Assembly: GCA_963741955.1 (NCBI GenBank)
Contig: CAVUKB010000005.1
Span: 224,001 to 288,000 of the forward strand
Reading direction: 5' to 3'
DNA length: 64,000 nucleotides
Source of the DNA: an uncultured Acidobacteriota bacterium
GTDB lineage: Bacteria > Acidobacteriota > Thermoanaerobaculia > Gp7-AA8
The translations under genes and the position numbers were made by a program. Each line of letters starts with the position of its first letter. Within the stretch, counting starts at the first letter, position 1. Shown here in pieces: positions 1 through 64,000 of this stretch. A model generated the notes under the pieces. It saw nothing but the letters and a program-made list of their open reading frames with translations, was not told the origin of the DNA and did no database searches.

Positions 1-276
1 ACGCCGAGTGGCGATCTCGATTTCGTCGACGCACTGGTCGAGTATCGTTTCGACGAGATCTACGGCCGGACGTCGTTCTTCGCCGGGCCGGGGTTCTATC
101 GCTTCAAAGGAAACGGCAACGACTTCTCGGATTGGGGCCTTTCGGGCGGAGTCAACGCCATTTTCCCCCTCACCCGTCGCCTCGGAATCAAGGCGGAACT
201 GGCCTACCACTGGGTGAATTTCGACCAGAAGGCGAAATTCCTCACCGCGACCGGTGGAATCCGAATGGCGTTCTGA
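1..276 (+). CDS. 3' end of a probable outer-membrane beta-barrel protein (partial)
   Basis: Frame 1 is open from base 1 to TGA at 274-276. It has amphipathic strands and ends ...FLTATGGIRMAF with a C-terminal Phe. Not in the ORF track because the start lies outside the window. Confidence 0.7.
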   Translation, partial: TPSGDLDFVDALVEYRFDEIYGRTSFFAGPGFYRFKGNGNDFSDWGLSGGVNAIFPLTRRLGIKAELAYHWVNFDQKAKFLTATGGIRMAF

Positions 277-300
277 CGCGGAGCGCAGCAGCAATTGAAG

Positions 301-328
301 GCGCCCTCGTCGAGGGCGCTTTTTGTTT
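301..328 (+). terminator. Rho-independent terminator
   Basis: GCGCCCTC-GTC-GAGGGCGC followed by TTTTTGTTT, just after the stop codon. Confidence 0.8.
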
Positions 329-417
329 GCGGATGAAGAAGTTAGACGAAGTCCGGCGGCACGGTCGTTGCTTCAAATAACCCCTGCAGTTCCATCACTG
401 AAAAAGGAGGAACGCAG

Positions 418-1005
418 ATGGCGAACAACAACCGCCGCGGAACTTTCCGCGGAACAGATATCCCTAACACCCCGCGAAGCGAGATCGAGCGTACCGAGCT
501 CGGGCAGAACAACCCTCGGAGCCGGCAGGCACGCGGGAACCGTGGCTCGAGCGAACGGGTGCGCGACGTGATGACCGAGACTCCCAGGACTGTGACGAAA
601 GACGACCGCCTGATCCAGGCCGCGAAGCTGATGGTCGAATGCGACTGCGGCGCGATTCCGGTAGTGGATCACGAGGGCGATCGGAAGCCGATCGGCCTGA
701 TCACCGACCGCGACATCGTGGTGCGTGTCGTGGCGAACGGCGACAACCCGAAGGATCTTCCCGTCTCCGACGCGATGACCCACGGGCTCTTCACGGTTCG
801 TGAGAGCGACACGATCGACAGCGTCTTTCAGCTGATGAGCGACAAGCAGGTTCGGCGCGTGCCGGTGGTCGACGAGAACGGGGACCTCTGCGGCATCGTG
901 GCGCAGGCCGACATCGCGCTCCGCGCGAGCGACGACCGTTCGGTCGAGAACACGGTGGAAGAGATCAGCGAGCCGAGCTCGACCCGAGACATGCAGCGAC
1001 CCTAA
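418..1005 (+). CDS. CBS-domain protein (tandem CBS pair with a disordered N-terminus)
   Basis: AGGAGG RBS. Motifs VRDVMT, GAIPVVD, GLITDRDI, RRVPVVDE and GIVAQAD. Confidence 0.9.
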   Translation: MANNNRRGTFRGTDIPNTPRSEIERTELGQNNPRSRQARGNRGSSERVRDVMTETPRTVTKDDRLIQAAKLMVECDCGAIPVVDHEGDRKPIGLITDRDIVVRVVANGDNPKDLPVSDAMTHGLFTVRESDTIDSVFQLMSDKQVRRVPVVDENGDLCGIVAQADIALRASDDRSVENTVEEISEPSSTRDMQRP

Positions 1006-1048
1006 CGAAGGCTACGCGCGGCGACCCCGAGAGGGTCGCCGCGCTTTC

Positions 1049-2520
1049 ATTTGCGCGCCAGATCCGCAGGCGATTCTTTGATTTGCGCGCCAGACCCGCA
1101 GGCGATTCTGTTCTGCACGGTTCCAGCTTCTCCCTGGACCCTCGCGCCGGGCACGATCCGATTTGCGCGATTTGCACGTGACCATCACCGCCGTCTCTCC
1201 GAACACGCGAAGCTATGCTTCCGGAGCACCCCCTGATGCGCGATCCGATTTGCGCGATTTGAAGACGACGACGGGGATCGCATTTGCGCGCCAGACCCGC
1301 AGGCGATTCTGTTCTGCACGGTTCCAGCTTCTCGATGGACCCTCGCGTCAGGCGCGATCCGATTTGCGCGATTTGCACGTGACCATCACCGCCGTCTCTC
1401 CGAACACGCAAGCCTATGCTTCCGGATCTCCCCTTGATGCGCGATCCGATTTGCGCGATTTGAAGACGACGACGGGGATCGCATTTGCGCGCCAGATCCG
1501 CAGGCGATTCTGTTCTGCACGGTTCCAGCTTCTCGATGGACCCTCGCGTCAGGCACGATCCGATTTGCGCGATTTGCACGTGACCATCACCGCCGTCTCT
1601 CCGAACACGCAACGCTATGCTTCCGGAGCACCCCCTGATGCGCGATCCGATTTGCGCGATTTGAAGACGACGACGGGGATCGCATTTGCGCGCCAGACCC
1701 GCAGGCGATTCTGTTCTGCACGGTTCCAGCTTCTCCATGGACCCTCGCGCCAGGCACGATCCGATTTGCGCGATTTGCACGTGACCATCACCGCCGTCTC
1801 TCCGAACACGCGAAGCTATGCTTCCGGAGCACCCCCTGATGCGCGATCCGATTTGCGCGATTTGAAGACTACGACGGCGATCGCATTTGCGCGCCAGACC
1901 CGCAGGCGATTCTGTTCTGCACGGTTCCAGCTTCTCGATGGACCCTCGCGTCAGGCACGATCCGATTTGCGCGATTTGCACGTGACCATCACCGCCGTCT
2001 CTCCGAACACGCAACGCTCGACTCCCGGAGCACTCCTTGATGCGCGATCCGATTTGCGCGATTTGAAGACTACGACGGGGATCGCATTTGCGCTCTAGAC
2101 CCGCAGGCGATTCTGTTCTGCACGGTTCCAGCTTCTCGATGGACCCTCGCGTCAGGCACGATCCGATTTGCGCGATTTGCACGTGACCATCACCGCCGTC
2201 TCTCCGAACACGCAACGCTCGACTCCCGGAGCACTCCTTGATGCGCGATCCGATTTGCGCGATTTGAAGACTACGACGGGGATCGCATTTGCGCTCTAGA
2301 CCCGCAGGCGATTCTGTTCTGCACGGTTCCAGCTTCTCGATGGACCCTTGCGTCAGGCACGATCCGATTTGCGCGATTTGCACGTGACCATCACCGCCGT
2401 CTCTCCGAACACGCAACGCTCGACTCCCGGAGCACTCCTTGATGCGCGATCCGATTTGCGCGATTTGAAGACACGCTCCCGCGACGGCGCGCTCTCATTT
2501 GCGCGCCAGACCCGCAGGCG
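1049..2520. repeat. Tandem array A: 7 x 201-bp units plus partial terminal copies
   Basis: The landmark ATTTGCGC...AGA recurs at 1081, 1282, 1483, 1684, 1885, 2086 and 2287, with partial copies at 1049 and 2497. Each unit holds two copies of GATCCGATTTGCGCGATTTG. Confidence 0.95.
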
Positions 2521-2673
2521 CCTCGCGCCAGGCACGATCATCTATAACAATTCGCGCAAATGAAATCGCCCTCGAAGGCAGCACCCTCTCCCCGCCCCGC
2601 TCGTTCCTGCTGGAAATGCCCGCACAATCCATGGCAAATCGCGCAATTGAAATCGCTCTCGAAGCCCGTGCCA

Positions 2674-2790
2674 TCTTCCCCGCGCCGGTCGTTCCTGCCG
2701 GAGGCGCCCGACCAATCCATAGCAAATCGCATCCTCTTCCCCGCGCCGGTCGTTCCTGCCGGAGGCGCCCGACCAATCCATAGCAAATCC
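2674..2790. repeat. Direct repeat, 2 x ~55 bp (61-bp period), beside array A
   Basis: TCTTCCCCGCGCCGGTCGTTCCTGCCGGAGGCGCCCGACCAATCCATAGCAAATC at 2674 and 2735. Confidence 0.85.
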
Positions 2791-2807
2791 GCAGCAAATC
2801 GCGCACG

Positions 2808-3464
2808 TCACTTCCGCCGGAACACCACCTCGTAGATTCTCCGCCCCTCCTTCCGGTACTTCACCTCGTAGTTCGTGCGCGGCGGACGGTCGGTGATCTC
2901 GCCGGATTCGATCGCGAAGACCTCGTCGAGCAGGGGAACGGCGGCTTCCCAGTAATCCCGGTGATCGGTCACGAAGACGCCTTCGCCGTCGGGATGGAGG
3001 ACCCGTTGCATGTCGCGCGCGACGTCCGGACGCACGAAGCGGCGCTTCTGCTCGCGACGGCGTGGCCACGGATCGGGAAAGTAGATGTGGATCTCCCTGA
3101 CCGATCCATCGGGGAGCATGCGACCGATCACGCGCTGCGCGTCGAAGTTCACGATCCGAACGTTCTCGAGGCGGTGGCGCCAGATCCGGTCGACGAGATG
3201 GCGGAAGTAGTGGAGCGAGATCTCGATGCCGAGGTAGTTGAGCTCCGGATGGGAATGAGCCTGTTCGACCAGGAATCGCCCCTTGCCGGAGCCGACCTCC
3301 AGGATGATCGGGTGGTCGTTCCCGAAGAGGGCAGCCGGATCGAGCGCTGCGCCTCCACTCTCCCGCGGGTTGATTCCGATCTCCTCGAGAGAAAGGGGAT
3401 CCCGCTCTTCGGCCGGGCCCGTCTTCCTCTCCTCTCCGATTGGGTCATCAGTCGAAGTGACCAT
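2808..3464 (-). CDS. trmB: tRNA (guanine-N7)-methyltransferase
   Basis: Motifs LEVGSGKGRF, NYLGIE, FPDPWP, TDHRDY and TNYEVKY. ATG at 3464 chosen as start. Confidence 0.92.
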   Translation of the reverse strand: MVTSTDDPIGEERKTGPAEERDPLSLEEIGINPRESGGAALDPAALFGNDHPIILEVGSGKGRFLVEQAHSHPELNYLGIEISLHYFRHLVDRIWRHRLENVRIVNFDAQRVIGRMLPDGSVREIHIYFPDPWPRRREQKRRFVRPDVARDMQRVLHPDGEGVFVTDHRDYWEAAVPLLDEVFAIESGEITDRPPRTNYEVKYRKEGRRIYEVVFRRK

Positions 3465-3482
3465 TGAGTACAATGCGCCTCC

Positions 3483-4271
3483 GTGAGCGTTGCGAAGGAT
3501 TTATACCATCGGCTGATTCCCGAACAGGTGCGCAACCCGATCGGACTCTTCCGCCGCCGCCTGATCGATCGATGGCTCCGCGCGAAGGCAGGCGAGCGCC
3601 TTCCCTCTGCCGAGCTCCTCGGGAACATCCAGCTCACGCCGTGGATCTCCGAATACCTCGACATCGGGGAGCGGGCCGCAGCGGCGATCGAGAGAGCGGC
3701 GGCACTCGGCGGAATCCGGCCGGAGGTGCCTCACGATGTCCTCGATTTCGGCTGCGGCTCCGGAAGATCCATCCGCCACCTGAGAGACACGAGATGGACA
3801 CTGACCGGATGTGACATCGACCGCGAAGCGATCGAATGGTGCCAGCTCTCCATTTCGGGAGCGAAGTTCGTCGTCTCGCCGGTCGAACCGCCTCTCGAAT
3901 TCGAGGACGGATCATTCGATCTGGCGTATGCAATCTCGGTGTTCACTCATTTCGATCCGGAAGCTCAGCGAGCCTGGGCGCGGGAGATGAGCCGGATTCT
4001 CCGCCCGGGCGGGCTTCTCCTCGTTTCGACCATGGGACCCGGTGTGATCGAGAATTTTCCCGACCATGCGACGCCGGAGACGAGGGAAATTCTCGCTCGG
4101 GAAGGAAGTGTCTTCCTGCCGGCCGCGGAATCGAGTTTCAACGCACATGCGGCGTTCCATACGCCGCGTGCGCTTGGGATGCTCTTCGCACCGGATCTGG
4201 AGCTCATGCGTTGGGTCGAACAGGGCCTGGACGGCTTCCAGGATCTGAGCGTGCTGCGCAAGCGGGGCTGA
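3483..4271 (+). CDS. Class I SAM-dependent methyltransferase
   Basis: Motifs VLDFGCGSGR, GCDID, FDLAYAISVFTH and LRPGGLL. Confidence 0.9.
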   Translation: MSVAKDLYHRLIPEQVRNPIGLFRRRLIDRWLRAKAGERLPSAELLGNIQLTPWISEYLDIGERAAAAIERAAALGGIRPEVPHDVLDFGCGSGRSIRHLRDTRWTLTGCDIDREAIEWCQLSISGAKFVVSPVEPPLEFEDGSFDLAYAISVFTHFDPEAQRAWAREMSRILRPGGLLLVSTMGPGVIENFPDHATPETREILAREGSVFLPAAESSFNAHAAFHTPRALGMLFAPDLELMRWVEQGLDGFQDLSVLRKRG

Positions 4272-4290
4272 GCAACCGAGATTCTTCAAG

Positions 4291-5067
4291 TCACGGGCGC
4301 GGGAGGAGCGACGGGACATCGACTTTCCGGTAGCCTTCGGGAATCGCGAAACGCGAGGGAGGAATGGCCTTCTCCCGGATGTCGCTCACCGTGGTGGTGG
4401 TGGTCGAGGTCATGCTTCGGCGTCCATCGCTCGTCGTGGTGGTGGTGACGATCTTCAGTGGAAATCCCTTCACGGAGGACGACTGACTCTCGAGCAGGTG
4501 GTCGAGCTCCTTCCATCCGGTGCGGAGCCCGTCACTCTGAACGAAGGTCGCGAAACCCGGATCGATCTCCCCGGTCGTCCAGATGTCGCTGCGGGTCTGA
4601 ATCGTGGTGGTCTGCTTCGAGCTCATGATCGTCATGACCAATTGACAGCTCGTCTCGGTGCGATACCGATGAGTCGGGTAGCCGGCGATCGGAACGCCTT
4701 CCCCGAGGTCACTCACTCTGACCTTCGGGTTCTCGACCTTCACGTCGAACATTCCTTCCAACGAGCCTCCGGGCCTCCCCGTGGAATCGAGCATTCCGGA
4801 GAGGTCGAGGGAGTAGTACGACTGCTGGGCGGGATCGAGAACGGTGATCTTCGATGTGCCCGTACTGGAGAGGATCACGGAGCCGGCGGCGAGAGGCAGC
4901 GCCTTCCCTCCGGTGACGGCAATTCGGGAATGACCCCCCTCCACCTCCACCACGCCGGAGAGTGACATTCCCGAACGTCCGGTTGTGACGCTTTCGAAGC
5001 GGTACTCGAGTCCGGCAAAGGCGGTTCCAGTCCAGGCGACGAGAAGGAGTATCCAAAGTCTCTTCAT
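4291..5067 (-). CDS. Secreted protein, DUF4412-like
   Basis: Signal peptide MKRLWILLLVAWTGTAFA. Contains IAGYPTHRY, GFPLK and C-terminal FAIPEGYRKV, typical of DUF4412-type proteins. Confidence 0.7.
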   Translation of the reverse strand: MKRLWILLLVAWTGTAFAGLEYRFESVTTGRSGMSLSGVVEVEGGHSRIAVTGGKALPLAAGSVILSSTGTSKITVLDPAQQSYYSLDLSGMLDSTGRPGGSLEGMFDVKVENPKVRVSDLGEGVPIAGYPTHRYRTETSCQLVMTIMSSKQTTTIQTRSDIWTTGEIDPGFATFVQSDGLRTGWKELDHLLESQSSSVKGFPLKIVTTTTTSDGRRSMTSTTTTTVSDIREKAIPPSRFAIPEGYRKVDVPSLLPRP

Positions 5068-5180
5068 CGCGATGCCCCACGGTTGACGAGATGAATAATC
5101 GACGCGTGACCCTATGCTATGATTCGCGGAATTTCTGATGTTTCGCAGCGACACGACAGCAGCTCACTAAGGAGGTTGTC

Positions 5181-6479
5181 TTGCGTCCTCTGAAGACCTA
5201 TCTTCGCATTCTTCCACTCGCGTTTCTCCTGATTCTCATCTGCAGTCCTTCATTCGGTGCAGGGTTCGCGATCTTCGAACAGGGCGCGAAAGCGACCGCC
5301 ATGGGCGGAGCATTCGCGGCGACGGCCGACGATCCGAGCGCGATCTTCTACAACGTGGCCGGCATCGTGAACCTCAAGAGCAGCCAGGCCATGCTCGGCG
5401 GCACGATGATCACGTTCGACAACAGTTTCAGCGGCACGGATGGGTACTTCCCGGGCGCGGGGGTGGAAGCCAATTACGCGAATCACACCTTCGTCCTCCC
5501 GAACGCGTACTTCGTGATGCCGATCGGTGAGAACGCAGCGTTCGGGATCGGGAGCTTCACCGGATTCGGCCTCCGGACGGACTGGGCAGACGGGATGACC
5601 TTCCCGGGGCGCTACATCTCCCAGGATGCGAACATCAAGACGACTTCGGTGCAGCCTTCCTTCGCCATGAAGATGGCGGGCGGGAAGTTCGCCTGGGGCG
5701 TCGGCGCGGAGTACCGCACCTCGCACATCTCGCTCGAGCGGAACAGTCTGGCGCTCAATCCGTTCACCAACCGCATCGCCGACGTCGCTCATGCGCGGCT
5801 CAACAGCGACTGGAACGACGCGTGGGGCTTCGACGTGGGCCTGATGTACAAACCGACCGACCAGTGGAACGTCGGGCTGCAGTACCGGAGCGCGATGGAC
5901 ATCGACTACACCGGTACGGCGAAGTTCACGCAGATCTCGACCGGAAACCCGCAGTTCGACGCCCTCGTCGGAGCAGGCCTTCCTCCGAATCAGGACATCC
6001 GGACCACGATCAAGTACCCCTGGATCGGAAGCATCGGCGTGTCGACGACGATGATCCCGACCTGGCAGATCGACTTCGACGTCGTCCGCACCGGCTGGAG
6101 CCGTTTCAAGAGCCTCGACGTCGCGTTCGTCGATACTCCGTCACAGAACCTGAACATCCCCGAGGACTGGAAGAGCGTGAACTCCTACCGTCTCGGCGCG
6201 AACCATCCGGTCACCGACGATTGGGCGATCCGTCTCGGAGCGTTGTACGACAAGACGCCTCAGCCGCTGGAGGGAGTGGGACCACTCCTCCCGGATGCGG
6301 ATCGCTGGGCGGCCACGTTCGGCTTCGGGTGGGACAACGGAAAGTGGTCGGCCGAGTTCGCCGAGATGTTCCTCGTGTTCATGGACCAGAATACGAAGGG
6401 AATGAACCGGGACGGCTTCAATGGAATCTACCGGACCACGGCGAACCTCGTGACCATCGACCTCGGCTATAAATTCTGA
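5181..6479 (+). CDS. FadL/OmpP1-family outer-membrane long-chain fatty acid transporter
   Basis: TTG start with an AAGGAGG RBS. N-terminal AGFAIFEQGAKATAMGGA...DDPSAIFYNVAG, a PDADR motif, and C-terminal LGYKF. Confidence 0.9.
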   Translation: MRPLKTYLRILPLAFLLILICSPSFGAGFAIFEQGAKATAMGGAFAATADDPSAIFYNVAGIVNLKSSQAMLGGTMITFDNSFSGTDGYFPGAGVEANYANHTFVLPNAYFVMPIGENAAFGIGSFTGFGLRTDWADGMTFPGRYISQDANIKTTSVQPSFAMKMAGGKFAWGVGAEYRTSHISLERNSLALNPFTNRIADVAHARLNSDWNDAWGFDVGLMYKPTDQWNVGLQYRSAMDIDYTGTAKFTQISTGNPQFDALVGAGLPPNQDIRTTIKYPWIGSIGVSTTMIPTWQIDFDVVRTGWSRFKSLDVAFVDTPSQNLNIPEDWKSVNSYRLGANHPVTDDWAIRLGALYDKTPQPLEGVGPLLPDADRWAATFGFGWDNGKWSAEFAEMFLVFMDQNTKGMNRDGFNGIYRTTANLVTIDLGYKF

Positions 6480-6502
6480 CACCGCGATAAAGGAGACACC
6501 GC

Positions 6503-7900
6503 ATGAAATCCCGTTCATTGACGATTCGAATCTGTCTTCTGTCGTTGCTCCTCGTCGTCGCGGCCCTCCCGATGTTCGCGGCGCGGGGATCTGCTGACTT
6601 CACCCGTTACGTGGCGATCGGCGACAGCCTCACCAGCGGCTATGAATCCTCCAGCCTCGTGGTGGGACATCAGATCTGGAGCTTCCCGAAGATCATCGCG
6701 CAGCAGGCCGGCACCCCCGATTTCCAGCAGCCGCTGATCAGCGAGCCGGGAATCCCGGCGGAGCTGGTGCTCAAGAGCATCTCTCCGCTGATCATCGGGC
6801 CAAAGGCTTCCGGCTACGGCGCACCGATGAACCTGACTCTTCCGCGGCCGTACAACAATCTCGGCATTCCGGGGGCGCGAGTTCACGACCTGATCACCCT
6901 CAACGGGAGTGAGCAGAACCCGAACCCCTATTTCCAGATCATATTGCGCGGTCAGGCGTCGGCCGCGGCTCAGACGATCGCGCTGCAGCCGACATTCATC
7001 ACCGTCTGGATCGGAAACAACGAGGTGCTGGGCGGGGTCACATCCGGCATGCCCGCCGCGATGACCCCTCTGGAGAACTTCACCGCAGATTACAACACGC
7101 TTCTTCAGCAGTTGACGCTGGGAGCACCGAACGCGGGGATGATCACCGCGACGGTTCCTCCGGTCAGCGCGATCCCGTTTGCAAACGTGATTCCGCCGGT
7201 GGTACTCGACCCCACCACCAATCAGCCGCTGCTCGGGCCTGACGGGCATCCGATCTTCTACATCGCGCAGGTCGGCGATCAGGTGGTCCAGCTCGGGCCG
7301 GGGAGCAAGGTGCTCCTGACGGCGCAGTCGTTCCTGCAGCAGGGATACGGATTTCCCGCCGCACTCAAGCCGCTGGTTCCGCTCCCACACGTCGGCGAGC
7401 CTCTTCCGGATGCAGTGACGCTCACCGCAGACGAGATCGCGCAGATCGAGCAGCGCCGGACCGACGTGAATGCGGCGATCAAGGCTGCGGCGTCTTCGCT
7501 CGACATCCCGGTGCTCGATTCCGACGCACTCTTCGCCACCTGGCAGACGGGGATTCACATCGCGGGGCTGACGTTCAACACCGGCTTCATCACCGGTGGA
7601 CTCTTCAGTCTCGACGGCGTCCACCCGACCGACATCGGATACACCATCGTCGCGAACGACTTCATTCGGAAAATCAACGAGGCCTACGGCTCACGGATCC
7701 CTCAGGCGACGCTGATTCCGTTCTTCCAGAACAACGCGATCGGACTGCAGGGCGGCAGCAGCACGATGGTGCCGTTCCTCGCTCCGGGTGCTCTCCAGAC
7801 GATGACGCTCCAGCGTTTCTCGACACTGGACGACTTCTCCAGGGGCGTGGCTCTTCCGAAGCAGCCGGTGCCGGTACGACCCGCGCCCGCAACTTTCTGA
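6503..7900 (+). CDS. Secreted SGNH/GDSL hydrolase (lipase/esterase)
   Basis: Signal peptide, GDSL(T), NLGIPG, WIGNNE and DGVHP catalytic blocks. Confidence 0.88.
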   Translation: MKSRSLTIRICLLSLLLVVAALPMFAARGSADFTRYVAIGDSLTSGYESSSLVVGHQIWSFPKIIAQQAGTPDFQQPLISEPGIPAELVLKSISPLIIGPKASGYGAPMNLTLPRPYNNLGIPGARVHDLITLNGSEQNPNPYFQIILRGQASAAAQTIALQPTFITVWIGNNEVLGGVTSGMPAAMTPLENFTADYNTLLQQLTLGAPNAGMITATVPPVSAIPFANVIPPVVLDPTTNQPLLGPDGHPIFYIAQVGDQVVQLGPGSKVLLTAQSFLQQGYGFPAALKPLVPLPHVGEPLPDAVTLTADEIAQIEQRRTDVNAAIKAAASSLDIPVLDSDALFATWQTGIHIAGLTFNTGFITGGLFSLDGVHPTDIGYTIVANDFIRKINEAYGSRIPQATLIPFFQNNAIGLQGGSSTMVPFLAPGALQTMTLQRFSTLDDFSRGVALPKQPVPVRPAPATF

Positions 7901-7924
7901 GCTCACCACGATCGACAGACAACC

Positions 7925-7954
7925 AGAGGCGAGCCGAAAGGCTCGCCTCTTTTC
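7925..7954 (+). terminator. Rho-independent terminator
   Basis: AGAGGCGAGCC-GAAA-GGCTCGCCTCT followed by TTTC, between convergent genes. Confidence 0.85.
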
Positions 7955-7997
7955 GTCTGGCCCGAGCGTCTCGCTGACCAAGTGACACGCCCCGTTT

Positions 7998-9782
7998 CTA
8001 TCGAGGAAGTGCGATTTTGGGTTCGTCGCGAGTCGCCGCTTCCTCCACCACACCCGCTTCCGGCGGCGCCTCCTCCTCGCGCTCTCGCTTCACCCGCAGG
8101 CGCGGAGCGATGATCAACGCGGCGCCGTAGAACGCAAACCCGATGAAGAGCGTCGCGGGACGGCCGGCGTGAAGGTCCTGCACGACGAGCTTCAGCGCGA
8201 TCACGATCAGAAGCAGCGGGACCAGCGTCGATGCAGCGCGAAGACGTTCTATCCGGCTGACCCATGCAAGGACGACGGCGGCAATGCAGAGAACCACCGT
8301 CTGTGTCGCGGATACGCCCGCGGGCGTCGCTCCGGATGGACCGCCGACCACGGTCATCAGCCCCGTGGTGACGAGACCCCCGATGCCCCACACAGCGATG
8401 GCAAGCGCGAGAGCTCTCGGAAAATGAGTCCGGCGACTTTCCGGAACGAGACGGGGAAGATGAGACACCGCACAGATGGCGGCGATCACCATCGCCAGGA
8501 GACCGCTCAGCCCGAGCTGACCGGCGCCGACTGAATTGGATGATCCGAAAAGACCCAACGCGCCGAATGTCAGCAGACCTGACCCCAGTGCGGCAGCGAA
8601 GAGATACCCGACGGTCTGCGCGACGAGCTCCACGCGCTGGTAGCGGATGGCGAGAATTCCGGTGACCAGTGCAATCGCGGCCCAGAGGATGCTGGCGGGA
8701 GTGGTCCCCATGAGGACCGCGGTCGAGGGAACGGTGAACGCGAGGCCGAGAATGGTGAAGTAGAACGTGTTGTGGAGGAGCCTGGTGCGGTCGACGATGC
8801 GGTATCCGATGATGTAGGCGGTCAGCGCGAGGACGACTCCGACCACGGCCACCGGCAGCTGGCCAACGTGCAGCACGTTCGAGATCCAGAGCGCTCCCCC
8901 GAATCCCGCCAGCCACGCGACGCTGCTCTGCATGATCTCGAACGCGGTGATCGCACGTTCCCTCCAGAGAGCGCGGACGGTGAACGTTCCGATGAATCCG
9001 AACATGGTCGAGATCTGCAGGATCATCGCCGCGACCGGCGCCTGCCCCACGAATCCGGCAACCACCAGAAACCCGAGGTTGATCAGAAGCATGTCGATCA
9101 CTGCGGCCACCGGCCACCTCAAGGCATGCCAGCGGATGTCGTAAGCGATCCAGGCGCTGATCAGGCCGACGACCAGCAGGGCCCATCCGAAGGGGACCAC
9201 CGAGCGGGTATCGACGATCAGAGCCAGGGAGGTGAGGAGCGCGAAGATGGTGGCCACCCACGCGAGCACCTTCTGTTCGCGGATCCATCCGATACCCAGC
9301 AGAAGTCCCGAGACCGCGGCCAGAATGATCGCGGCGGATATCGGGGAGAAGAAGTCGAACTTCTTGGTCGCTTCCCAGATCAGCGGATAAGCGATCATCG
9401 CGGCCGCGATTCCGTAGTAGTCTGATGAACTGACGCGGTCGGCACGTCCGGCACGGTCGGCCATGAAGATCCAGATGAGCGCATACGTGATTCCGAGCGA
9501 GAGACCGATCGGGAGAGGGACTCCCCCGGAATCGGTGAAGGCTCGCAGGAGAAAGGCGCCACCGAGAATGATCAGGGTTCGGCCGATCAGACCGAGGTCG
9601 AGAAGCGAGCGCGTCTCCATCTCGTCACGGGCGTCGGTGACGTGGGTGACCGTGGGTGCTGTGACACGGGAAGCGTCCGAGACCTCGTGCGCGGCCTCGA
9701 GATCGTTCACGCGGCGCTCGAGCCGCTCGAAGGCGGCGGCGAGAGTGTCGAGCCGCTGCTGAAGCTGAACTAGTTGATCCAT
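7998..9782 (-). CDS. Polytopic membrane protein, DUF2339-like
   Basis: GGAGG RBS before ATG at 9782. N-terminal coiled coil (LQQRLDTLAAAFERLERRV) followed by many transmembrane helices. Confidence 0.7.
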   Translation of the reverse strand: MDQLVQLQQRLDTLAAAFERLERRVNDLEAAHEVSDASRVTAPTVTHVTDARDEMETRSLLDLGLIGRTLIILGGAFLLRAFTDSGGVPLPIGLSLGITYALIWIFMADRAGRADRVSSSDYYGIAAAMIAYPLIWEATKKFDFFSPISAAIILAAVSGLLLGIGWIREQKVLAWVATIFALLTSLALIVDTRSVVPFGWALLVVGLISAWIAYDIRWHALRWPVAAVIDMLLINLGFLVVAGFVGQAPVAAMILQISTMFGFIGTFTVRALWRERAITAFEIMQSSVAWLAGFGGALWISNVLHVGQLPVAVVGVVLALTAYIIGYRIVDRTRLLHNTFYFTILGLAFTVPSTAVLMGTTPASILWAAIALVTGILAIRYQRVELVAQTVGYLFAAALGSGLLTFGALGLFGSSNSVGAGQLGLSGLLAMVIAAICAVSHLPRLVPESRRTHFPRALALAIAVWGIGGLVTTGLMTVVGGPSGATPAGVSATQTVVLCIAAVVLAWVSRIERLRAASTLVPLLLIVIALKLVVQDLHAGRPATLFIGFAFYGAALIIAPRLRVKREREEEAPPEAGVVEEAATRDEPKIALPR

Positions 9783-10053
9783 CAGAACCTCCGCGTGGAG
9801 AGGAGTCACTGGAGTCGATGGTGCTGATCCTGGAAAGGTTTTATGTAACGTCAGCGTGGCGGACGAGACCGTGTCGTACATCACCATATCCGGTGACCAT
9901 GAACACTGCCCCCTTCCCTTCCGAAAACGGAAGATGCCACCCAATACGAACTCCAGTTCCCGGGTCTATCGAGCGATCAACGGCGCGCTGGCCTCGCGCC
10001 GACCATCAACCTTCTGATCCCCCGGAATGCGGCCACTCCGGCGGGAAGGAGTC

Positions 10054-10521
10054 ATGATGAACGATTCCGTTTCAACGGACCGTCGGACCTTCATCAACTG
10101 GTTCCTCGGCACCACCGCGGGGGCACTCCTCGTCTCTGCGGCATACCCCGTCTTCCGCTACCTCAGTCCCCCGCGGGTTCCCGAAGCAACGACGAACCAG
10201 GTCGATGCCGGAGCGGTCAATGATCCGACCTTCCTCGAGAAGGGATTCAAGATCATCCGTTTCGGGGCCGATCCGGTCATCGTGATCCGGATGAGTGAGA
10301 AGGAGTTCCGTGCGTTCTCCGCAACGTGTACTCATCTCGCCTGCATCGTCGAATACGAGAAGAAGAAGACCAGGATCCACTGCAACTGCCATGGGGGCGT
10401 GTTCGACCTGACCGGCCGGAACGTCTCCGGGCCTCCGCCGAAACCGCTGACCCCGTTCAAAGTGAACCTGGTCTCCAAAGGGAGCGGCCAACCCGACTCC
10501 GTGATCGTGTCGAGGGCGTGA
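10054..10521 (+). CDS. Rieske 2Fe-2S subunit of a Rieske/cytochrome b complex
   Basis: Tat motif DRRTFI, boxes CTHLAC and CNCHGGVFD, and a GPPPKPL loop. Confidence 0.92.
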   Translation: MMNDSVSTDRRTFINWFLGTTAGALLVSAAYPVFRYLSPPRVPEATTNQVDAGAVNDPTFLEKGFKIIRFGADPVIVIRMSEKEFRAFSATCTHLACIVEYEKKKTRIHCNCHGGVFDLTGRNVSGPPPKPLTPFKVNLVSKGSGQPDSVIVSRA

Positions 10522-10524
10522 GCG

Positions 10525-11691
10525 ATGAAGAAAATTACAGCACGCGTCTACGATTGGTTCGACGAACGGGTCGGCATCTCTCCGCTCATCGAGTTTCTCT
10601 CCCACAAGACCGTTCCTGAACACCGCTACAGCATCCTCTACTACCTCGGCGGTGTGACCCTCTTCTTTTTCGTGGTTCAGGTGATCACCGGAATCCTCCT
10701 GATGCTCTACTACCGCCCGTCCGCCGGAGAGGCGTTCGAGTCGGTGGAATTCATCATGACCACCGTCCCGTTCGGATGGCTGATCCGGTCGATCCACTCC
10801 TGGTCGGCGAACCTGATGGTGTTCTTCGCTTTCCTTCATCTGGTCAGCGTCTACTTCATGAAAGCGTACCGCCCGCCACGCGAGCTGACCTGGATCACCG
10901 GTGCGGTGGTCTTCCTTCTCGCACTCGGCTTCGGCTTCTCCGGATATCTACTCCCGTGGAACAAGCTCGCGTTCTTCGCCACCAAGGTGGGAACCGACAT
11001 CGCGGGCGTGGTTCCGATCGTCGGGCCCTGGACGCTTCGGTTTCTTCGAGGCGGTGATCGGGTCACGGGTGGAACGCTGTCGCGCTTCTATGGATGGCAC
11101 GTTGCGATTCTTCCCGCGATTACGAGCTTTTTCATCCTCGCGCATCTGGTGCTCGTGCAGCTGAAGGGAATGAGCGTTCCGGCAGGGGTTCAGGAAGAAG
11201 CGTCGAAGCGTAAGGCAATGAAGTTCTTCCCCCACTACATGCTGCGAGATCTCTTCGCCTGGATCATCGGTCTCGGCGTTCTCGCATCGCTCGCTGCTCT
11301 CTTCCCGTGGGAGCTGGGCGAGAAAGCGGATCCGTTCGCACCGGCGTACGCGAACATCCGTCCCGAGTGGTACTTCGTCTACATGTTCCAGACGCTGAAG
11401 CTCGTGCCGGGAGGTTCGATACTGGGGATCGAGTACGAGGCGATCGCAATCCTCCTCTTCGGTCTGTTCTTCATGCTGCTGGTGATGGTTCCCTTCCTCG
11501 ATCGCGGAGTCAGGGAGAAGGCGCGAAGTCCCATGTTCACGGTGATCGGAGTGGTCATGCTGGTGTACATGCTGGCCATGACCATCTGGGGCTACGCGTC
11601 GCTGCTCCCTCTCTACATCGCCCTGGTGGTGATCCTGCTGCTTCTCATCGGCTTCTTCACCAATCGCAAAGTCGAAGGAGGAGCATCATGA
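10525..11691 (+). CDS. Cytochrome b (b6 and subunit IV regions fused)
   Basis: Motifs [25 protein letters not shown]...AHL and PEWY. Confidence 0.93.
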
Positions 11692-13451
11692 GACCGGTCG
11701 AAAGACATTCCATCAGCTGGAGCGGGTCTCTACGACTGCTGGCGCTCGCATTCGGACTCGGAGTCACCGCGGTACCCGCAGTGCTCGCCGCCGGTGGTCC
11801 GAAGGAAACCTCCTGCACGACCTGCCACAGCGACAAGACGATGTTCGACGACTCGGGTGTCGCGATCGTCACTCATTTCCGGCAGGGAGTCCACGCCTCG
11901 GTCGGTCTTTCCTGTCACGACTGCCACGGTGGAAATCCGGACCTCAAAGTCGCGGACGATCCGGGCGCGGCGATGGACCCGAATTACAAGCCGCATCCAT
12001 TCGTGGGAAAACCGGAACGGAAGGACATCCCGGAGTTCTGCGGATCGTGCCATTCGTCACCCGACTTCATGAAGCGCTACAAACCGGAAGCGCGCACCGA
12101 TCAGGTGAAGGAATACTGGACCAGCCAGCACGGTCAGCTCCTGCGCCACGGTGATGCGAACGTCGCAACCTGCGTCGACTGCCACAGCGTGCACGGAATT
12201 CTCCGGGTCGACAACTCCGACTCCCCCGTCTTCGCTCAGAACGTGGCGAAGACCTGCAGCCACTGTCACTCCGATCCGACCCGAATGGCCGGATACAAGG
12301 ACCGCTATGGCGATCCGATCCCGGTCGATCAATACGCGCGCTGGTCGCGAAGCGTTCACGCGAACGCGCTGTTGGTGAAGGAGGATCTTTCCGCGCCGAC
12401 CTGCAACGACTGCCACGGGAATCACGGCGCGACTCCTCCTGGTCTCGAGTCGGTCGCTTTCGTCTGCGGCAACTGCCACAGTCGCGAGGCGGAGCTCTTC
12501 CGCGCCAGCCCGAAGGCGGCACCGTTCGACGAGCACAATACGTATCTCGCCTCGGCCAACGGTGAGTGCGGGACGTGTCACGATCCTTCCGAAGTGAAGG
12601 TGAAGAAGATCGCCCATTTCGGGGAGTGCATCACCTGCCACGAAAATCACGCCGTGATCCGGCCGACCATCGCACTCCTCGGACATCTCCCCGAGACCCC
12701 GTGCGCGTTCTGTCACGAGGGAGTCGGTCCTCTCTCCGAGAAGTACGGCGAGCCGCCCGAGAAGCTGCAGCACTACGAAACGGTGAAGGCGTCACTCCTT
12801 TCCCAGGCAAAGCAGAAGGGACTGAGCGGGAAGGACCTCTTCGACTGGATGGTCGATCAGGCGACTCATCTTTCCACGCACATCGTGGCCGGTACCGGAA
12901 GCGGAACCGAGGCGCCCGAGCTCCGGCCGGAGTTCCAGCGTCTGTTCGATAAATTCCGAATCGGAAAGACCCACTTCTCCTACGAGGATCCGGTTACGAA
13001 GAAGTTGGTGACCGTCCCGGTGCGGCAGTGCACCGATTGCCACTCCAAAGAGGGTTCAACCGGAAATGTCGTTTCCGGCGAGATGCTCTCATCGATGCGG
13101 CAGCTGACCTCCGTCACGGCGCGTGCCGAGCGGATCCTCCTGGCAGCGAAACGCGGCGGAGTGGAAGTCCGGAAAGCCGAGCCGGAGCTGGACGGTGCGG
13201 TCGACGGACAGATCCAGCTCGAAGTGCTCGTCCACTCGTTCTCGCCGAAGGGACCCTTCCTCGAGAAACGCAAAGAAGGTCTGACCCACGCGGAAGCAGC
13301 TCTGGTCTCGGCGAAGAACTCGCTGCACGAGCTCAGCTACCGCCGGAGCGGATTGGTGATCGCGTTGGGATTCATCGTTCTCACTCTCGTCGCACTCGGA
13401 CTGAAGATCCGTCAACTCGCGAGACGCGACGGCATCGGACGGAGTGAGTGA
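11688..13451 (+). CDS. Membrane-anchored multiheme cytochrome c (11 CxxCH)
   Basis: ATGA overlap with cytochrome b, signal peptide, 11 CxxCH motifs counted by eye, and a C-terminal transmembrane helix. Confidence 0.9.
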
Positions 13452-13477
13452 TCGGCGGATTCGATCCACGCACATGC

Positions 13478-13512
13478 AAAACGGCCGGACTGCAAGTCCG
13501 GCCGTTTTCTTT
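13478..13512. terminator. Bidirectional intrinsic terminator
   Basis: AAAACGGCCGGAC-TGCAA-GTCCGGCCGTTTT between convergent genes. Confidence 0.85.
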
Positions 13513-13559
13513 CGTGCAGTTCGTCGGGACTCTTTCTCCCGGCGTCGTGACGATGGCGA

Positions 13560-13940
13560 TCAGGTTCCCGACGGACGCCCGCGGCGCGCGGGTCGAGAGA
13601 TGTCGATCATCGCCATCCGCTCTTTCTCGTCGTACCAGCAGCGAAAGCGCTTGATACCGGGAACGTCGATCTGGTAATGACGGAAGAAGCTCGGGACGTG
13701 CAACGAGGTCGACTTGTCGGACTGACGGATCTTCGCCGCACCCTCTTCGCGCTTGTCGATCGGCTTGATTCCGATCACCTTGCGTTTGCGATCGTAGAAG
13801 AGTTGCGCGTTACTCCTGCCTCGAAGTCGGAGCATGTTGGCAACCGGAGACGCAATGCGGATCAGACGCGACTGGACGATCGTCGCCGACGCGGGAAACT
13901 TGTCGTACTCAGGCTTCGGCTCCCATTTCTCGAATGCCAT
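13560..13940 (-). CDS. Small basic hypothetical protein with a C-terminal RGRP (AT-hook-like) motif
   Basis: GAGGAG RBS and ATG start. 126 aa, K/R-rich, ending RPARRGRPSGT. Confidence 0.7.
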   Translation of the reverse strand: MAFEKWEPKPEYDKFPASATIVQSRLIRIASPVANMLRLRGRSNAQLFYDRKRKVIGIKPIDKREEGAAKIRQSDKSTSLHVPSFFRHYQIDVPGIKRFRCWYDEKERMAMIDISRPARRGRPSGT

Positions 13941-14258
13941 GCTCCACTCTCCTCACCCATCACGTGATGCTGGCGTGTTGGGCCCATCATAATTTCTGTA
14001 CAGATTTTGTCAATCTTTTATCGCGAGCAATTCTGTACAAATAACACGTTAACAGGCCCGGGTATTCTATGTTATTTGAGGCCCCGATTAACAAACACCA
14101 TTATCGCGGGAGAAAGCTTTCGAATTCCCGCAGGACCGATTCTCGTGCAAATTATGAGGGATAAAGGGGGTTACTGTTTTCCGGCCGAAGCGAGCTCAGC
14201 CATTTGGCGAGCCGGACCCTTCCTGGAGTTGCCCTGGCCGGGTGCCTCCTCCCGCCCG

Positions 14259-15311
14259 TCAGGCGAGTGCTTCCGGAATCCGGTATCCGTAGAACGTCAA
14301 GAGGAAGCAGAGCACCCCAAGGACCAGTCCGGCCAGCGAATCGACCAGGTAGTGCCAGCCGGTGACGACCGATCCGACGAAGATCACCGCGGTGATGAGC
14401 GCGCCTACGAGTGCAGAACGACGCCACAGAGCGGCGACCCACAATGCGATGAAGCTCACTGACGCGACGTGGAGAGAGGGAAACGCCGCGATCCCCAGCG
14501 AGATGTGAACCGAGGGATCGATGATCCCCTCCTTCAGCTTCAACACCGCGATGAAGTTTCGCAGCAGCGCGGCCTGAGAGCCGATGGTGGTGGGAAGGGC
14601 GTTTCCCAGGTCAGCCCAGATCACTTGAAAGCGGTACGCGGGGCCCATGGCCGGGACGAGATAGTAGAGCCACGCGCCGGTGATCCAAAGTACCGCGGTT
14701 CCGGTAAAGAACGCGACGCGAACCCGTTCGTTCTTCAGAGAGAGAAACACCACCAGGGATGCGAAGAGCGAGTTCTGGAAGACGGCAGCGTAGCTCCAGT
14801 CGACGAATCGGAGGAAGGGAGGCCAGGCGAAAAGAGTGAGGAGAAATTCATTCGGCGAGCGGCCGCCGAATATGAACCGATCGATCTGCGACAGGCGGAT
14901 GTCGAACCATTCCGCACGCGTCACCGGGAGGGTGACCTTGATCGATTCATAGACCCAGATGGTGATCAGGAAGAAGAACATCAGTCGTGCGGTGAGTACG
15001 AGCCAGCGCACGCTGACGATGGTCCGGAGGTAGTCACGTGCGTGCCTCCGAACCGCCGAGGCGACCAGATGGCCCGCCAACGCCACCGCGGCGATGAACA
15101 CGATCGGCTCGACCATCGAGATGAGCGGCACGTAGGCCTGAACCGGACCGATCGGGAGTCGTGCGCGGAAAAAGACCAGGTGCACCAGAGGAAGCTGAGC
15201 GAGGAGAAAGATCTCGAAGAAGAGGGGGCGCCTGAGAAAGGGAAGCGGTGGAAGTGATCTGCGACCCTGCGCGACGGGAGCGGCGCCTGACTGGACGGAT
15301 TCGCTGCTCAT
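14259..15311 (-). CDS. PAP2-superfamily membrane protein (AUR1/IPC-synthase-like)
   Basis: Multiple transmembrane helices with PAMGP, AFPSLH and WHYLVD motifs. Confidence 0.8.
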   Translation of the reverse strand: MSSESVQSGAAPVAQGRRSLPPLPFLRRPLFFEIFLLAQLPLVHLVFFRARLPIGPVQAYVPLISMVEPIVFIAAVALAGHLVASAVRRHARDYLRTIVSVRWLVLTARLMFFFLITIWVYESIKVTLPVTRAEWFDIRLSQIDRFIFGGRSPNEFLLTLFAWPPFLRFVDWSYAAVFQNSLFASLVVFLSLKNERVRVAFFTGTAVLWITGAWLYYLVPAMGPAYRFQVIWADLGNALPTTIGSQAALLRNFIAVLKLKEGIIDPSVHISLGIAAFPSLHVASVSFIALWVAALWRRSALVGALITAVIFVGSVVTGWHYLVDSLAGLVLGVLCFLLTFYGYRIPEALA

Positions 15312-15479
15312 CGGTCGCGACTTACGGTAAGGAGTTCACTGTTCTTTGTCAATTACCCGGGACCCGTGTCGTCGCGCCCGATCGCCGGTCCATCGTGTCG
15401 AGGGTCCGCCCTCCCCACTTGTCTTCCTTTCGCCGCCGAGGTACCCTCGCGACGGGACTTCCGCAGGGCCGAATCATCA

Positions 15480-17009
15480 ATGCTCTCGAAAGTATTGACG
15501 GCTGCGACCTTCGGAATTGATGCAGTAAGAATCAGCGTAGAAGTCGGCAAGGTCATGGGCCTGCCGAACTTCACCATGGTCGGGTTGCCCGACACCGCCG
15601 TGCGCGAAGCATACGCGCGGGTGCGCTCTGCGCTCGCGAGCTGCGGGCTCCGCTACCCCCCCGAGAACCTCGTCATCAACCTCTCCCCTGCCGACGTGAA
15701 AAAGGAAGGCTCGGCATTCGATCTTCCCATCGCCATCGGTATCCTGCAGTCGGCGGACGTCCTTCGCGACGAGCATCTTCGAGGAAGGGTGTTCGTCGGC
15801 GAGCTCTCACTCGACGGAGCACTCGCCCCGATCCGCGGAGCACTCTCCATCAGCGCCGCATTCGCCGGAGAGAAAGAGATACGGGAGATCATCGTTCCGG
15901 CAGACAACGCGAATGAGGCGGCGGCTGTGGCGTCGGTCCGCGTGATCGGTGTGCCACATCTGCCGGCTCTGATGGATCACCTCCGCGGTGAATCTCCGAT
16001 CGAGCCCTGCCAAACACGCGCATTCGTCGAGGAGCCGGTGGACGGCATCGACTTCTCCGAAGTGCGCGGGCAGGCCCACGCGAAACGCGCGCTCGAAGTC
16101 GCGGCAGCGGGTGGCCACAACGTGATGATGATCGGCCCTCCCGGCTCCGGAAAATCGATGCTCGCCAAACGTCTTCCGTCGATTCTTCCGCGGCTGTCGC
16201 TGCAGGAGTCGATCGAGACGACGAAGATCCACTCGGTGGCGGGGATTCTCCAGCCGGGATCCGGGCTGGTTCCGCGGCGTCCGTTCAGGGCTCCGCATCA
16301 CACCATCTCCAACGCCGGTCTGGTCGGCGGCGGATCGAATCCGAGACCGGGCGAAGTCAGCCTCGCGCATCACGGTGTCCTCTTCCTCGACGAATTGCCC
16401 GAGTTCCGGCGCGACGTTCTGGAAGTGATGCGACAGCCGATGGAGGAAGGGCGGGTGACGATCTCGCGCGCATCGCGCACCCTCACTTTCCCCGCCCAGT
16501 TCACGCTCGCTGCGGCGCTCAACCCCTGTCCCTGCGGCTATTTCAACGACACGCGGCGCCAGTGCAGTTGTTCCACCCAGCAGATCGCCCGCTATCTCGC
16601 ACGTATCTCGGGTCCGCTACTCGATCGGATCGATCTTCAGGTGGAAGTGCCCGCGCTCTCACCCGAGGAGATCAGCAGCACCAACGCGGGGGAGAAATCG
16701 GCGTCGATCCGGGCCAGAGTCGAGGCGGCGCGCACGGTGCAACGCGAGCGGTTCCGGCACTCCCACATCGATTCGAACGCGGAGATGGCTACGCGGCATC
16801 TGCGGAAGTACTGCGCCCTCGATTCCGGATCTCAGCGTATTCTCGATCATGCCGTCGAGAAGCTGGGGCTCTCGGCTCGTGCGTACGATCGGATCCTGAA
16901 AGTGGCGCGGACCATCGCGGATCTGGAGGGTGGCGAGGGTATCGCGTCACAGCACGTGGCGGAGGCGATTCAGTATCGTGCGCTCGACAAGGCGTACTTC
17001 CGGCAGTGA
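15480..17009 (+). CDS. comM: YifB/ComM Mg-chelatase-like AAA+ ATPase
   Basis: Motifs VGLPDTAVRE, KKEGSAFDLPIA, GPPGSGKS, PFRAPHH, LFLDELPEF, NPCPCG and SGPLLDRID. Confidence 0.93.
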   Translation: MLSKVLTAATFGIDAVRISVEVGKVMGLPNFTMVGLPDTAVREAYARVRSALASCGLRYPPENLVINLSPADVKKEGSAFDLPIAIGILQSADVLRDEHLRGRVFVGELSLDGALAPIRGALSISAAFAGEKEIREIIVPADNANEAAAVASVRVIGVPHLPALMDHLRGESPIEPCQTRAFVEEPVDGIDFSEVRGQAHAKRALEVAAAGGHNVMMIGPPGSGKSMLAKRLPSILPRLSLQESIETTKIHSVAGILQPGSGLVPRRPFRAPHHTISNAGLVGGGSNPRPGEVSLAHHGVLFLDELPEFRRDVLEVMRQPMEEGRVTISRASRTLTFPAQFTLAAALNPCPCGYFNDTRRQCSCSTQQIARYLARISGPLLDRIDLQVEVPALSPEEISSTNAGEKSASIRARVEAARTVQRERFRHSHIDSNAEMATRHLRKYCALDSGSQRILDHAVEKLGLSARAYDRILKVARTIADLEGGEGIASQHVAEAIQYRALDKAYFRQ

Positions 17010-17074
17010 GCGCGCGGTCGTTCCGATACGAGAGAGGGCGCACGCGAAGAGCGCCGGCTCCAGGCCACCGGCGG

Positions 17075-18952
17075 TCAGCTCGAGGCGGCGGGAACGCGCG
17101 GCTCTTCAACCGTCGCCTGCTCTTTGTACTGAAGCTCGTAGAGGCGCCGATACAGGCCATTGATCCGCAGCAGCTCTTCGTGCGTGCCGCACTCCCGGAT
17201 CTCGCCGTGATGGAACACGAGGATGGCATCCGCGGAACGGATGGTCGAGAGACGGTGCGCGATCACGATCGACGTGCGACCTTCCATCAGCACCTCGATC
17301 CCCTGCTGGATCAGCCGTTCCGTCTCCGTATCGATGGACGAAGTCGCCTCGTCGAGAATCAGGACCGGCGGATCGAACGCGAGCGCCCTGGCGAACGAGA
17401 GAAGCTGCTTCTCGCCGACCGACAGTCCCGCTCCCCTCTCCCGCACCTCGGCGCCATACCCTTCCGGCAAGCGGGTGATGAAACGCTCCGCTTCGACCCT
17501 TCGAGCCGCGTTGCGCACCGCGTCGGCCCCGATCCGCGGATCCGAGAGGGCGATATTCTCCTCGATGGTTCCGCTGAAGAGGAAGAAGTCCTGCTGCACG
17601 ATGGCAAAGAGACGTCGAAGCGACTGGAGTGCGACGCGCCTGATGTCGATTCCGTTGATCAGGATCACTCCGCGCTGGATGTCGTAGAAACGGAGAAGGA
17701 GATTCGTGACGGTGGTCTTCCCCGCTCCGGTATGTCCGACGATCGCGATCCTCTGGCCGCGCCTGACGTCGAAAGAGACGTTCTTCAGCACCCATTCTTC
17801 GTCGTTGTAGGCGAACCAGACGTCGCGGAACTCGATGCTCTCGACGTGATCGAGTTCGATCGAGTCGGAGGCGTCGGTGATGCGGACGGGCGTGTCGACC
17901 AACCGGAAGATCCGTTCGCTCGCCGCCATCGCCGCCTGCAGGATGTTGTACTTCTCCGACAGATCCGAGATCGGCTCGTAGAAGCGTTGCGCGTACTGGA
18001 AGAACGCGATCAGTGCACCGATGGTCAGCGTGCCCTGAATGACCTTCCCACCGCCGTACCAGACGATCAGCGCGATTCCGACCGACTGGATCAGCTCCAC
18101 GGCCGGATAGAAGATCGAGTAGTAGAAGATCGATTCGATGTTCGCGTCGCGGTGGCGCGCGTTGAGGTGGTCGAACTTCTCCCCCTCTTCCCCTTCACGG
18201 TTGAAGAGCTGGACCACCGGCATCCCGGAGATGTGCTCCTGCAGAAACGCGTTGATCGCCGCGATCCGCGCCCGGACCTTCCGGTAGGTCTTGCGTGCAC
18301 CGCGTCGGAACCAGAGCGACACCACCACGATGAACGGCAGGATGCCGAACAGCACCAGCGCGAGCTGCCAGTTCATCCAGAAGAGGACGGCGACGATGCC
18401 GACGAGCACGAAGACGTCCCCGAAGATCGAGACGAACCCTGCGGTGAAAAGCTCGTTCAGTGCATCGACGTCGGTGGTCACTCGGGTGATGAGCCTTCCC
18501 ACCGGATTGCGGTCGAAGTACTGCACATCCAGCTTCTGCAGGTGCCCGAAAATCTGTTTCCGCAAGTCGTACATTACGTACTGACCCATCAGATTCATCA
18601 GGATCATCTGTCCGTAGAGGATCACGAAGCCGCCGACGAGCGTGAGGAGGTAGATGCCCGCCGCGAAATCGATTCCGGTCAGCCGGTCGGGCGACAGGTC
18701 CCACGCATGAAGGAGGTTCGCGACCGCCGCCGTGAGCCCGTTCCGGACCTGCGAGCCGGGTGGCTGCACGAAGAGATCGACCCCGACTGCGATGATCGCC
18801 GGCCCCGCGATCTCCGTCAGAGACGAGAGGATCACCAGGAGCACGGAAAAGAACGCGCGCCATCGGTACGGACGGAGATACGTCGCGAGCCGCCGGATGA
18901 GCCGCGGGTCGAAGCTCCTCGCCGCTTCCTCCTCGTGGCGCTCGATCGTCAT
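17075..18952 (-). CDS. ABC exporter, fused TMD-NBD (partner of the adjacent gene)
   Basis: GHTGAGKT, LSVGEKQ, ILDEATS and AHRLST. Confidence 0.93.
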   Translation of the reverse strand: MTIERHEEEAARSFDPRLIRRLATYLRPYRWRAFFSVLLVILSSLTEIAGPAIIAVGVDLFVQPPGSQVRNGLTAAVANLLHAWDLSPDRLTGIDFAAGIYLLTLVGGFVILYGQMILMNLMGQYVMYDLRKQIFGHLQKLDVQYFDRNPVGRLITRVTTDVDALNELFTAGFVSIFGDVFVLVGIVAVLFWMNWQLALVLFGILPFIVVVSLWFRRGARKTYRKVRARIAAINAFLQEHISGMPVVQLFNREGEEGEKFDHLNARHRDANIESIFYYSIFYPAVELIQSVGIALIVWYGGGKVIQGTLTIGALIAFFQYAQRFYEPISDLSEKYNILQAAMAASERIFRLVDTPVRITDASDSIELDHVESIEFRDVWFAYNDEEWVLKNVSFDVRRGQRIAIVGHTGAGKTTVTNLLLRFYDIQRGVILINGIDIRRVALQSLRRLFAIVQQDFFLFSGTIEENIALSDPRIGADAVRNAARRVEAERFITRLPEGYGAEVRERGAGLSVGEKQLLSFARALAFDPPVLILDEATSSIDTETERLIQQGIEVLMEGRTSIVIAHRLSTIRSADAILVFHHGEIRECGTHEELLRINGLYRRLYELQYKEQATVEEPRVPAASS

Positions 18953-20688
18953 GCGATCTCCTCGATCTCTTCTTCCAGAGTCTGCCGCCGGTAGAGATCC
19001 GCATAGTAGCCGTCGATCTCCATCAGATCGTCGTGGGTTCCCCTTTCGACGATCTCGCCGCGGTCGAGGACGATGATCTCGTCCGCTTCCTTGACCGACG
19101 AGACGCGGTGGGAGACGACGAGCACCGTCCTCCCCTTCCGCAGCTGCGCGAGCGCGTGGAGAATCCGCTCCTCCGTCGCGGTATCCACCGCACTGAGGGC
19201 GTCATCGAGAATGAGAATGGTGGGATTGCGAAGGATCGCCCGGGCGATGGCGGTGCGCTGCTTCTGCCCTCCCGAAAGAGTGATTCCCCTCTCGCCGATC
19301 ACCGTCTCGAGCCCGTTCGGGAACGATCCGACGTCGTCGCTCAATCCGGCGAGCGTCGCAGCCTCTTCGGTCTCTTCCTCCGACGCGCCGGAGCGTCCGA
19401 AACGGATGTTCTCGGCGATCGACTCGGAGAAGAGGAACGTCTCCTGCGGCACGACTCCGATCATTCCGCGGAGGTGCGCCGCAGGGACACTCTCGATGGC
19501 GCACCCGTCGAGGAAGACCTTCCCCTTCGGCGGCTCCCATGTTCGCGTGATCAGCGAGAGGAGCGTCGACTTTCCGCTTCCGGTTCGCCCGACGATTCCG
19601 ACCGTCGATCCCGCACGAACATGGAGGTTGACGTTCCGGAGGACGTCGTGCGTTCCATAACTGAACGTGAGATCGCGAATCTCGATCTCCCCACGAGTCG
19701 GCAGATGCGGACATTCCGGACCGACGAACGCGGCCGCCGGAGAATGCTGCCAGATCTCGTCGAGACGCTTCATCGAAGCCATCCCGCGCTGAAAGAGGTT
19801 GATCACCCATCCGAGGGCGATCAGAGGCCACACCATCCGCCCGAGGTAGAACGTGAAGGCGACGAATGCTCCGATGGACATCGTGCCGGCGATCATCTGT
19901 CGCCCGCCGACGAAGAACACCACTACGAACATGACGCCGATCACCGTGTGGAGCAGAGGGTAGAAGAGTGCGGTGAGATGGATCAGCGAGCGGTTCCTCT
20001 CCACGTACTCCCGATTCATCCTCTTGAAGTTCTCGACCTCGTTCGACTCCTGGGTGAACGCCCGTACCACGCGGACTCCGGCGAGGTTCTCCTGCACCCG
20101 CGCGGAGATGTCGCCGAAGTAGTCCTGGACGCTCCGGAACGTCACATGGATCTTCTCGCCGAAGAACTTCGCCATACCGGCGACGACCGGGACGGCGATG
20201 GAGCAGAAGAGTGCGAGGCGCCGATCGATCCGCATCATCATCACGAATGCGCCGATCACGACCAGGAGAGAGGAGAAGGAGTGCATCACGGCCGGCCCGA
20301 CGAGCATTCGCACCGACGCGAGATCGTTCGTTGCGCGAGACATGAGATCTCCGGTGCGCTGTCCCTGGTAGAACGGCGCCGGAAGAGTCTGGAGGTGCGC
20401 GTAGAAGTCGTTGCGCATGTCGTATTCGATGCGCCGCGAGGTCCCGATCAGGATCCATCGCTGGAGATACAGGAAGATCCCCTGGATTGCCGAAGCGGCA
20501 ACGACCAGAAGAGCGTATTCGAGCATCGCCGAACGGCTGAAGCTGTGGGTGAGCTCGTCGATGCCGTTTCCGATGAGTATCGGTTTGACGAGGGAGAACG
20601 CAGCCGAGCCGACCACACAGAGACCGCCGGTGAAGAGCGCCAACCTGTGGCGGCTGAAGTAGCTGAGGAGTCTTCTTCCCGGAGTCAT
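18949..20688 (-). CDS. ABC exporter, fused TMD-NBD (degenerate-site subunit of a heterodimer)
   Basis: GRTGSGKS, LSGGQKQR and ILDDALS (Asp in place of the catalytic Glu). 4-bp overlap with its partner. Confidence 0.93.
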   Translation of the reverse strand: MTPGRRLLSYFSRHRLALFTGGLCVVGSAAFSLVKPILIGNGIDELTHSFSRSAMLEYALLVVAASAIQGIFLYLQRWILIGTSRRIEYDMRNDFYAHLQTLPAPFYQGQRTGDLMSRATNDLASVRMLVGPAVMHSFSSLLVVIGAFVMMMRIDRRLALFCSIAVPVVAGMAKFFGEKIHVTFRSVQDYFGDISARVQENLAGVRVVRAFTQESNEVENFKRMNREYVERNRSLIHLTALFYPLLHTVIGVMFVVVFFVGGRQMIAGTMSIGAFVAFTFYLGRMVWPLIALGWVINLFQRGMASMKRLDEIWQHSPAAAFVGPECPHLPTRGEIEIRDLTFSYGTHDVLRNVNLHVRAGSTVGIVGRTGSGKSTLLSLITRTWEPPKGKVFLDGCAIESVPAAHLRGMIGVVPQETFLFSESIAENIRFGRSGASEEETEEAATLAGLSDDVGSFPNGLETVIGERGITLSGGQKQRTAIARAILRNPTILILDDALSAVDTATEERILHALAQLRKGRTVLVVSHRVSSVKEADEIIVLDRGEIVERGTHDDLMEIDGYYADLYRRQTLEEEIEEIA

Positions 20689-20813
20689 GACCTCTCCAAT
20701 AATCGCCCGGCTGCCGGTTTTATGCCTCGTGCACGTCAGCTGTGACGGAACTCTTCAGGAGCGCGGCGAGCCTGGAATTCACCCGCGCCGCAGCGCGAAG
20801 AACGAGCACCCTC

Positions 20814-21179
20814 TCATCCGCGCAGCGGAATCTTCCGAAGCTCCTGCAGCGTGATCCGCAGGACGCTCTCGAGAGTGAATCCCTTCGGAAATGCGTGGGG
20901 AACCCGGATTCCCGCTCCCATCATCTCCAGAAAATCGACCGGAGGTCTGCGTCGCGCCAGGGCGAGCAGAAGTTTGCGGGGGAGCTCTTCGCGATCGTGG
21001 ATCGACAGATGCAGCGGCTGAATATAGTAGCCGAAGTGCATGCTCTCGAGGGCCGGCCTTCCTGCAGCGTATTCCGGAAGTGTCACGTCCATCGAGAGCG
21101 AGCCCAGAATCCAGTTCTCGCGGCCGAATTCGCCTCGCCAGAACTCCTCCTCCTCGGACGTCAGTCTTTCGATGCGCAT
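20814..21179 (-). CDS. Hypothetical protein (121 aa)
   Basis: ATG-started ORF with protein-like composition that fills a gap in a minus-strand run. Confidence 0.55.
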   Translation of the reverse strand: MRIERLTSEEEEFWRGEFGRENWILGSLSMDVTLPEYAAGRPALESMHFGYYIQPLHLSIHDREELPRKLLLALARRRPPVDFLEMMGAGIRVPHAFPKGFTLESVLRITLQELRKIPLRG

Positions 21180-21216
21180 GATGGATCTGTGGTTGCCGGC
21201 GCGCGTCGCCCGCGCG

Positions 21217-21486
21217 TCAGCGTTTGAGATTGCGGAGGCCGTCGACGATCTCGCGGAGCTTCGTCTCGTGAAACGCCATCAGCGCGTGTTGAAGCTCGGC
21301 CTCGTCGACACCGGAGAGATCTCCCTGATAGACCTTCTTCAGCGCGCCGCCGAGATAGACCTTCGTCTCCGCGCGCCAGGCCGGCCGATGGAAGAACTCC
21401 GTCTGGACGGTCAGCTTCTTGTCCGAGACGTCGATCGTATCGACGCGACCGGTCGGTGAGGATCCGGGAGGTTTCGGCTCATCCAC
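21217..21486 (-). CDS. Hypothetical protein (89 aa)
   Basis: High-GC codon pattern. LTVQTE...VYLGG beta region followed by a helix. Starts 18 bp after the sigma factor stop. Confidence 0.7.
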   Translation of the reverse strand: MDEPKPPGSSPTGRVDTIDVSDKKLTVQTEFFHRPAWRAETKVYLGGALKKVYQGDLSGVDEAELQHALMAFHETKLREIVDGLRNLKR

Positions 21487-21504
21487 TCGGCTATGGTAGC
21501 CGAA

Positions 21505-22695
21505 TCAACCTCGTCCGACCAGATCGCGGTGAACGCTCCGCCTGCATTTGGCCTCCGCGCGCGCCTCGATCTGCCGGACGCGCTCGCGGGAGAGGTTGAG
21601 AATCTCGCCGATGTCGCGCAGGGTGAGCTCCTCGTCCTGGAGGATGCCGTAGCGGAGCTGCAGGACGGTGCGTTCTTCGAGATCGAGCGCCGCCACCGCG
21701 GTCTGGACCGCGCCGTGCTGTTTCAGCTCCTCGAGCGTGTCGGCCCGTTCGGGATCGATCGCCTGAACCCAGTCGGGAGGGAGGTCGCCGAGCGCGACCC
21801 AGAAGGTCCAGGAAGCCTTCGAATTCGGGTTGGTGAAGAGGAGGAGGTGCGAGAGCTCCGTCTCACTGATTCGCAGCGTCTCGCACATCTGCCTGATCGC
21901 GGAGTCGAGGAGCTGCGCGACCTCTTCCACCGGACGGTTGAGGAACTCGCCGATCCGTCGGATCTTCATCGGGACGTTGTCACTCACTCCATGCCGCAAG
22001 GTCAGAACCAGCCGCTCCTTCGGCGAGAGCTTGGCGATCCGGTCGAGGAGGTCTTCCCGCGCCGATTGCTCTTCCAGCTCGTCTTCGGCCGACGGTACGG
22101 TGGTCTGCTCGATGAGGTCCGAAAGTTCGGTGTGGCTCTCGTTGTCGAGCTCGGAACTGAGAGAGAAATTCTCCGCGTTCACGTGGAGAAGGGTCTGCAC
22201 GTCGCGGAGCGGGACGCCGAGCTCCGCCGCCAGCTCGTCGGGCGTGGGGATGCGATTCTGCTCGGTCATGGCCGTCGCCATCGCCTTCGAGAGGCGATAC
22301 ATCAGGTTCGCCCGTTTCGGGGGGAGCCGGAACGCGCCGCCCTGCTCGGAAAGGGCGTGAAGAATCGCCTGACGGATCCACCAGACCGCGTAGGTGATGA
22401 ACTTGACGTTCTTGTCGGGATCGAATTTCTTCGCCGCGTGGATCAGCCCGATGTTTCCCTCGTTGATGAGATCGAGAAAGAGAACGTGGGCGTTGCGGAA
22501 GCGTTTGGCGTACGAGACGACGAAGCGAAGGTTCGCCTTGACCAGCTGTTCGAGCGCCTTGCTGTCGTTCTCCTGAACCCGTCGCCCGAGCTCTTTCTCT
22601 TCGTCGGGGTTCAGCCGCGGAATCCGTGCGATCTCCTGCAGATACTGGTTGAGGAGATCGTACGAATCGTCATAGCGATCGTCTTTTCGAGACAT
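21505..22695 (-). CDS. RpoD/RpoS-family sigma-70 factor lacking region 1.1, with a duplicated region 4
   Basis: Region 1.2 YLQEI, region 2 ANLRFVV/DLINEGNIGL/YAVWWIRQ, region 3 PTPDELA, and region 4 LSRERVRQIE. Confidence 0.92.
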   Translation of the reverse strand: MSRKDDRYDDSYDLLNQYLQEIARIPRLNPDEEKELGRRVQENDSKALEQLVKANLRFVVSYAKRFRNAHVLFLDLINEGNIGLIHAAKKFDPDKNVKFITYAVWWIRQAILHALSEQGGAFRLPPKRANLMYRLSKAMATAMTEQNRIPTPDELAAELGVPLRDVQTLLHVNAENFSLSSELDNESHTELSDLIEQTTVPSAEDELEEQSAREDLLDRIAKLSPKERLVLTLRHGVSDNVPMKIRRIGEFLNRPVEEVAQLLDSAIRQMCETLRISETELSHLLLFTNPNSKASWTFWVALGDLPPDWVQAIDPERADTLEELKQHGAVQTAVAALDLEERTVLQLRYGILQDEELTLRDIGEILNLSRERVRQIEARAEAKCRRSVHRDLVGRG

Positions 22696-22777
22696 GGGCC
22701 CTCATTTAACGGGAGTGTCCAGATTGTATAACGAGGAACCAAGTCGGCGAGTCGCAATTTGAAATCCAGACTGCAAG

Positions 22778-22792
22778 GTTGAGAATCTCAAC
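22778..22792. promoter_or_regulatory. Perfect inverted repeat upstream of the sigma gene (candidate operator)
   Basis: GTTGAGA-A-TCTCAAC. A TACAAT -10-like hexamer lies on the minus strand at 22723-22728. Confidence 0.4.
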
Positions 22793-22848
22793 GGCGGACG
22801 GCGGACGGCGGAGCAGGCGGCGGATCGCCGTCCGCCCCGCCGCTGAAA

Positions 22849-23607
22849 CTAACGTGGGTTATCGGGACGAACCATCGTAACATGCTGCGTGACGTCGTTC
22901 GTTACGCTGACGAACGCCCAAAAACGCAGGCCGGGAGTCACTGGCTCAACCGAGATCCTCACGGTCTCTGCGCTTCGAAGGTGCGGATAGATCGCCGCAA
23001 CGTCGATCATCCGAGCCTGCGGAGGTCGGTACGCCGAATTCGTGCTCAACGTGACCGGCACCTCCGCGAGCAGCTCGTCCGTAATCATGTCATAGAAACG
23101 GACCCGCACATCGCTGCGGAGACGGATGTCGTAGTCGTAGATCCGGAGAGTGGAACGAAAGGCCGGACTGGTGGGAACGTTGAGGAGTCCCAGCGTGCGC
23201 GTAAACGTATCGCCCTGTCGCACGATGGGTAGCTCGGTTCCCCAAGTTTCCGCCGGCCTTGAAACGTCCTGGATCCGCGCGTCGAGAGACACCTCATCGC
23301 TACCCGGATTTTCGATGTAGACAAATGCGCCCAACCCGGCCGCGTCGGAAAGATTGAGTTCAAACGTCGAATGGGGCTGAGCCGGTGGCGTCGGACACTC
23401 GATGTTGCAATCGAAAGGCTCTGATACCTTCACGTAGGCGTCGCCGTCGTTCCGTCCGACGATGACGAGTTTCCATTCCGATCCATAGCCTCCCGGCAGC
23501 AGCCCCGAAAAGACGGTTGGAATAATGACCCGCTCCGGTGCAGCTGGTTGCGACCATGCCGAGACTGCAGTGGCGCAAAGGACCAGACCGATGGCAATGC
23601 GTCTCAC
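22849..23607 (-). CDS. Secreted hypothetical protein (beta-rich)
   Basis: GAGGAG RBS and GTG start, signal peptide, PGGYGSEW, and C-terminal WAFVSVTNDVTQHVT. Confidence 0.8.
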   Translation of the reverse strand: MRRIAIGLVLCATAVSAWSQPAAPERVIIPTVFSGLLPGGYGSEWKLVIVGRNDGDAYVKVSEPFDCNIECPTPPAQPHSTFELNLSDAAGLGAFVYIENPGSDEVSLDARIQDVSRPAETWGTELPIVRQGDTFTRTLGLLNVPTSPAFRSTLRIYDYDIRLRSDVRVRFYDMITDELLAEVPVTLSTNSAYRPPQARMIDVAAIYPHLRSAETVRISVEPVTPGLRFWAFVSVTNDVTQHVTMVRPDNPR

Positions 23608-24669
23608 GGTTTGACTCCTCCAGACCTACGGGCAGTCGTAGCTATTCGCAATCGGCGCTTGTCAGCTCCCTGCTGCAACCCACCCACGGTGATCGCCTGC
23701 GTCGAGGCCGCTGGCGAATACCAGGTCGCATCGTCGTTGTAATTCCCAGCAGCCACGACAACCGTCATTCCATAGTTCGTCACCAGCGAATCGACCGCTG
23801 CGGTGACTGAAGGCACATATAGGTAGGTCCAGCTGCAGTTCACCACGCGGGCTGAGATTCCCCTGTTCGGATCCATCGGAATCCAATTCAGCGCGGTAAT
23901 GATCACCGATACAGACTGCTGATTCCCCGAACAACCGAATGCCCGGGCATCCACCACTGTCGCGCTCTTCGCCACTCCAAATGTCGATCCGGCGACAACA
24001 CCCGCGACGGCAGTTCCGTGGCTCGCTCCGGGAGTCGTGACGGTGCCTGCAGTTCGCTCCCAGCATTGACCGTAATTCAGGAAGTTGACCTCCGGAATAT
24101 TCATCGCGAGCAGAGTGGACTTCAGGCTCGGAGCCGGGTCGACGCGGCCATCCAGGTCGGGATGGTTTGACAGCACGCCGGTGTCTACAACGTAGATTCG
24201 AACCCCGCTCCGGTCGAGCAATACGAGTAAGCCCCATTTGTCCTCGGTGCGCCGATACTCGCCTGGTCGATCCTGTCCAGGCCCCACATCGTGGCCGGCG
24301 TACCCGGCGCGATAGGTCCGGATGGAAGAGTCTGGGTGGTAGCGAGGCTCACGAGCCCATCCTCCTCGACAGACTTGACCCATGTGTGTTTCGAGATCGC
24401 CACTGCCTGCGCTTCTGACATTCGAATCACGAAACCATCGAACAGGTTGGGCCACTCGGTGATCACTGACCCGCCGAAGGTCTTCGCCAGCTTGTCAGCA
24501 GCAGAATGGAGCGATAGTCCTTTCGGAAGAGGAGAATTCAACGTGACGATATACCGTCCAGGGATCGGGGCGGATACATGATAGAGCGATCCGGAAGCGA
24601 AGATGTGGAGAGAGAAGAGAGAGAGAGAGAGACTACAGAGACCATAATGAACCTGCTGCGATGAAACAT
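23604..24669 (-). pseudogene. S8 subtilisin-like protease pseudogene (I9 prodomain, Asp and His present, Ser motif missing)
   Basis: AGGAGG RBS and ATG at 24669. Frameshifts in a (TC)8T tract (24616-24632) and a G4 run (~24203-24206). Motifs IPGRYIV, WGLDRIDQ, YVVDTG, HGTAVAG and AAGN are present. No GTSMA. Confidence 0.85.
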
Positions 24670-24879
24670 CTGCGACCTCCTGTGTCGGGATGCCGCCTCC
24701 TCCGCTTGCCGAGAATATACTCGGACTTGACCGGAAACACAAGGAGTAACTAAACGTCTGTTCACTGTCGGCTTCAGCGTGCGCAATTGGGTCATGAAGG
24801 TCACCGAAGCGAGGAGGCGATTTTCGCCGTCCACCATTCTCGGCGAGTTCACCTCGTATAACTCGAAGCGGCGTTCAAG

Positions 24880-25260
24880 CTACTTTCCCGCCTTCTGCAC
24901 GCCGCGCGGGCCGACCCTCACCAGAGCCTGCCGGCGATCGAGGCCGCAGCGCCGGTCGAGCATCTCCTGGCGGATGAAGGTCATGATCTCGTCGATCTCC
25001 ATCTCGAACGCGCGCATCTGGCGGAGGAGGTTGAGGATCACTTCCACTCCGGCGAGGTTCACGCCGAGATCGCGGGTCAGTCGGAGGATGAGCTCGAGCT
25101 GCTTGATCTCATCGGGGCCGTAGAGTCGGGTGTTCCCCTGAGTACGATGGGGGTTGATCAGACCCTCCCTCTCGTACAGACGGAGAGTCTGGGGGTGAAT
25201 GTTGTAGCGCTCCGCGATGATGGAGATCATCACGAAGCCTTCGCGTTTTCTTCGAACCAT
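24880..25260 (-). CDS. hspR: HspR heat-shock repressor (MerR family)
   Basis: ISIIAE...IHPQTLRLYEREGL, GNTRLY and LGVNLAGV. Directly downstream of dnaK. Confidence 0.88.
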   Translation of the reverse strand: MVRRKREGFVMISIIAERYNIHPQTLRLYEREGLINPHRTQGNTRLYGPDEIKQLELILRLTRDLGVNLAGVEVILNLLRQMRAFEMEIDEIMTFIRQEMLDRRCGLDRRQALVRVGPRGVQKAGK

Positions 25261-25304
25261 ACGATGCAGCGCGGGCGGGAATCACTCCCCGCCCGCGGGT
25301 CTCA

Positions 25305-27206
25305 TTACTTTTCTTCGTCGACGACTTCGGCTTCGATCACGTCGTCTTCCGGTTTCTTCCCGCCGCTCTCCGCTCCGCCGGCTTCCGGGCCTCCGCCCTG
25401 CTGCTGTCCGGTCTGCGAGTACATCGTTTCGGCGAGCTTGTGCGACGCCTTCTGCAGCGCGTCGGTCGCCCGGCGGATCTCGTCGACACCGCCCTGCTCC
25501 ATCGCTTTCCGCGCGTCGCTGATCGCCGCTTCGAGAGTGCTGACATCCGAGCCGGAGAGCTTCTCCCGGTTCTCGCTCAGCATCTTGTCGATGTTGTAGA
25601 TCAGCGAGTCGAGATTGTTCTTCGCCTCGACTTCCTCGCGCCGGCGTTTGTCTTCGTCGGCGTGCGCCTCGGCGTCGTGGATGAGATTGTCGACTTCGCC
25701 CTTCGACAGACCGGAGGAGCTGGTGATGGTGATCTTCTGCTCCTTCCCGGTGCCGAGGTCCTTCGCCGAGACGTTCATGATGCCGTTGGCGTCGATGTCG
25801 AACGTCACCTCGATCTGCGGCACCCCGCGAGGAGCGGGCATGATTCCGCTGAGCTGGAAGTTGCCGAGCAGCTTGTTGTGCGCGGCGATGTCGCGCTCAC
25901 CCTGGTAGACCTTGATGTCGACCGTCGACTGGTTGTCGGCCGCAGTGGAGAAGGTCTCCGACTTGCGGGTCGGGATGGTGGTGTTCCGTTCGATCAGCTT
26001 CGTCATCACGCCGCCGAGGGTCTCGATGCCGAGCGAGAGCGGAGTGACGTCGAGGAGAAGAACATCCTTGACCTCACCTCCGAGAACGCCGCCCTGGATC
26101 GCGGCGCCGACGGCCACGACTTCGTCCGGGTTGACGCCCTTGTGGGGCTCCTTCCCGAAGTACTCGGTGACCACGCGCTGGACCATCGGGATGCGGGTCG
26201 AGCCGCCGACGAGAACGACCTCGTCGATGTCCTTCTGCTGCAGCCCGGCGTCGGAGAGTGCCTGCTTCACCGGGCCCATGGTGCGCTGAATGATGTCGCC
26301 GACCAACTGCTCGAACTTCGCCCGGGTGAGGGTCATGTTCAGGTGCTTCGGTCCCGACTGATCCGCGGTGATGAACGGAAGGTTGATGTCGGTCGACATG
26401 GTCGAGGAGAGCTCGATCTTCGCCTTCTCGGCCGCTTCCTTGAGGCGCTGGAGCGCCATCTTGTCGCTGGAGAGATCGATACCCTGGTCTTTCTTGTACT
26501 CGTCGATGATCCAGTCGATCAGGCGCTGGTCGACGTTGTCGCCGCCGAGGTGCGTGTCGCCGTTGGTCGACTTGACCTCGACCACGCCCTCGCCGACTTC
26601 GAGGATGGAGATGTCGAACGTCCCGCCGCCGAAATCGTACACGGCGATGGTCTCGTCCTTCTTGCGATCGAGACCGTACGCGAGTGCTGCGGCAGTCGGT
26701 TCGTTGACCAGTCGCTCGACCTTCAGCCCGGCGATCTCACCGGCGTCCTTCGTGGCCTGGCGCTGTGAGTCGTTGAAGTAGGCCGGAACGGTGATGACTG
26801 CCCGCTCGACCTTCTCGCCGAGATAATCTTCGGCGGCCTGCCGGAGCTTCTGAAGGATCATGGCGGAGATCTCGGGCGGCGAGAACATCTTGTCGTCGAT
26901 CTCCACGCGTGCGTCCCCGTTCGGTGCCTTCGACACCTTGTAGGGGACCATCTTCATCTCTTCGTTGACCTCTTCGTAGCGGCGACCCATGAAGCGCTTG
27001 ATGGAAAAGATGGTGCGCTCGGGGTTGGTGATGGCCTGACGCTTGGCGACCTGACCGACCAGCCGCTCGCCATTCTTGGCAAATGCGACCACGGACGGGG
27101 TGATGCGGCTCCCCTCCGCGTTCAGAATGACCGTCGGCTGATTCCCCTCCATGACCGCGACGACGGAGTTCGTCGTCCCGAGGTCGATTCCGATGATCTT
27201 GCTCAT
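25305..27206 (-). CDS. dnaK: Chaperone DnaK
   Basis: [39 protein letters not shown] and NPDEVVA. Confidence 0.98.
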
Positions 27207-27244
27207 TCTGTCGTCTCCTTGATTGTTCTCAACTCCGGACCGCT

Positions 27245-27276
27245 ATTGAGTCTACACGAATCAACCTTACGGTCAA
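27245..27276 (-). promoter_or_regulatory. HAIR-like HspR operator overlapping a putative dnaK promoter
   Basis: aTTGAGT-CTACACG-AaTCAAc (27245-27265) versus the HAIR consensus CTTGAGT-N7-ACTCAAG. Minus-strand TTGACC-N16-TAGACT overlaps it. Confidence 0.75.
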
Positions 27277-27401
27277 CTGTCAAAACCTGAGTCCCCAACC
27301 ATAAATTTCAAGAATGTCGCGTCCAGGATGGTTCGCTTGGCCTGCGAATAATCTGCTCGAAATGCTGTTATCCAACTGCAGAAAACTGCAGGAGTTATTC
27401 C

Positions 27402-28109
27402 ATGAATCGATTCTCGACGGACCCCATGAACCAGTGGACAGATGCAGGGGCGATCGCCTCGAAAGAACGCGAGAGGAGCTTCCTCCGGTCGGTTTACGGC
27501 TGGATGTTCGGAGGGCTCCTCCTGAGCGCCGTGTCGGCGTTCTGGGTCGTCTCCTCCCCCATCGCCCGTCAGCTCATTTTCGGAAATCGGGTCGTCCCGA
27601 TCCTCCTGATGGTCGCGACTCTCGGCCTGGTCTTTTTCCTCTCCATGAGAATCCAGAAGATGTCTCCCGGGGTCGCCGCGGGCAGCTTCTTCCTCTTCGC
27701 GGTCCTCAACGGACTCGCTCTCAGCTCGATTCTTCTCATGTACACCGCATCCTCGGTCGCTCAGACGTTCGTGATCGCCGGCGGGATGTTCGGGGCGATG
27801 AGCGTCTACGGATTCGTCACCCGGAGGGACCTGACCTCCTGGGGCTCCTTTTTCTTCATGGGGCTGATCGGAATCCTGATCGCGATGGTGGTGAATTTCT
27901 TCTTCCACTCCAGCGCCCTCTCCGGAGCGATCAGCATTCTCGGCGTCTTCATCTTCCTCGGCCTTACCGCCTGGGACACCCAGCGGCTGAAGAAGATGGC
28001 ACACGCGGGGGGTGGGACGAACCTCGCGGTGATCGGAGCCCTGTCACTCTATCTCGACTTCATCAACCTCTTCCTCTTCCTCCTTCGCCTTCTCGGCGAC
28101 CGGAGATGA
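27402..28109 (+). CDS. Bax inhibitor-1/YccA family membrane protein
   Basis: Seven transmembrane helices, TAWDTQRLK and GALSLYLDFINLF. AGGAG RBS. Confidence 0.92.
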   Translation: MNRFSTDPMNQWTDAGAIASKERERSFLRSVYGWMFGGLLLSAVSAFWVVSSPIARQLIFGNRVVPILLMVATLGLVFFLSMRIQKMSPGVAAGSFFLFAVLNGLALSSILLMYTASSVAQTFVIAGGMFGAMSVYGFVTRRDLTSWGSFFFMGLIGILIAMVVNFFFHSSALSGAISILGVFIFLGLTAWDTQRLKKMAHAGGGTNLAVIGALSLYLDFINLFLFLLRLLGDRR

Positions 28110-28140
28110 TCACCCGCCTCTGACGCGAAGGTTGGTACGC

Positions 28141-28168
28141 GAAAAGCCGCCCCCGGGGGCGGCTTTTC
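28141..28168. terminator. Bidirectional intrinsic terminator
   Basis: GAAAAGCCGCCCC-CG-GGGGCGGCTTTTC between convergent genes. Confidence 0.85.
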
Positions 28169-28222
28169 TGCGTCTGGCCGGTGGCGACGCCGGCTCGAGT
28201 GGTGTGGAGATGTTCGCCGCTT

Positions 28223-28822
28223 CTATTTGAGGCGACCGTTGACCGTATCCCAGTCGATGTTCGAGAAGAAGGCCTCGATGTACTTGCCGCGCTCCGCAGG
28301 CTTGTAGTCGAGAAGGTACGCGTGCTCCCAGACGTCCATCACCAGGACCGGCTTGTAGCCGGCGACATTCCCCTGCTCGTGCTCCGCCACCCAGTGATTC
28401 GAGAGGCGGCCACTACGCGGGTCCTGCAGGCAGAGAGCCCAGCCGATACCGCGAAGCTTTCCGGTGCTGGCGAAGTCGTTCTTCCAGTTCGCGTAGCTGT
28501 CGAACGACTGTTCCGCGAGCTTCTGGAAAGCTGACCCCTTCTCCGGATCTCCCCCACCCTGCTTCTTCATGTTCTCGAAATAGTACTCGTGCAGAACCAT
28601 GCCGTTGTACTCGAATCCGAAGCGCCGCTTGAGCTCCGAGTACACCACCATGTTCTGATCGATCGAGCCCTTCGAGACCATCTCCCAGGTCTTCTCGTTC
28701 AGGGTGTTCGTGTTGTTGACATAGCCCTGGTAGAGCTTGAAATGCATCTCCAGCGTCTGATCGGAAATGCCATTGAGCCCGCTCAGATTGAAATCCTTCG
28801 CCTTGTATGCTTCGTACGCCAT
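28223..28822 (-). CDS. Fe/Mn superoxide dismutase family protein
   Basis: Ligand motifs MHFKLY, LHEYYF and DVWEHAY, plus GIGWA. Confidence 0.9.
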   Translation of the reverse strand: MAYEAYKAKDFNLSGLNGISDQTLEMHFKLYQGYVNNTNTLNEKTWEMVSKGSIDQNMVVYSELKRRFGFEYNGMVLHEYYFENMKKQGGGDPEKGSAFQKLAEQSFDSYANWKNDFASTGKLRGIGWALCLQDPRSGRLSNHWVAEHEQGNVAGYKPVLVMDVWEHAYLLDYKPAERGKYIEAFFSNIDWDTVNGRLK

Positions 28823-29111
28823 GTCGAGACTCCTCCTCCTTGAATTCCGCTGCTTCGAAGCCGTGCTTCGTCGGTGATCTCTGCGTGATTGGGCCGCGGA
28901 CCGGCTCGTGCTGCCGTTCCGGGCTCTGCAAAACCCGATCCCGCGTCCCCTTCCTCATACCGCATCCGTGACGGCGGCGCAACCGCGACAGGGGAAGAAA
29001 AGGAAAGACTTGACCCGATTCGGCACCTCCTCGTTTCGAACCTCGGCCCCGCCGCGATATGCCGTCTCCCTCCGGGCAAAGCCGCCGGGTCGCACGTCGC
29101 GCCGTCAGGAG

Positions 29112-29957
29112 TCAGGAGGTGCGGCGCTCGTCCCGCGCTTCGCGCTCGTTCTTCCGGTCGCCCCGGGAGGGGCTGCCGATCCCGACCAGCTCCCTCAACC
29201 GGAGCGCATCTCGTGCGGCGAATCCGGCTTCGTCGTTGTCGAAATAGAGGTACACCCCATCGAGCGACTTCGACCATTCGCGGATCTTCCTGCTCCACCA
29301 GCGGAGAGCGCTATGGTCATAGCTTCCCTGGTACTTTCCTCCCGGACCGTGGAGCCGGACGTACGTGAACGGAGCGGTCAGTTCGAAAGGCGACACGAAT
29401 CCGGCGAGCTCGTAGATGCAGTACGCCGCTCCATGTTTCCGGAGAACGTCGTAAATCTCCGGCACCAGCCAGCTCGGATCTCTCAGCTCGAAACTGTAGC
29501 GATGACCCCGCGGCAGCACCCGGAGAAATTCATCGAGCCGCTCCGGATTCGCTCTCCATCGGGGTGGCAGCTGGAAGAGGACCGGTCCGAGCTTCGGCCG
29601 GAGACGGTCGATTCGTTCGAAGAAGCGCGCGACTCCCGGCTCCGGATCCTTCAGCTTCTTCATGTGCGTGAGAAAGCGGCTCCCCTTCGCGGCGAAGAGA
29701 AAATCATCCGGAACCGTCTCCCGCCACTGGTCGAGCGCCCCCTCGCTCGGCAGATGATAGAAGCTGTTGTTCAGCTCCACCGTGTCGAACCGCTCTAGGT
29801 AATACCCGAGCATCCGGTTCGCCGGGAGATCGTCCGGGTAAAACGTCCCGAGCCAGTGTCTGTAGTGCCAGCCCGACGTGCCGATACGGATGTCGCAAGC
29901 CACGATCGACTGATCTGGAAGTCTCGTGCCGGAAGCGGCGTCGGATCGATCTGACAC
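29112..29957 (-). CDS. DUF72 family protein (start uncertain)
   Basis: IGTSGWHY, FDTVELNNSFY, LFQLPP, YVRLHG and YFDND. Confidence 0.9.
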   Translation of the reverse strand: MSDRSDAASGTRLPDQSIVACDIRIGTSGWHYRHWLGTFYPDDLPANRMLGYYLERFDTVELNNSFYHLPSEGALDQWRETVPDDFLFAAKGSRFLTHMKKLKDPEPGVARFFERIDRLRPKLGPVLFQLPPRWRANPERLDEFLRVLPRGHRYSFELRDPSWLVPEIYDVLRKHGAAYCIYELAGFVSPFELTAPFTYVRLHGPGGKYQGSYDHSALRWWSRKIREWSKSLDGVYLYFDNDEAGFAARDALRLRELVGIGSPSRGDRKNEREARDERRTS

Positions 29958-30002
29958 GGCCCGGACACGCCCGACTCATCCGTCCACCTGAAAGCAGATC
30001 GG

Positions 30003-30776
30003 TCAGATCGCTTCCGCGATCCTTCTCCCGATCGCCCGGTACGCCTCCGCGTTGGGATGAAACCGGTCGAAGCTGAGCCGGTCGCGGTAGGTGAACAAAT
30101 CCGAGGTCTGCACGACGGTGACGTTCTCATTCCCGGCAAACTGCCGGATCAGACGGCTGTTCCACTCCGCGACTGCGGTGGCGATCAGCTTGTCCGCAGG
30201 AGTCTTCCGGAAAGGGTTGTAGAGCCCGACGATGAAGATCCGCGCTTTCGGGTTCGCCGCTGCAATCTGGTGGACGATCCGTTCCACCCGCTCGGCGACG
30301 CCGCCGATCAGCGCGTCCGGATTCTGCGGAGCGACGCGCGCGCCCCGCTGTTCGACAAAGAAGTCGTTCCCGCCGATCGAGACAACCACCACCTGGCTCG
30401 ACGCGATCAACCGCTGCAGCCCGGGGTGCGAGAGCGACTGGAGGAGGTCCTTCGTCGTCGCTCCGTTCACTGCGACGTTCACCGGTTCCTGGTGTGGAAT
30501 GCCGCGCCTTTTCAACTCCGCGTCGATCGAGCCGCTCAGCCCTTCTCCAGACGTGTCCCCGGTACCGCGCGCGAGAGAGTCTCCCATGATCAGGAGGCGC
30601 AACGGTCTCGACGGGGTTGGCGCGTTCTCCGCAGCAGCGGGGGCAGGGCCCAGCGGGGTCTGGCCGACCGCCGTTCCGACGTCGCCGCGCAGAGCGAGGT
30701 AGAATCCCCAACCGAACAGGGCTGCCGCTGCGACCGAGATCACGGTCGGAAATGTCCAGAAGAAGAATCGTCGCAC
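30003..30776 (-). CDS. Membrane-anchored SGNH/GDSL hydrolase
   Basis: GTG start with a GGAGG RBS, N-terminal transmembrane helix, GDSL, SIGGND and DRFHP. Confidence 0.88.
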   Translation of the reverse strand: MRRFFFWTFPTVISVAAAALFGWGFYLALRGDVGTAVGQTPLGPAPAAAENAPTPSRPLRLLIMGDSLARGTGDTSGEGLSGSIDAELKRRGIPHQEPVNVAVNGATTKDLLQSLSHPGLQRLIASSQVVVVSIGGNDFFVEQRGARVAPQNPDALIGGVAERVERIVHQIAAANPKARIFIVGLYNPFRKTPADKLIATAVAEWNSRLIRQFAGNENVTVVQTSDLFTYRDRLSFDRFHPNAEAYRAIGRRIAEAI

Positions 30777-30796
30777 GCAAGCCTCCAGGAGAATCC

Positions 30797-31720
30797 GTGG
30801 CAGCGCCACTCGTCGCCGAGCATCTTACAAAAGTCTTCGGCCACCGGAAGGTCGTCGATTCAGTTTCCCTCGAGCTTCGAGACGGGGAAGTCTTCGGATT
30901 TCTCGGCCCGAACGGCGCCGGGAAAACGACCACCATCCGGATGATGGTCGGCCTGATCCGTCCGACTGCAGGATCCGTGACGATCTGCGGCCACGATCTC
31001 GACCGCGAATTCGAAGCGGCGATGCGCTGCATCGGCTGCATCGTGGAGACTCCGGACCTCTACCGGTTCATGACCGGCCGGGAAAACCTCGAGCATTTCT
31101 CCCGAATGCTCGGACCGGTGGACCGCAACCGTATCGAAGAGCTGGCCGGGCTCGTCGCGCTCGCCCACCGTCTCGATGACAAGGTTCGCACCTATTCGCT
31201 GGGTATGCGGCAAAGGCTCGGCATCGCCCAGGCCCTTCTCGGGAACCCGCGGGTGCTGATCCTCGACGAGCCGGCGAACGGTCTCGATCCGGCAGGAATC
31301 CGCGAGATCCGCTCGCTCCTGCGGATGCTCGCAAAAGAACGAGGACTGGCGATTCTCGTTTCCAGTCACCTCCTCGCGGAGATCGAGCTGATGTGCGACA
31401 GGGTGGCGATCATCCATCGGGGCCGGATCCTCACCACCGGCACGGTCGCCGAAATGCTCCGCGGCGAGAATGGCACGGATATCCTCGTCGACGACTCGGA
31501 TCGTGCCGCGTCGATCCTGCAGTCGCTGGTACACGCGGCAAAGATCGAGAACGGACGCCTCCGTCTGGACGTCCCGCCCGACGCGGTTCCGGAAATCCTC
31601 AAGAGCCTTTCCAATGCCGGTGTCCGGGTCTTTGAAGCCCGACCGGTGGAACAGACGCTCGAAGAACGATTCCTCGCCGCGACCAGCGGGCAGACTGTGG
31701 TCGACTGGAGTGCCGAATGA
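30797..31720 (+). CDS. ABC transporter ATP-binding protein (BcrA/YhcH-like)
   Basis: GTG start with an AGGAG RBS. GPNGAGKT, YSLGMRQR, LDEP and SSH. Confidence 0.92.
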   Translation: MAAPLVAEHLTKVFGHRKVVDSVSLELRDGEVFGFLGPNGAGKTTTIRMMVGLIRPTAGSVTICGHDLDREFEAAMRCIGCIVETPDLYRFMTGRENLEHFSRMLGPVDRNRIEELAGLVALAHRLDDKVRTYSLGMRQRLGIAQALLGNPRVLILDEPANGLDPAGIREIRSLLRMLAKERGLAILVSSHLLAEIELMCDRVAIIHRGRILTTGTVAEMLRGENGTDILVDDSDRAASILQSLVHAAKIENGRLRLDVPPDAVPEILKSLSNAGVRVFEARPVEQTLEERFLAATSGQTVVDWSAE

Positions 31721-32694
31721 GAATGCCCGGACTGATCGAGAACGAGACGCTGAAACTCCTGCGCCGGAGGCGCTTCGCGATCGTGATCGGAATTCTGATG
31801 GCGATCCTGTCGGTGGTCTCGTACGCGGAGTACCGCCAGCTCGCCCGGCACGCCGACCGCGACTGGCGCGTCGAGACGCAGCAGCACATCGCGCGCTACC
31901 AGAACGTCATCCGTCGCGCGCGTGTGAATCCTTCCTGGGAACGTTCGCTCCGCGCGGAGATCGCCCGTCTCCAGTATTATCTCGACCACGACATCCCTCC
32001 CGACCGTCCGACCGCGCCGTTCTTCGTCCGGCAGTTCGCAAACGTGGCCGGCTATGTTCTTCTCCCGCTCCTGATCGCGGTTCTCGGGAGTGACATCGTG
32101 TCGGCGGAGAACAGCGAGGGAACGGACAAGCTGCTGCTGACGCGTCCACTCCGGCGGTGGAAGATCCTCACCTCGAAGGTCGGAGCCCTCTTTCTCTTCT
32201 CCACTCTCACCCTCGTCTGCGGAGGAGTGCTCGCCACGGTGATCGGTTCGATCGCGCTCGAGCCACGCGGGTGGAGCGCTCCCGTATTCATCGGGTTCTG
32301 GGGAGGGGGAGCGAAGCTCGACGTGGCGACGGTGAGACAGATTCCGCTCTGGCTCGACATCGTTCTCGCGTACGGCCTCGAGTGGTTCGCGCTCCTCTGC
32401 GTCGCATCGGTCGCGCTGCTCCTTTCGGTTCTCTTCCGCTCGGGCGCGGCCTCGATCGGAACCATGCTCGCCACCCTGATCGGCGGCACGATTCTCACCC
32501 GGGTGAGTCCGGACTGGGTGGCGGGAAAGTACCTCTTCGTGAGTGCACTTCCTCTCGCAGCCTACTTCGGCGGAGAGCCGCCTCCGTACGACGGCATGAG
32601 TCTCGCGTTCTGTGTGAGTCTGCTCGGAGGATGGGCGGTGGTGACGCTCGCCCTCGCATATTTCGTCTTCACCCGGAGGGACGTCCTTGGCTGA
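31717..32694 (+). CDS. ABC-2 type permease
   Basis: 4-bp overlap with the ATPase. ENSEGTDKLLLTRP...KILTSK and C-terminal FTRRDV. Confidence 0.9.
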   Translation: MRMPGLIENETLKLLRRRRFAIVIGILMAILSVVSYAEYRQLARHADRDWRVETQQHIARYQNVIRRARVNPSWERSLRAEIARLQYYLDHDIPPDRPTAPFFVRQFANVAGYVLLPLLIAVLGSDIVSAENSEGTDKLLLTRPLRRWKILTSKVGALFLFSTLTLVCGGVLATVIGSIALEPRGWSAPVFIGFWGGGAKLDVATVRQIPLWLDIVLAYGLEWFALLCVASVALLLSVLFRSGAASIGTMLATLIGGTILTRVSPDWVAGKYLFVSALPLAAYFGGEPPPYDGMSLAFCVSLLGGWAVVTLALAYFVFTRRDVLG

Positions 32695-33259
32695 CAATTA
32701 CCGATTTCTGGCCCTCACTCTCCTCGTCTCCGTCGCCGTGGCATGCAGCCCTCAGGAGAAGACTCCTCCTCCCCACCCGACACGCGAGGCGATCGATTTC
32801 CAGCGTGTGAACGTGGACAAAGCACCGATACACGCCGCGCCCGACGCGGCATCTCCGGTGATCGACCACTATCCTGCCGGAGAGACGGTGAGCATCCTTT
32901 CGGTTCGAGGCGGATGGGCGGAGGTCCGGCTGGGCCGCGGCGGTTCGGGATGGATTCTCCGCGACCAGATGGGAGAGCAGGTGAAAACGAGTGAGGAGAG
33001 CTCGACCCCACAGTCGGTCCGTTTTCGCGTCCTCCCTCAACCGGTGTTCGCGCAGAGCGAAGTCCATGGCGACATCGTGCTCGAGGCCCACGTCAACGAG
33101 CAGGGGAATGTGTACGAGGTTCACGTGGTGAGCGACTCCACCGGATCGCCGGCGCTGGTCGACCAGAATATGAAGGAGCTCCGGGCGGCGAAGTTCTATC
33201 CGATGCGGGTCAACGGACGGGCGAAACCGTTCATCTACGAGCACACCGTCCATTACTGA
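32687..33259 (+). CDS. Lipoprotein with SH3b-like and TonB C-terminal-like domains
   Basis: Lipobox AVAC. GGWAEVR...GWI (SH3b). GDIVLEAHVNEQGNV...FYPMRVNG (TonB-C). Confidence 0.75.
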   Translation: MADNYRFLALTLLVSVAVACSPQEKTPPPHPTREAIDFQRVNVDKAPIHAAPDAASPVIDHYPAGETVSILSVRGGWAEVRLGRGGSGWILRDQMGEQVKTSEESSTPQSVRFRVLPQPVFAQSEVHGDIVLEAHVNEQGNVYEVHVVSDSTGSPALVDQNMKELRAAKFYPMRVNGRAKPFIYEHTVHY

Positions 33260-33452
33260 GATGCCCCCGCAACCGGTGCGGCGGAACCTCGACCGGATGG
33301 AAGCCTTCGCGCCGGAGAGGGTGTAAGAGAAGTCCGGGCTGGGGAATGAATCCATCTTCCCAGCGTTAGGAAGGCAGGCTCCCGGCAAACCCCGAGTACA
33401 CGAGCATCCCCCGCCCGAAACCGCGCTGGAGCCCCCGGAAGAGAATCGAACC

Positions 33453-35378
33453 ATGCCGTTTCGCCATGACATCCGCAACGTCGCGATCATCGCGCACGTC
33501 GATCACGGAAAGACCACGCTCGTCGACGCTCTGCTCAAGCAGAACGGCGCGATCCGCGCCAGCGCCAACGTCGAAGAGCGGATCATGGACTCCAATGATC
33601 TCGAGCGAGAGCGCGGGATCACCATTCTTTCCAAGAACACATCCGTTCGATACCAGGTCGACGCGGTGGACGCGCTCGGCCATCCGGTGCACCACGAAAC
33701 GGTCTCGACCCAGGAAGGGCATGCCCTCCCCGGCAACTTCGTCCATCCGGAAGAAGTGAAGATCAACATCGTCGACACACCGGGGCACGCCGATTTCGGC
33801 GGCGAGGTGGAGCGCGTTCTCTCGATGGTGGACGGAGTGATCCTGCTGGTCGACGCGGCGGAAGGACCGATGCCGCAGACCCGCTTCGTCCTTCGCAAAG
33901 CGCTCGTGCTCGGTCTTCTCCCGATCGTGGTGATCAACAAGATCGACCGCTCGGATGCACGCCCGCAGGAAGTGTTGAACGAAGTATTCGACCTGATGAT
34001 CGAGCTGGGCGCCTCCGACGAGCAACTCGACTTCCCCACCCTCTACGCCTCCGGCCGGGCGGGATACGTGCGACTCGATCCCGACGACGGAAACGAAGAC
34101 GTCCGGCCACTCCTCGACACGGTACTCAAGCGCATTCCCCCGCCGCGCGGGAACTCCTCTTCGAACCTGAAGCTGCTGATCAGCTCCATCGACTACAACG
34201 AGTACGTCGGGCGCCTCGGCATCGGCCGCATTCTCGAGGGAACGATCCGTCACAATGACGACGTGAGCCTGATTCTGCGTGATGGTGCGATCCGGAAGGG
34301 ACGGGTGGCGAAACTCACCGTCTTCGAAGGACTCAAGCGCGAAGAGGTCGAATCGGCGTCGGCCGGTGAGATCGTCGCCATCGCCGGTTTCGCCGACGTC
34401 GAGATCGGCGAGACGATCTCCAGTGCGACGAATCCGGAACGGATCGATCCGATCGCGATCGACGAGCCGACGGTCTCGATCTCGTGGATCGTCAACGACT
34501 CACCTTTCGCCGGCACCGAGGGAAAGTTCGTCACCTCGCGCCATCTGCGCGATCGTCTCGAACGAGAGACCCGCAAAGACGTCGCCCTGCGAGTCGGTGC
34601 GTCCGACTCAGCGGACCGGTTCGAGGTCAGCGGCCGCGGCGAGCTTCACCTGTCCATCCTCGCGGAGAACATGCGTCGCGAGGGATACGAGTTCGCGCTC
34701 TCTCGTCCTCAGGTGATCACGAAGATGGTCGAGGGGAAGCTGCACGAACCGTACGAAGCGGTCGTGGTCGACATCGAAGAGCAGCACCTCGGCGCGGTGA
34801 TGGAAAAACTCCAGGCCCGCCGCGGAGAGATGAGCGATATGGAGAACCCCGGTACCGGCCGGGTACGGGTGGAGTTCAAGGTACCGACCCGCGGCCTGTT
34901 CGGATTCCGCACCGAGTTCCTCACCGACACTCGCGGAACCGGGCTGATTTATCACACCTTCCTGGAGTACGGTCCTTTCAAGGGAGAGATCTCGACCCGT
35001 GGCCGTGGCGCGCTGGTCGCGAAAGAGGGCGGTGAAACGACCGCCTACGCTCTCGAACAGCTGCAGGAGCGCTCCACACTCTTCGTTCCTCCCGGGGTGA
35101 AAGTGTATGGCGGTCAAGTCGTCGGCGAGAACTCGCGCGACGTCGACATGGTCGTGCAGGCCTGTCGCAAGAAGCACCTCACGAACATGCGGGCATCCAC
35201 TTCCGACCTCGCAGTCCAGTTGGAGCCCCCTCGCATCATGACGCTCGAGCAGTGCCTCGAGTGGATCGATGACGATGAACTGCTCGAGGTGACTCCCGAA
35301 TCGATCCGGATCCGAAAGAAGATTCTCGACCACTCGCAGCGGAAAACGGCGTCGAAGAAGGTCCAGGAACTGGCCTGA
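33453..35378 (+). CDS. typA: Translational GTPase TypA/BipA
   Basis: [36 protein letters not shown] and KHLTNMRA. Confidence 0.96.
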
Positions 35379-35425
35379 GCGCCGGACGTCGCCGTCGGGC
35401 TCTTCTGTTGACCCGCCGGCGTGGG

Positions 35426-38400
35426 TCAGTTCCCCGGCCTGCTGCCCTTCCGCCTCAGGAGGTTCTCCAGATCGGCCGCAGGGACCGGACGACTGAAGAG
35501 GTACCCCTGCATCTGGCGGCAGCGCTCGGCACGAAGAAACTCGCGCTGTTCGTCGGTCTCGACGCCTTCGGCGATCACCTCGAGCTGCAGTCCTCGAGCG
35601 ATCATGCAGATCGCACCGACCATCGCCGCGCCCACCGGAGAATGAATCTCCCGGAGGAAGATCTGATTCACCTTCACCGCATCGAGCGGGAACCGTTTCA
35701 GGAACTGCAGCGACGATTGGCCGGTGCCGAAATCGTCGATGGCGATCCGGACTCCGAGCTCTCGAAGCTGGTTCAGTGACGAGACCGTCCACTCCGGATT
35801 CTGCATCGCCGTCTCTTCCGTGATCTCCACCTCGAGGAAGCGCGGGGGGAGCCCCGTCTCGGCGAGGATCGCCGCGATCGACGGGACGAGTCCCCTCTGG
35901 TGGAATTGTCGCGCCGAAAGGTTCACCGCGATCCGGAGCTCCGACCATCCCGCCTTCTGCCATTTGCTCGTCTGCATGCACGCAGTCCGCAGCACGGATT
36001 CTCCGATTGCATGGATGATTCTCGCGTCCTCCGCCACGCCGAGGAAGTATTCGGGCTCGAGCAGGCCCTTCTCCGGATGATTCCACCGCACCAGAGCTTC
36101 GTTCCCCAGGATCTCGCCCGACTCGACGTCGAATCGCGGCTGATAGAAGACCGCGAACTCGTTCCGCTCGATCCCCCGGCGGAGACTCCGCTCGATGGAG
36201 AGGCGTTCCAGGGTTCGAACGTTGAGCGAAGGCGTGCAGAGCTGAAAGTTGTTCCGGCCGAGCTCCTTGGCGCGATACATCGCGTTGTCCGCGTTCTTCA
36301 GCAGCGTCTCCGCATCTTCACCGTCGGCCGGAAACAAGGCCACTCCGATGCTCGTCGTCGCGTGCAGTTCGTGGTTGTCGACGAAGATCGGCCGGGAGAT
36401 GGTCTCCAGCAGCTTCTGCGCGATGGCGGCGGCGTGATGGTCATCCCGCAGATCCGAGAGGAGGACGGTGAACTCGTCGCCTCCCATTCTCGCCACGGTG
36501 TCCTGCTCACGAAGAGCCCCTTTGAGGCAAGTCGCGACTTCCTGGAGGAAATGGTCTCCGACGCTGTGGCCGAACGTGTCGTTGATGTCCTTGAACTTGT
36601 CGAGATCGAGGAACATCACCGCCACTCGCGTGCCGAGACGCCGCGTATGCCGGAGGGCGACGGTCAGCCGGTCGCGAAACAGAAGCCGGTTCGGCAGTCC
36701 GGTGAGCGAATCGTGGTACGCCTGGTGCTCGATCTTTTCTTCGTCGAGCTTGCGTTGCGTGATGTCGCGCGAGACGGAGATGATCTCCTGAACCTCTCCA
36801 CTCTCGGGATGCCGGAGGGCCCGACTGGTGCTCTCGAACCAGACCCAGTCGCCGCTCTTCCTCCGGATCCGGCAGGTGAACGTCTTCGGCCGCTGTTCCG
36901 TTCGGATCATCTCCTTCGCCGCACGGACAGAGTCGAGATCCTCCGGGTGGACCAGCTCCGTGTCGTCCTTCCCGACCAGCTCTCCCGGCTCGTATCCAAG
37001 AAGAGGTTTCGAGGCTGGTGAGACATAGAGATACATCCCGTCCGGAGTCTGGCGGGAGATCATGTCCGTCGAGTACTCCGCCATCATCCGGTAGCGTTCT
37101 TCGCTCTCGCGCTGTTTCTCTTCCGCCCTCTTTCGATCGGAGATGTCGATCAGAGTTCCTTCCATCACATCGGGCTCTTCGCCGGCTCCCCGCAGGAGGC
37201 TGACGCTCTCCATCACCCACACCGGCGATCCGTCCTTCCGGCGGTAGCAGGCCTCGAGATTGGTCAACGATCCCCGTTCGACCAGCGCTCGAATCATCTC
37301 CTCGCGCTCGAGGTCGTCGAAGTAAACGTCGTCCGCCGAATGTTCGATGAAGTCTTCGATCGACGCGTAGCCGAAGATCCGGGCGCACGCCTCGTTGCAG
37401 TCGAGGATCTCACCACGCAGCGAGGTCCGGAACACGCCGGCGAGATTTCTCTCGAACAGCTGTCGCCAACGGGCCTCCGAGATCCGGAGGGCTGCTTCGG
37501 AGTGCTGCCGCGAGATGGCCGCGGCAAGAGTCTCGGCCGCAGTCCGCAGCGCGTCGGTCTCGGTCGATGCCCATTGCCTCTCCTCGAGGCAGTCGTCGAA
37601 TCCGATGAATCCCCACAGGTCGGACCCGACGAAGACTGGAACCACCGCAACGGAACGGATCTCCTGCGGCTCGAGGAGTCTCCTCTCGGACGTCGGAAAA
37701 TCGCGAACCCGTCCGTCGACGATCTTTCCGCGGGAAAGAAGATCGACCCATCGCGGGAAGTCTCTCGCCAGCGGAAGATTCTGCAGCGCGGGATTGGCGA
37801 TCTGCGCGCTGATCCCTTCAGCGGTCCATTCGTGAGTCTGGGAGAAGACGAAGTCAGCCACGGGGCCGACGCGCTCGAACACGTACACCCGCGACGCGGA
37901 CGCAGCCCGTCCGAGATGCATCAGCACCTCGTCGATCCTCTCGCGCCAGTCGCTGACCAGCAGAAAGTGCTCGGCAGCAATACTGACCGCTTCGAGAATC
38001 GCATCCTTCTTCCGGATCACTTCCTCGGCGCGCACCCGATCAGTCACGTCGCGGAAGCTCCAGACCCGCCCCACCGGACGACCGTCGAGTCTCTGTGCGC
38101 GCGAGAGGCGTTCGAACGTCCTCCCGTCGCGAAAATGAACCACGTCGAAACTATCCGCCTCCGGATCGTCGTACAGTCTTCGGATCGGCGCTACGAAGAG
38201 CTCCGGCTCGGCGAGCTCCCCGAGGACGCTTTCCATCACTTCCGATGCGGGTCGAGAGGCGAGATTCCCTTCGACGCGCCACATCTCGACGAACTGCTGG
38301 TTCCACAAGACCACTCGTCCGGCCGCGTCTACGACGAGAATTCCGTCCGCCGTCGACTCGAGTGTCGACTGGAGGAGGGAAACCGTCCGGCGGTAATCCT

Positions 38401-39539
38401 CCTCGGCTGCGGTACGTCCCGAGATGTCGCGGACGATCACCAGTGCGGCAGTCGATCCCTGATGCTGGAACGGGATCGCGGCCGCTTCCACGGGAAGCAT
38501 GTTGCCGTCGACGCGCAAGACGGTGCGCTCTCCGAGCGGCACACGCTTCCCCGCGATCACCTTCTCGACCAGCTCGGCCACGTTCGCCCGTTGCTCGGGA
38601 ACGACGAACTCGACGATGTCTCGCCCGAGGATCTCCTCGGCGCTCTTCGCACCGAGCATCGCCACACCCGATTCGTTGATGAACTCAGCTTTACCTTTGG
38701 CGATGATCGCGATGAGATCCGGCGAGAGATCCACCAGCCTCCGGTAGCGGTCTTTCGCTCTCGCGAAGGGCGAGCTCGACGCGGCGCCCTTCCGTCACGT
38801 CCCTCACGAGCACGAGGCGCGCGCGCCGACCATGAAACTCCATCTCGTACGCGACCGTCTCTGCCTCCAGAAGAGTGCCGTCCTTCTTCCGGTGAATCCA
38901 GATACCGGTTCGGGCGACTTCGGGCGAGACGCTTTGAACGTGCTGCTTCAGGCGCGGGACCTCACTCTCGGGACGGATCTGCTCGGTCGACATCCCGAGA
39001 AAGTCGTCTTTGGAGTAACCGTAATGTTCCACCGCGGCGCGATTCACGGCGAGGAAGCGAAGCGTCTCGATCTCGTAGATCCACATCGGCAGCGGGCCGT
39101 ACTCGAACACATCCTGGTAAGTCGCGTCGAGATGTGGCTCGCGCGCGGAACGGAGCGGCTCGGTCACGATCAGCGCACCGAACTTCTGCCCCGCGTCGTC
39201 GTCGAGCGGCGCCTTCCTCGCCCGGATCGGAATCAGATCCCCGCCCCTCGATCGCGCCATCACATCTGCGAACGAGCCCTCCGAACCGGAGAGTCCGAGA
39301 TCGGACTGGAGGAGCGAACGAAGAGGCGACGCGACCAGCTCTTCTTCCCCGTAACCGAGTCGCGCCGCAAGCCCGGGACTGATGTATCGAATCGTTCCTT
39401 CCGGATCGGTGAAGACGACTCCGCCATCCGTACGGATCCCGGCCCCACCGGATGCACCGGAAGAGGTGCGCTTCCCTCTGATGGTCACCGATCCGGACAC
39501 CTGCGGCTCCGCCCCCTTCGAGCTCCTTCCGTGAATCAC
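35426..39539 (-). pseudogene. Multi-PAS/GAF/GGDEF/EAL c-di-GMP enzyme split by a single +1 frameshift (or sequence error)
   Basis: ORFs 38691-39539 (PAS) and 35426-38734 join if one A is removed near 38753-38755, giving ESEDRYRRLVDLSPD. GGDEF, EAL and DDFGTG are intact. Confidence 0.85.
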
Positions 39540-39669
39540 TCGAACCGCTGATACACGGGACTGTTCGACGTGTACGGATCATATCCCATTTCGTCGCGCA
39601 GGCAGGCCCGACGGCGCGACAGCGGCATCCCCGGCACTTCGGTTGCAGCACTCTGCGCAGGAGCGATCG

Positions 39670-40050
39670 ATGAGCAAAGACGACCCGAAAGAACGGCCGA
39701 AGGAGCCGCAGAGTTACGGAAGCAGGAAGGAGTGGAAAGAGGGAAAGACCGGAGAGGACGTACCACCCCCGGTCGCGCCCGACGATCGCGCAGAGGCGAA
39801 GCGCGAAGGATGGGATCAGGAATCGCAGTACAACCGCTGGTCCAGGCGCAGCGAGATCGTCGGTGAGGAGATCGGAACCGTCAGTTCCCCCGGAAACCTC
39901 GACGCGTACGACAGAGATCCGCAGTTCGACGATTCGTCCGTTGCACCGGTAGTGGGCACGGCGCGAAAGAACATTCCGGCGAATCTCCCCCAGTCCCGCC
40001 GGGATGGGTATTTCAAGACCCGCGACTATCCGGATAACGAGCGGAAGTAG
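39670..40050 (+). CDS. Hypothetical hydrophilic/disordered protein
   Basis: AGGAG RBS and ATG start, 126 aa, high-GC codon pattern. Confidence 0.65.
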   Translation: MSKDDPKERPKEPQSYGSRKEWKEGKTGEDVPPPVAPDDRAEAKREGWDQESQYNRWSRRSEIVGEEIGTVSSPGNLDAYDRDPQFDDSSVAPVVGTARKNIPANLPQSRRDGYFKTRDYPDNERK

Positions 40051-40210
40051 AGCGAACCACTCGGGGAGTCCCTTCGAGGGCGACGGCTCCGAGGAAACGT
40101 TCTGCAAAGACGCGCTAGGCGCGCATAATATTCTGTATAATAGGCTTGTAACAGAATAATATTCTCAGCTAGCGGCCTGTCGAAGAAGAAATGCGATCGA
40201 ACCGCTGCGC

Positions 40211-41332
40211 TCACCAGCCGCGCACGGGACGCCACTCGCCCACGAGCTCGCCGCCCGCGATCACGTGGTAGGCATCGAAGAGCGCGGCGGTGAGACAGGA
40301 GTGGTTCGGCACGATCCGCAGCCGGGTCCCGATCGGGTAGAGGTCGAAGTCGATCGGCCGCGTTCCCCGGATCTGCCCATGCTCCTGCGACAGCGAGAAG
40401 AGTCGCATCGGCAAGGGGCGAAGATTCGTATCCGCAACGATGCCGTATCCGAACTCGGGATCGAGCTCCAACGGTCCCGGATCCTTCGACATCGCCACCG
40501 CTCCGGCATCGACCACCAGCTTGTTCTGACCCGGATACGTACCGATGACGGTAGTCAGGACCGACGCGGCGCAATCGTCGAGAGTGCACGATCCGATGGT
40601 GGCCTGAAACGCATCGAAGAAGACGTAGTTCCCGGGGCGAACCTCGTCCGTGTTTTCGAATCGCGGAACGACCGACATGGTCGGCGTCGATCCAACGCTG
40701 CGCGTCACTCCTTCGACCCCTTCATCGCGCAGCCTGGAGGCGAAGCGAGTGACGCATTCCCCTTCTTCGCGCGCAATCTCGCGGATCTCGTCGGTCGAGC
40801 GCGCGTGGTACGAGTGTCCCGCGTGAGTGAGGACGCCCCGAAAACGCACCGCGGGTGACGCGGCGATCCGCTTCCCGAAAGCGATCGCTTCGTCTCCTTC
40901 CGCATCGATTCCCGTTCGATGGTCACCACAGTCGAGCTCCAGAAAAGCGTCGAACAGAGTCTTCTGAGCGGACGCGAACTCCTCGATCGCGTAAAGCACG
41001 GAAGGATCGTCCAGAAGAATCGAGACTCGCTCGACTCTTCCTGCGAGCGACGCGACGCGTCCGAGCTTCTCCGGCGCAATCGGCACCGCATACGTGATGT
41101 CGCGAAATCCGGCAGCGGCGAAGAAATCCGCCTCGGCGAGAGTCGAAACGGTGATCGGTCCGATTCCGCCGCCGTGCTGCATCCGCCCGATCTCGATCGT
41201 CTTGTGCGTCTTCACGTGAGGGCGGAAGACGACGTTGGAGCGGCTCGCCTTCTCGCGCATGGTCCGGCAGTTCCGTTCGACGCGATCACGGTCGACGAGA
41301 AAAGCCGGGGTCTGAAGATCCGAGAGCGTCAT
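40211..41332 (-). CDS. PLP-dependent fold-III enzyme (D-threonine aldolase/D-serine dehydratase family)
   Basis: TPAFLVD, RPHVKTHK, GSTPT, RPGNYVFFD, SQEHG and PNHSC. Confidence 0.9.
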   Translation of the reverse strand: MTLSDLQTPAFLVDRDRVERNCRTMREKASRSNVVFRPHVKTHKTIEIGRMQHGGGIGPITVSTLAEADFFAAAGFRDITYAVPIAPEKLGRVASLAGRVERVSILLDDPSVLYAIEEFASAQKTLFDAFLELDCGDHRTGIDAEGDEAIAFGKRIAASPAVRFRGVLTHAGHSYHARSTDEIREIAREEGECVTRFASRLRDEGVEGVTRSVGSTPTMSVVPRFENTDEVRPGNYVFFDAFQATIGSCTLDDCAASVLTTVIGTYPGQNKLVVDAGAVAMSKDPGPLELDPEFGYGIVADTNLRPLPMRLFSLSQEHGQIRGTRPIDFDLYPIGTRLRIVPNHSCLTAALFDAYHVIAGGELVGEWRPVRGW

Positions 41333-41431
41333 TACGAAAAGGTATCACGGCCAATCGGCACTGTAGTCGGAAAGCTGCACGCCAAATCGTGGCAGGCTTG
41401 ACACCACCGGGGAATCCGGCAGACTCCCCTC

Positions 41432-43159
41432 GTGCCACTGACGATCGATCGCGCCGCTGAAACGGCGGAGCCGGCGTCCCGGTGCCGGATCACGGCGGCG
41501 GAAGTGGCCGCTCTTCTCGCGGTCGCCGCCGCCACCGCGTTCGCTCTCGCCCACTCATGGAACCGCTGGCTCGAACCGATCATCGACAGCGGTCGCGATC
41601 TTTACGTCCCCGGTGCGATCCTCCACGGAGCGAAGCTCTACTCCGACCTCCTCTACTTCTATCCTCCGACCACGCCGTACCTCCTGGCGCTGATCACATC
41701 CGTGATCGGCCGCAGCCTCGCAGCTTACACGGCGATCGGACTCGCGTCGGCGATCACTGCTGCGGCAGTCGCGTACGGCATCGCACGACAGGCGAGCGGC
41801 TGGACCTCCGCGGTCTCGATCACACTTCTATTCGTTTCGCTCAATCTGGCGGGGGCAACCACGTGGGGAGCCAACTGGATCTTTCCCTATGCCTACACCG
41901 CCACGTTCGCGATGACCTCGCTGCTCATCGCCGTACTCTTTCTCTACCGGTTCCTCTTCGTGACTCGAGCCAGCTCGACCGGCTGGCTGGCCATGCTGTT
42001 CGCACTTCTGTCGGCCACGATGAAGATCGAGTATGCAGCGGCCGTTGCGGCACTCCTCGCGGTGTCGCTGGTCGTCTATCGTCTGCCGCTCCGCTACGCC
42101 GCCGGAATGGTGCTCGCGGGGATCGCAGCGCTCATCCTCCTCTCGATCTATTTTCACGATCCCCGTCCGGGCCACGACTGGCTCCGCGACAACGTCCTCG
42201 CGAGCTCTCTCCTTTCCGGAACGACCTCGAGATTCTTCTACGGGAGCGTCTCGGGGACGGACCGATGGGCGTCGAATCTGCGCTCCTCCCTCATCGGGCT
42301 CCTGGAGATCTCCGCGATGGCCGGCACGATCGCCATGATCGACCGGATGCGCGTTCGTTCGCGCGCCGCGACTGCGGCACTCGCGATCGTCCTCGGCGCG
42401 CTCTTCTATTTCGGCGCGGGCGAACGGTTCTTCATGGCCTGGACGCTGATCATGATCGCGCTCGTACCGTTCGCGCTTCGTGAGTGGCGATCCTCTCCGC
42501 TCCTTCTGCTGCTGACCGTCTCACTCGCCACCGCAATCCGGATCATCTTCTTCCTCGGGCCGTGGTGGTACGGCTTCGTCCTCATCATCCCGACGTACCT
42601 TCTCATCGCATACGTTCTCTTTCACTACCTCCCGAGAATGAAAATCTACTCGGAGGGAGCAGCGAAGCTGTGGGTTCTCTTCTTCGCGCTGCTCGCCATC
42701 AATGGACTCGCCCGCGCGCTTCCGGCCTGGGCAGCGAAGAGCGAACCGGTGAACAGCCGGATGGGCACGTACTACGACTATCCATACCGCGCAGTTCCGA
42801 TCGAACAGTTCCTCCGCTGGATGGAGAACCGACCCGCCGGCGAAACGCTGGTGGTGATGCCGGAGGGGCTCACGCTGAATTACCTCAGCGGGCATCCGAC
42901 GAATCTTTCATACCAGACCTTCACTCCCATCGAGATCGCCGATCCCGAGATCGAAAAGCGCATCGTCGACGAGCTTCGCCAGCGAAGACCCGATCTCGTC
43001 GCGCTGGTGACTCGAGACGTTCGTGAATTCGGATACCGAGGATTCGGAATCGACTACGGCCGCCCGGTGATCGAGTTTCTTCGCCGGGAATACCGTCCGG
43101 TCGGGACCGCGAGCTCTCCCAGGTTTCGCATACTCGTGCTGCAGAGAAATGGCGGGTGA
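41432..43159 (+). CDS. Polytopic membrane protein, GT-C glycosyltransferase-like
   Basis: DSGRDLY...LYSD...YPP first loop, many transmembrane helices, and a soluble C-terminal domain. Confidence 0.65.
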   Translation: MPLTIDRAAETAEPASRCRITAAEVAALLAVAAATAFALAHSWNRWLEPIIDSGRDLYVPGAILHGAKLYSDLLYFYPPTTPYLLALITSVIGRSLAAYTAIGLASAITAAAVAYGIARQASGWTSAVSITLLFVSLNLAGATTWGANWIFPYAYTATFAMTSLLIAVLFLYRFLFVTRASSTGWLAMLFALLSATMKIEYAAAVAALLAVSLVVYRLPLRYAAGMVLAGIAALILLSIYFHDPRPGHDWLRDNVLASSLLSGTTSRFFYGSVSGTDRWASNLRSSLIGLLEISAMAGTIAMIDRMRVRSRAATAALAIVLGALFYFGAGERFFMAWTLIMIALVPFALREWRSSPLLLLLTVSLATAIRIIFFLGPWWYGFVLIIPTYLLIAYVLFHYLPRMKIYSEGAAKLWVLFFALLAINGLARALPAWAAKSEPVNSRMGTYYDYPYRAVPIEQFLRWMENRPAGETLVVMPEGLTLNYLSGHPTNLSYQTFTPIEIADPEIEKRIVDELRQRRPDLVALVTRDVREFGYRGFGIDYGRPVIEFLRREYRPVGTASSPRFRILVLQRNGG

Positions 43160-43180
43160 CCCCCCGGCCGAACGTCCTCT

Positions 43181-44251
43181 CTACTCGAATCCAGGGAGCA
43201 GCATCTCGGGCGATTCTTCCTCTTCTGGCGGAAAGTTCGAAACGCCGATCCCCGCCAGGCGAAACTTCGTCCCCTCCGGAAAATCGAAGCGGGAGAGAAG
43301 CTCGTTGGCGATGGTCCTGAGATCGTCCGGCGACGCCGGCGGCCGAGGCGGTGTGGTCTGTCGGGTCGCGGTCGTGAAGTCCGCTGCGCGAAGCTTCACC
43401 GTCACGGTGCGACCGAACATCCGTTTCTTTTCCAGGCTCTTCCAGAGCTCTTCGGCGGCCACGGCGATCCTTTCGCGGATCTCGTCGAGGGTCAGGTCGA
43501 AACGGAACGTGTTCTCGGACGAGATCTGTTTCGCCCTCTGATGCGGAACGACCGGATGCTCGTCGATTCCCCTCGCCAGTTCCCAGAGGCGGTCTCCGAA
43601 CTTTCCGAAGCGCTCCGCGAGAGCCTCCCGTTCCCATCTCCGCAGCTGTCCCACGGTGGCGATCCCCATCTCGGTGAGGATCGCTTCGGTCGCCTTCCCC
43701 ACTCCCGGGATCTTTCCGACCGGCAACGGCTCGAGAAACCGCTCGACCTGGTTCGGACGAATCACGAAGAGCCCGTCGGGCTTGCGCCAGTCCGAAGCGA
43801 TCTTCGCCAGGAACTTGTTCGGCGCCACCCCGGCGGAGGCAGTCAGCTGCGTCTCCTCCAGGATCTCACGACGGATCACCTTCGCCGCCTCCGTCGCGGT
43901 CGGGATTCCGGTCCGCTCCTCCGTGACGTCGAGATAGGCCTCGTCGAGCGAGAGCGGCTCGACCATCTCGGTGTGACGAAGGAAGATCTCCCGGACCTGC
44001 CGCGACACGGCACGGTATCGTTCGAAGTCGGGGCGCACGAGGATTGCCGCGGGACAGAGCCGCAACGCCCGGCGAACCGGCATCGCCGAACGGACGCCGA
44101 ACTTCCGGATCTCGTACGACGCCGCCACGACGACTCCGCGCTCTTCCGCAGACCACGCGACGATGACCGGTTTACCCTTCAGCGAAGGGTCGTCGCGCTG
44201 CTCGACGGACGCGTAGAACGCGTCCATGTCCACGTGGATGATCTTGCGCAT
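43181..44251 (-). CDS. dinB: DNA polymerase IV
   Basis: IIHVDMDAFYASVE, ASYEIRKFGV, SLDEAYLD and KFLAKIASD. Confidence 0.96.
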   Translation of the reverse strand: MRKIIHVDMDAFYASVEQRDDPSLKGKPVIVAWSAEERGVVVAASYEIRKFGVRSAMPVRRALRLCPAAILVRPDFERYRAVSRQVREIFLRHTEMVEPLSLDEAYLDVTEERTGIPTATEAAKVIRREILEETQLTASAGVAPNKFLAKIASDWRKPDGLFVIRPNQVERFLEPLPVGKIPGVGKATEAILTEMGIATVGQLRRWEREALAERFGKFGDRLWELARGIDEHPVVPHQRAKQISSENTFRFDLTLDEIRERIAVAAEELWKSLEKKRMFGRTVTVKLRAADFTTATRQTTPPRPPASPDDLRTIANELLSRFDFPEGTKFRLAGIGVSNFPPEEEESPEMLLPGFE

Positions 44252-44357
44252 GCTCGGGTCTGACCGTCGCGTTCAAATGCTCATTGCGACTCGTTCCAGC
44301 CGCTATTATCCGCGATCCCGCTGACATAGAATGCCGCTGGTTTTTGGGAGGACCGGA

Positions 44358-45335
44358 ATGAAACACGTGCAACCCATTTCCGTCGCGATCTACGGGCTCG
44401 GACCGATCGGCGCCGAGATCGCGAAACTGATGCTCAGGAAACCGTGGCTCAAGGTCGTCGCCGCCGTGGACATCGATCCGAACAAGGTCGGCAAGGACCT
44501 GGGCGAGGTGATCGGTACGGGACAAAAGACAGGCATCATCGTCACGAAAGAGCTCGAGACGAGGTGCGACGCGGTCTGTCACTCCACGCTGTCGCGTCTC
44601 ACCCAGGTCGAGCAGCAGCTCCTGACCCTGCTCAACAAGGGATGTCACGTCGTCTCGACCTGTGAGGAGCTCTCGTTCCCTCTCGACCCCACCATCCGCG
44701 AGAATCTCCAGCACGCCGCCCGTGCGGCGAACGTCACGCTTCTCGGCACCGGAGTCAATCCGGGGTTCGTGATGGACAAGCTTCCCCTCACCATCACGTC
44801 GGTGTGCCAGGAAGTCCGCGAGGTCAACGTCTTCCGCGTCGTCGACGCATCACTGCGCCGCGAGCCTCTGCAACGAAAAGTCGGCGCAGGCATCAGCAGA
44901 GAAGAGTTCCAGAAGCGCGTCGAAGCCGGGACGCTGAAACACATGGGGCTGAAGGAATCGCTGATGATGATCGCCGACGGGATGAACGTACATCTCGAGG
45001 AAGTCAGCGAAGAGAAGATCATGCCGATGATCGCCGATCACGAGATCACGACGCAGTACTTCAAGGTCGCACCGGGAGAGGTCGCCGGCGTGCACCAGAC
45101 GATCAGCGGAAAAGGAAAGATCGACATCAGTCTGGATATCAAAATGTACGTCGGAGCGACGGATCCCGCCGACCGGGTGGAGGTCAAAGGGATTCCCGAC
45201 GTCTCGATGGTGATCACGGGAGGAGTCCACGGAGATCGCGCGACGGCGGCGATGGCGGTGAACTCGATCCCGCGCGTCGTGGTGGCTCGGCCCGGGCTCC
45301 TGACGATGGACGACATTCCGATCAGCTACCGCTGA
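44358..45335 (+). CDS. DapB-like NAD(P)-dependent dehydrogenase (2,4-diaminopentanoate/amine dehydrogenase family)
   Basis: GGAGG RBS. GLGPIG, STCEEL, GTGVNPGFVMD and GDRATAA. Confidence 0.75.
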   Translation: MKHVQPISVAIYGLGPIGAEIAKLMLRKPWLKVVAAVDIDPNKVGKDLGEVIGTGQKTGIIVTKELETRCDAVCHSTLSRLTQVEQQLLTLLNKGCHVVSTCEELSFPLDPTIRENLQHAARAANVTLLGTGVNPGFVMDKLPLTITSVCQEVREVNVFRVVDASLRREPLQRKVGAGISREEFQKRVEAGTLKHMGLKESLMMIADGMNVHLEEVSEEKIMPMIADHEITTQYFKVAPGEVAGVHQTISGKGKIDISLDIKMYVGATDPADRVEVKGIPDVSMVITGGVHGDRATAAMAVNSIPRVVVARPGLLTMDDIPISYR

Positions 45336-45354
45336 GTCGATCGTGCTGACGGCC

Positions 45355-47464
45355 TGGGTTGGACGTCCTCGTCCGATGCCCAGTGGGTTGGACGTCCCGT
45401 CCGATGCAGGGTGGCCCAGTGGGTTGGACGTCCCGTCCGATGCAGGGTGGCGTCCCGCGCCACCCTGCTCCAGGCAAGTTACGACGATCCTCCCGAGAAG
45501 AGAGACACGAACCGACCGCGGCGCGAGAGGAGCGATCCGCGTGGCGTTGTCGCCATCGCTCCCCGGCAGGATGCCGGGGAGCCTCGCGCGGGACGGCGAC
45601 CCACTTTCCCGCAACCCACTTGTTGGTTGGACGTCTCGTCCGATGCAGGGTCGCCCAGTGGGTTGGACGTCTCGTCCGATGCAGGGTGGCGTCCCGCGCC
45701 GCCCTGCTCCGCGCAAGTTACGACGATCTTCCCGAGAAGAGAGACACGAACGCCACGCCGCGCGAGAGGAACGATTCGCGTCGCGTTGACGCCATCGCTC
45801 CCCGGCAGGATGCCGGGGAGCCTCGCGCGAGACGCGCGACCCACTTTCCCGGAACCCACATGTGGGTTGGACGTCCCGTCCGATGCAGGGTGGCCCAGTG
45901 GGTTGGACGTCTCGTCCGATGCAGCGTGGCGTCCCGCGCCGCCCTGCTCCAGGCAAGTTACGACGCTCTTCCCGAGAAGAGGGACACGAACCGACCGCGG
46001 CGCGAGAGGAACGATTCGCGTCGCGTTGACGCCATCGCTCCCCGGCAGGATGCCGGGGAGCCTCGCGCGAGACGCGCGACCCACTTTCCCGCAACCCACT
46101 TGTGGGTTGGACGTCCCGTCCGATGCAGGGTGGCCCAGTGGGTTGGACGTCTCGTCCGATGCAGGGTGGCGTCCCGCGCCACCCTGCCCAGGGCAAGTTA
46201 CGACGATCCTCCCGAGAAGAGAGACACGAACGGACTGCATCGCGAGAGGAGCGATCCGCGTGGCGTTGTCGCCATCGCTCCCCGGCAGGATGCCGGGGAG
46301 CCTCGCGCGAGACGCGCGACCCACTTTCCCGCAACCCACTTGTGGGTTGGACGTCCCGTCCGATGCAGGGTGGCCCAGTGGGTTGGACGTCCCGTCCGAT
46401 GCAGGGTGGCGTCCCGCGCCACCCTGCTCCAGGCAAGTTACGACGCTCTTCCCGAGAAGAGGGACACGAACCGACCCCGGCGCGAGAGGAGCGATCCGCG
46501 TGGCGTTGTCGCCATCGCTCCACGGCAGGATGCCGGGGAGCCTCGCGCGAGACGCGCGACCCACTTTCCCGCGACCCACATGTGGGTTGGACGTCTCGTC
46601 CGATGCAGGGTGGCGTCCCGCGCCACCCTGCTCCAGGCAAGTTACGACGATCCTCCCGAGAAGAGAGACACGAACGGACTGCATCGCGAGAGGAGCGATC
46701 CGCGTGGCGTTGTCGCCATCGCTCCCCGGCAGGATGCCGGGGAGCCTCGCGCGAGACGCGCGACCCACTATGCAGCGTGGCGTCCCGCGCCGCCCTGCTC
46801 CGCGCAAGTTACGACGATCCTCCCGAGAAGAGAGACACGAACGGACTGCATCGCGAGAGGAGCGATCCGCGTGGCGTTGAGGCCATCGCTCCCCGGCAGG
46901 ATGTCGGGGAGCCTCGCGCGAGACGCGCGACCCACTTTCCCGCGACCCACTTGTGGGTTGGACTTCCCGTCCGATGCAGGGTGGCCCAGTGGGTTGGACG
47001 TCTCGTCCGATGCAGGGTGGCGTCCCGCGCCGCCCTGCCCAGGGCAAGTTGCCACGATCCTCCCGAGAAGAGAGACACGAACGGACTGCATCGCGAGAGG
47101 AGCGATCCGCGTGGCGTTGTCGCCATCGCTCCCCGGCAGGATGCCGGGGAGCCTCGCGCGAGACGCGCGACCCACTTTCCCGCGACCCACATGTGGGTTG
47201 GACGTCTCGTCCGATGCAGGGTGGCCCAGTGGGTTGGACGTCTCGTCCGATGCAGGGTGGCGTCCCGCGCCACCCTGCTCCAGGCAAGTTACGACGATCC
47301 TCCCGAGAAGAGAGACACGAACGGACTGCATCGCGAGAGGAGCGATCCGCGTGGCGTTGTCGCCATCGCTCCCCGGCAGGATGCCGGGGAGCCTCGCGCG
47401 GGATGCGCGACCCACTTTGATGCGCGACCCACCACGATGTGCGACCGACTTGCGTGGGTCGCGA
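45355..47464. repeat. Tandem array B: 9 hairpin-rich units, mostly 240 bp (REP/BIME-like)
   Basis: The landmark CGGCAGGATG occurs at 45564, 45803, 46043, 46283, 46523, 46727, 46894, 47134 and 47374 (spacings 239, 240, 240, 240, 204, 167, 240, 240). There is an internal 36-bp sub-repeat. Confidence 0.95.
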
Positions 47465-47471
47465 GTTGCGG

Positions 47472-48737
47472 CTACTTGCCGAGATATTTCAGCATCTCGC
47501 GCGCGGATCCCGCTTCGGGATCTTTCGGCGCGAGCTCGAGAAACTTCTCGAGATCACTCCTGGCCTGAGCATTCGCTCCCGACCCCGCCTCGATGACACC
47601 GAGGTAGTAGTACGCCTGAGGGTAACTCGGATCGACCTTCAGAGCCTTCCGGAAACGGTCACCCGAGACCTTCAGGTCATTCGCGTCGTACGCTTCGAAC
47701 GCGAGCTGGAGCAGTCCGTCACGCGCGATCTTCGGCTCGTACGGCGCGAGATCGGCGAGCGCATCGACGAGACGCTTCTTGTCTCCCAGTCCGAGTGCCG
47801 CGTTGTAACGCAGACGGATCGCCTGCTCGTTCTTCGGGTCGGCCTTCAGCACCGATTCCGCCGCGTCGAGTGCTTCACGGTACCGTCCGATCTTCTCCGC
47901 AGCCGTCGCGAGCCCGAACAGCGCTTCCTGCAGATTCGGATCGAGATTCAGAGCCTCCTGGAACTTCGCGAACGCTCCCGCAGGATCTCCCGTCTTCAGG
48001 AGTTCGACCCCATCATTGTGAAACTTCTTGGCCTCTTCCTTCGCTCGTCCGATCTTTTCGAGGTCCTTCTGAGCCTCGGCGGCCTTCTCGTCGTTCTTCA
48101 GATTCTTGTACGCTTTCCACCGGTCGAGATACACCGACTCTTCAGTGGAACCGAGCGCGATCGCCTTCTCGGCCGCCGCCGCCGCGACGTCGTTCTGTCC
48201 CAGGGCCAGCTCCGCCGACGTCAGGACTTCCCACGCCTGAACCAGCCTCGGGTCGTGCTCCGTCGCCTCACGCAGTTTTTGCACCGCCGTCGCATAGTCG
48301 TTCGCCTTGAACGCAGCAAGACCGGCGTTGTAAGCCTCGACCGCGGGCTCGTTCGTGGATGTTGGTGGGGCGACCGCTCCCGGCGGCACGGCTTCGGCGG
48401 TAGCGAGAGGCATCTTCCATTCGAAGAAGCCGTCGCCTTCGGTCTTCCACTCCTGATTCACCTCGACCGTCTGGTATCCGGCCTTCTCGAATCGGTAGTG
48501 GTAGGTCACTCCGGCTTTCCGGAAATCGACCACGAATACGCCTTTCGCGTTCGTGGTTTCGACGTCATGGAAGCCGGACACGTCCGGGGACGTCACCGTC
48601 ACCATCACTCCCTCGATGGCCTTGCCATCGGGATCGACAATCTTTCCCGTGAGCCGTCCCACGCGCTGCGCGAGGACGAGCGACGGGAGCAGAATCAGCA
48701 GGAGTGGAAGCCATGCAAATTTGCGCAGGGCAGGCAT
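47472..48737 (-). CDS. Secreted protein: carboxypeptidase-regulatory-like domain plus TPR repeats
   Basis: Signal peptide, GRLTGKIVDPDGKAIEGV, and TPR helices (AYYYLGV, FLELAP). Confidence 0.85.
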   Translation of the reverse strand: MPALRKFAWLPLLLILLPSLVLAQRVGRLTGKIVDPDGKAIEGVMVTVTSPDVSGFHDVETTNAKGVFVVDFRKAGVTYHYRFEKAGYQTVEVNQEWKTEGDGFFEWKMPLATAEAVPPGAVAPPTSTNEPAVEAYNAGLAAFKANDYATAVQKLREATEHDPRLVQAWEVLTSAELALGQNDVAAAAAEKAIALGSTEESVYLDRWKAYKNLKNDEKAAEAQKDLEKIGRAKEEAKKFHNDGVELLKTGDPAGAFAKFQEALNLDPNLQEALFGLATAAEKIGRYREALDAAESVLKADPKNEQAIRLRYNAALGLGDKKRLVDALADLAPYEPKIARDGLLQLAFEAYDANDLKVSGDRFRKALKVDPSYPQAYYYLGVIEAGSGANAQARSDLEKFLELAPKDPEAGSAREMLKYLGK

Positions 48738-48977
48738 TGCAGTCACCTCTCTCGATCTTTCAGTCTCTCTTTCATATGTCATCCTGGGAGACGTGCCGAG
48801 GGTACGAACTCTCAGGCACGCAGCCCGCGTGCCGTCGGCGGAAACGCGTCTGCGCCGCCGAGGCGGGGTGTCACGATTTCGGAAATGACGGATGAGACGA
48901 CAGAATTCCCGACGGCCGGCCGCACGCATCCGGCCGCCGACAGGGCCGAATGGCCAGTTTACCGGACGGAGGCATGG

Positions 48978-49385
48978 ATGACGACGCACCGACTCACTCC
49001 AATCGCTTTGATTTTCTCGCTTCTGGGCACGATTCTGATCGCTTGTGTTTCTTCGCCACGGGCGACGAATGCGGCGCCGACCTGCTTCGATTCCACGTGG
49101 ATCCAGAGCCTGTCCCCGCTCGGTGACCGATTCGTCTATGCGCGGGTCGGCACCAACCAGTCCTATCTCCTGACTCTGAACGTCGTCGATCCGAACCTCG
49201 ACGCGGCCCTCGGCTTCACGATCTCGGGCGATCTGAACCGGGTCTGTTCCGACGGCGGCTCGCTGCTCACCTACACCGCCGCAGGGCACTCCACCATCGC
49301 TCGCATCACCGACGTTGAGAAGGTCGACAATTTCGAGGAAGCGCGAAAGCTCGCGGAACGGCGGAGTGGTGGACGAACGAAATGA
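48978..49385 (+). CDS. Small lipoprotein (DUF6491-like)
   Basis: GGAGG RBS, lipobox LIAC, and a CF...SYLLTL...RVC pattern. Confidence 0.65.
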   Translation: MTTHRLTPIALIFSLLGTILIACVSSPRATNAAPTCFDSTWIQSLSPLGDRFVYARVGTNQSYLLTLNVVDPNLDAALGFTISGDLNRVCSDGGSLLTYTAAGHSTIARITDVEKVDNFEEARKLAERRSGGRTK

Positions 49386-49460
49386 AGTGAGCAGCTTCGC
49401 AACTTCCATTTCAGCGCCGGGAGTCCGGACGGCGGGACTGTTCCTCTCATGCCGGCTTCT

Positions 49461-49492
49461 GAAAACGAGAGGCGGTCCCGAAGGACCGCCTC
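49461..49492 (-). terminator. Intrinsic terminator of the TonB-dependent receptor gene
   Basis: GAGGCGGTCC-CGAA-GGACCGCCTC hairpin, followed on the minus strand by TCGTTTTC. Confidence 0.7.
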
Positions 49493-49514
49493 AGTCGTTT
49501 ACCTCGAGCAGTGG

Positions 49515-52500
49515 CTACTGCAGGTGGAAGGTCAGAGCTCCGTGGATGTACCGTCCGTACGGATCGTACAGGCCGGCGAATCCGGGAGCGTAGTCGACGA
49601 AGCTGAGACCCGCGCCGAGAGGCGGAGTCTTGTCCGCGATGTTGTTCACGCCGACCGACAGCGAGACATTCTGCATCAGGTTGTAGTTCGCGCTGAGGTC
49701 GAAGTAGTTCGTCGCCGGCAATTGATAGCTGCCGACGGCCTTGTACGCAGCAAGATCTCCAGGAGCATAAAGCGCCGGTGCAGGATTCGACGCATCGATC
49801 TTCGTCTGTCCGATGTAGCGCCACCCCAGCGTCACCGCGGCGGGACCGAACTGGTAGGTGAAGTACATCAGGTGACTCCAGTCGGTATCCGGCTCTCCAC
49901 ACTGATCGCCGAAGTATCCCTGGCAGTCATACGCGTACAGCCCTGTGTTGATGTAGTCCTTCAACATGTACGTCCCGATCAGGCTGACGTTGAAGGAGTT
50001 CGAGCCCATCGGCTTGAGCCAGCTGCTCGTGACGTCGACGCCTTCTCCCTTGTTCTGACCGATGTTGACGTTCGTGGCCACCGTGTAGCCCTGGGGCGTC
50101 AGCCAGAGGGTTCCGAGTGCGTCGCGGTGGATCAGGGAACAGAGGTCCGGGTCGCCCGTGTCGGCGCAGGCGGAGATCACCTGGTCGGCGCCGAGGGTCC
50201 CGATGGTGTCCTTGAGCTTGATGTTGTAGTAGTCGAATGTCGCGTTGAAGTTCGGCAGTCCGCGCGGAGTCAGCACGAGGCCGAGAGTGTACGTATCGGC
50301 GATCTCTGGATTGAGGTCCGGATTGCCGCCGGAGAGCGTGTTGTACTGCTCGGCGGGGTTGTCCAGGATGTGACCGTACTGAGCGGGGGTGACTCCGGTG
50401 CGCTGGCACTGTTCGAGCGTCGCGCTCGGGTTCTCGCCCGCGCAGATGTCCTGGCTGCCGCCGAGCGTGATGCCCTGCGGGCGGAACAGCTCGACGATGT
50501 TCGGAGAACGAGTCGCGCGGTTGTAACCGCCTCGGATCTTGAAGTCGGCCGTCGGCGCATACGACACCTGCGCCTTGTAGGTCGGGAACCGGCCGGTGGT
50601 GCTGTAGTCGGAAGTACGATAGCCGAGGCTGACGCTAAGGTCCTTCGCACCTGGCACGCCCTGCATGATCGGGAGGAGCAATTCGGCGAACATCTCGTTC
50701 GCGTGGTAGCTACCGACCACCGGAGGCGTCGGGCCACCCTGCCCGGCTCCGATTCCGAGCTGATATGCCTGATCCGGTTGGAAGTTGATCGAGAAGCGGT
50801 TGAAGGAGTATCCGAGCGCGAGTTTCACGCCTTCGGCCGCCGTCGGGAACGTGATCCCGTACTGACCGAGATCGGCCCGGGCCGTCGCGTCCAGCGTCTG
50901 TGTGACCAGGTCGGTGTTCGAGAGGAGCGGAATCCTGATGTAGTCGAGGGCAGCCTGGGTGACGCCGCCAACCTTGAAGAGATTCCAAGGAACGCAGCCT
51001 TCGCTGCGGGCCGTGGCATCCCGGCACTGCCAGGTGGACGGGTCGTTCGGATCACCGGTGACGAACAGCGCCTGCTGCAGACGGCGCGAATCGAGATCGT
51101 TGATGTAGGTCTCCGGGACTTTCGTGTCGGCGTGCACACCGGAAACGTCATAGCTCCACGCCTTGTTGATGTCTCCCTTCATCCCGCCGACGATGCGGTA
51201 CGACTGGTGGGTCAGGAGGTCCGTCCGCGCGCCGCCTTCGACATTGCGGCGACCGATGTAGAGGGGAGCGTCGTCAGTCGGACCGTAGCCGTTGTCGGTG
51301 CAGATGATCTGGCGCTCCTGCGCGCTCATCATCGGGTTGTCACAGTTGATGGCACTGGTCGAGAAGAAGTTCCCCGAAGGTGCGATCTGTGCGTCGGTGT
51401 TGTCGTCCATCAGCATGACCGAGCCATAGCCCTGTGCATGCGAGTTGAAGTTGTAGTTGAGGAATCCTCCCGCCGTCCATCTGCGGTCCGGACGCTGCAT
51501 GTAGTTGTACGTCGCAAAATTGAAGAGAGCATACCCGGGCTTGAACGTATCTCCGGGTCCGGCGGTGTCGAGAGTGTAGGACTTACCCGTGTCGGGAACG
51601 AGGAAGCGGCCGAGCGGAGTGGTCGACGAGCCGCTGCAGGCGGGGCCGCTCGCGCTAAGACCGGTCACCGAACAGTTGGTGTAATCTCGACGGTCCTTGA
51701 GAAGCGCCTGGTTCTCGCGGTAGTCGACGTAAAACATTCCGTGGCCCTTCTCCGAACCGAACTTTCCGCCGTATGCGGCGTAGGCCTCGAGCTGCCCGCC
51801 GTCCCACACGCTTCCGGTCGGTACGTTGAATCCGCGCGCTTCATTGATCTGGCGCGCGACCGCGCTGTCGTTGTTGTGCTGGAACCCGCCTCCGAGAATT
51901 CCGGCCTTCAGGCCTTCGAACTCGGTATCGAGGACGAAGTTCACCACGCCCGCGACGGCGTCGGCACCGTACACGGCAGATGCGCCGCCGGTGAGAACGT
52001 CGACGCGTTTCACCAGTTCGCCCGGGATCATGTTCAGATCGGGCGAGAGGGCGAACCGGTCACCGGCCGGCATACGATGGCCGTTGACCAGGACGAGGGT
52101 GCGCGTCGCTCCGAGGTGTCGGAGATCGATTGTTGCGGTTCCCGACGCACCATTCGAATACGTGGAGTTCTGTGCGGTGAAGATCTGCGGCAGGTTGGTG
52201 AGGAATTCCTCCACCCGCGTCGAGCCCTGATATTTCAGCTGCTCCACGTCGAGTGTGGTCACCGGGCTCATCGACTCGATCGTCGGACGCGGAATCAGCG
52301 ATCCGGTGACGGTCACCTCTTCGCCGTACTTCGCCCCGGTTGCAGCTTGCAGATCGGCATCGAGCGTCGCGCTCTGGTCGGCCCCGATCGTGACGTGCTT
52401 CGTCATGGTCTCGAAACCCTGAAGCTCGTACGTGACCGCGTAATCTCCCGCGAAGAGACCCGCGAACTCGTAACTCCCTGCAGCGTTCGTCGTGGTCGTC

Positions 52501-52667
52501 CGGGATCCGGTCAGAACGGGCGATGTGACCGTAACCGTCACGCCCGGGACCGCCGTCCCTGCGGCAGTCACCGTTCCGCTCAGCGACCCCGTCGTGGTTT
52601 GCCCGAGGGCACCCATGGCCACGAACAGGAAACCGATTGTGAGGACCAGGAAACGATTCAACTTCAT
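49515..52667 (-). CDS. TonB-dependent receptor with an N-terminal carboxypeptidase-like domain
   Basis: AGGAGG RBS, signal peptide, EEVTVTGS, RTLVLVNG, GASAVYGADAVAGVVNF, GNPDLNPE, GVNNIAD and YDPYGRY. Confidence 0.93.
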   Translation of the reverse strand: MKLNRFLVLTIGFLFVAMGALGQTTTGSLSGTVTAAGTAVPGVTVTVTSPVLTGSRTTTTNAAGSYEFAGLFAGDYAVTYELQGFETMTKHVTIGADQSATLDADLQAATGAKYGEEVTVTGSLIPRPTIESMSPVTTLDVEQLKYQGSTRVEEFLTNLPQIFTAQNSTYSNGASGTATIDLRHLGATRTLVLVNGHRMPAGDRFALSPDLNMIPGELVKRVDVLTGGASAVYGADAVAGVVNFVLDTEFEGLKAGILGGGFQHNNDSAVARQINEARGFNVPTGSVWDGGQLEAYAAYGGKFGSEKGHGMFYVDYRENQALLKDRRDYTNCSVTGLSASGPACSGSSTTPLGRFLVPDTGKSYTLDTAGPGDTFKPGYALFNFATYNYMQRPDRRWTAGGFLNYNFNSHAQGYGSVMLMDDNTDAQIAPSGNFFSTSAINCDNPMMSAQERQIICTDNGYGPTDDAPLYIGRRNVEGGARTDLLTHQSYRIVGGMKGDINKAWSYDVSGVHADTKVPETYINDLDSRRLQQALFVTGDPNDPSTWQCRDATARSEGCVPWNLFKVGGVTQAALDYIRIPLLSNTDLVTQTLDATARADLGQYGITFPTAAEGVKLALGYSFNRFSINFQPDQAYQLGIGAGQGGPTPPVVGSYHANEMFAELLLPIMQGVPGAKDLSVSLGYRTSDYSTTGRFPTYKAQVSYAPTADFKIRGGYNRATRSPNIVELFRPQGITLGGSQDICAGENPSATLEQCQRTGVTPAQYGHILDNPAEQYNTLSGGNPDLNPEIADTYTLGLVLTPRGLPNFNATFDYYNIKLKDTIGTLGADQVISACADTGDPDLCSLIHRDALGTLWLTPQGYTVATNVNIGQNKGEGVDVTSSWLKPMGSNSFNVSLIGTYMLKDYINTGLYAYDCQGYFGDQCGEPDTDWSHLMYFTYQFGPAAVTLGWRYIGQTKIDASNPAPALYAPGDLAAYKAVGSYQLPATNYFDLSANYNLMQNVSLSVGVNNIADKTPPLGAGLSFVDYAPGFAGLYDPYGRYIHGALTFHLQ

Positions 52668-53226
52668 CGGGACCTCCTTCTCTTTCGTCGTGAAAACCTC
52701 ATTCAGGGGTGATTCTGGACCTGGACCTGTTCTCCGCATTCGATCACTGATCGTTCACAGGAACGACACGGATTATTGACGGAAACGGTACTGCGTTTCG
52801 AAGTCGAAGTCCATAGACAAGCTCGTAATGCTGATTTCAACTCTTGCCTTTTCAGTGACTTCGCGACGTTTCACCCCGCTCGGGCGTAAGAACGTCTTCA
52901 TGAATGGCTTGGGAGGCAATGTCACGATTCGGTGAACGAGAACCGGCGTGCTGCAACGGTGGTGCCGTTGAACGCGATTCCGTAACTCGAGCGAATGCAA
53001 AGACTTGTGACCGGCCGCGTTCGCATTCGATTCGAGAATCCGAAACATCGATACAGATTCTCGGAGGATGGTCGTTCGTCTCTGCCGCGGGGCGTGCAGC
53101 TCCGGGAGGATGCCACCAGGAACAACCGGCGGTTTCGGAATTCCGAATTCCGGTTTTGGGTCCCGAATGGACCTCGAGTAGCCGGTGATTCAGAAATCGG
53201 AATCGCCGATTCTGTGCCTGGCAACG

Positions 53227-54720
53227 AGTGGGTTGGACGTCCCGTCCGATGCTCAGTGGGTTGGACGTCCCGTCCGATGCTCAGTGGGTTGGACGTCCCG
53301 TCCGATGCAGGGCGGCGTCCCGCGCCGCCCTGCTCCAGGCCGGGCTACGACGATCCTCGCCGAGAAGAGAGCCAGGAACCGACCGCGGCGCGAGAGGTAC
53401 GAGCCGCGTATCGTTGATGCCATCGCTCCCCGGCAGGATGCCGGGGAGCCTCGCGCGAGACGCGCGACCCACTTTGGAGGGCGGCGTCCCGCGCCGCCCT
53501 GCTCAGGGCAAGCTACGACGATCCTCCCGAGTAGAGAGACACGAACGCACCGCGGCGCGAGAGGTACGAGCCGCGTGTCGTTGATGCCATCGCTCCCCGG
53601 CAGGATGCCGGGGAGCCTCGCGCGGGACGCGCGACCCACTTGTGGGTTGGACGTCCCGTCCGATGCTCAGTGGGTTGGACGTCCCGTCCGATGCAGGGCG
53701 GCGTCCCGCGCCGCCCTGCTCCAGGGCAAGTCACGACGATCCTCGCCGAGAAGAGAGGCAGGAACCGACCGCGGCGCGAGAGGTACGATTCGCGTGGCGT
53801 TGATGCCATCGCTCCCCGGCAGGATGCCGGGGAGCCTCGCGCGGGACGCGCGACCCACTTGTGGGTTGGACGTCCCGTCCGATGCTCAGTGGGTTGGACG
53901 TCCCGTCCGATGCAGGGCGGCGTCCCGCGCCGCCCTGCTCAGGGCAAGTCACGACGATCTTCGCCGAGAAGAGAGACGCGAACCGACCGCATCGCGAGAG
54001 GTACGATTCGCGTGGCGTTGATGCCATCGCTCCCCGGCAGGATGCCGGGGAGCCTCGCGCGGGACGCGCGACCCACTTTGCAGGGCGGCGTCCCGCGCCG
54101 CCCTGCTCAGGGCAAGTCACGACGATCTTCGCCGAGAAGAGAGGCAGGAACCGACCGCATCGCGAGAGGTACGATTCGCGTGGCGTTGATGCCATCGCTC
54201 CCCGGCAGGATGCCGGGGAGCCTCGCGCGGGACGCGCGACCCACTTGTGGGTTGGACGTCCCGTCCGATGCTCAGTGGGTTGGACGTCCCGTCCGATGCA
54301 GGGTGGCGTCCCGCGCCGCCCTGCTCCAGGGCGGGCTACGACGATCCTCCCGAGTAGAGAGACACGAACGCACCGCGGCGCGAGAGGTACGAGCCGCGTG
54401 TCGTTGATGCCATCGCTCCCCGGCAGGATGCCGGGGAGCCTCGCGCGAGACGCGCGACCCACTTTGCAGGGCGGCGTCCCGCGCCGCCCTGCTCCAGGGC
54501 GGGCTACGACGATCCTCGCCGAGAAGAGAGGCAGGAACCGACCGCGGCGCGAGAGGTACGATTCGCGTGGCGTTGATGCCATCGCTCCCCGGCAGGATGC
54601 CGGGAGCCTCGCGCGGGACGCGCGACCCACTTACGCGCGACCCACTTACGCGCGACCCACTTACGCGCGACCCACTTACGCGCGACTCACTTACGCGCGA
54701 CCCACTTGCGCCGCCCTGCC
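53227..54720. repeat. Tandem array C: 7 units of the array B family, with 28-bp and 15-bp terminal micro-arrays
   Basis: Landmark at 53431, 53598, 53817, 54035, 54203, 54421 and 54590 (spacings ~168 or ~218). A 28-bp unit x3 at 53228 and ACGCGCGACCCACTT x6 at 54618-54707. Confidence 0.95.
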
Positions 54721-54742
54721 ATATTTACAATTCTCTGCCGGG

Positions 54743-54976
54743 TCAGCGGCGAACGTCGGACAACATCCGCTCGTAATCCTCGCGCGTGATCTCTCCACGC
54801 GCGTATCGCTCTTTCAGGATCTGCTCCGCGCTTGCCGTACTCCCGGCTCCAGGAGCGGAGGCGCCGCCACGCATCGCCCGCGACATTCCCCAGATGATCA
54901 CTCCCAGCAGGATCAGCAGAAACACCCACCAGAAGATCATTCCGAATCCCATTCCGTATCCGTATCCCCAGTGCAT
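54743..54976 (-). CDS. Small membrane protein with a SHOCT domain
   Basis: G/M-rich N-terminus, one transmembrane helix, and ILKERYARGEITREDYE. Confidence 0.85.
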   Translation of the reverse strand: MHWGYGYGMGFGMIFWWVFLLILLGVIIWGMSRAMRGGASAPGAGSTASAEQILKERYARGEITREDYERMLSDVRR

Positions 54977-54986
54977 ACGACTCTCC

Positions 54987-57866
<2,880 letters not shown>

Positions 57867-57882
57867 CTCGATTCTCCCGGAT

Positions 57883-58215
57883 TCATCGCGCGTATTTCTT
57901 GAACAGGTCCGTCAGCTCGCCATAGACCACTTCCGCACGTGCAGTGTCCCTAGAGCGGATCGCGTCGGTCACGCAGTGCCGGAGATGGCTCTGAAGAAGC
58001 ACCTGCGCCGCGCCGCGAAGAGACTCCTGAACCGCCGAGATCTGCATCAGGACGTCGGGACAGTACCGATCTTCCTCGATCATCCTCTGCACGCCGCGCA
58101 CCTGACCCTCGATTCTGCGGAAGCGGTCGAGCAGTTTCCGCCGCCCCGACTCGTCCAGGCTCCCCTTCGGGTGCTCACACTCTCCAGGGTCGCTTTTCGT
58201 TCTGTTCGTCGCCAC
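57883..58215 (-). CDS. csoR: CsoR-family copper-sensing repressor
   Basis: [15 protein letters not shown] and HLRHC (C-H-C ligands). AGGAGG RBS with GTG start. Confidence 0.9.
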
Positions 58216-58239
58216 ACGTCACCTCCTGTGGGACAAAAC

Positions 58240-58256
58240 ATACCATGGGGGGGTAT
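58240..58256. promoter_or_regulatory. CsoR operator
   Basis: ATACC-ATGGGGG-GGTAT (TAC/GTA inverted repeat around a G tract) directly upstream of csoR. Confidence 0.8.
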
Positions 58257-58443
58257 TCTATTCCAACGAGGTGCGGCCTTCCCTGATCAGGCTCCGGAAT
58301 CGGGTGTGGGTCGGGAGATCACGATCGAGCCGAAGGCGCGTAGGGTTTGGGCCCCCGGCAATCTTCTTCTTCGGCCACGAGCTCATGCCCGGGCCTCGAC
58401 GAAGTGTTGCCGGACCCGGGAAGCCAGCGCAGACTGGGTCGGT

Positions 58444-59706
58444 TCAGGCCTTCGCCGCAACCGCGGCGGCGGCTTCAGCGATCTTGACCAGCGCCGAGAT
58501 CTCGCTCTCGTCGAGGATACGGTCGCTCTGCTTTGCAGCGTTCAGCACGGTCTGCACGATCGCCGGTTCGCTCGGCATCTCCCGCTCACGCAGGTACCAC
58601 GATACGTTCGACGCTCCCGACATCGGGCCGATCTCGATCGTCTGCGTCCGTCCGATCATTCCCGCAGGCACTCCGGAATAGACTCGATCCGCGAGCCAGT
58701 CGTGCCCCCTCTTCTTGGCTTTCACGATCGCCGCCGCATGGACGCCTGTCGCGGTCCGGAAACAGTCGCGTCCCACCACCGGTTGGTTCACTCCGATCGA
58801 CATTCCGGTCGCTTTCGCGACGAGGTCGATGTACTCGGGGAGACGCGTGAGATCGTCGTCTCTGAGACCGAGAAGCTGGAGATTCACCAGAAGCTGTTCC
58901 ATCGGCGTGTTGCCGACTCTCTCTCCGATACCGAGCGCCGTTCCATGCACCCGCGTCGCACCGGCCTCGATCGCAGCGAGACTGTTCGCCAGATCCAGTC
59001 CCCGATCGCGATGCCCGTGCCAGTCGATGCCGACGTCCACGCCCATTCCAGTGATCAGTTCCTTCGCCCAGGAGACGAGGTTGTACACCGCATCCGGAAC
59101 GGCTGCGCCGCACGTATCGCAGAGACAGACGCGCGAGGCGCCCTCGTCGATCGCTGCGCGCAGGAGCGGCTCCAGATCTTCCGGCGAAGAGCGAACGGTA
59201 TCTTCGGTCACATACATCACGCCCAGTCCTTCGCGCACTGCGAAGCGGACCGCATCCCTCGTCTGCCGGAGAATGAACTCGAGCTCCCACTCTTCCGCGT
59301 ACTGCCGGATCGGGCTGCTCCCGATGAAGATGGCCGCGTCCATCGGAACTCCCGTAATCTGGGAGATCTCCGCGATCGGCTGGATGTCGACCATCATCGT
59401 GCGTGCCGCGCAGTTCGGCCGGATCCGCATCCGCTGTTCGGAGATCTCCCGGCAGAGTCGAAGTACCGCCTGATACTGGCGGGCTCCCGCGCCGGGCAGA
59501 CCGATGTCGGCAGTCTCGATGCCGAAACCTTCCATCAGGTGGAGGATCTGAACCTTGGTCTCGAGCGCCGGATCGACCACCGAGGGACTCTGAAGGCCGT
59601 CGCGCAGAGTCTCGTCGTCCAGCATCACGTGTTTCGGCCACTTCGCCTGCCGCCGTCCCGCGCGTGCCCAGTCGTAAATGAGGTTGGTCTCGTCGAGTGT
59701 ATCCAT
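58444..59706 (-). CDS. LeuA-like DRE-TIM acyltransferase (2-isopropylmalate synthase family, no regulatory domain)
   Basis: DETLRDGLQ, LCDTCG, WHGHRDRG, GERVGN and GPMSG. GGGAGG RBS. Confidence 0.85.
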   Translation of the reverse strand: MDTLDETNLIYDWARAGRRQAKWPKHVMLDDETLRDGLQSPSVVDPALETKVQILHLMEGFGIETADIGLPGAGARQYQAVLRLCREISEQRMRIRPNCAARTMMVDIQPIAEISQITGVPMDAAIFIGSSPIRQYAEEWELEFILRQTRDAVRFAVREGLGVMYVTEDTVRSSPEDLEPLLRAAIDEGASRVCLCDTCGAAVPDAVYNLVSWAKELITGMGVDVGIDWHGHRDRGLDLANSLAAIEAGATRVHGTALGIGERVGNTPMEQLLVNLQLLGLRDDDLTRLPEYIDLVAKATGMSIGVNQPVVGRDCFRTATGVHAAAIVKAKKRGHDWLADRVYSGVPAGMIGRTQTIEIGPMSGASNVSWYLREREMPSEPAIVQTVLNAAKQSDRILDESEISALVKIAEAAAAVAAKA

Positions 59707-59738
59707 GTCGCCTCCCCGGGCGTCTTTCAAAAATGCAT

Positions 59739-60467
59739 CTACTTCGTCACCAGGCTCGACCCGAATTCGTTCGCCCGTCGCAGGAGATCCTCGGCCGCAT
59801 CGAGGTCTCCCTGAGAGCGACGGATCAGAGAAAGGTGGTAGAGACTGCTCACCTCTCCCACTCCTTCGTCGAGACTCCGCTGGAAAGCCCTCGCCGCAGC
59901 GATGAGATTGCCTCGCCGCTCGTGGATCACGCCGATGTGGTAATGCGCCATCAGGTACTCGGGCGTGAGGGCGGTGGAAGTCTCGAAGTGCTCGAGCGCC
60001 TCCTCGAGCTGCCCCGCATGGAAGAGGGAGATCGCCAGCCGGTAGTGCGCTGCGTTGTAGTTCGGATCGATCTCGAGACATCGCCGGAACGCGTTCGCTG
60101 CCTCGATCATGTTGCCGCGGTGGTAGAACGCGACGCCGAGGTCGTAGTGAGCGACGACGAAATCGGGAGCCCCCTCGATCGCTTTTCGATAGCGATCGAC
60201 CGCGGAATCGAGGAGTCCCTGATGGAAAAGGAGAGTCCCCAGCAGATGGTTTGCGAGCACGTGATCCGGCTCGGCCTGGAGGATACGCTCCAGGTCGCGT
60301 CGTGCTCCCTTGCTCTCACCCTGCCGCTCTTCCACCAGCGCGAACAGGAGCCGGTGATCGGTCCACGCGTCGCGCAGAAACGCGCCGCACTCGGCGCAGA
60401 ATTTGTCCTGTGAGGTCGAGACTCTGCCGCAGCGGCGGCATCGACCGTCCGAAGTCTGTTCTGTCAT
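59739..60467 (-). CDS. Zinc-ribbon plus TPR protein
   Basis: CRRCG...FCAECG followed by TPR repeats (AHYDLG, AHYRLA, AHYHIG). Confidence 0.85.
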   Translation of the reverse strand: MTEQTSDGRCRRCGRVSTSQDKFCAECGAFLRDAWTDHRLLFALVEERQGESKGARRDLERILQAEPDHVLANHLLGTLLFHQGLLDSAVDRYRKAIEGAPDFVVAHYDLGVAFYHRGNMIEAANAFRRCLEIDPNYNAAHYRLAISLFHAGQLEEALEHFETSTALTPEYLMAHYHIGVIHERRGNLIAAARAFQRSLDEGVGEVSSLYHLSLIRRSQGDLDAAEDLLRRANEFGSSLVTK

Positions 60468-60506
60468 GGTCTCCTCCGTGTCACTCCTGATCCGTCGAAT
60501 CTCATT

Positions 60507-61004
60507 TCAATCGCTTGGTGCGGTGGGATCGATCGAACAATCGAGACAGAGCCGCGCCGCCGGTCTGAAGCCTTCGCTGCGGAAGAATCCGAGGAGTTCG
60601 AGCTCGTCCCAGCCGACTTCCGTGCGGAGCGTCGACACGCCGAGCGCTCCGAGATTGATCCTCAGTTGATGCATCAGGCGGTGCCCCACACCGTGCCCGC
60701 GGTACGCCGGGTCCACGCCGATCGACTCGATCGACGAGGTCGGCTCGGTCAGTCCGTATTCACCATAGAAGAGTGAAGCGAGAAGAAATCCGACCACGAT
60801 CCCTTCCGTTTCGGCGACCAGAGAGACTTGTAGCGCGGCCTGGCGGACGCTGCGTTCGATCATCAACTCGAAATAGCGCGGGCGCCGCCGTCCTGATGCG
60901 ATTGCGTCGATCCGCACGATCGCGTCGAGATCCGTCTCCCGCATCGTGCGGACTTCGACCGCCGATCGTTCGGCCTGTTCCACCGTCTCTTCCACGACCA
61001 TCAT
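60507..61004 (-). CDS. GNAT acetyltransferase (BadL-like context)
   Basis: GVDPAYRGHGVG acetyl-CoA motif and FFRSEGF. GGAGG RBS. Confidence 0.85.
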   Translation of the reverse strand: MMVVEETVEQAERSAVEVRTMRETDLDAIVRIDAIASGRRRPRYFELMIERSVRQAALQVSLVAETEGIVVGFLLASLFYGEYGLTEPTSSIESIGVDPAYRGHGVGHRLMHQLRINLGALGVSTLRTEVGWDELELLGFFRSEGFRPAARLCLDCSIDPTAPSD

Positions 61005-61039
61005 CGACCTCCGTCCGGCTCCGCCGGTCCCCGTGACCA

Positions 61040-61756
61040 CTAACTTCCGAGATACTGTCCCGCGTCGACGCGGAGAATCTGCCCGGTGACCCGGCGGCCT
61101 CCCAGCCCGGAGAGATAGACCACCGCCGCTGCCACGTCGTCCGGTTCGACGAACTCCCCGGTCAGTGTTTCGTTCAGTGCCGTCTTTCGCACTTCCGCCG
61201 GCAGCCCTTCGGTCATCGACGTCCGCACCCATCCCGGCTCCACGACATTGACGAGAATCCCGAACCGTCCCGCTTCGCGGCTGACGCTCTTCGCGAGTCC
61301 TATCAATCCCGCCTTGCTCGCAGCGTAGGCGGATGTGCCGCGCTTTCCGCGCGAGCCGTTGATCGATCCGATCAGGACGATCCGTCCGCCGCCGATCCGC
61401 CGCATGACCGGGATGGCATGCCGGATGAGTAGAAAGGCGCCGCGGAGATTGACCGTCTGGACCGCATCCCACTCTTCGACCGCGAGCTTCCAGATCACCG
61501 CATCGCGCGAGATGCCGGCGCAGTGGACTGCGATGTCGATCCGGCCGTGCGTCCGGTCGATCCGGGTGATCGCCTCACCGACTGCGCCGTCGTCAGAGAG
61601 ATCGCAGCGCTCGAATTCAACACCTGACCCCGCGTGGCTGACGTCCAGTCCGACCACCGTCGCGCCGCGATCGCGGAGCGCCTCACAGATCACCGATCCG
61701 ATGCTCCCCGAGGATCCGGTGACGACCGCGACGCGTCCTTCCAGCTCCCGAGTCAT
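61040..61756 (-). CDS. SDR-family oxidoreductase
   Basis: VTGSSGSIG, HCAGI, YAASK, PGWVRT and VTGQILRVDAG. Confidence 0.92.
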   Translation of the reverse strand: MTRELEGRVAVVTGSSGSIGSVICEALRDRGATVVGLDVSHAGSGVEFERCDLSDDGAVGEAITRIDRTHGRIDIAVHCAGISRDAVIWKLAVEEWDAVQTVNLRGAFLLIRHAIPVMRRIGGGRIVLIGSINGSRGKRGTSAYAASKAGLIGLAKSVSREAGRFGILVNVVEPGWVRTSMTEGLPAEVRKTALNETLTGEFVEPDDVAAAVVYLSGLGGRRVTGQILRVDAGQYLGS

Positions 61757-62631
61757 GATCGCTGCTCCGCGCGCCGGGCAAGAACGCGATGACGGTACGC
61801 ACCCCAGAGTGCCGCCCCGATCGCTCCGGCGTGAATGGAGTGCGGGTGCGCTCTCACTTCGAGTCCGATCGTCTCTTCGGCCAGCTTCTCCGAGAGCGCC
61901 GCAACCAGGCCTTCATCCGCGGCGAGTCCTCCGGTGACCGCCACGGTTCCCGTCGCGCCGATGGAGCGAAGCAGCTTCACGAAGCGCCCCGCCATCGAGA
62001 GGTGAATTCCTTTCAGGATGTCCGCCGTCGAGATCCCTCGGCTGACCATGTTGATGACATCGGTTTCGGCCAGCACCGCGCAGATGCTGCTGACCATCTC
62101 CGGACTTCTTGCGCTCCGCGAAAGCGGGCCGATGTCCTCCAGCGTGATGCCGAGATAGCGCGCGACATTCTCCAGGAACTGTCCGGTTCCCGATGCACAC
62201 TGCGACGTCATCCGGTACCCGAGGACTTTGCTCTTCCCGTCGATCTTCATCGCACGTGCGTGCAGTGCGCCGACGTCGAGGACCGCGGTCGCGCCCTCCA
62301 TCAGGAAGCCCGCTCCGCGTGCGTGAGTCGTCATTCCGTAGAAGTGACCCCTCCGGAAATCGACCATCTCCCCTTCGCCGGTCGTGGCGACGTACGCGAT
62401 GTCGCCTCTCTCCACGCCGGCCTCCTCGAGTGCCACGCGGTAGGCATCGGCAATCACTGCACGAAGATCCCGGCGCCGGATGCGATCCGTTCGAAGAGCG
62501 AGAATCCGAGGGCCGTCGCCATTCGCTTCGGTGATCACCGCCGTCTTGACCGAGCTCGAGCCGACGTCGATCCCTGCGGTGACCAGCGGCTCCGCGATCC
62601 GCGGTTCCAGGCGTTGCAGTTGCGTGCTCAT
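61753..62631 (-). CDS. bcrD: Benzoyl-CoA reductase subunit D
   Basis: AGIDVG, YVATTGEGE, GHFYGMTTHARGA, MTSQCASGTGQFLEN and SSICAVLAETD match class I BcrD as I recall it. Confidence 0.9.
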   Translation of the reverse strand: MSTQLQRLEPRIAEPLVTAGIDVGSSSVKTAVITEANGDGPRILALRTDRIRRRDLRAVIADAYRVALEEAGVERGDIAYVATTGEGEMVDFRRGHFYGMTTHARGAGFLMEGATAVLDVGALHARAMKIDGKSKVLGYRMTSQCASGTGQFLENVARYLGITLEDIGPLSRSARSPEMVSSICAVLAETDVINMVSRGISTADILKGIHLSMAGRFVKLLRSIGATGTVAVTGGLAADEGLVAALSEKLAEETIGLEVRAHPHSIHAGAIGAALWGAYRHRVLARRAEQRS

Positions 62632-63953
62632 GCCGCTCTCTCTCCGTCCCGCCGCGCGAAGAGCGCCGCGCCGAGCGCACCGGTGAAAATCGAGTCCGAC
62701 GAGATGTTCGTGGTCCGCGGACCGTAGTTCTCACGAACCAGTTCGTCGAGAGCCGCGACGGCAGCGGGATTGCGAGCCACTCCGCCGGTGAAGGTGAACT
62801 CGTCCGAGACTCCGCCCGATCGCGCCAGCAGAGACATCGCGCGCAACATGATCGCCCGGTGCAGCCCGGCGAGGATGTCCTCTCGCTTCTGTCCGAGAGA
62901 AAGGCGGTCGCGGAGCTCCGCCCCCGCGAAAACCGTGCAGGTACTGTTGATCTTCACCCGTGCGGTGCTCTCCTGAGCGAGAGGCCCGAGCTCGTGCAGC
63001 CCCAGGTTCATCTCGTCCGCGATGTACCCGAGGTATCGGCCGCAGCCCGCAGCACAGCGGTCGTTCATCTGAAAGCTGGTGACGATGCCGTCGGCATCGA
63101 GCTGGATCGCCTTGGTGTCCTGTCCGCCGATGTCGAGCACCGTGCGGGTGGAGGGGAACATCGCGTGAGCGCCGAGACCGTGGCAGAGGATCTCGCTCCG
63201 GATCTGTTCCTTCGGGAACGGGAGTCGCTGCCGTCCGTATCCGGTTCCGACCGTCGCGATCTCCTTCAGTTCGATGGCCCGGACTTCGTCCACCGCGATC
63301 CGCAACCGGTCCGCCATTCCTCGCAGCTCGGATGGGCTCTGCTCGATCGCATTCGCCGCGGCGGTGCCGATCAGCCGGTCGAAAGCTCCATCGGTGACCG
63401 AGTTCTCCACCTTGAGGATCGCGGCGTCGAAGATCCCGCAGAGGACTTCGAAGCTGATCCCTTTGGGATCGGAGCTCTCCTCCGCCAGATGCATGAAGTC
63501 GGCGGCGGCGAGGTCGCGGAAGAAATCGCTGCGCCGCGTCACGCCCGGAGCGAAATGGTCGCCTGCGCGGGCGAACATCGTTGCGGAGAGAGCGTCGATT
63601 TTCGAGATCAGCTCTCCCCGCCAGTGCCCGTGCTTCGGGACGTCGGCTCCGGCATGCATCGCCTCACGCAGCGTCTCCAGATGCTCGAGATGCTGCAGAA
63701 GGCGGAAATTCGATTCGAGCAGCGAGAGAAACGTCTCGCTTTCCGAGACTCCGGCGTCTGCGATTCTTGCGCTGGTCATCGCGAAACGGGCGCGTACGAA
63801 CGCTTCGTCACGCACCACCTTGCAGGCCACGTCGTAGTTGCTCCGGCTGTTGGTGATGCCCCGGCCGAGGACGCGGCCACCGGAATCGAGGACCACGGCC
63901 TTGGTGGTCGTCGAGCCGAGGTCGATCCCGACCACCACTTCGACGGTGCTCAT
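62628..63953 (-). CDS. bcrA: Benzoyl-CoA reductase subunit A
   Basis: GIDLGSTTTKAV, GRGITNSRSNYD, GTGYGR, SEILCHG, MNDRCAAGCG and NSTCTVFA. Confidence 0.9.
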   Translation of the reverse strand: MSTVEVVVGIDLGSTTTKAVVLDSGGRVLGRGITNSRSNYDVACKVVRDEAFVRARFAMTSARIADAGVSESETFLSLLESNFRLLQHLEHLETLREAMHAGADVPKHGHWRGELISKIDALSATMFARAGDHFAPGVTRRSDFFRDLAAADFMHLAEESSDPKGISFEVLCGIFDAAILKVENSVTDGAFDRLIGTAAANAIEQSPSELRGMADRLRIAVDEVRAIELKEIATVGTGYGRQRLPFPKEQIRSEILCHGLGAHAMFPSTRTVLDIGGQDTKAIQLDADGIVTSFQMNDRCAAGCGRYLGYIADEMNLGLHELGPLAQESTARVKINSTCTVFAGAELRDRLSLGQKREDILAGLHRAIMLRAMSLLARSGGVSDEFTFTGGVARNPAAVAALDELVRENYGPRTTNISSDSIFTGALGAALFARRDGERAA

Positions 63954-64000
63954 ACCGCGGCCTCCCGCTTCTGGTCGAGCATCTGCAGATAGCTCTCGAT
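63950..64000 (-). CDS. C-terminus of the upstream gene, probably benzoyl-CoA reductase subunit B (partial)
   Basis: IESYLQMLDQKREAAV* with a 4-bp overlap to bcrA. The usual gene order is bcrCBAD. Confidence 0.6.
   Translation of the reverse strand: MESYLQMLDQKREAAV

Follow-up and report, generated by a model that had tools for sequence, protein, structure and literature searches.

Elements of the REP class follow a simple plan. In the available text of Di Nocera 2013 (PMC3733652) a tetranucleotide head, left unpaired at the 5' end, precedes a stem of 6-9 bp with a pyrimidine-rich loop of 2-3 nt, and a GTGG variant of the head is reported from Opitutus terrae. The same text describes head-outward heterodimers with conserved spacers, some of which carry a stem-loop at each end, as well as tandem reiteration of such dimers, and it locates REPs downstream of genes, where the neighbouring ORFs either converge or run in one direction. 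For short perfect REPs, loop and head together are the determinants of recognition, according to the accessible part of Corneloup 2021 (PMC8266576). Two further arrangements are described in the portion of Bertels & Rainey 2011 (PMC3116915) at hand. One is the REPIN, an inverted REP doublet plus spacer which, it was suggested, a single-copy RAYT mobilizes in trans. The other, found in Pseudomonas fluorescens SBW25, is an ordered tandem array of GI and GIII REPs with spacings of 112 and 72 bp; the genome has several, and the largest (~2 kb) hold 12 GI and GIII sequences.

Here we describe two intergenic arrays in a 64-kb stretch of DNA (the window) from a Thermoanaerobaculia-like acidobacterium. 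The larger, array A, is likely to be a BIME-like cluster of head-outward, REP-type heterodimers with a structured spacer of 143 nt.

Layout of the arrays

Array A consists of nine tandem 167-nt cores in ~2.1 kb of intergenic DNA, and a sister array, array C, lies in the same window (Table 1). Units of both arrays open with 0-3 H1 modules, continue with a core that contains hairpins H2, H3 and H4, and end in 0-5 additional half-copies of H4, each 15 nt long. Tandem Repeats Finder detects a 240-nt period in array A, repeated 5.1 times at 45383-46614 (93% matches) and 2.7 times at 46770-47418, along with nested periods of 36, 167 and 204 nt. The first-pass annotation had described a 2.1-kb array of 240-bp units between convergent genes, each unit with four hairpins. 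The array and its unit repeats, the convergent setting and the four hairpin sequences that it quoted are all borne out, and a 240-nt length does hold for seven of the nine array A units; the remaining two measure 189 and 182 nt, and the real repeating core is 167 nt.

The boundaries of the arrays are made of degenerate or partial modules. The right edge of array A stops 6 nt short of the stop codon of the minus-strand gene, and the 15-mers that close array C represent H4 truncated within its loop, so that head and 5' half-stem remain. Core A7, at 46771, has no H1 in front of it.

Table 1. Features of the two arrays and the genes beside array A (positions in the window).
Feature	Position	Strand	Description
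Upstream flanking gene	44331..45335	+	DAP_DH_C / DapB_N domains; converges on array A
Array A	45355..47464		9 tandem units; occupies the entire gap separating two convergent genes
Degenerate first H1 module	45355..45382	+	TGGG head, TCCT loop; left edge of array A
H1 module pair	45383..45440	+	36-nt module, then 22-nt H1 GTGGG-TTGGACG-TCC-CGTCCGA
Core A1	45441..45606		H2 + spacer + H3 + H4; H4 with 1-nt deletion
R module	45607..45621	-	15 nt; TCCCGCRACCCACWT on +; degenerate copy of H4 head + 5' half-stem
Further H1 module pairs before array A cores	45622, 45862, 46102, 46342, 46953, 47193		
Core A2	45680..45846		167 nt
Other R modules, array A	45847, 46087, 46327, 46567, 46938, 47178		
Core A3	45920..46086		167 nt
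Core A4	46160..46326		167 nt
Core A5	46400..46566		167 nt
Lone H1	46582..46603		Array A
Core A6	46604..46770		167 nt; abuts A7, no R or L module in between
Core A7	46771..46937		167 nt
Core A8	47011..47177		167 nt
Core A9	47251..47417		167 nt
Right edge of array A	47418..47466		Degenerate R modules + short inverted GTGGGTCGCGAG
Downstream flanking gene	47472..49409	-	TPR repeats, CarboxypepD_reg; converges on array A
Array C	53228..54707		Sister of array A, identical orientation; 7 cores, 167-169 nt
Opening of array C	53228..53305	+	Three tandem H1 modules, 28-nt period
Array C core starts	53306, 53475, 53692, 53911, 54079, 54297, 54465		
Close of array C	54633..54707	-	Five tandem 15-mers ACGCGCGACCCACTT; on -: AAGTGGGTCGCGCGT

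Public gene calls turn the arrays into spurious proteins, the longest with 730 residues; among them, P0199 corresponds to the array ORF of the window itself. A coding reading is rejected because the unit lengths (167, 182, 189 and 240 nt, and 167-169 nt in array C) do not preserve a reading frame.

Two hairpins with one head and loop

H1 and H4 are each 22 nt long, with a GTGGG head, a 7-bp stem in which 100% of cells pair, and a 3-nt loop. They stand on opposite strands, H1 on the plus and H4 on the minus, with their heads facing outward and with unrelated stems (TTGGACG and TCGCGCG). Allowing up to 3 mismatches, H1 has 24 matches in the window, 22 of them exact and all on the plus strand: 15 in array A and nine in the second array (53228-54296). 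H4 has 15 matches, 14 exact and all on the minus strand, of which eight are in array A and seven in array C; the ninth H4 of array A, in the first core, has a 1-nt deletion and was missed by the pattern match. All told, the 39 H1 and H4 copies in 64 kb are confined to the two intergenic arrays, and no scattered singlets or dimers occur in the window.

The first-pass annotation had pointed to a GTGGG leader and TCY loop common to these two hairpins in spite of their unrelated stems. Indeed, the pattern GTGGGT-N5-GTCYC-N5-A has 36 matches in the window, all within the two arrays, and the GTGG(G) head is present in 36 of 36; none of 100 shuffles gave a match. Head-plus-hairpin elements number 38 in the window, 37 of them inside the arrays; the single one outside looks like chance.

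Within a unit, H1 and H4 are separated by a 143-nt linker, and neighbouring units by 2-17 nt. The longer linker is itself structured, in that one headless TCC-loop hairpin (H2 or H3) stands beside each REP. Predicted folds consist of four separate hairpins, closed solely by pairing of the 7-8-nt heads.

Related elements and RAYT genes in other genomes

A genome scan with a degenerate pattern merged from H1 and H4 returned at least 72 loci in MAGs of many phyla, and the usual form in these other genomes is an inverted doublet of ~50-70 bp. The pattern is permissive, and the loci listed mostly represent a related REP with a TCGGGCG stem from other phyla; the source genome of the window is not among them. 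Of the 72 loci listed, 19 contain one or more head-outward pairs whose two stems differ, mostly with spacers of 5-28 nt. Beyond the scan pattern, the 70 non-redundant loci listed (556,502 bases) contain 31 further GT[GA]GG-N7-TCY-N7' elements with 10 distinct stems; the same count gave 0 in reversed sequence and 0 in each of 20 shuffles. Eight of the 84 pattern matches listed, a GTCCGA variant from actinobacterial records, were discarded as chance matches in one conserved, coding-looking context.

Two of these loci contain a RAYT gene. In a Dehalococcoidia MAG (locus L072), the gene at 4507-4974 matches NF047646, 'REP-associated tyrosine transposase', at 131.5 bits (cut-off 80) and PF01797 at 42.1 bits, and the sole PDB match of its product is TnpArep 4er8 (E 4.4e-7). 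PF01797 is found in 71 of 71 relatives of this protein, three of which bear the name RayT or REP-associated tyrosine transposase in their source records. Three GTAGG-ACGGGCA-TCT hairpins lie upstream of the gene and a GTGGG-TCGGGCG-TCT hairpin lies downstream. In a MAG of 72% GC (locus L050), the gene at 5400-6095 matches PF01797 at 32.2 bits (cut-off 23) and sits amid clusters of 66-nt heterodimers with a 77-nt period; its NF047646 score of 62.6 bits is under the NCBIfam cut-off of 80, which counts against the REP/RAYT reading. Two other candidates, L047 1555-2064 and L059 3658-4248, proved to be of the IS200/IS605 type instead (67.8 and 68.4 bits; cut-off 55).

Both REPtrons have the same GT[GA]GG head, 7-bp stem and TCT/TCC loop as the window, and in L050 the heterodimers are tandemly reiterated, as they are in the window. 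They differ in that their dimers are 54-66 nt long with spacers of 10-22 nt and adjoin the RAYT gene, whereas the window units are ~190-240 nt with no RAYT in view. The Y1/HUH transposase flanked by GTGGG-hairpins that the first-pass annotation had envisaged thus occurs in two unrelated genomes and is missing from the 64-kb window, where hmmsearch (--max, E<=10) found no Y1_Tnp or RAYT domain in any frame. Since the head/stem/loop grammar of array A also flanks RAYT genes in these two genomes, we favor the BIME-like REP cluster, with H1 and H4 as two REP types of the GTAG superfamily that carry the GTGG(G) variant of the head.

Comparison with described REP systems

The window shares much with the GTAG-superfamily REPs of PMC3733652, as far as its available text describes them: the head/stem/loop form, the GTGG head, heterodimers, structured spacers, tandem dimers and a location downstream of genes. 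It differs in a spacer of 143 nt, where 20-100 bp is typical of REP dimers, in arrays that reach nine and seven units with extra tandem half-hairpin modules, and in its host, a Thermoanaerobaculia-like acidobacterium to judge from what the nearest TypA relatives are called. The length of the spacer and the confinement of the REPs to two arrays within the window both count against the REP reading, as does the account, in the same partial text, of Y1 transposases in cultured Acidobacteria that are flanked by long inverted repeats and not by REPs. The window motifs are absent from the four text supplements of PMC3733652.

Like a BIME, the window unit has two inverse REPs, one long and one short linker (143 nt and 2 or 17 nt) and consecutive copies, nine and seven of them. 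Compared with the BIMEs of Escherichia coli and others, as described in the accessible parts of PMC8266576 and Nunvar 2010 (PMC2817692), the long linker is far longer and structured; its REPs are short perfect palindromes (group-3-like) where the E. coli type is bulged, and the head is GTGGG where theirs is GTAG. The GI-GIII arrays of SBW25 resemble it as ordered tandem arrays of two REP types with one long and one short spacing, though in the window, from a different phylum, the spacings are 143 nt and 2-17 nt, the two REPs are mutually inverted and the period ranges from 167 to 240 nt because the flanking modules vary in number. That said, those published two-type arrays (PMC3116915, in the portion at hand) are of similar size, and the earlier suggestion of an undescribed system does not stand.

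The first-pass annotation had also proposed a REP/REPIN/BIME-like substrate of an HUH Y1 enzyme acting in trans. The grammar flanking RAYT genes in two genomes and a layout that fits BIMEs both speak for this, but strictly speaking the unit is no REPIN. Like a REPIN, as defined in the available text, it is a doublet of two inverted REPs plus spacer; H1 and H4 cannot pair together into one long hairpin, and it is the heads alone (7-8 nt) that pair. An IS200/IS605-derived miniature element (PATE) would need subterminal hairpins on the same strand and is rejected, all H1 copies being on the plus strand and all H4 copies on the minus. A text search of the literature gave no match for the hairpin 17-mers, and the papers listed for the 12-mers are all unrelated by title, one of them a coincidental match to a riboswitch template.

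Variation among the copies

Core identity is 93% within an array and 89% from one array to the other. Variable columns (46 of 166) are concentrated in the central spacer, which holds 36 of the 46, and variant blocks have been recombined among copies, such that A3, for example, combines the left part of A5 with the right part of A2. Further arrays exist in the lineage: diverged versions of the unit can be read in the translations of 12 predicted ORFs from outside the window, and six of these, on a contig of 1,466,178 bp that is apparently the window's own (the contig with its TypA is listed at that length), indicate, at the level of translated sequence, further diverged arrays elsewhere on it. 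Heads and loops are intact in the diverged arrays too, as read through the ORF translations, whereas the spacer drifts. When whole units were compared by blastn with the grammar loci (at least 72) and the rest of the window, the REP hairpins alone were matched and nothing for the spacer.

One part of the spacer does not drift. The purine-rich island GCGAGAGG is conserved there and retained in the diverged arrays; it is unexplained by the REP model and counts against it. A reading in which the spacer, with GCGAGAGG and its two headless TCC-loop hairpins, is a functional module of a lineage-specific four-hairpin composite, possibly protein-binding or an RNA element, strikes us as rather unlikely. 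Such a composite would have been amplified into satellite-like kilobase arrays at numerous loci within a single genome, and a RAYT clade that recognizes the GTGGG head and TCY loop would maintain it.

The arrays could also be a REP-derived satellite with no living transposase, growing and shrinking by unequal recombination and slippage alone after its RAYT was lost, or without one ever acting on it. Every copy in the window lies inside an array, recombination and slippage would account for the mosaic copies and the varying number of modules, the window has no RAYT, and REPtron loss by deletion is on record in the available text of PMC3733652. We nonetheless judge this explanation unlikely, in view of the intact head and loop of 22 of 24 H1 and 14 of 15 H4 copies and their retention in diverged arrays whose spacers have drifted. 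Such retention suggests continuing constraint on the features that a RAYT would read; gene conversion alone could mimic it within one array.

Folding and covariation

Both strands fold strongly (z-scores -6.05 and -5.46), which raises the question of whether the units are a tandem series of genes for structured non-coding RNAs, or else a structured 3'-UTR module, for instance sRNAs with CU-rich loops transcribed from the minus strand. G.T pairs favor one strand in H1 and H2; H1 folds best on its head-bearing strand because the T.G pair present in 12 of 12 copies becomes an A.C mismatch on the opposite strand. As the first-pass annotation had noted, one H2 pair appears in three forms, C-G in 6, T-A in 5 and T.G in 5 of the 16 cores, and a translated paralogue (P0203) points to one further compensatory change in H1. 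A conserved CGCG/CGCG stem encloses a loop of 12 nt, read as CUCCUCU on the minus strand, and many REPs have been argued to work as RNA (PMC3733652, available text).

Against these points, the covarying stems claimed earlier come down to that one H2 pair. It is the only one of the 37 hairpin pairs to change on both sides, 31 of 37 are invariant, and 27 of 500 shuffles match this result, in copies that are too alike (93%) for power; the covariation terms are +0.17 kcal/mol on the plus strand and -0.29 kcal/mol on the minus. Rfam 15 has 0 matches in the window at gathering score and nothing usable at E<=1, the best sub-threshold match being CcsR1 in one of 16 units (22.5 bits against a gathering score of 65.3, E 0.014), and 0 promoter-like sites were found. 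Moreover, H1 and H2 indicate one strand and H3 and H4 the other, and module copy number is variable at the DNA level. The tandem structured-RNA array offered as a second possibility by the first-pass annotation is therefore left without positive support, and we regard RNA genes or a 3'-UTR module as quite improbable.

Remaining alternatives

The outward GTGGGT ends invite comparison with a miniature inverted-repeat element, moved by a DDE enzyme and reinserted beside itself; the dinucleotide between units, TT or AT, would then be its duplicated target. In array C, TT does stand between the GTGGGT ends that face outward, and pairing of the heads closes the folded unit. Inverted similarity is limited, however, to the 6-nt head and the loop, the stems being different; the grammar elsewhere flanks Y1 and not DDE genes, no target duplication is visible at the array edges, and Pfam detected no transposase domain in 31 ORFs picked by GC3 plus the gene at 47472-49409. 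All this makes a DDE-moved element very improbable. Last, tandem repeats of ~93% identity are difficult for short-read assembly and copy number may have been over- or under-called, but copies that differ in a mosaic fashion at 46 of 166 core columns, the presence of two arrays plus further diverged ones and a contig of apparently 1.47 Mb make an assembly artefact the most remote of the explanations considered.

A model for the arrays

With the BIME-like REP cluster as the preferred reading, the single-stranded form of each REP would be the substrate of a RAYT (TnpA-REP, a Y1 HUH enzyme) whose gene lies elsewhere in the genome; this enzyme would recognize head and loop while accepting stems that differ. 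For a GTGG head, the guide model of PMC8266576 predicts CC, or possibly CT, for cleavage near the hairpin. The 64-kb window encodes no RAYT, so we infer the cognate enzyme of the source genome, its cleavage of the REPs and any host function. The kilobase size of the arrays would be secondary, the product of tandem amplification of the dimer; copies may later have been shuffled via unequal recombination or gene conversion, and local slippage or breakage may have altered the numbers of H1 modules and of 15-mer H4 half-hairpins. Given its position downstream of genes, array A is probably co-transcribed into their 3' ends, where it could serve as a set of hairpin barriers, as REPs do elsewhere.

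The arrays belong to an ordinary, known class of element, now found in an acidobacterial lineage, and are not a new kind of system. They extend the REP/BIME class to a Thermoanaerobaculia-like acidobacterium and provide an extreme BIME-like example, with its 143-nt structured spacer and 2-kb arrays. The head-plus-loop grammar is also a compact search key for the cognate RAYT, both in this phylum and in others that are poorly studied.

Repeat anatomy and genomic setting

The tandem array recognised in the first-pass annotation (array A) is real and lies, as described there, between convergent genes, where it takes up the entire gap between the two stop codons. Tandem Repeats Finder returned a 240-nt period over 5.1 copies (93% matches) and then over 2.7 copies, with nested periods of 36, 167 and 204 nt, and anchor-based parsing gave a true repeating core of 167 nt in nine copies. 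The 240-bp unit first described holds as the period of seven units, but the core is shorter and the remaining two units measure 189 and 182 nt. These periods are mixed because the flanking modules vary in number. Zero, one or two H1 modules stand ahead of each core, the second type being a longer copy of 36 nt in which the initial 11 nt of the core recur as well, and 3' of most cores is a 15-nt module, a degenerate copy of the H4 head and 5' half-stem.

The sister array, array C, has seven cores of 167-169 nt oriented as in array A. Three 28-nt H1 modules form its beginning and five tandem 15-mers its end. It is found downstream of one minus-strand gene and about 490 nt upstream of the next gene. 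Short tandem modules, including the half-copies of WOR-3 genomes described below, terminate inside a hairpin loop or next to one: the H4 15-mers stop after GCGT, and in array A the 36-nt H1 module ends just ahead of the H2 loop. Such ends could stem from a break, or from a template switch, at the tip of the hairpin. Most variable columns (36 of 46) fall between H2 and H3, in the centre of the core, and variant blocks are shuffled among the core copies, as expected from unequal exchange within a tandem array. On its minus strand the spacer also carries CU-rich runs, CUCCUCUC and CUCUCUUCUC.

Positions and composition of the features (window positions unless an L locus, a match in another MAG, is named)
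Feature	Position	Strand	Description
Array A	45355-47464		tandem hairpin array
Convergent gene	44331-45335	+	
Convergent gene	47472-49409	-	
P0199	45404-47593	+	public gene call, 730-residue "protein", array A read through
CcsR1 match	45989-46073	-	weak, full-length
Array C	53228-54707		sister array
Array C 15-mers	54633-54707		
H1	ahead of cores	+	22-nt module, GTGGG-TTGGACG-TCY-CGTCCGA
H2	start of each core		GCAGGGTGGCG-TCCCG-CGCCACCCTGC
H3	after central stretch of core	-	CTCCCCGGCA-TCC-TGCCGGGGAG
H4	end of each core	-	GTGGG-TCGCGCG-TCY-CGCGCGA
Third array	1044-2790		201-nt unit x 6.9, 96% matches
P-type ATPase gene	54987-57866	-	
Repeat in ATPase gene	57263-57844		216-nt unit x 2.7
Long ORF	7998-9944	-	648 aa
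Long ORF	41432-43159	+	575 aa
REP heterodimers	L014 5001-5066; L022 4953-5022; L029 4974-5022		head-outward
Y1 gene	L072 4507-4974		Dehalococcoidia MAG
Y1 gene	L050 5400-6095		72%-GC MAG
IS200/IS605-family gene	L047 1555-2064	-	Phycisphaerae MAG
IS200/IS605-family gene	L059 3658-4248	+	Phycisphaerae MAG

A third tandem array in the window is unrelated. Each of its units has three ATTTGCGCG motifs on the plus strand, with one inverted copy at 2555, and its 201-nt repeats are followed by 88- and 61-nt repeats. It is without the head-plus-hairpin grammar, does not resemble arrays A or C and finds no match among the 72 loci listed from other MAGs. The repeat within the P-type ATPase gene is a coding repeat, since it coincides with repeated YHS metal-binding domains (three stretches, Pfam). 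Neither long ORF, both with coding-like GC3, had a Pfam match at E<=1e-5.

Hairpin grammar, folding and covariation

The unit carries two REP-type hairpins (REP, a short head-plus-hairpin repeat), H1 and H4, with common head and loop and with heads outward. Its long spacer contains two further hairpins, headless and with TCC loops, and the whole is tandemly amplified with mosaic copies. The GTGGG-stem-TCY grammar claimed for H1 and H4 was borne out, as GTGGGT-N5-GTCYC-N5-A matched 36 times in the window, always within arrays A and C, and had no match in each of 100 shuffles. All 24 H1 matches in the window are on the plus strand and all 15 H4 matches on the minus strand. A broader head-plus-hairpin search of the window gave 38 elements, all but one (37/38) inside the arrays. 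The unit folds far better than shuffled sequence (z = -6.05 and -5.46, one value per strand), and in the predicted fold the four hairpins stand apart from one another while the outer heads pair and so close the unit.

The first-pass annotation had offered a tandem structured-RNA array as one reading. RNAalifold on the 16 units of arrays A and C recovered the four hairpins with a covariation term of +0.17 kcal/mol; on the minus strand, where 5 of 16 copies lose the variable H2 pair, the term was -0.29. No variation occurs in 31 of 37 hairpin pairs, and only one pair, in H2, changes on both sides (C-G in six units, T-A in five, T.G in five); the same covariation values were reached by 27 of 500 shuffles. 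The plural "covarying stems" of the original title therefore come down to the single H2 position cited in its text. Copies are too similar (93% core identity within arrays, 89% between them) for a real covariation test. The best Rfam match, to the sRNA CcsR1, is judged to be chance (22.5 bits, where the gathering score is 65.3; E 0.014; seen in one of the 16 units). The structured-RNA reading lacks support, though REPs may act in RNA.

Probable further arrays in the same genome

Three translated units used as queries against protein collections gave seven matches in one search and 13 among 1.84 billion representatives in another. One of these proteins, P0199, is the window's own array. The other twelve are not window-encoded; like P0199 they are spurious ORFs, in whose translations H1, H2, H3 and H4 can be recognised and the spacers differ. 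Six of them are on a contig of 1,466,178 bp, a length that matches the one listed for the contig with the window's TypA, and we infer that they mark additional, diverged arrays on the window's own chromosome. The closest named relatives of that TypA (~82% identity) belong to Thermoanaerobaculia, Acidobacteriota. Judging from second codon positions, one ORF translation (P0203) would imply an H1 stem TTGGGCG/CGCCCGA, a compensatory change from A-T to G-C. In a rough profile across the translations, H3-H4, the H2 loop region and an GCGAGAGG island in the spacer are the best conserved parts and the flanking modules the least conserved.

The same grammar in other genomes

Genome contigs searched with a pattern merging H1 and H4 gave at least 72 loci (84 matches listed, the source genome absent among them). 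Among the matches listed, 68 of 84 read GTGGG-TCGGGCG-TC[TC]-CGCCCGA, and the MAG labels include WOR-3, Phycisphaerae and other Planctomycetota, Ignavibacteria, Chloroflexia, Dehalococcoidia, Verrucomicrobiota, Victivallales, Armatimonadota and others. An opposite-strand partner with heads outward and a different stem is present in 19 of the 72 loci listed, with spacers mostly of 5-28 nt. The 70 non-redundant loci among the matches listed contain 31 further GT[GA]GG-N7-TC[CT]-N7' elements with 10 distinct stems, which the search pattern could not have selected; there were none in reversed sequence or in each of 20 shuffles. Head and loop thus stay constant over changing yet complementary stems, as would be expected if a protein recognises the hairpin.

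The near-identical 22-nt REP GTGGG-TCGGGCG-TCY-CGCCCGA occurs in MAGs labelled with at least seven phyla among the matches listed, an arbitrary sample, usually as a head-outward heterodimer of 49-72 bp. Given that most descriptions treat REPs as lineage-specific, this breadth points to either a widely shared clade of RAYTs (REP-associated Y1 tyrosine transposases, TnpA-REP) or horizontal spread. Some labels look doubtful, as four loci recorded as "uncultured Enterobacteriaceae" (L019, L045, L050, L051) are 71-73% G+C. In WOR-3 loci, tandem partial copies (head plus 5' half-stem, e.g. GTGGGTCGGGCGTCATG) stand ahead of the full hairpin, just upstream of the match in L001, L006, L007, L010, L012, L024, L028, L035, L043 and L071. 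The array C 15-mers show the same habit.

Association with RAYT transposases

A motif screen of all listed loci and the window found two independent Y1 genes between such hairpins, in L072 and L050. The L072 protein scores 131.5 bits (cut-off 80) on NF047646, the NCBIfam "REP-associated tyrosine transposase", and 42.1 bits on Pfam Y1_Tnp. Its sole PDB match is TnpArep 4er8, and PF01797 is present in 71 of 71 database relatives, some named RayT. Three GTAGG-ACGGGCA-TCT hairpins precede the gene and GTGGG-TCGGGCG-TCT follows it on the other strand. The L050 protein reaches 32.2 bits on Y1_Tnp (cut-off 23) and 62.6 on NF047646, under its cut-off; clusters of 66-nt heterodimers, repeated every 77 nt, surround the gene. 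The same grammar, then, flanks RAYT genes in other genomes, and the REP/BIME reading (BIME, a cluster of inverted REPs) was right in kind. The kind of hairpin-flanked Y1 gene that the first-pass annotation proposed to look for exists in these two loci but not in the window, where a profile from both proteins detected no RAYT in any frame (E<=10, filters off). Two weaker profile hits in Phycisphaerae, L047 and L059, are of IS200/IS605 type (67.8 and 68.4 bits against a cut-off of 55) and not RAYTs; REP doublets lie about 2.9 kb and 0.7 kb away, respectively.

Relation to known repeats and proposed origin

Array A is a BIME-like cluster built from a new pair of REPs. Strictly speaking it does not qualify as a REPIN, because H1 and H4 cannot pair. 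Nor is its unit an IS200-type miniature element, since these two hairpins are on opposite strands. Several of its traits have precedents in the REP literature. GTAG-tagged REPs are described in eight phyla (PMC3733652), and Di Nocera et al. (2013; PMC3733652) report a GTGG head variant, loops often fitting TY, and head-outward dimers, often heterodimeric. Their spacers are conserved and 20-100 bp long, some carrying a stem-loop at both ends, and large clusters of tandemly reiterated dimers occur, mostly downstream of genes (PMC3733652). Ordered tandem arrays of two REP types, with 112 + 72 bp spacing, occur in P. fluorescens SBW25, the largest comprising 12 GI and GIII sequences (Bertels and Rainey 2011; PMC3116915). 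With such precedents in PMC3733652 and PMC3116915, the claim of an undescribed system is unsupported. TnpA-REP reads the loop and head of short perfect REPs and cleaves at CT near the hairpin, and in one system a GTAG to GTGG change shifted cleavage to CC (Corneloup et al. 2021; PMC8266576).

A RAYT encoded elsewhere in this genome would bind the single-stranded hairpins via head and loop, and would explain how the dimer arose and spread. The arrays would have been built by recombination and slippage, and read-through transcription may put hairpins into the 3' ends of neighbouring genes. Less probably, the array may instead be a REP-derived satellite, no longer transposase-dependent. A DDE-type miniature element is unlikely because the inverted similarity is short and the same grammar is linked to Y1 genes; an assembly artefact is unlikely because the copies differ in mosaic fashion. 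Within the known REP/BIME class, array A stands out for the length of its spacer and the size of the array.
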